Shown: in pieces, positions 1 to 64,000 of the stretch | Layout of the letters: every line of letters starts with the position of its first letter | Numbering within the stretch: the first letter of the stretch is position 1 | Assembly: GCA_951406725.2 (NCBI GenBank) | Contig: OX597843.1 | Span: 17,856,001 to 17,920,000 of the forward strand | Length of the DNA stretch: 64,000 bases | Source: Octopus vulgaris | Taxonomy: Eukaryota | Direction of reading: 5' to 3' | Translations under genes and position numbers: made by a program | The notes under the pieces: generated by a model | Seen by the model: the letters and a program-made list of their open reading frames with translations, nothing else | Told to the model about the DNA's origin: nothing | The model's database searches: none

Positions 1-15866: not shown

Positions 15867-16367
15867 CATATATGCAAGCATATATGTATATATATAAACA
15901 CACACATATATATATACATACATATGTTTGTGTGTGTATGCCACACGCATGTAACGACATGAATAGCAAAAGACCTGACACTCCACTTTCATAAGGGTAT
16001 ATTCATGCTGATGATGATGTTCTTCATCATCATCATCATCATCATCACAATGTAATATATCTTGTAATCCTATTCTTCGTACGATTTCCCGTGCTCTGCA
16101 TCATGGCGGTGGTTCGATTCCAGGCTGGTGGTGTAACTTCTGAATATGTTGTGCACACTCTCTCACACACACACACTCAGACACAAGCTAAGGTTAATAC
16201 AAGCAGAGACAATCGCATACACGTACGCACACGTCCTATTAATTAACTGAAAATACTTTTAACATAAGATTTAATGAACATAAATATTCTTTCCTGGTCT
16301 TTTACGCTTCTTTTATTCTTTTACGCTTCTTTCAATCATTTGACAGCAGCCATAGATATATGCATGC

Positions 16368-16444
<77 letters not shown>

Positions 16445-16489
16445 CATGTATATATGTATGTATGTATGTATGTATATATATATATAAAT

Positions 16490-16621
<132 letters not shown>

Positions 16622-16675
16622 CAGATTTATAATATATACATATATATATATCGCCAGCTGACCGGTGTCTGCTAC

Positions 16676-16721
16676 TCTAGGCCGATGAAGGACAATGATC
16701 CTGAAACACGGTGTCCCTAGA
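16676..16721 (+). ncRNA. Type I hammerhead ribozyme motif (U4C core variant)
   Basis: TCTAGG-CCGATGA-AGGA caatga TCCT-GAA-ACA cgg TGT-C-CCTAGA: stem I 6 bp, stem II 4 bp, short stem III, GUC triplet. Confidence 0.75.
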
Positions 16722-16969
16722 TGCAGTTCCGGCGGTTGGGGGTGTTTGTCTCCCCTTCGTATGTGTATATAAGGACACAGGATAAAATGTGTCGAAGCTG
16801 TCAGGAGGCGTTCGATGCCTCCTAGGGCTATATAACGGTGGTGTACCCCCTACTGTCACGTTCTTGTTAGATTGACAGTATACAACCATTATATCGCTCC
16901 ACCACCGTACACCTCTCTACGAGAGATTTAGAAACTCAATATTTCTTATATATATATATATATATATAT

Positions 16970-17508
16970 ATTATAAATCTGAAATGCGAAAAGTTTGTTT
17001 GTCTGGATTTGGCATTGAGAAAGGGTTAAGGGCCACTAGATACCGTCGGATTGACTCCAAAATTTACAGGGACATGTAAAATGAGGTGAGGATGTGAGTG
17101 GGCTAGGATAGAAATCCCTATCTTAAAAGGTGTCGTTACTGGGGCAAAAAACGCACACTTTGACAAGCCTTCTCTCATTCTCTTATCTGCCTGTCTTCCT
17201 CTATCTCTTTCGCTTTCCTCCTTCCTTTCACCTTCTCTCTATAACGTCGCTTGATAGCGTCTATTATCTTTCCTCTGCTGCCTTCGCCAACGCTGTCACT
17301 CTCTCCCCCGCCTCCCTTCCCCCCCTCTCTCTCTCTACGTCTGTCTGCATTCATAGAGGGTTTTATTATCGCCACCACCACCATACAATCATGAGAACAA
17401 ATATTATGAATCAGATATTTATTGGGTTAATTTATATGTGTGTGTGTCTGTATCTATATATAAATATGTATATATAATGTATATATGCAAAGTGTATATA
17501 TCTGTATT

Positions 17509-17576
<68 letters not shown>

Positions 17577-18103
17577 GTGTGCATTATGTGGTCGGTTGAG
17601 CTGAAAATATGCACACCTATGTTAAAAGGGCTGGCGAGTTTGCATGGCAACTATTTTTTTCCTCAAATGAAAGGCGTGACCTCTAGGACAAAACTCCCCA
17701 TCTTTTAAAATGTGGCCCGATTACACCCGAATGAAATCGGCTTATATTAACCAAACAAGTAAAACAATGAAAAGCTATGCCATTTTAATCCCAAGTAAGG
17801 TCGGGTATCTCTGTAGGTCTTACTACATATTTGTGAAACGGGCAGACGTTGTCTCACAAGCAGTTATACAGGCAAAAGTGTTAGTAAATATGGTAGGATT
17901 CAGTTGAAAATTTGCACACCTATGTTAAAAGCCCTGGCGAGTTTGCATGGCAACTTTGAGTTTGCTCAATTGAAAGGTATGGCCTCTAGGGCAAAATTCC
18001 TCATTTTAAAGTGTGGCCCACGTAGACCCAAATGAAATCGAGTTATAATACTGAAACAAATAAAACTATTTTAATCCCGAGCAAGACCGGGTTTCTCTGC
18101 TAT
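16970..18103 (+). mobile_element. Probable non-autonomous Helitron-like element with internal ~220-bp duplication
   Basis: 3' hairpin CCCGAGCAAGACCGGG followed by ..CTGCTA; segments 17597-17815 and 17900-18100 are paralogous; terminal CTAG is imperfect. Confidence 0.5.
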
Positions 18104-18153
18104 CTATATATATAAAAGAGGTTTTGGGTCAAAATTGTGTGCACGTTTTGCTA

Positions 18154-18234
18154 CGGTCTCTTTTGCCAAACCGGTACGTGACACACCAACATCGGTTCTC
18201 AAGCGATGTTGGGGGGACAAACACAGACACACAA

Positions 18235-18291
<57 letters not shown>

Positions 18292-18460
18292 TATATACGA
18301 CAGGCTTCTTTCAGCTTCCGCCTACCAAATCCACTCACAAGGCTTTGGTTGGCTCGAGGCTATAGTAGAAGACACTTGCCCAAGGTGCCACGCAGTGGGA
18401 CTGAACCCGGAATCATGTGGTTGGTAAGCAAGCTACTTACCACACAGCCACTCTTGCGCC
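18154..18460 (-). mobile_element. SINE family A, lacking tail
   Basis: Reverse complement of family A head and body. Confidence 0.8.
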
Positions 18461-18712
18461 TATATATATATATAATAACATACATACATACATACATACA
18501 TACAATGTGTATTCCAGAGATTTTTTTCAGGAGAAATGTTTATTCATTTCAAAGAAGCCCAAAACCTGAATTTGCTTCAAAGCTCAAAGTAGGGTCCTCA
18601 GACTTCAGGGTATGTGTTGTAGCACTCCCATCAAATTCGTGAAAGTGCCGGTGAAAGTACTCAATATGTTTATGTGAGTACGTAGGTATGCATGTATATG
18701 TATGTACATGTG

Positions 18713-18765
<53 letters not shown>

Positions 18766-18943
18766 GCATATATGAGTACAGGACACCACAAATAAACGTA
18801 GAACACAACGAGAAACGAAAACATAAAATCAAACAAGGAAACGGACTTTTTTTAACAACGAAAAAACAGAGTACAAGACTAACAATACAAGGAATATTCT
18901 CCTTCATTAGCTGCCCCTGTTTCGACTCAATGCGTGTTTCGAA

Positions 18944-18989
<46 letters not shown>

Positions 18990-19117
18990 AGAGTAAATAG
19001 TTTCTATAATGGTTTTTGAAAAAAACCAACAATTATTTACTGGTAGAATTCGGTATGTAAATATAGCCGATTAACGGTAGGAACTTCTGCAAAGTTCGGT
19101 ATATATATTTAATATAA

Positions 19118-19414
<297 letters not shown>

Positions 19415-19834
19415 AATGAAGAAATAAGTGATATAGATATCCACTTTATACAGCTCAACCGAACACCGCCCTTCATGAATATAAAATTAAGGAGAGGAGA
19501 AAACAAATTCAAAGGCCGATGTCTATATCCCTTCAGTTCATATTAACGAAGTTCTCCACGGTATACAAAGCGCATACATAGACGCATTCACCTATATGAT
19601 AGATAAAAAAATTACTTAGAATTTAAAAATACATACATATACACGAAAATTTATAAATATACAAAAATTCACAGACATAAAAATTTACAAACGTATAAAA
19701 ATTCATAAATGTAAGTATATAAAAAAAAAAGTGTAAGTCCATAAATGTACTTGCGAAGTCCGAATGAAGAGGATGGTGAAGCGGGTGTAAACTGATTCAT
19801 AAGGAGTCTGGAACATGTATAAAGTCTATGTATA

Positions 19835-19991
19835 AGGAGTGGCTGTGTGGTAAGTAGCTTGCTTACCAACCACATGATTCCGGGTTCAGTCCCACTGCGT
19901 AGCATCTTGGGCAAGTGTCTTCTACTATAGCCTCGGGCTGACCAAAGCCTTGTGAGTGGATTTGGTAGACGGAAACTGAAAGAGGCCTGTC

Positions 19992-20063
<72 letters not shown>

Positions 20064-20288
20064 ATGTTTGTGTGTCTGTGTTTGTCCCCCTAGCATTGCT
20101 TGACAACCGATGCTAGTGTGTTTACGTCCCCGTCACTTAGCGGTTCGGCAAAAGAGACCGATAGAATAAGTACTGGGCTTACAAAGAATAAGTCCCAGGG
20201 TCAAGTTGCTCGATCAAAGGCGGTGCTCCAGCATGGCCGCAGTCAAATGACTGAAACAAATAAAAGAGTAAAGAGTAAAAAGAGTAAA
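19835..20288 (+). mobile_element. SINE family A, near full length
   Basis: A box TGGCTGTGTGG, B box GGTTCAGTCCC, internal (TA)n(TG)n, family tail. Confidence 0.88.
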
Positions 20289-20290
20289 GT

Positions 20291-20374
20291 CTTACGGCCG
20301 TTTCGAAAAGATGTAGGTTGCTATGGGTGAGCTAACTCCAACCATAGCAATACTCTGTATTTCTCTCATCAGAG
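20291..20374 (-). ncRNA. Type I hammerhead motif with long stem II and weak stem I
   Basis: Minus strand: CT-CTGATGA-GAGAA..TTGCTATGG..CCATAGCAA..TTTTC-GAAAC-GGCC-GTA-AG; palindromic GGCC loop III; stem I only 2 bp. Confidence 0.6.
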
Positions 20375-20525
20375 TTGATAGAATCATAAAGGCTAAAATT
20401 TCAAAAGAAATGCTGGGTTAAATGATCTGAGAAATCGAATGTTTGATCGGACCATTGTCTTCGGGCAGACGAAGTTCAAATGTATTACGACACGATGTAT
20501 AATATGACGTATATTATGACGCTAT

Positions 20526-20905
20526 TACTCTTTACTCTTTTACTTGTTTCAGTCATTTGACTGCGGCCATGCTGGAGCAACGCCTTTAGTCGAGCAACTC
20601 GAACCCGGCACTTATTCTTTGTAAGCCCAGTACTTATTCTATCGGTCTCTTTTGCCGAACCACTAAGTCACGGGGACATATACACACCAGCATCGGTTGT
20701 CAAGCAATGTTGGGGAGGGGGGGCAAACACAGACACATATACACACACATATATACGACAGGCTTCTTTCAGTTTCCGTCTACCAAATCAACTCACAAGG
20801 CTTTGGTCGGCCCGGGGCTATAGCAGAAGGTGCCACGCAGTGGGACTGAACCCGGAACCATGTGGTTGGTAAGCAAGCTACTTACCGCACAGCCACTCCT
20901 GCGCC
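20526..20905 (-). mobile_element. SINE family A
   Basis: Reverse complement of family A. Confidence 0.85.
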
Positions 20906-20914
20906 TATATATTT

Positions 20915-21235
20915 ATTTATTTATTTTATTTTATCTAGTTTCAGCTCACGAGCCGTGGCCATGCTGGGGCACCGCCATTTGGTGTTGCTACATGACTTTA
21001 CTTCACGAATGCGTTTTAGCAATTGCCATTTGGTGCATGAGAGAGTTCGATGCAGCTGCCCTCATCTGCACCTCCTGCCGTGAAGTTGGCTCATCTGGGA
21101 CACTTGACAAGAAGAGATCCAGTTTTATTTTAAAGACATCTGCATCCACCCCATGCAGGTCTTTCAGGTTCTTCGGGAGGATTTTGAAGAGCTGTGGGCC
21201 TCTGAATCCCAGGCTATCACAGTATCTTGTCCTAC
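20915..21235 (-). mobile_element. CR1-like LINE 3' end (ORF2 C-terminus and 3' tail)
   Basis: YCDSLGFRGPQLFKILPKNLKD..VFKIKLDLFLSSVPDEP..AAASNSL, then GGCGGTGCCCCAGCATGGCCACGG..CTGAAACTAGATAAAA and (TAAAA)n. Confidence 0.75.
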
Positions 21236-21359
21236 ATATAAAATATAAAATTTTAGAAGAGTCCATAATATGAAGCGAGGCTAAATTAGAATCCTAGAGT
21301 TTAATTATTCTTGGAAAGTTGAAACGTTTAAAGATATTTGGGTCCAGAGGCAATTATAA

Positions 21360-21814
21360 AGTCAGATATTTTATTAAGTAAACTATTTTTGTTGGCTCGG
21401 ATTCTGTGGATCGCCTCCATCTTGCATAAATTGCAGTTCTTCGCGTGTGTATTCCCTTATTAGAGACCAATTCAGACTGAACTCTTTGTTGTTCTTTTTT
21501 AATTTATTGATGTAGGTTGTTAGTGTGGTTGAGTTTTTAGTTTCGTGGTTAGTGAAAGAGTTTATATACGCCCTATATCTGCTTTTCAAGTCAATAGTAC
21601 TACCTCTCTTTACTCTTTTACTTGTTTCAGTCATTTTGACTGCGGCCATGCTGGAGCACCGCCTTTAGTCGAGCAAATCGACCCCGGGACTTATTCTTTG
21701 TAATCCCAGTACTTATTCTATCGGTCTCTTTTGCCGAACCGCTAAGTGACGGGGACGTAAACACACCAGCTTCGGTTGTCAAACAATGCTAGGGGGACAA
21801 ACACAGACACACAA

Positions 21815-21848
<34 letters not shown>

Positions 21849-22200
21849 GTATATACATATATACGACGGGCTTCTTTCAGTTTCCGTCTACCAAATCCAC
21901 TCACAAGGCTTTGGTTGGACCGAGGCTATAGCAGAAGACACTTGCCCAAGATGCCACACAGTGGGACTGAACCCGGAACTATGTGGTTGGTAAGCAAGCT
22001 ACTTACCACACAGCCACTCCTGCGCCTATGTAAATTTTTCTAGGTTCATTTAGGGTTGACACTTCAACTTTGTACACGGTATTTCTCCTTAAACAGAAGC
22101 CTTTAAGGGGACAAAATTTCCTATTACAAAAATTACATATTTTAATTTTGTTTCCGGGTTTAGCCTTACTATTTTTGATATCCAAATCCTTATAATTATT
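21360..22200 (-). pseudogene. Penelope-like element GIY-YIG endonuclease remnant, split by a SINE A
   Basis: CNFCNRKFCPLKGFCL..VYKVEV..KIYIG | SINE | STIDLKSRYRAYINSF..NSTTL..LKK..LNWSLI, then (frameshifted) CNLCKMEAIHRI..LLNKISD. Confidence 0.85.
21605..22026 (-). mobile_element. SINE family A, full length
   Basis: Reverse complement of family A, inserted at the YIG motif. Confidence 0.88.
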
Positions 22201-22551
22201 ATTTCCCGTGTTGGGATCAGTTGGGTCATCTCCGATGGTTTCGTTCTTTCCAAGTTTAAGTCTCTTATTTGCTGCGATGATAGATCCAAGATTGGGTGTG
22301 GTAGAATGGGATGATTTAAGACACGATCTATTAGATATAGAATGGTACTTTTGACCAGATGGGATTTTCCTGTTGATAATGCTAAAAAATAACTTAGGGA
22401 GCTTTCTTAGTTGGAGGGAGAAGGGGAGCGTAAACCCTAGAATTTCTCATTTCCTCCCATGAAGAACTTCATTAATATGGATTGAATGAATATATACATC
22501 AGCCTTTGAATTTGTTTTCTCTTCTCCTTAATTATATATATATATGCATAG

Positions 22552-22592
<41 letters not shown>

Positions 22593-22613
22593 ATACACAC
22601 ATACACATACATA

Positions 22614-22661
<48 letters not shown>

Positions 22662-22796
22662 ATATATATATATATACATACATACATATATATACATATG
22701 TATATATATATATATACATACATACATATATATATATTTATATATGTGTGTGTGTGTATGTATATATATATATACAGAGAGAGAGAGAGAAAGAAT

Positions 22797-23055
22797 GCAC
22801 AAGGCTTAGTGGTTAGGGCGTCGGGCTCGTGATGATGCGGTCGTGAATTCGATTCCCGGATCGGGCTGTGTGTTGTGTTCTTGAGCAAGACACTTTACTT
22901 CACGTTGCTTCTGTTCACTCAGCTGTAGAAATGAGTTGCGATGTGAACTGGTGCCAAGCTGTATCGGCCCCTTTGCCTTTCCCTTGGATAACATCAGTGG
23001 CGTGGAGAGGAGTGGCCGGGATGCATGGGTGATTGCTTGTCTTCCATAAACAACG
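22797..23055 (+). mobile_element. tRNA-derived SINE (family D)
   Basis: GGCTTAGTGG A box, AATTCGATTCCC B-box-like, TTCTTGAGCAAGACACTT central motif; related minus-strand copy at 38165-38358. Confidence 0.7.
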
Positions 23056-23091
23056 TATATGTGTGCGCGTGTGTCTGTATGTTGTGGATGT

Positions 23092-23125
<34 letters not shown>

Positions 23126-23190
23126 TGTGTGTGTGTGTCTGTGTGTGTGTGTGTGTATTTATTCATTCAATCCACACAGATCTTATATAT

Positions 23191-23603
23191 GGCGCAGGAG
23201 TGGCTGTGTGGTAAGTAGCTTGTTTACCAACCACATGGTTCCGGGTTCAGTCCCACTGCGTGGCATCTTGGGCAAGTGTCTTCTACTATAGCCTCAGGCC
23301 GACCAAAGCCTTGTGAGTGGATTTGGTAGACGGAAACTGAAAGAAGCCCGTCGTATATATGTATATATATATATATGTGTGTGTTTGGGAGTCTGTGCTT
23401 GTCCCCCTAGCATTGCTTGACAACCGATGCTCGTGTGTTTATGTCCCCGTCACTTATCGGTTCGGCAAAAAAGAGACCGATAGAATAAGTACTGGGCTTA
23501 CAAAGAATAAGTCGCGGGATCGAGTTTCTCGATCAAAGGCGGTGCTCCAGCATGGCCGCAGTCAACTGACTGAAACAAGTAAAAGTGTAAAAGAGTAAAA
23601 GAG
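23191..23603 (+). mobile_element. SINE family A, full length
   Basis: GGCGCAGGAGTGGC.. to ..GTAAAAGAG. Confidence 0.88.
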
Positions 23604-24007
23604 TATGGAAAAATTATTCCGTGACATTGACGAGCGGAACATTGGCGTAAACCAGATCCTGGTCACTTAAATAATATTTTTTTCTTCTATTAAAAAAACT
23701 CTTTTATCAGCAACACACGCAAACATGTATGCATTAAAAACCTTTTTCTAAACAAAAAGTCTCTAAATAACATGTGAAACCCCCTTTTTTTTACCTTCTC
23801 TCTTATTTTACTTGTGTTATTTATGTGGAATTTACCTTATGAACATATTTCAGATAAACAATTATTCGAAAATATTCATCAGACCAACATATGTTTCTAT
23901 TTTTAAGCATAGAATAAACCTATTTAAGTAAACAAGTTGAACTTCTTTTAATTAAACGAAAAATATGTATATTTTATACGTAGAAAATATGTATAAAAAC
24001 ATTCAAT

Positions 24008-24113
<106 letters not shown>

Positions 24114-24281
24114 GTACTCTTTCGCCCCAACTTTCTCTCACTCTTTCTTCCTGTTTCTTGAGTAACGCTGCGATGGACTGGCGTCCCGTCCATTTGGAGG
24201 GAACACATACGCCACAGAAACCGGGAAACAGGGGCCATGAGCCTGGCTAGGCTTGAAAAGGGTGCATAAATAAATAAAAAT

Positions 24282-24322
<41 letters not shown>

Positions 24323-24368
24323 GACCTTTATGAAAGTCTGATATCTGTCCGATATATATATATATATA

Positions 24369-25477
24369 CAGGGGTTGGACAAAATAATGGAAACACCTAG
24401 TGTCCTATCATCAGTAAAAAGTAATTAAAATTCATTAAAACGACAGATATCAGACTTTCATAAAGGTCAAATTGTTGATGCTCGTATGGCAGGTGCTAGC
24501 GTAACGAAAACAGCCGAAATGTTGGTTGTATCAAGAAGTACTATCTCGAAAGTAATGACAGCCTTTGAAAAAAAGGGAAAACCCTCCTCGTCGAAACAAA
24601 ACTCCAGAAGAAAACCCAAACTTTCAGATAAAGACCGTCATATTCTTATGTGAATCGTTAGAAAAGATCACAAAAGTACAGCTCCCAAAATTACTGCAAA
24701 GCTTAATGGCTACCTCGAGAACCCAGTTTCCACAAAAACTGTTCGCTGGGAGCTGCACAAAGCCGGATTTCATGGGAGGGCAGCAATCAGAAAACCACTG
24801 CTTTCAAAAACAAACGTTGCAAAGCGTTTAGAGTGGAGTAAAAACCTACAGAATTGGTCCCTAGAGTTGTGGAAGAATGTTATTTTCCCGAACGAGTCAT
24901 CCTTTACTGTATTTCCGACCACCGGTCGAGTATACGTGTGGAGACAGCCAAAAGAAGCATTTGACCCAGACTGCCTACTTCCAACTGTTAAACACGGAGG
25001 AGGACCTGTGATGATCTGAGGGGCTATATCATGGAAATCCACCGGCCTAATGGTTTCCCTTCATGGCAGAATTAATAGTCAAAACTATTTAAGCATTTTA
25101 TCTGATCAAATTCAGCCTATGGTTGCGGAACTGTTTCCATAGGGAAACGCAATCTTTCACACAGCTAAAGTTGTTACTGAATGACACGAGAAACATTCTA
25201 GTGAAGCTGAACACCTTATCTGATCACCACAGTCCCTAAATCTCAATATTATTGAACATTTATGGTGCATTTTAGATAAACAAATAAGGAGATGATATCG
25301 TTCACCATCATCACTACAAGAACTGGAGACTGTTTTAGCTGAAGAATGGACTAAAATTCATTCGGAAACAATTCAAGCTTTGTACAAGTGTAATTACTGC
25401 CAAAAGTGGTCCTACCCCATATTAAAATAAATTTGTTTGGAATTTTAAAGTGTTTCCACTATTTTATCCAACCCCTG
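24369..25477 (+). mobile_element. Tc1-like (DD34E) transposon, decayed
   Basis: TIRs CAGGGGTTGGACAAAATAATGGAAACAC / GTGTTTCCACTATTTTATCCAACCCCTG flanked by TA; remnants WKNVIFPNESSF, TVKHGGGPVMI, SPQSLNLNIIEHLW with stops and frameshifts. Confidence 0.9.
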
Positions 25478-26199
25478 TATATAACGACCTGAATTCTATA
25501 AGAAATACTTCTTAGCAAAAATCTCAAGATTTGCCAAAGGAAAGCAGGAGTACAACCATTATTGCTTATATAAGAATAAAGGTGCCCGGAGCAATTGCCC
25601 TCTTTAACTCCCTATAAGTCCAGCCCTGTTGCCCCCCCCCCCACCGGAATGCTATCTCGCACCCCCAAGTAGTGCGAACACCTCTGGTTGGGAAGCCCTG
25701 CTCTAAACGGTTCTAAATGTTTCCCCAAATATTCGATGTGTTTAGTCAAGTCTGGATTTTATACAGACGCAGGTGTGGCCGTGTGGTAAGAAACTGGCTT
25801 CCTAACCACAAGGTTCGGGGTTCAGTCCCACTGTCTGGCACCTTGGGCAAGTGTCTTCTGCAATAGCCTCGGGTCGATCAAAGCCTTGTGACAATAAAAG
25901 AATAAAAGAATATATATATTATATATACTTATAGATAATATACATGCATGTGTGTGCGTGTGTGTGTGTGTATGGGGAGGACAACAGCGTTAACCGTACA
26001 TTGAAGATGCACATGAGAATGCAGGAGGCGACCTGGATGACATTGGCAGGAGGGGGGGAATCCTTCACAGCAACTGGAAGACTTCGCCGTACATCGCTTT
26101 CAGAAGTCACATCAAGGGTGATTACAACAGCAAAGTCCGTACCAAAGGCGTGTGTAGTCAACGGTTCGCAGAAAGCTAAGATACTGCCTTCGGGTGACT

Positions 26200-27100
26200 C
26201 CGACTTTGATTTTACTTCAGCGATAACACCCTTTGGAAATTTGTCTTTCGGCCTGGTCTTTTTTTTGAAGGTCAGCATTGGTGGTAGAAGAAGAATACTG
26301 TAGGCGGTGCGTGGTGGTACCCTGGTAAAACTGGATTTCTCGGGGCCTGTCGTTTTAATGTTTCTTGGTCTGGGTACCAACTTTCTCTACATTCTTGTCT
26401 ATTGGGATGTCAAAGGTGAGTGGGACCTCATCCAAATTGATAACTTGGTTAGGGAAGCTGACTTTGTGATCTCTTATCTTGGTCTTGATCTCTTATCTTG
26501 GTCTTGTAGTTTTGTCTGAAACAGTGCTTTTCAACCTTTTTGCTGGAGCGGAACCCCAAGGAAACATTCCACTGGCTCGAGGAACCCCTGTGCAATAATT
26601 TAATAGTCTTATGCACACATATCTGCACAGGAGAAATAAAAATTACTGTTGATTTTAGCATTTTTGTAACTTCTTGCGGAACCCCTGGACTGGACTGGCG
26701 GAACCCTAAGTTTCCGCGGAACCCTGGTTGAAAACCACTGGTCTGAAAAGTTGAAGTTGTTCTGGCTCTCAGTGACAGCTGCTTTCTTCACGTGAACCGG
26801 AGACACCAGGATGGCCCACCTTGGAAGTCGGTCAGCCCAAGGTCTTTGGCTAAGGATACTGCTTTCAGCCTTATTTGTACTATGCTTACACCTCGGTGTG
26901 AGACTCTCTGCTCAAATACCCACCCAACTCTCAACCTGGTCTTCTAGAACTGGTCATCTTGCCTTCTTGCTACGGTTTGCTCCTTTGGTCTTTATGGTCA
27001 GTTGTAGTGAATCTTCTTGTTTGCGCCATGAACGGACCATGGATTCATTTATGCTGCACTGTCTTGCTGTGGCTCTCTTACCATGTTCTTTTGCGTAGTC
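26200..27100 (-). pseudogene. pogo/Tigger-type transposase remnant
   Basis: NLDEVPLTFDIP near 26410-26445, IKTTGPEKSSFT, LPPMLTFKKKTRPKDKFPKGV. Confidence 0.7.
26522..26740. mobile_element. hAT-type MITE with 8-bp TSD
   Basis: Ends CAGTGCTTTTCAACC / GGTTGAAAACCACTG; GTCTGAAA duplicated at 26514-26521 and 26741-26748. Confidence 0.88.
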
Positions 27101-27110
27101 GATACATTCT

Positions 27111-27433
27111 AGACTTTGCATTTCATCCTTTCGGGGTCGATTAAATTAGTACCAGTTACGCACTGGGGTCGATGTAATCGACTTAATCCGTTTGTCTGTC
27201 CTTGTTTGTCCTCTCTGTGTTTAGCCCCTTGTGGGTAGTAAAGAAATAGGCATTTCGTCTGCTGCTACGTTCTGAGTTCAAATTCCGCCGAGGTCGACTT
27301 TGCCTTTCAACCTTTCGGGGTCGATTAAATAAGTACCAGTTACGTACTGCGGTCGATGTAATCGACTTAATCCGTTTGTCTGTCCTTGTTTGTCCTCTCT
27401 GTGTTTAACCTCTTGTGGATAGTAAAGAAACAG
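27111..27433 (+). mobile_element. SINE family B, headless dimer
   Basis: Two tandem core-plus-tail units with the same junction as the other multimers. Confidence 0.8.
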
Positions 27434-27598
27434 ATACATACTAACTTGAACACAGCTTTGTAACTCTTTCTCGAAGGCCTTTTCAAACTAAATACACGTC
27501 AACTACAAAAAAAAAAAGCTAGCTGCGGACGCGTAACTCTATAGGTCCTTAAAAAACCGGTCGTTTTATGTGCGGATATATGCTTTTCATTGTCAAAC

Positions 27599-27764
27599 AG
27601 GCGCAGGAGTGGCTGTGTGGTAAGTAGCTTGCTTACCAACCACATGGTTCCGGGTTCAGTCCCACTGCGTGGCATCTTGAGCAAGTGTCTTCTACTATAG
27701 CCTCGGGCCGACCAAAGCCTTGTGAGTGGATTTGGTAGACGGAAACTGAAAGAAGCCCGTCGTA

Positions 27765-27808
<44 letters not shown>

Positions 27809-28058
27809 CATATATATATATATATATATATGCGCGTGTGTTTTTGTGAGTTTGTCCCCCCAAACATCACTTGACAACCGATGCTGGTGTGTTTATGTCC
27901 ACATCACTTAGCGGTTCGGCAAAAGAGACCGATAGAATAAGTACTGTGCTTACAAAGAATAAGTCCCAGGGTCGATTTGCTCGACTAAAGGCGGTGCTCC
28001 AGCATGGCCGCAGTCAAGTGACTGAAACAAGTAAACGAGTAAAAGTGTAAAAGAGTAA
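27599..28058 (+). mobile_element. SINE family A, full length
   Basis: Family consensus head to tail. Confidence 0.88.
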
Positions 28059-28607
28059 ACTGACCTTGTTTGTTTATCTCCTATAATTGTGCCATTGGGA
28101 TAGTCTTTTCGGTCGTTCCTGAGTGACGGGGACGCTACGAGAATTACACTGGGAGGTATTAGCGTCCTATCCCTGGGTACCGCTCATGGCTTACGTCAGG
28201 AAGAGATATATGGAGAGTTGTAGTAGTGACGGTGGCGGCGGTTGTCTAGATTGGTAGAACCGAGAACAGCAGCGGTAGACGAAGTCTGGAAAGAGAAGAT
28301 TGTGAGGGTTTGGAGATCAAAAAGAGAGAAAAGGAGAGAAGGATATATACAGAGAGTCATACACACACTTGTGTGTGTATGTGTGTGTGAATGCTTATAT
28401 ACACACATATATATGTATACATGCACGCATGTATTCACGCATATATACATATACTTACATATATACATACATATTTATATATATATATATGCATACATAC
28501 ATATATACATATATGTGTGTGTATGTGTGTGTGTTTGTGTGTGTGAGTGCATGTATGTACATACATAGTTACGTTTATGAATATATTCAAAGACACACAT
28601 ATGTGCG

Positions 28608-28639
<32 letters not shown>

Positions 28640-28975
28640 TAGATAGATACATACATATATAAATACATACATACATTCATGCATACATACATACATACAC
28701 ACATACATATATACATACATACATACACACATACGTACATACAAACATACATACACACACACACATACACACACATACATACACACACACATACATACAT
28801 ACACACACATACATACACACATACATACATACACACATACATACATACATACATACACACACACATACACACACATACATACACACACATACATACATAC
28901 ACACACATACATACACACATACATACATACACACATACATACATACATACATACATACCACACATACACACATAC

Positions 28976-29008
<33 letters not shown>

Positions 29009-45521: not shown

Positions 45522-46270
45522 GGGGAAAGAGGCAGACACACAGATAGAAAGAGAGAGTATAATATAGTCACAGTCTCTCACACAAACCTCAAATTATTCG
45601 CCAAATTATTCGGAGAGGACATGATGTAATAATGAAGTCCACACATCTTCGTCTAACAATTCGATCGTAAAACTGCTCATTAACGACTGATGTGGTTGTT
45701 TTGTACAACAACAACAACCACAATATGTATACCATCACAATCATCGCCATCATCATAACCTCCCATGCCGCCACCACCACTAACACCGCTACTCTTGCGT
45801 TGTCGTCTGCTACTGTCAATGAAAGCAGACGACATCTTAATTTTGGTTCCAAATTTTGGCAAACGACCGGCAATTTCAGAGAGAGGGAGCTAGTCGATTA
45901 TTTGGTCGGTACTTATTTTTGTATTTGGTTAGTACTTATTTTCTCGACACCGATAGGACGAAAGGCATAGTCGATCTCGGCCGTATTTGAGCTCAGAAGG
46001 TCAAGAGTCAGAAGAAATACCGCTAAGCATTTTGTCCCACACGCTAACGCTTATGTTAGATCACTGCCTTAAATAATATTAGCTTCATACATTGGCACAA
46101 GGCCAGCAATTTCGTGTGAGGTGGGGAAGTCGATTACATCGCACCCCACCCCTTCTCAACTGATCCTTATTTTATCAACCCCAAAACGATTTAAGGCAAA
46201 GTTGACCTCAGCAGTATTTGGACTCAGAACGTAAAGACAGACGAAATGCCTAAATGCTAACAAGATGTTC

Positions 46271-46696
46271 GCCACCACAGATTTGCTTGTCACTTAACCA
46301 GTCGAGCATGTCCCTTAGTGGCTGGCGATATGTGCATCTCTGATCACGAGCAGAAGTAGTGGGGGAGCATCATAGCCATGTGTTGAGAGGAATTTATTGG
46401 GGTTTGAATAATTCACCTCTGGAAACATGGGTGTTTCGTTCATCATCCTTAAACACACCTTATTCAGGGACCTTTTAAGCAGGCTAGACTACTCGACCTG
46501 AAGGAAATTTTTATTGGGCCCCACCCCCTACAAGGTCATGCTCTGTTTATCTTGATATATCACCATGTCGCGCACATATGGTTGTGATGCATGTGCTTGG
46601 TCTACCCTTACTAGACAGGTAGTCATGGTGGGTATACTGGGCTTCGTATATTTTACCCCAGTGTCACTTTGATGGCATACACTGCTCTCTCACTCA
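46271..46696. repeat. Repeat family C, second copy
   Basis: Colinear with 6550-6981. Confidence 0.75.
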
Positions 46697-46884
46697 ACAA
46701 CAACAACAACAACAAAGAAGAGCATTGTCGCTGTGAAAACAACATCCATCCATGAATTTATTTATTTATTAATTTTTAAATACATATTTTACCTGTGAAT
46801 TTGCGTGTGTAATCTGGGAATGCATACAATGCCCTTCTCTGCCCTATGTGTACGAAAAACACTCGGCGAGAAATGGAAGGAAAT

Positions 46885-46976
<92 letters not shown>

Positions 46977-46989
46977 TAACAATAACAAT

Positions 46990-47405
46990 AATAAAAATAG
47001 ACCAGACATAACATTTATAGATAAGGAAAAGCGAAGTTGTCTACTTATCGACCCATCCTGCCCGTTTGGTTCCGGGATCGTAAAGGAAGAGGAAGAAGAA
47101 AGAAAACAAAAAAATACAATCCCTTAAAATTTGAAATAGGAAGAATTTGGAGCAGGAGAACAGTAAAGGTGGTGCTTATGATAATTGGTGTGTTGGGGGA
47201 CAGTAAGCAAAGATATGGAGAAATGGCTGAAGGAGACTGAAATAGAATGCCTGGTAGAGCTCCTACTGAAAGTTTGTTTCTTGGGGACATCAAGGATTAT
47301 CGGGAAGGTTCGAAGCACTTGAAAGACTGTTGAAAACTTGTTTATACCTAAGGCTACAGGTAGTAACCCGCCACCAGGAATAAGACCGAACCTGAGCCAA
47401 AGCAA
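46990..47405 (+). mobile_element. R4/Dong-type REL fragment in (AAT)n
   Basis: NRPDITFIDKEKRSCLLIDPSCPF..KYNPLKFEIGRIW..IIGVLG. Confidence 0.8.
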
Positions 47406-47729
47406 AATAATAATAATAACAATGATATGTTCTTAATGTTAAACCCAACCAATAATAATAATAATAATCCTTCTACTAAAGGCCCAAGGCGTGGAATTTT
47501 GGCGGCGGTAGGGTACTGGTCGATCATCTCCACTTATCACCTGACTGGTTCCAATTGTATGGAGCCTGAACGGATGAAAGGCGATTTCGACATTGGTGGA
47601 ATTTGACCTCAGAGCGTAAAGATGGACGAAATGGTGTTAAGCCTTTTGTCCGTCATGCTAAGGTTTCTGCCAACTCTCCACCTCAGATGTCGTCTTCATT
47701 ATACATGTACAGGGCGAAACTTCAGCTTT

Positions 47730-48131
47730 CATACCTATTTCTTTACTACCCACAAGGGGCTGAACACAGAGAGGACAAACGGATTAAGTCGGTTACATCG
47801 ACCCCAGTGCGTAACTGGTACTTAATTTATCGACCCCGAAAGGTTGAAAGGCAAAGTCGACCTCGGCGGAATTTGAACTCAGAACGTAACGGCAGACGAA
47901 ATACCTATTTCTTTACTACCCACAAGGGGCTATACACAGAGAGGACAAACAAGGACAGACAAATAGATTAAGTCGATTACATCGACCCCAGTGCGTAACT
48001 GGTACTTAATTTATCGACCCCGACAGAATGAAAGGTAAAGTCGACCTCGGCGGAATTTGAACTCAGAACGTAACGGCAGCCGAAATACCGCTAAGCATTT
48101 CGCCCGGCGCGCTAACGTTTCTGCCAGCTCG
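47730..48131 (-). mobile_element. SINE family B multimer
   Basis: Cores at ~47850 and ~48035, same TTTCTTTACTACCCACAAGGGG junction. Confidence 0.82.
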
Positions 48132-48465
48132 ACCTTCAGAAATATATGTCCCTGTCGCGCGCTTCCGGGTTGTTCAGTAGCCGGAGTACAATGTAGCTGT
48201 GGAGGCGTGGGGGAGGTTATATTTATAATAATAACGGTGGGGAACCATTACACACACACACACACACACGTACGCATGCACGTCAGCCATGACCTCTACT
48301 GTTTATATGTTTATGTGTGTATTTAGGCATCTAAAAGCAAGTTTTCGTTTCATCGATGCCGGCATCACTTTTACTGGTAACTTAAGAAGGCTTAAAGTAT
48401 TCTGCGTCTGTTATCGTGTATACATACACACACACACACGGTACATACATATATGTGTTTCTGTG

Positions 48466-48506
<41 letters not shown>

Positions 48507-48725
48507 TTATCGTGTGTGTATGTATAGATACACACGCACACACATAAATGTATATATATACATATGCGTGTGTGCATACACGCACATACATAAATATACT
48601 TACATATATATATATGTATGTGTGTGTATACATATATATATATATATGTACATATATACATACAAGATAAACACACGCACACACATCCACAAACACATAT
48701 GTCTGTATGTACGTATGTATGAATG

Positions 48726-48808
<83 letters not shown>

Positions 48809-48894
48809 ACGTGTATGTGTGTGTACGTATTATGAACGTTCTTTTGACATATGAAACTTTGTATATATGCACGTATACATTTATATATTTATAT

Positions 48895-49312
48895 TTTACT
48901 CTTTTACTCTTTTATTTGTTTCAGTCATTTGACTGCGGCCATGCTGGAGCACTGCCTTTAGTCGAGCAAATCGATCCCGGGACTTATTCTTTGTAAGCCC
49001 AGTACTTATTCTATCGGTCTCTTTTTGCCGAACCGCTAAGTGACGGGGACGTAAACACACCAGCATCGATTGTCAAGCGATGCTAGGGGGACAAACACAC
49101 ACACACAAACATATACACACACACACATATATACATATATACATATATACGACAGGCTTCTTTCAGTTTCCGTCTACCAAATCCACTCATAAGGCATTGG
49201 TCGGTCCGGGGCTATAGCAGAAGACACTTACCCAAGATGCCACGCAGTGGGACTGAACCCGGAACCATGTGGTTGTTTAGCAAGCTACTTACCACACAGC
49301 CACTCCTGCGCC
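48895..49312 (-). mobile_element. SINE family A, full length
   Basis: Reverse complement of family A. Confidence 0.88.
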
Positions 49313-49808
49313 TATGCATATATATATACTATCGGGCAGCTTTTAAGCTGGCTCCTGTGGAGGGCTCTTCATTGGGTCTTGGGCCCCACAGTGACACTTC
49401 ATGCATTAAGTACATATTGGATTTTATTAAACTTGACCAAAATTTTTCAAGCAATGAACAATTTTCACCAAAACAATGATATAATTTGTCAACTTGGAAT
49501 TTATTGCCAAGCTGCATGATAAACAACAGTACCACCACCATCGCCACAGCATCTGCCATACACACAAAATTCTGACGCCACCTCCATCAATACCTTTGAC
49601 GTCACCGCCTTTCCCTCCACCACCATCACCACTGTCTTTCACATCACTCTCTAACCGCCTGGCCACCACCACAAACACCACCATCATCATCACCGCCGTC
49701 TCCGCCTCTATCACAACCCATAGCAACAGTAGGAGTGTCAATGAATAGTGACACACAGACAGACAGAAATTAGGTTTCGCATTTATTATATTATATCATA
49801 TTATATCT

Positions 49809-49865
<57 letters not shown>

Positions 49866-49869
<4 letters not shown>

Positions 49870-50237
49870 TGTGTGGTTCCGGGTTCAGTCCCACTGCGTG
49901 GCACCTTGGGCAAGTGTTTTCTGCTATAGCCTCGGGCCGACCAATGCCTTGTGAGTGGATTTGGTAGACGGAAACTGAAAGAAGCCTCTCGTATATATGT
50001 ATATATATATGTATGTGTATGTCTGTGTGTCTGTGTTTGTTACCCTAGCATTGCTTCACAACCGATGCTGGTGTGTTTAGGTCCCCGTCACTTAGCGGTT
50101 CGGCAAAAAAGAGACCGATAGAATAAGTACTGGGCTTACAAAGAATAAGTCCTGGAGGTCGATTTGCTCGACTAAAGGTGGTGCTCCAGCATGGCCGCAG
50201 TCAAATGACTGAAACAAATAAAAGAGAGTAAAAGAGA
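49866..50237 (+). mobile_element. SINE family A with a small head deletion
   Basis: Family consensus. Confidence 0.85.
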
Positions 50238-50296
50238 AAAATATATACCTCTCTCCTTCTCTCTATCTCTCCCTCCCTACCTCCCACTCTCCTTCC

Positions 50297-50330
<34 letters not shown>

Positions 50331-50533
50331 AGTAGTTGAATGAATTATCTTAGTATGGATAATTCGGTTAACCGATACACGGGTAGCAAATTCACGTCAG
50401 AAAAACACGGTTGAAGCTACATGCCAAGGGCAGAGATCACGTGCTTTCGTGTGGAAATTTGTGTGTTTTGTCGAGAATAAAGGAATTTTGTTAAATCGTC
50501 GTTCAACTCCATTCTTTCATTTTTATATATATA

Positions 50534-51106
50534 CTAGCAGTATCGCCCGGCGTTGCTCGGGTTTGTAAGGGAAATAACTATATAAGCATTTTTAGTTATA
50601 GCAAAAAAATTAGCAAAAAATGCATTAAAAATGGAATAAAAAATGATGGTAATTTTTTTTTTAATCGTTGACTCATCGTAGACGCTTTCTTAGCCATTTC
50701 TGTTTTGGTGTCTTCAAGCCATTGAAGTCGTTGTTCTAAAAGAACGCTGGTCTCCTTGACAATGCTTTACGACGTTGATTTCCTTACACTCCCTACCCCA
50801 CAGCTTCACGAGGGAGGGAAGAAGGGGGAGAAGCAAGACAGGTGCAGGTGTGACCATGAACGCCAACTCTGCCGCCATCGACACACGAAAAAATGTGCAT
50901 TAAAATGGAATAAAAAATGATGTTAAATTATTTTTAAAATCGTAGACTCATCGTAGATGCGCGCTAATACCCAGAACGGGCTCGATATGAATCACGACTA
51001 TAAGATACCCGAATTTGGTTGAACTGCACCGCAAAATGTGGGAGTAGTTAGGAATCTAAATCGAAGGGGACAGACACTCACACAACTACAGTTTTATATA
51101 TATAGA
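50534..51106 (-). mobile_element. Non-autonomous Helitron
   Basis: Minus strand starts TCTATATATATAAAAC, ends CCCGAGCAACGCCGGG (hairpin)..CTGCTAG, inserted between A and T with no TSD; ~70-bp internal duplication. Confidence 0.8.
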
Positions 51107-51650
51107 TATTAAATATATTAATATATATATTGCGAGGGTATGAGAGATATTGGTGTCTAGCAGACCCAAAGAGTGTCAGGTAACTCTAAGTAAGTTCTAT
51201 GGATAGACCGTGGTTAAACTCTTGGTTCGATAATGATACGCGTGAGGAGTCTAACGTAGGTCTTGTATTAGCATGCTATAGATATATACAATAGACAGAA
51301 TGAGATAACAAATCCAGGGCTGTGAGGAGTCTTCAGAACATTTATAAAGAACGTGTGGTAGGAAGCTTGTATCCCAACCACATGGTTCCGGGTAAGCGTC
51401 TTCTACTATAGCCTCGGACCGAATAAAGCCTTCTGGGTGGATTTAGGATGCAGAAACTGAAAGGCGGTCTACCAGCATGATCGCAGTCAAATGACTGAAA
51501 CAAGAATATATATATGTATATATGCATATATGTGTGTATGTATAATACACACACACACACACACACACATATACAAACAAAATTGTGTGTGTATGTATAT
51601 ATATATATATATATACAGGTACATATACACACTCATATATATGTACATAT

Positions 51651-51722
<72 letters not shown>

Positions 51723-52074
51723 ATATATATATGTATGTATATATATATGCATGTATATGTATATATATGTATATGTATATATATGTGTGTGTGTCTGTAT
51801 AATATAAATGTAATTTAGGTTCAGTTGAACGTGGAACTTCAATTGAGGCACCTTGTTAGCCCGAACTCATCTGCTCTCAGACATTATCAGGTGAGTATCA
51901 AACTCTGCAGAGAATTTTGTTCCACCTCATATCCTTGCAATGTGTGCAGAAAACACGATGCAACTTAACGAATAAATCCACTCCTTTTGGTTCAGACATG
52001 TACTTTATATAAAGATACTTTCCAAACACTTTGGAAGTGCTGATTCCAGGCTAGGTGGGTAACATATAAATGAG

Positions 52075-52475
52075 AACAAAGATGTATAAGAGTCAATTCA
52101 TTACGGCCGTTTCGAGCGACTCCTTTAATTGATCATTGAAAGCATTACATCGTTACAAAGAAAACCCTTCTCATCAGATGACCGCATAAAAGACAAGCTA
52201 GATATTTAAACATATTCATATCATGGATAGAGAGCAAATATTTACATTGCTTCGGCTGGTAAATTTTTTGGCAGAAAATTTTGCAGCGGAATCATTGTAA
52301 ATATTTGCTCCCTATATTCTCTCTACGAATATGCTTAAATATCTAATTTATCCATTATCCTTGAAGTCTATGCGGTCCTCTGATGATAACGGTTCTCTTT
52401 GTAATAATATAATGCTTTCATTGATCAATTAAAGGAGTCGCTCGAAACGGCAGAATTGACACGTATACATCTTTG

Positions 52476-52477
<2 letters not shown>
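52075..52477. repeat. Diverged ~400-bp palindrome with a hammerhead motif in each arm
   Basis: Arms e.g. CCGTTTCGAGCGACTCCTTTAATTGATCA / TGATCAATTAAAGGAGTCGCTCGAAACGG and GAGCAAATATTTACA / TGTAAATATTTGCTC; centre ~52272. Confidence 0.85.
52098..52181 (-). ncRNA. Type I hammerhead motif (left arm; the right-arm copy at ~52376-52453 on + is damaged)
   Basis: TCAT-CTGATGA-GA..TC-GAAAC-GGCC-GTA-ATGA; stem II eroded. Confidence 0.6.
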
Positions 52478-52520
<43 letters not shown>

Positions 52521-52799
52521 CACACACATATATATATAATTATTATTTGAGGGAATATTAATCCTAACTTACAGGGAAAAATTCAATTTAGAAATACTAA
52601 ATCAAATTTCACACAATATAATATACATATATATATAAAAATTAGAAAAAAAACACCTTTTATCAATTCAAAATGAACAATTAAATTACACCATCTAGAA
52701 AATTACATATAATAGAAATATTAAAATTAAAATAACAATAATATACCGATGATTAAGTAAATTGCAAAAAAATAATAATAACGTATATATTTGGTAGAA

Positions 52800-52904
52800 T
52801 AACGACACGTGTTTCGTGGCTATATTTAAGAAATGTTTATTGTAAAAAAAATTAATAGTAGAAGTAAAATCACTTCGATATAAATATAGCCACTCATCAG
52901 GTTA
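52800..52904 (-). ncRNA. Type I hammerhead ribozyme with 13-bp stem II and large AT-rich loop
   Basis: TAAC-CTGATGA-GTGGCTATATTTA[52 nt]TAAATATAGCCAC-GAAAC-ACGT-GTC-GTTA; canonical core, palindromic ACGT loop III. Confidence 0.8.
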
Positions 52905-53689
52905 AAAATAAACTAGAATAATAAAATATACTTATATATATATATACATATATATAAGATACTAAATATACATTAAGGGAAAACTAAAAACAATACTTAA
53001 ATTATTAAATACTTTAAAATTAATTAATATACACAATGATAGTACAAGTCATTGATATTGTAATCAAAATAAGAAATGATTCAAATATAGACAAACTCAT
53101 TAAATAAGCTAACTATATATTTAATGTATGTGTGTATTATCTATAGATTTAATATATCACTCAATAATATAGTTCACTAAATATCAATTAAAATAATACC
53201 TAATTATCTTAAATGTAATGCTACTTAAAAACTCAACTTCGAAACATAAAGTTATTGCTAAGCAACATTATTATTACAGCGGTAAGCTGGCAGAATCGTT
53301 AGCACACCGGGCAAAATGGTTGGCGGCATTTCAACCGCCTTAACGTTCTGAGTTCAAATACCACCGAAGTCGACTTTGCCTTTCATCCTTTCGGGGTCGA
53401 TAAATAAGCACCAGTAAAACACGGGGGTTGATGTCATCGACTTACTCCCTCACATAAAATTTCAGGCCTTGTGCCTGTGGTAGAAAGGATTTGCGTGGCA
53501 CCTTCTACTATAGCCTCGGGCCGACCAAAGCCTTGTGAGTGGATTTGATAGACAGAAACTGAAACAAACCCGACGTATATTTATATATACATATATATAA
53601 TAATAATATTAGGGAGTAAATTCAAACTTACAGGGGAAAATTAGATTTAGGATTAAATCAAATTTCACAGTATAAATATATAAAATATG

Positions 53690-53857
53690 AATTAGAGATA
53701 AAACCACTATTAGGCAACTCAAACAGGGATAGACATAAACCAAAACATAAAAATAAATAAAATTAATATAATATACAAAATATACAAAATATAAAATTTA
53801 AAATTTATATTATTTAAAAAGTTTTAATTTATATTTATAAATAAATATTTATATATA

Positions 53858-53921
<64 letters not shown>

Positions 53922-54028
53922 GAATTTAAATTAATTGTAATTCGAATTGAATTATGGCCGTGAAACGTACGTAGTGGTTTTACTTATTATATTATATTAA
54001 ACTTTTTAATACTTTTTGATAGTTATAA

Positions 54029-54124
<96 letters not shown>

Positions 54125-54155
54125 TATAGAGACTTAGTAATTTTAATATTTCTAT

Positions 54156-54197
<42 letters not shown>

Positions 54198-54402
54198 TAA
54201 AATTAAAAAATTAATAGTTTAAAAACTTATATATTTAAAATTTAAAAAAAAATATATATATATAAAATTTATTTATAAATAAAAATTAAATAATATAAAT
54301 TTTAAATTTTATATTTTGTATATTTTGTATATTATATTAATTATATGTATTTTTGTGTTTCGGTTTATGTCTTGATTTGCCTAATAGTGGTTTTATCTCT
54401 AA

Positions 54403-54404
<2 letters not shown>
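53690..54404. repeat. AT-rich fold-back element related to the 52540-53200 element
   Basis: ATTAGAGATAAAACCACTATTAGGCAA..AATATACAAAATATACAAAATATAAAATTT and its reverse complement at 54285-54404; leader AACTTACAGGG..TAAATCAAATTTCAC shared with 52566-52612. Confidence 0.75.
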
Positions 54405-54468
<64 letters not shown>

Positions 54469-54677
54469 CGTGTGTGTCTGTATTTGTCCCCACAACCATC
54501 GCTTGACAACTGATGTTGGTGTGTTTATGTCCCCGTACATTAGCTGCTCGTCAAAAGGGACCGATAGAATAAGTACTAGGCTTACACAGAATAAGTCCTG
54601 GGGTCAATTGTTTGCCAAAAGGTAATGCTCTAACTTGACCGCAGTCAAAAGACTGAAAGAAGTAAAAGAAAAAAAAA

Positions 54678-54745
<68 letters not shown>

Positions 54746-54749
<4 letters not shown>

Positions 54750-55108
54750 TAGTAAATTTTTTATATCGTGCTTTCACTTCACTACCGAGCATAGCTCTGT
54801 GTGCCTTGGGTATGTGTTGTGATTTGTTGTGATGCTCTGATGGTTATTGTATGGAAAGTGTTCTGCGTAAGATGTGTGCAGTGCCTAGTAGGGCAATTTT
54901 CTGTATGTTATATGTGTTTATAAGTCCTGGTGTTTTTGTTATGTATTTGTCTGAATATTTTTTTATCATGCCTAATGTACCTACTATGATAGGAATTGTT
55001 TCTGTTTTTAGATTCCACATTCTGGTTACCTCTATTTCCAGGTCTTTGTATTTTGAAAGTTTCTCTATTTCTTTTAGAGACACGTTGCCATCCGCTGGTA
55101 TTGATACA
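54746..55108 (-). mobile_element. R4/Dong-type 3' fragment between (ATT)n tracts
   Basis: ORF 54844-55083: KEIEKLSKYKDLEIEVTRMW..IPIIVGTLG..QKIALLGTAHILRR. Confidence 0.85.
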
Positions 55109-55149
55109 TTATTATTATTATTATTATTATTTGTGCGTGTGTATGAATT

Positions 55150-55490
55150 TTAAAATGGCCTTTTCTTTTTGTTTTTCTTTTCGGGACTGTGGATTATTTG
55201 TTACATTTTTTGAAAAAATTATATTGAAATAGTTTTTCTTGCAAATTTCTAAATATTTGCTCATTGGAATTGTTCTTAGTTCTGGTCGAAGTATTTGTTG
55301 TTCGTGTATTCTGATTCGTTCACATAAAGAATCTTCGATATGATTGATGTAGTTTTACTTACAGTCGCAACAGATTATTAAACATATAAAATTTTTCCGC
55401 TGTCGTGTTTTGGTCTTGAAATAAGTTTCCAAATGCTCAAATTTATATGTACTACATGCCTAAATCTGCTTTCTCTACAAGTTACATCAA
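55150..55490 (-). pseudogene. Second, different Penelope-like GIY-YIG remnant
   Basis: Manual minus-strand translation NFICLIICCDCK*NYINHIEDSLCERIRIHEQQILRPELRTIPMSKYLEIC fits the N.IY.I.C..C...YIG.T...L..R...H pattern. Confidence 0.6.
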
Positions 55491-56715
55491 AAAATTCTCC
55501 TAGTATGAATTTTGCCCTTAGTAGGAATTTTAAAGATTATCTGGCTGACATTTGTAGTTGACTGTTGAGCTTTCTTTACGTAAAACATTAATACTTGAGC
55601 TTTCAAACAGGTTTGGCAGATTTACCTTAATGAATGCCCGCGTGGTTTTGAGTTCAATCCCACCGTGCGGCGCCGTGAATAAATATCTTCCACTAAAACT
55701 CAGAACCGACCGAAGTTTTGTGAGCGAATATGATAGTCAAAAACTGTGTGGAAGCCCATGGTGCAAATATCTGTGTGTGTGTGCGTGTGTGTGTGTGTGT
55801 GTGTTTGTTACTTTGTCACAGAATATGCAGTATTGGTTTGTTTACGTCCTCTTTTAGCAAAAGAGGCCGATAGAACAAGCACCAGGCTTGAAAAGAGTGA
55901 GTACCGGGGTTGATTTGTTCCACTAAACCTTCAGTGCAGTCCCTCAGCATGGCTGCAGTCCAATAACTAAAACAAATAAAAAATAATAGATAAAATACGT
56001 AAAAAAACTGATATCAGTTCATTTCTATCCAATACCATGTAGACATCGCAATTACTTTATAGATTTTGTTTTTAAGCCTTTACATACAAACATTGCGAGT
56101 TACGTTTAAGATACCTGGATTATCTTAAATACATTCCATCAAATGTCCCAGAAGGTGCCACTTTTATCAATGTTTATACTTGTATGATAATACATCCTAT
56201 CAAGTAGGCTTGGCAACAGTCGGGTATTGGGTGGAAGACAGATTTTAAATACGAACGTTTCAAATCAGATTTCATCATGGAAGCCCTGCTCCTGTCATTA
56301 GAAGACAACAACTTTGATAGAAAAAATGTATAAACTAGAAAAACGGAACAGCAATGGTCCCAAGAGTAGCTCCCTCGTATGCTAACCTTGTGATATGACT
56401 CTAAGATTAAAAGAAACAACATTTGACTAAAATTTTAAAGAATTCTTCTTAGATAAGCGAAAACGCTTTCGTGATGAATACTTTATTTTTTGAGACATAA
56501 TGAAAGGCAAACTATAAATGTATAGAATTCTAAACGCTTTTCATTCGTCCATTAGCTTCACAAAATAAAACAGTGAAAAAATTACCGTTTCTGGGGTGCC
56601 CATTGAATTATGTAATGTCAACTTTCCAAATATGTCGCCTCTTCTGTCTCCTCTCTTCACACTTCTTGCATATCACATCCTCTGATTTTTTCCCTCTTTC
56701 AAATTCGGCTGTCTT

Positions 56716-56758
<43 letters not shown>

Positions 56759-57364
56759 GTTTCTTTTTCGTCCCCGTTTTCTTCTTTTCTTTTTCCCTTC
56801 GCCAGTTTCTATTTCTTCTCCCTCCTCCGCCTCTTCGTCCCCTTCTCCTCTTCTTCTTCCTCATACCCCCTCTTTCTCCTCCTCCTCCTCCTCATCATTC
56901 TTTTCTTTCTTCCCAATATGTTTTTCTGTCATCTTTTCAAACACAGCACCACCCACCCACCCACCCCAAAACCACCACCATCATCACCGATGCCGCCATC
57001 TCGCAATCTAACGATTCCTAAACACCCCTACACACCTGTCTTATTCTTATCCACCACCACCACCACATCCGCCGTCGCCACAGCGATATACCATCATATA
57101 ATTTCCGGTTCAACGGCGCAGCTACAACTAAAATACTTAACACGTTTTCTCTGTGACACCGCCATCTTTGTGTATTTATTTTTTGATTTACTTGTATACA
57201 CATGTAAAATATAATGCATAGATGAGTGTGTGTATGTGTGTGTTTATATATGTGCGTATGTGTGTGTACATATGTATGAATATATTTACATATGCATATA
57301 CATAGATTTAATATATTTACAAACGTACAAGTGTGTGTATATGTACACATACATAGATATATAA

Positions 57365-57403
<39 letters not shown>

Positions 57404-57404
57404 T

Positions 57405-57486
<82 letters not shown>

Positions 57487-57673
57487 TTAGTTTGATAGAT
57501 ATACGTATTTATATATAGACACACACATATATATATATATACGTTGATTACTATATATAAACATCGATACATATTTTTACGCACATGTATATTAATACAT
57601 ACTCTGTATCTAACCATGGATACGTATATATACATATATCTCTGTGTATGTGTGTATATGTATGTATATCTGG

Positions 57674-57704
<31 letters not shown>

Positions 57705-57720
57705 TGCATGTGTGAGTATG

Positions 57721-57768
<48 letters not shown>

Positions 57769-57995
57769 CTTATATATAGCATATCTTTATAAATTATTTA
57801 TAGACGTACGCACACACACACATACATATATATGCGCGCACAGATATGTGTAAGCATGTTATACACATACATATATGTACATACATATGTATGCATGTAT
57901 ACACGCTTATACGTATGGATATATGCTTCCATGAGTATCCGTATATTATATACATAATCATCAGTACGAATATATGTACACACATACACAGATAT

Positions 57996-58068
<73 letters not shown>

Positions 58069-58339
58069 TATATATATATATACATACATATATATATATA
58101 TATGTATGTATATATATATATACATACATATATATATATATATATATATTATACATATATATATATGTGTGTGTGTGTGTATTTCGTTTTGGGATTTGGT
58201 TTGCAAGATTCTTTATATGAGTTCGTGTGTCTGGGGAGGGTCATTTTCTTTTTGTGCCTTATAATGTAACACACTCACCGGTAAAATTTCCACTTATTTC
58301 TTATTTTTATTTTCCTAAAATTTTCGTTGCGTCTTGCAA

Positions 58340-58551
58340 CCTTTTCAATAGTCAAGAAATTTGTATTTATGTACGTATGTATGCATGTATGTATGTATGT
58401 ATGTATGTATGTATGTATGTATGTATGTATGTATGTATGTATGTATGTATGTATGTATGTATGTATGTATGTATGTATGTATGTATGTATGTATGTATGT
58501 ATGTATGTATGTATGTATGTATGTATGTATGTATGTATGTATGTATGTATG

Positions 58552-58583
<32 letters not shown>

Positions 58584-58700
58584 TGTATGTATGTATGTAT
58601 GTATGTATGTATGTATGTATGTATGTATGTATGTATGTATGTGTGTATGTATGTTTGTATGTGTGTATGTATATATGTATGTATGTATGTATGTGTATAT
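58340..58700. repeat. (TATG)n microsatellite
   Basis: Direct reading. Confidence 0.95.
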
Positions 58701-58780
58701 ATATATATGTATAAGTCCTCCTGCCGAATTACACACATACATACAGACACATTCTCAGTCATACATAGATACATACATAC

Positions 58781-58813
<33 letters not shown>

Positions 58814-58909
58814 CACACACACACATACGTATTTATACCTTCATCTATATATATATATATATATATATATATAACTGACAATGTGTCTGTCTGTATGTAT
58901 GTATGTGTG

Positions 58910-59120
58910 TAATTCGGCGGGAGGACTTAAACGACATGCAAAGGTACATGAAGCCCAGTTACAACTACAGCCGGCTAATACCGGTAAAGGTTTTATCTGC
59001 CAATTCTGTACAAGACGTTGTAGAACTTTGGCTGGGCTAAAAAGTCACATTCGATCACAGAACCAGTAACAGTTAGGCTTCGTGCAATGGCCATACTCGA
59101 TAACGAGGGAGCAGCCATCA
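58910..59120 (+). mobile_element. RTE-like LINE extreme 3' end
   Basis: GLKRHAKVH..FICQFCTRRCRTLAGLKSHIR C2H2-like end and short 3' UTR. Confidence 0.6.
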
Positions 59121-59375
59121 TGTATGCATCACTAAAATTCGAGAACTACCCAACCAAGTTTTTTCAAATTTTAAACATGCCTTACTTAGGGTCCATGCAG
59201 TGTCATGGAACAAAATAAATTTTCAACTTCTTGCTTAATGCGAGCCCGGAGCAATCTCTTATCTCTTAAACTATTTCAGTATTACCTGACGAAAGTAATG
59301 TGGGATAATACTTTCAGTGTCAGTACTGAAACTATCATCTCACGTATATACATGCATGGACACACACACAACAAA

Positions 59376-59449
<74 letters not shown>

Positions 59450-59559
59450 ATGATCCGGTTCTTTACTGAAGATTGAAGGCTTCGAATGTCCCGTCCGTGT
59501 TTTTTGTATCGTCTTCTAAATGTTTCACGTTCTTGTCCCAGTTTGTATTTTTTTAAATC

Positions 59560-59621
<62 letters not shown>

Positions 59622-59622
<1 letters not shown>

Positions 59623-60793
59623 TAGCATTAAAGACCCGTCGTTGCCGGGTCATAGTGCTAGTGCATGTATATATGTGTATATGTATGTGTACATATTACA
59701 TGTACATCTATATATATACATCTACACATAAAATACAAAATACAAAGTTATATATTGATATCGCTAGTGATAACAATACTCAAAATATATAACAGACTGG
59801 AATTGTAGGCCCGTCTCTTGTAATTTCGATCAATTGTATCTTGTCCTCCCTCTTGTATAGAAGTGTGGCTACAATCCAGCCCGCCTCTACTTCTGGTGGG
59901 AGGGACATTAAAATTTTTTTCCGGCACGTCCTACGTCCCAGATATAAAAGTAAAAATAAAATATTTCCACTTTGCAAGTTCGAGTTGAGTACTCCCTTGC
60001 ACGCTCCGTTTACTCGAACCTTGCTTCTATTGTGGCGAATTTACCGCCTCTGATTAGATATCTTTCACAGTCGCACCAAGACACTTTTCGAAGGTGCTTT
60101 CCTCCATGTGTTCAAATCTTCATTTTTCTCTACATTATATACTTTATAGACAATAGTCTTTTCTTTAATTTAATTTTTTGATATCTATCTGGACTATTCC
60201 ATTTCTGCACGCTAATTTTATTTTTAATTTATTCCCATTCATGTGAAACCACTTATTCAAGTTCAAGTCATTGATGTAATTTTATACCAATTGCTATATT
60301 TTTACTTTTGTCACGTTACGATTATATTATACTTTAGTTTGATTTTAATTATTACTTACTACATATAATTCAATTGTTATTATAATTTTTATTGTTAAAG
60401 TGAAAGCATCTGACATAAAATAGAGAAACGTTTTTGTTTCACTTTTAACACGTAATACTGAAATAGTGGAGAAGATAGGATAATGCTATAGGCTCGCTCT
60501 AGGCAAGAAGTTGAACATTTTTTTGCCCATGAAACTACATGGACCCTAAGTAAGGCATGTGTAAAATTTGAATGGAATTGTAGTTCTCAAGTTTTAGGGA
60601 ATCATAGTGAAGAAGATATGACATTGCTGTGGGCTTGCCCTAGGCAAAAAGTTAAAAATCTTTTTTGCCGATGACACTCCCCGGACCCTAAGTAAGGCAT
60701 GTGTAAAATTTGAATGAAATTGGTTGTGTAGTTCTCAAGTTTTTGGGAAAGACACAGACAGACAGACACACATTCTCAGTTTTATATATATAA

Positions 60794-60796
<3 letters not shown>
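59622..60796 (-). mobile_element. Non-autonomous Helitron-like element; related fragments at 59125-59345 and 61953-62218
   Basis: Minus 5' TC..TATATAAAACTGAGAATGTG, 3' CCCGGCAACGACGGG hairpin then CTAG|T; ~140-bp internal tandem duplication at 60470-60745. Confidence 0.65.
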
Positions 60797-60862
<66 letters not shown>

Positions 60863-60864
<2 letters not shown>

Positions 60865-61115
60865 AAAGTAAATAAATGGTGCAACGAAGCACCGATATCT
60901 ACTGGAAAATAGCGAACGTAATAAATACGACGCTAATGTACAGCTTCACTGCGTATGTACTAGTAAAGATGCGTGTGTGCAACAAACATGAAAAAAATTG
61001 TCTTACCTCTAGGAAGAACATCTGAAAAATGATAAACCTAGATAACGGATATTTATTACGCTCGCTATTTTCCAGTAAATATCGGTGCTTCGTTGTACCA
61101 TTTATTTACTTTTAT
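60863..61115. repeat. Fold-back element with ~65-bp inverted repeats, in (TA)n
   Basis: TAAAAGTAAATAAATGGTGCAACGAAGCACCGATATCTACTGGAAAATAGCGA / TCGCTATTTTCCAGTAAATATCGGTGCTTCGTTGTACCATTTATTTACTTTTA. Confidence 0.85.
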
Positions 61116-61234
61116 GTATAATTTTACCCTCACGGGCTATCCTTTACTGGAAAGCAATACTCTTGTATTGCATTACTATATATATATATATATATATATA
61201 TTGATCAAAATAAAAACATGATGCCAAGGATTCA

Positions 61235-61312
61235 GCGGTACATATGTTTCGGGCCTTTATTAGACAGATTTATAACAATGCATAATGTATGTCTGTGGCC
61301 TTCTTCAGCCGC
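61235..61312 (-). ncRNA. Type I hammerhead ribozyme, left arm
   Basis: GCGG-CTGAAGA-AGGCC..GGCCC-GAAAC-ATAT-GTA-CCGC. Confidence 0.8.
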
Positions 61313-61767
61313 GCACAACAGCTTCCACAAGGACATGTGTTACATCAAAATTCTTGGTTGGGGATGCAAATCCTCTCATTCGCGTACGACATAATGCGGC
61401 AGCAGCTTAGAATTGAAGCGTCCATCTCTTTCCTCTCTCAATGTAGAATGAGGAAATTAGGATGTTGAATTAATGTAAATAAATTAATAAATAAATACAT
61501 ATATAGACGTGAAGGAACCTGGTAATAAGAGTAATTACCCCTATTTACTCTTATTACCAGGTTCCTTCACGTCTATATATGTATTTATTTATTAATTTAT
61601 TTACATTAATTCAACATCCTAATTTCCTCATTCTACATTGAGAGAGGAAAGAGATGGACGCTTCAATTCTAAGCTGCTGCCGCATTATGTCGTACGCGAA
61701 TGAGAGGATTTGCATCCCCAACCAAGAATTTTTGATGTAACACATGTCCTTGTGGAAGCTGTTGTGC

Positions 61768-61845
61768 GCGGCTGAAGAAGGCCACAGACATACATTATGC
61801 ATTGTTATAAATCTGTCTAATAAAAGCCCGAAACATATGTACCGC
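61768..61845 (+). ncRNA. Type I hammerhead ribozyme, right arm
   Basis: GCGG-CTGAAGA-AGGC..GCCC-GAAAC-ATAT-GTA-CCGC; predicted cleavage after A61841. Confidence 0.8.
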
Positions 61846-61946
61846 TGAATCCTTGGCATCATGTTTTTATTTTGATCAATTTACTCCACCACCTACACCA
61901 CCAAACGGTATACACAGGTGCTTATAATTATCAAGTACTCACCCCG

Positions 61947-61986
<40 letters not shown>

Positions 61987-62226
61987 TGAGAATGTGTGTC
62001 TGTCTGTAACACGTAATACTGAAATAGTGGAGACGATAGGATATTGCTTTGGGCTCGCTCTAGGCAAAAAGTTGAACATTTTTTTGTCCATGAAACTACA
62101 TGGACCCAAAGTAAGGCACGTGTAAAATTTGAATGAAATTGGTTGTGTAGTTCTCAAGTTTTAGGGAATCGTAGTGGAGAAGATATGATATTGCTGTGGG
62201 CTCGCCCTAGGCAAAAAATATATATA

Positions 62227-62288
<62 letters not shown>

Positions 62289-62697
62289 GACGGGCTTCTT
62301 TCAGTTTCCGTCTACAATATTCCACTTACAAGGCATTATTCGGCCCGAGGCTATAGTAGGAGGCACTTGCTGAAGGAGCCACGCAGTGGGACTGAATTCG
62401 GAACCTCGAGGTTTGGAAACAAGCTTCTTGCCTCACAGCCACTCCTGCGCCTATGCACATATAATAAATAAATCATGTAATTTATATATTATAAATATAT
62501 AAATATATATATATATAATATATAATAATAAATATAATATATAATATATAATATAATATATTATATAATATATAATAATAAATATGATATATAATATATA
62601 ATATAATATTATATAATATATTATTATAATAATATATAATATAATTTATATGTGTATGTATGTATATATGTATGTAGATATGTTGTATGTATATATA

Positions 62698-63106
62698 CTC
62701 TTACTCTTTACTCTTTTACTTGTTTCAGTCATTTGACTGCGGCCATGCTGGAGCACCGCCTTTAGTCGAGCAACTCGACCCCGGGACTTATTCTTTGTAA
62801 GCCCAGTACTTATTCTATCGATCTCTTTTTGCCGAACCGCTAATTGACGGGGACATAAACACACCAGCATCGGTTGTCAAGCAATGTTGGGGGGACAAAC
62901 ACAGACACACAAACACACACGCACACATATATATACATATATACGACGGGCTTCTTTCAGTTTCCGTCTACCAAATCCACTCACAAGGCTTTGGTCGGCC
63001 CAAGGCTATAGTAGAAGACACTTGCCCAAGGTGCCACGCAGTGGGACTGAACCCGGAACCATGTGGTTGGTAAGCATGCTACTTACCACACAGCCACTCC
63101 TGCGCC
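62698..63106 (-). mobile_element. SINE family A, full length
   Basis: Reverse complement of family A. Confidence 0.88.
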
Positions 63107-63204
63107 TACATATATATATATAAACATACACATACAAACACACACACATAGTTATGAGTGCGTCTCTCTGCACGCGTGTGTTTATATGTGTGGATACATA
63201 CATG

Positions 63205-63243
<39 letters not shown>

Positions 63244-63566
63244 ATACATACGGGTGGAGTCACAGTAAAAGCGTAAACAAAAGAGGTTACCCCATCTCCT
63301 CACCCTAAGCAGACTGTCGGCGACAGACTTGATAGAAGAGGAGCGGATGTTGTTGTTGATGATAATGATGATGACGAGAAGGAATATCTAACTAAATAGA
63401 TATATATATATATATATAAATATATCTACATGTTTGTGTATATATATACATACGTATATACGCACATATATGCATATGAATATATATTATATATATAGGC
63501 ATATATATTGTGTAAAATATGCATATAATATATATTGTGATATATAATTAGATGTATCTATATGGC

Positions 63567-63618
<52 letters not shown>

Positions 63619-63717
63619 TATGTATATGTATATATATACATGCACACACACTTACACATATGCATATATACACATTCATACGCACCTATATGTATGTGTA
63701 CATATACAATAATGATG

Positions 63718-63786
<69 letters not shown>

Positions 63787-64000
63787 GGCTGTCTCTTTCA
63801 AGTACTTTTATTTAGAACTGGTGGTGCCTTGTAGACTGCGTACCAATATCTCTGTCTTCAGAATTGGTCAATTCGCTTCTAGAATGTTCTTCAGTCTGCC
63901 TCTGTTGGTCCCAAGGGTGGGAGTTGGGGGTGGTGATGGGGTAGCCATAGAAAATTTCTTGTTGGCCAGTGGCTTGTGGGACTGTCTGGTGGTTGGGTGA

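Follow-up and report, generated by a model that had tools for sequence, protein, structure and literature searches.

An old head-to-head palindrome with hammerhead motifs in Octopus vulgaris, probably an insertion of a Penelope-like terminal module

The inverted repeat found near 52 kb in a 64-kb stretch of Octopus vulgaris DNA (the whole stretch analysed, hereafter the window) very probably goes back to the terminal module of a Penelope-like retroelement (PLE) that inserted here long ago, its mirror arm being made during integration. Penelope membership is the most likely assignment, drawn from the structure of the locus and not from protein, and it is made to PLE level only, with Penelope/Poseidon, Neptune, Nematis and Hydra as the candidate clades. 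The layout itself is already known as the inverted-pLTR structure of Penelope-like elements. The locus has two arms placed head to head with a one-sided extension (Table 1), it belongs to a dispersed repeat family whose copies fold back at variable points, and its arms have decayed independently.

Table 1. Features of the 52-kb palindrome and its flanks (coordinates refer to the window)
Feature	Coordinates	Strand	Basis and remarks
Left flank, (TA)/(TG) microsatellite	51500..51814	.	Left end of the element not base-exact
One-sided extension of ~260 nt, downstream of the left hammerhead	51815..52074	-	Contigs of the same repeat family
Left arm, pLTR-like element end	52075..52272	-	Arm alignment; lacks ~13 nt present in the right arm and in other copies
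Left minimal type I hammerhead (predicted from sequence)	52098..52181	-	Sequence and descriptor
Head-to-head junction, almost spacerless	52269..52277	.	Centre scan; several left-arm contigs end at 52276
Right arm, inverted copy, stops at the mirror of 52075	52273..52477	+	Self-comparison, arm alignment
Right hammerhead relic	52376..52458	+	Core 52380-52386, GAAA 52444-52447
Right flank, (CA)/(TA) microsatellite	52478..52540	.	Sequence inspection

Self-comparison of the 64-kb window by blastn returned the inverted repeat at 52075-52477 with 76% identity over 423 columns with gaps (E 2e-86), and the global alignment of one arm to the other scored 159.5 against a maximum of -62 among 200 shuffles, which establishes the palindrome of about 400 bp reported in the initial annotation. 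The best centre lay near 52270 with almost no spacer between the arms, which may overlap by a few bases at the junction. Between the arms (52075-52272 against 52273-52477), 164 of 189 ungapped columns were equal (87%), which corresponds to a Jukes-Cantor distance of 0.146, about 0.07 for each arm. The palindrome had also been described as older than, and unrelated in sequence to, another one at 61.2 kb. The arms of the latter are 98% identical by self-comparison, so the word older is justified when judged by the divergence between arms (13% at the 52-kb locus), and homology between the two inverted repeats was absent, with local scores (18-22) below the shuffle maxima (24-29). RNA of the whole 52-kb repeat is predicted to fold into a single hairpin at -197 and -222 kcal/mol, in which 322-340 of its 403 bases pair. 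Microsatellites flank the palindrome on both sides, but are common throughout the window, and no target-site duplication was recognisable at the flanks.

The left arm carries a predicted hammerhead that faces outward. Its core CUGAUGA (52177-52171) is followed by a stem II domain of 57 nt (52170-52114), GAAA (52113-52110), a one-pair helix III with the palindromic loop III GGCC, a GUA triplet (52104-52102) and a stem I of 4 bp. The stem II domain is closed by G10.1-C11.1 and has two mismatches near its base, at positions 3-4 (closed energy -5.0 kcal/mol), and G10.1 stands directly after A9, the unpaired base that PLE hammerheads typically have between positions 9 and 10.1 being absent in this arm. 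On the right, G10.1 is replaced by U at 52387 and a deletion of 4-5 nt after 52451 removes the cleavage triplet, the missing letters of which are present in contigs of other family copies. The complete set of minimal type I features (core boxes, G10.1-C11.1, palindromic helix/loop III, NUH and a helix I of 4-5 bp) is found in the left arm only, and the right copy is dead as judged from its sequence. The earlier description of a hammerhead in each arm, pointing outward, is accurate for the left arm with its core and triplet, while the right arm holds a relic that has lost both the triplet and G10.1.

A relaxed descriptor, limited to the core boxes, a palindromic loop III and NUH, gave five matches in the 64-kb window (61772+, 61308-, 52900-, 52177- and 20372-); 200 shuffles averaged 0.035 matches and reached 1 at most. 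The descriptor missed the right arm, where G10.1 is U and the triplet is deleted. A stricter, stem-based descriptor returned 0 matches across the window, its length limit excluding even the clean copy at 52900. Against Rfam, the segment 51800-52480 matched no hammerhead model at E<=10, and for the whole window no hammerhead stood among the best 150 of 264 matches, nearly all of which were microsatellite-driven miRNA models. Neither arm formed the three-way junction in free folding, as is expected given that minimal hammerheads need a dimer according to parts of PMC4209133.

Whether stem II pairs fully in a family consensus had been raised together with the initial annotation. When the family-supported arm was chosen for each column, the resulting stem II was closed and 10 of its first 12 positions paired (4 of them G-U, -9.1 kcal/mol), but an A-C mismatch was kept at position 3. 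The family hammerhead is thus predicted to be foldable, yet with incomplete pairing in stem II. The presence of the motif in each arm would follow from its belonging to the terminal repeat of the element. Because the two ribozymes lie on opposite strands, they offer no dimer in cis, which minimal hammerheads need, and a read-through RNA would form one long hairpin burying the ribozyme. We infer that the double ribozyme is a by-product and no functional unit.

Contigs from 4 of 24 listed public runs (three of organism A and one of organism B) were aligned to 51810-52477 at 80% likeness. Between 556 and 663 contigs per run aligned in all four runs from the two organisms, covering 30, 30, 30 and 28 of 30 bins. 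All bins of the extension were covered in 4/4 runs, and since contigs reach from the left extension into the hammerhead (as at 51957-52183), the extension is family sequence and not host DNA. It had been taken for unique sequence; it is unpaired in the palindrome, but forms part of a dispersed repeat family, and may be either a lengthy tail or the beginning of the element's body. Only 11-21 contigs per run were at least 99% alike and no listed contig runs across the centre of the locus, so this particular insertion was unseen in these runs. Among the runs sharing query words, none contained half of the words and no RNA run was among those listed.

From the joint tables, 22 distinct joints were classified (15 of 62 rows and, in table 5c, 12 of 13 rows listed, the majority supported by a single contig in each run). 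The direction reverses in 10 of these 22, each time at another point and never at the centre of the 52-kb locus (52131/52166, 52157/52400, 52161/52246, 52163/52399, 52224/52283, 52140/52420, 52276/52342, 52235/52290, 52133/52396 and 52138/52277), and the remaining 12 are indels or swaps between arms. Of the ten fold-back joints, four were seen in more than one run (2-3 runs), two of these four in both organisms, and each is supported by one contig per run; where a joint has both of its sides in the left arm, as two do, either head-to-head or tail-to-tail orientation fits the table. Some contigs extend 43-444 nt beyond 52276 into unlike sequence with no second piece listed, loose ends at 52276 were found in 9 contigs of one run, and folding back appears to be optional among family copies. 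Other members of the family are palindromic with centres of their own, as is predicted if the mirror arm is made by integration. These variable centres support the initial proposal that the fold-back layout arises repeatedly, probably through integration, and the mirror arm was most likely made anew at each insertion. Neither outcome that would have counted against that proposal was seen: the family hammerhead is predicted to fold, and palindromic copies exist elsewhere in the family.

The contigs also depart from the window sequence at particular points. At 52075, the mirror of the right-arm end, 32-54 contigs per run depart, the loose consensus beyond it still resembles the extension (agreement about 0.6), and there is a hint that 52075 is a common family end. 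A possible truncation hotspot is 52133, which marks the middle of a 10-nt palindrome within the stem II loop; there, 18-21 contigs depart in three of the runs. Each run also has 19-27 contigs that depart at 52163 and continue into a sister subfamily, whose core reads CUGACGA and whose stem I seems to be longer.

The decay of the arms was read from the table of differences against family contigs, in which 40 of 105 rows were listed, 17 of them inside the repeat; the arm count took 16 rows, row 52274 (one contig) being left out. Among those 40 rows, other family copies flagged 12 of the 25 arm mismatch columns, and in 11 of the 12 the other arm has the family letter, the left arm accounting for 5 derived changes and the right arm for 6. 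Each arm also has one deletion of its own, that of about 13 nt on the left, where many aligned contigs show 13-15 gap letters, and that of the cleavage site on the right. The arms have therefore mutated independently, in agreement with the initial annotation. Mismatches between the arms number 8/88 in the hammerhead and 15/81 in the inner part, a non-significant difference (p 0.11), and selection or conversion acting on the hammerhead part was set aside on this value.

Several other elements were noted in the window. A third hammerhead family occupies 52530-52910 (-), 330 nt to the right of the palindrome, with the core CUGAUGA at 52900, a perfect 13-bp stem II (-17.8 kcal/mol), the palindromic loop III ACGU, a GUC triplet and a stem I of 4 bp. 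It is the cleanest motif of the window and occurs singly, with about 270 nt downstream to a microsatellite, and it reached 13.6 bits (E 2.8) against Rfam Hammerhead_1. A decayed inverted repeat, AT-rich and extended by about 80 nt on one side, spans 53671-54424 (region 53591-54424 with the extension). It shows homology with the downstream portion of the element at 52900 (74% over 144 columns), contains the 3' half of a hammerhead with a GUAC loop at 53962 (+), and is probably a third case of the same palindrome layout. A single hammerhead-like copy at 20255-20525 (-), with its core at 20372, lies between two inverted SINE-like copies; it has a long stem II, the GGCC loop III and GUA of the 52-kb family and a decayed stem I, and shares the 3' motif alone with that family. 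In the young palindrome at 61197-61950, loop III is AUAU and the stem II register beside the core is imperfect; its extension, about 65 nt long on one side, is AC-rich and reminiscent of the AC-rich RT start region described in PMC11167929. A splice-donor-like motif is present in the extensions of both the 52-kb and the 61-kb palindromes (51890-51898 and about 61935-61943), on the strand opposite to the hammerhead. An 8-mer common to these two extensions is at chance level, being found in 29% of shuffles. Two further inverted pairs (48.9/50.2 kb and 19.8-20.9 kb) were considered as hammerhead palindromes and turned out to be dispersed SINE-like copies. From their motifs, the sequences at 3623-6276, 10093-10995 and 24654-25019 appear to be pieces of broken LINE-like ORFs, a 300-codon mariner-like transposase frame and a Tc1-like fragment.

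The coding content of the locus was searched in its decayed frames of 37-94 residues. Pfam returned 0 families in 3/3 translated fragments, word searches for an ORF remnant of PLE type gave no match, and no RT or GIY-YIG remnant was found in these fragments, which are short enough and decayed enough to make this weak counter-evidence. By eye, the inner arms resemble a GIY-YIG C-terminus and the extension a PLE N-terminus, a likeness that no search supported and that was not used as evidence. The two phmmer matches (P0005, MIF4G repeats, and P0006, a repeat peptide) have scores summed over tandem repeats and are unrelated to PLEs. Scanning for a 20-nt motif yielded ten loci, 5 from metagenomes, 5 from prokaryotes and 0 from viruses, every one a GC-rich chance match no longer than 26 nt. 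No second direct pLTR copy lies within the 64-kb window; such a copy is in any case unexpected where insertions are short and truncated.

The missing coding remnant in the fragments searched would suit a non-autonomous palindromic element (MITE-, foldback- or retrozyme-like) moving as a ready-made double-hammerhead unit, and two fold-back contigs of high depth in run X5 (184 and 264) could be amplified palindromic subfamilies of such an element. MITEs and foldback DNA transposons have fixed TIRs at both ends, a constant interior and a fixed target duplication. The 52-kb locus instead has unequal ends, with a 260-nt overhang of family sequence and no fixed target duplication, and the centres of its family are variable, with 10 distinct fold-back points among the copies in the 22 joints listed, all of which speaks against a MITE or foldback transposon. 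Retrozymes, for their part, are arranged head to tail with canonical hammerheads in the parts of PMC7229834 that describe them, and head-to-tail same-strand units as in a non-LTR retrozyme did not turn up in the self-comparison or with the descriptor. A ready-made palindromic unit is on the whole improbable. We give similarly little credence to an inverted duplication of a single copy after insertion, by repair or replication fold-back, or to a fusion of nearby inverted copies by deletion. The region is indeed rich in repeats and microsatellites, and the decayed inverted repeat at 53671-54424 is nearby, but the family letters lost in one arm are kept in the other (11 columns and one deletion per arm), and such alternation implies that the arms split from a copy near the family state. 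Moreover, the right arm stops at the boundary of element and microsatellite, the unique host flank is not mirrored, and the layout recurs in the unrelated hammerhead family at 61.2 kb and in other copies.

Target preference could also have brought two independent insertions of the same family head to head, and insertions do cluster in the window, as seen from the three other hammerhead-bearing insertions, one of them 330 nt away. Against this stand the almost nil spacer, the truncation at a nearly identical family position and the equal decay (5:6), which make the coincidence very improbable. That a read fold-back during assembly created the palindrome would agree with the lack of a listed contig across the centre. 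However, the arms are separated by 25 substitutions and several indels, and each of them alternately matches other copies and has its own deletion, a pattern which an assembly fold-back cannot produce. An artefact, which the initial annotation had already thought unlikely, is accordingly given almost no probability.

The integration of a PLE terminal module, the reading we prefer, would proceed from a compound (TA)/(TG)/(CA) microsatellite as the insertion target. The PLE endonuclease would nick the AT-rich DNA, and reverse transcription would begin inside the RNA, at a point we infer to be downstream of the hammerhead. The mirror arm may then have arisen through renewed priming on the opposite target strand at a start site lying nearer, the cDNAs being joined via a short overlap, for which we see a slightly better than even chance, or by self-priming or fold-back followed by copying back, whose chance we put a little under even. 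The product would consist of two 5'-truncated copies abutting head to head, the second of them inverted, and one of the arms would be longer by about 260 nt. The one-sided extensions in the 64-kb window measure about 65, 80 and 260 nt. It seems unlikely, although it would be instructive, that reverse transcription in this family begins at two sites, 27 and about 287 nt beyond the hammerhead cut, whose spacing of about 260 nt would far exceed the known 30-40 nt, and that each palindromic insertion forms by twin priming from both.

The structure by itself is ordinary PLE debris and its value is comparative. The many fold-back junctions and the unequal arm ends provide material for mapping the RT starts of PLEs and the origin of the inverted arm, both of which are left open in the parts of PMC3846280 and PMC11167929 that deal with them. 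If the two-start reading is true, old and young palindromes of several hammerhead families would offer a genomic test between twin priming and antisense self-priming. No description of hammerhead palindromes of this kind in cephalopods was found in the PMC and bioRxiv listings searched. Penelope-like families are listed for Octopus vulgaris in a portion of PMC13282606, and the 52-kb family may already be named in its supplements.

Among the known systems, non-LTR retrozymes share with the 52-kb family a type I hammerhead inside a short, apparently non-coding repeat. Retrozymes form head-to-tail tandems with canonical hammerheads, and the animal non-LTR retrozymes have been proposed to derive from PLE pLTRs, according to sections of PMC7229834 and bioRxiv 10.64898/2026.07.22.740005; unlike these same-strand tandems, the copies described here stand head to head. 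Closer are the dual minimal hammerheads 100-700 bp apart on opposite strands, related to truncated PLEs, that are reported in parts of PMC4209133. The 52-kb cores are likewise about 200 bp apart on opposite strands, and the 4-bp helix I, long helix II, G10.1-C11.1 and palindromic 15.2-16.2 with loop III are those of the PLE minimal hammerheads. The helix II domain of 57 nt is longer than the 7-8 bp given there, the 9/10.1 bulge is missing and the right copy is dead.

Passages of PMC8557442 describe the typical PLE insertion as an inverted 5'-truncated copy beside an upstream pLTR, with a one-sided tail of 30-40 bp and a bias towards microsatellites. Head-to-head junctions with overlap were read as self-priming on an antisense template (PMC3846280, in part) and the inverted terminal repeats of Drosophila Penelope vary in size (PMC2377424, in part). 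In vitro work on the PLE protein of Anolis showed that it cleaves AT-rich DNA on both strands and extends both, that reverse transcription starts at two internal sites whose spacing equals the tail, and that the hammerhead is protein-assisted and dispensable for insertion, as far as the relevant portions of PMC11167929 go. The 52-kb locus is unlike the EN+ PLEs in its extension of about 260 nt against the published tail of 30-40 nt, and in having no ORF or downstream direct pLTR in the window and no visible target-site duplication, a feature that varies among these elements. With the EN+ PLE insertions, as covered in parts of PMC3846280, PMC8557442 and PMC2377424, it shares the head-to-head inverted 5'-truncated copy with arms of about 200 bp, the one-sided 3' extension, the little or no spacer, the variable size of the inverted repeat and probably the microsatellite or AT-rich target.

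Follow-up and report, generated by a model that had tools for sequence, protein, structure and literature searches.

The 681-bp palindrome at 61200-61880 of the window (the whole 64,000-nt stretch of Octopus vulgaris DNA analysed here) can be read, with a probability of roughly 0.9, as two back-to-back, 5'-truncated and hammerhead-bearing 3' ends of an abundant Penelope-like element (PLE) with Hydra-type motifs, which lie in a (TA)n microsatellite and likely stem from one integration event. It is a real, young and ordinary truncated insertion, probably inert and likely a dead end with no functional RNA gene. The features are as follows (coordinates refer to the window).

61177-61201, no strand: left (TA)n target microsatellite; the element end overlaps with the final bases (sequence).
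61200-61537, minus strand: left arm, the 5'-truncated 3' end of the PLE, stopping at the family's short terminus about +42 past the cleavage nucleotide (alignment, copy comparison).
61235-61312, minus strand: type I hammerhead motif with the sequence typical of the family, predicted cleavage after 61239 (descriptor, fold).
61532-61547, no strand: junction of the inversion, centred on CCCC; from about 61535 the direct copy goes on, with 0-nt overlap or insert (junction comparison).
61535-61880, plus strand: right arm, the 5'-truncated 3' end of the same PLE as the left arm (alignment).
61768-61845, plus strand: type I hammerhead motif altered in stem II by the substitution at 61825; cleavage is predicted after 61841 (descriptor, fold).
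61881-61952, plus strand: 72-nt 'tail' to the family's long terminus, about +115 (copy comparison).
61953-61982, no strand: right (TA)n target microsatellite (sequence).

Arm-to-arm alignment bore out the 681-bp palindrome described in an earlier, sequence-only reading and placed its arms at 61200-61537 and 61542-61880, separated by a 4-nt CCCC centre that is enclosed by a 2-bp TA/TA micro-stem. The arms are indeed nearly identical, but they differ at three places and not at about two, namely by a substitution (61255/61825), by a 1-nt length difference within a run of A (~61346/61733), and by a mismatch adjoining the centre (61535/61544). The extension of the right arm beyond the symmetry limit, previously given as ~70 bp, measures 72 nt (61881-61952), and (TA)n was found on both flanks as stated (61177-61201 and 61953-61982). 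As assemblers are known to struggle with palindromes, the structure could conceivably be a fold-back assembly artefact. However, the symmetry ends exactly at the two natural termini of the family, the flanks beyond are not mirrored, the arms differ at the three places mentioned, and the same architecture occurs at 31 other loci with different junctions, which leaves an artefact with a practically negligible chance. Immediately to the left of the palindrome, beside a long (TA)n run, lies a MITE-like element of ~250 bp (60862-61115) with 66-nt terminal inverted repeats that are 95 % complementary.

The parent of the arms is a PLE of 4.4-4.8 kb with reverse transcriptase (RT) and GIY-YIG ORFs. 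A first-look search with the right arm and its extension returned 2,222 candidates in the 2.8-Gb genome, the best of 40 scored being 95-98 % identical. Upstream of the arm, most of 30 fetched copies continue into common sequence, which in 20 longer stretches spans at least 4.4 kb with long ORFs on the hammerhead strand; in their translations, a GIY-YIG-type domain comes after a PLE-type RT. Five of 14 near-full-length loci fetched carry an uninterrupted 836-aa ORF from the family Met; in a sixth, which lacks this Met, a frame of 835 codons is open. In a search with the 5' end of the ORF, pLTR, hammerhead, and tail led straight into the ORF start at 8 of 30 loci (3 more have shorter tail pieces); the pLTR-hammerhead-tail sequence stands before the ORF and again after it, as in partial-tandem pLTRs; the tail sequence of 61881-61952 continues in full-length copies into the 5' UTR and ORF. 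The family thus combines the features of EN+ PLEs, that is, one ORF that encodes a PLE-type RT and, at the C-terminus, an endonuclease (EN) of the GIY-YIG type, a pLTR hammerhead, an inverted 5'-truncated copy, and a one-sided tail. The earlier interpretation of the hammerheads as PLE pLTR hammerheads therefore holds, as the arms are the 3' end of a PLE whose pLTR-tail sequence runs into the ORF, and the link to RT/GIY-YIG ORFs that had been marked for checking exists in the form of intact 836-aa ORFs. Of the 714 ORF homologues found, one of eight scanned passed the Pfam GIY-YIG cut-off, and those from Argonauta show 36-39 % identity; Pfam and PDB searches with the family's own ORF fragments returned nothing informative. 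A Pfam match to RT and GIY-YIG at one locus (L043) belongs to a neighbouring, different element and was rejected as evidence for the family.

By its motifs, the family apparently belongs to the Hydra clade, with the N-terminal RWK position reading RWA. A regex scan of the 836-aa protein recovered RW-, DKT (not DKG; residue 126), YRDD, CxCx5C, VIY..YIG (GIY-YIG-like), CxxC-x-x-E, and CxH and no CX2-5CxxC, while CCHH is absent as judged by eye. This set matches the Hydra-clade definition in section 11 of PMC8557442: DKT, CxCx5C in place of CX2-5CxxC, CxxC plus CxH around a conserved E/N, no CCHH, and additionally a preference for (TA)n, which follows most 3' ends of the family. As presented in PMC8557442, Hydra-clade PLEs, especially Penelope-13_HM, share with the octopus family the C-terminal EN, DKT, the CxCx5C linker, CxxC/CxH, and (TA)n targeting as well as a hammerhead whose helix III is palindromic and whose stem II has an additional nucleotide on either side. 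In Supplementary Files S1/S2 of the same paper, Penelope-13_HM is listed together with an inverted copy that is 5'-truncated, and its two strands carry the same hammerhead. In contrast to the elements described there, the octopus family is longer (4.4-4.8 kb vs generally <3 kb) due to a microsatellite-rich 3' region of ~2 kb, has a longer tail (~72 vs 30-40 nt), reads RWA instead of RWK, and carries a long stem II extension. Hydra-1_Obim, a listed octopus family of 2,507 bp, differs by eye in protein N-terminus, length, and hammerhead from our family, which is apparently undescribed; among the entries listed by a literature search on octopus hammerheads and Penelope elements, no paper dealt with it. 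In the portion available, the octopus repeat annotation of PMC13282606 gives 190 Penelope-like families without sequences, and the family may therefore already be in that repeat library.

The layout of the palindrome is already published for PLEs, including the Hydra-clade element Penelope-13_HM. The canonical EN+ PLE insertion unit (PMC3846280; PMC8557442, Fig. 2 legend) comprises a pLTR, an adjacent inverted 5'-truncated copy, and a one-sided tail; it shares with the palindrome the inverted pLTRs, the tail at one end only, and junction palindromes, and in these descriptions no structural difference from the palindrome is apparent. Likewise, PMC4209133 reports dual minimal hammerheads on opposite strands 100-700 bp apart, and for PLEs, inverted copies with truncated 5' ends are described in PMC8557442, along with (TA)n targeting and tails on one side. 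The 27-nt hammerhead 3' half-site occurs in 1,568 exact copies genome-wide, and the genome-wide search suggested earlier thus does find other copies. We sampled inverted units from the first 100 listed half-site matches on contig C1, which gave 68 position-ordered clusters and 70 fetched regions and, being selected by an exact 27-nt match, favour young copies. A minus-then-plus pair like that of the palindrome is present in 28 of the 68 clusters (within 1 kb in 15), and 31 of the 68 hold divergent inverted units, in line with the earlier view that the inverted arrangement is typical of PLEs; 39 of the 70 regions have no inverted partner. The genome probably holds hundreds of near-perfect 0.2-1-kb palindromes from this family.

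The 3' ends of the family fall into two classes, +26 to +42 and +109 to +128 nt past the cleavage nucleotide, and all 31 inverted units on C1, like the palindrome, pair one long with one short end, for which random pairing would give a chance of ~0.5^31 (hand calculation). The tail, which is 'optional' or 'often at one end' in the wording of PMC3846280 and PMC8557442, is one-sided in 31/31 here. Exact abutment on (TA)n was counted genome-wide 739 times for the short end (13 in a backwards control) and 509 times for the long end (control 0). Both termini are inside the 5' UTR, and the family ATG lies at ~+192 past the cleavage site. Solo copies use the short terminus too (+26 to +42 in 23 of 40 non-paired arms, 3 of which represent one duplicated insertion), which indicates that this terminus is independent of inversion. 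The duplicated insertion lies at C1:57.30-57.32 Mb (L173-L175), where three identical solo copies with identical flanks are spaced ~8.15 kb apart, that is, a local tandem duplication.

Within loci, arms diverge by 1.0 %, compared with 3.6 % between loci (174-nt core, 27 loci), and the own partner arm is nearest or tied at 21 of the 27, suggesting that the two arms of each unit derive from the same template; gene conversion between arms could also lower the divergence within loci. The junction varies among units from 25 to >4,000 nt upstream, and given this variation together with the closer similarity within loci, the mirror arm was most likely made anew at each insertion. The short-ended arm reaches >50 nt further upstream in 9 of the 31 units (in 7 by >150 nt), the long-ended arm is longer in 7, and in 12 the two arms agree in reach to within 12 nt, leaving 3 intermediate units; the palindrome belongs to the near-symmetric class. 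In six of the 31 units (L138, L139, L144, L145, L149, and L158, all on C1), the junction lies on both arms at a short inverted repeat in the local sequence, 187-213 nt upstream of the cleavage site; several solo copies also begin near there, pointing to a truncation hot spot. A much larger structure, a 7.3-kb near-perfect palindrome (97.7 %), is built of the same family at C7:7.608-7.618 Mb (L046).

These observations may be accounted for by twin priming, for which we see slightly better than even odds: in every inverted insertion, the two target strands would each engage one of the two RT start sites of the same RNA template, presumably through a dimeric RT-EN protein. The element's GIY-YIG endonuclease would nick the self-complementary (TA)n target on both strands, and each free 3' end would prime reverse transcription of the element RNA, one at the +115 site and the other at +42. 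Both cDNAs would stop early (at the palindrome ~300 nt upstream of the hammerhead) and would be joined end to end to give the inverted arms. If true, a single event accounts for the pLTR inversion, the mirrored hammerheads, and the presence of the tail on one side alone. The strict pairing of long and short ends together with the same-template arms favours two start sites, each primed from a different strand of the target; moreover, with the short-ended arm reaching further upstream in 9 of 31 units and the long-ended arm bearing the tail, neither arm is a simple fold-back copy of the other. Biochemical precedent comes from PAc, a Poseidon element of Anolis (Frangieh et al. 2024, PMC11167929), whose protein, according to the sections available, cuts both strands of AT-rich DNA in vitro, initiates reverse transcription internally at two positions that delimit the tail, and is a predicted dimer. 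PAc resembles the octopus family in that its target is AT-rich, its tail is delimited by two internal termini, the tail region includes an AC-rich stretch, and a hammerhead lies just upstream, whereas its start sites lie inside the ORF and both termini of the octopus family, known from sequence alone, lie in the 5' UTR.

However, several points count against twin priming. Microhomology is not enriched at the junctions (22 of 33 fall within -3 to +30, mostly 0, vs a null mean of 0.83), which leaves the joining of the cDNAs unexplained; the other 11 show longer apparent inserts, some likely due to reference mismatch. In addition, 39 of the 70 regions lack an inverted partner, and the 12 near-symmetric units and the palindrome would fit only if one further assumes that the two cDNAs terminate at a common RNA 5' end or barrier. 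For the latter, fold-back is a natural explanation, and the symmetric class, palindrome included, fits self-priming equally well: the long-terminus cDNA would snap back at CCCC and copy itself, and the hairpin would then be cut or re-joined at +42. Besides the nearly perfect hairpins at the palindrome and 12 of 31 sampled units, the micro-stem around CCCC and a second locus turning at the same place speak for this route, and self-priming at junction palindromes and EN-mediated resolution of the tail have been proposed in PMC3846280 and PMC8557442, respectively. Yet fold-back cannot yield the nine units with a further-reaching short-ended arm, and the +26 to +42 ends also occur in solo copies, and we regard it as possible but less likely than not as the source of the mirror arm. 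By motif, none of 40 solo arms carries short inverted complementary ends, and one such end was seen by eye (L168).

What adds to the published layout is the strict long/short end pairing in 31/31 inverted units with arms from the same template. The origin of tandem and inverted PLE structures is named an open question in PMC8557442, and in vitro PLE work, as represented by PMC11167929, covers one Poseidon element; the pairing and those units that fold-back cannot explain provide genomic support for two-site priming in another clade. A literature search, thin in subscription journals and judged from listed entries, found no paper on twin priming in Penelope elements. The palindrome itself is routine, and the useful thing is the family, in which intact ORFs and fixed termini at ~+42 and ~+115 make the twin-priming model directly testable.

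The sequence-only reading had further proposed a young, non-coding insertion and, beyond that, a distinct non-autonomous PLE derivative. The former stands, and the copy has no ORF; the latter is not supported, the arms being simply the 3' end of a family that is itself autonomous and whose ORFs are intact. A retrozyme- or MITE-like derivative mobilised as a unit would be expected to occur in many copies with the same internal structure. The junction pattern of the palindrome was found at 2 loci genome-wide including itself, allowing up to 1 mismatch. The second locus (L028/L041) does turn at the same point, but differs from the palindrome by 12-13 substitutions over ~325 nt, compared with 0 (L028/L041) and 2 (palindrome) between the arms of one locus, and its short end lies at +35 instead of +42, so that the two junctions apparently arose independently. 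A junction seen at only one other, seemingly independent locus indicates a truncated insertion and not a spreading mini-element, as does the variation of junctions from unit to unit. Animal non-LTR retrozymes, proposed in the accessible part of a preprint (bioRxiv 10.64898/2026.07.22.740005) to be non-autonomous PLE derivatives, resemble the palindrome in being non-coding and PLE-derived with a type I hammerhead; however, they consist of at least two head-to-tail tandem monomers, each with a hammerhead, whereas the copies here are divergent-inverted and the palindrome is single-copy as a unit. A mobile derivative is thus largely refuted and very improbable.

Both hammerheads match the type I descriptor (+61768-61845 and -61312-61235), which found one further match in the window that is unrelated to the palindrome. 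They comprise a 4-bp GCGG/CCGC stem I, the CUGAAGA and GAAA cores, and a self-complementary 8-nt helix III with AUAU loop. The site is GUA, its A17 lying at 61841 and, in the mirror copy, at 61239. The claim of intact type I cores in each arm thus holds as far as the descriptor goes, but the change at 61825 removes the fourth base pair of stem II in the right arm, a variant seen in 1 of 123 scored hammerheads (pre-selected for an intact GAAAC-AUAU-GU stretch), 100 of which share a single intact pattern with type I core and helices I-III. Sister copies of ~80 % identity keep the core and stems with an altered loop II, and no compensatory changes were seen. Older sister families in the same genome (L197-L200; 63-92 % protein identity) likewise include two in which core and stems are retained while loop II has changed (L197, L200); at the 63-67 %-identical loci L198/L199, no hammerhead was recovered with the type I descriptor used. 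The suggested check with a hammerhead covariance model came out negative, in that Rfam scans matched neither motif (one gave generic hairpins below the gathering score, the other 0), probably because of the long stem II insert and the minimal helix III. An AAUAAA hexamer at 61819-61824, in the internal loop of stem II and 17 nt upstream of the predicted cleavage site, is present in every scored family copy and is followed ~20-35 nt downstream by a U-rich tract; speculatively, the two resemble a poly(A) signal overlapping the ribozyme.

As a monomer, the left-arm hammerhead is predicted to form stems I and II with P ~0.76-0.79 and helix III with P ~0.23-0.24, while in the right arm the stem II variant lowers P(stem I) to ~0.05 from the family-typical ~0.76. 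The weak monomeric helix III and a predicted self-duplex of its 8-nt palindrome (-7.0 kcal/mol) are consistent with the dimer model put forward in PMC4209133. A transcript of the whole palindrome, however, is predicted to fold into a hairpin of -619 kcal/mol with a stem I probability of 0, and as the two hammerheads lie on opposite strands, no single transcript contains a tandem pair; cleavage at the palindrome therefore appears unlikely, and both hammerheads would be passengers, sequestered in any read-through hairpin RNA. The same prediction speaks against the earlier idea that competing folds release defined hairpin RNAs.

Nevertheless, any read-through transcript would form a near-perfect 338-bp duplex, and contigs of four putative-RNA runs cover the family ORF and pLTR (23-30 of 30 bins), a coverage at the family level and not of the palindrome locus, strand, or ends, from contigs that may be DNA. 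The locus could hence be thought to make a functional, self-trimmed hairpin RNA serving as siRNA source or editing substrate, which we consider very improbable in view of the absent stem I in the full transcript and the predicted weakening of the plus-strand hammerhead by the change at 61825. Moreover, monomers of minimal PLE hammerheads showed no cleavage in the experiments described in PMC4209133, protein was needed in those of PMC11167929, and element-sense transcription would presumably run outward from the centre and include one arm only. With hundreds of similar units probable (15 of 68 sampled clusters hold exact-motif pairs within 1 kb), nothing singles this palindrome out, although family palindromes, if transcribed, could add dsRNA substrates for editing or silencing. 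Inspection of the window's open frames by eye, also weighing against a functional hairpin, revealed remnants of transposable elements but nothing recognisable as a host exon. They include frames resembling the thumb-linker and endonuclease of another Hydra-type PLE remnant (21386-21664 and 22006-22446, minus strand) and mariner and Tc1 transposase remnants (10096-11153, minus strand, and 24429-25016, plus strand), all judged by eye. About 4.9 kb past the window end (L201:4913-4980, plus strand), a second, different type I hammerhead with 5-bp stem I, 4-bp stem II, and palindromic helix III is followed by (TA)n and probably marks where another PLE family ends; a LINE-like ORF of 1,149 codons is present at this locus too.
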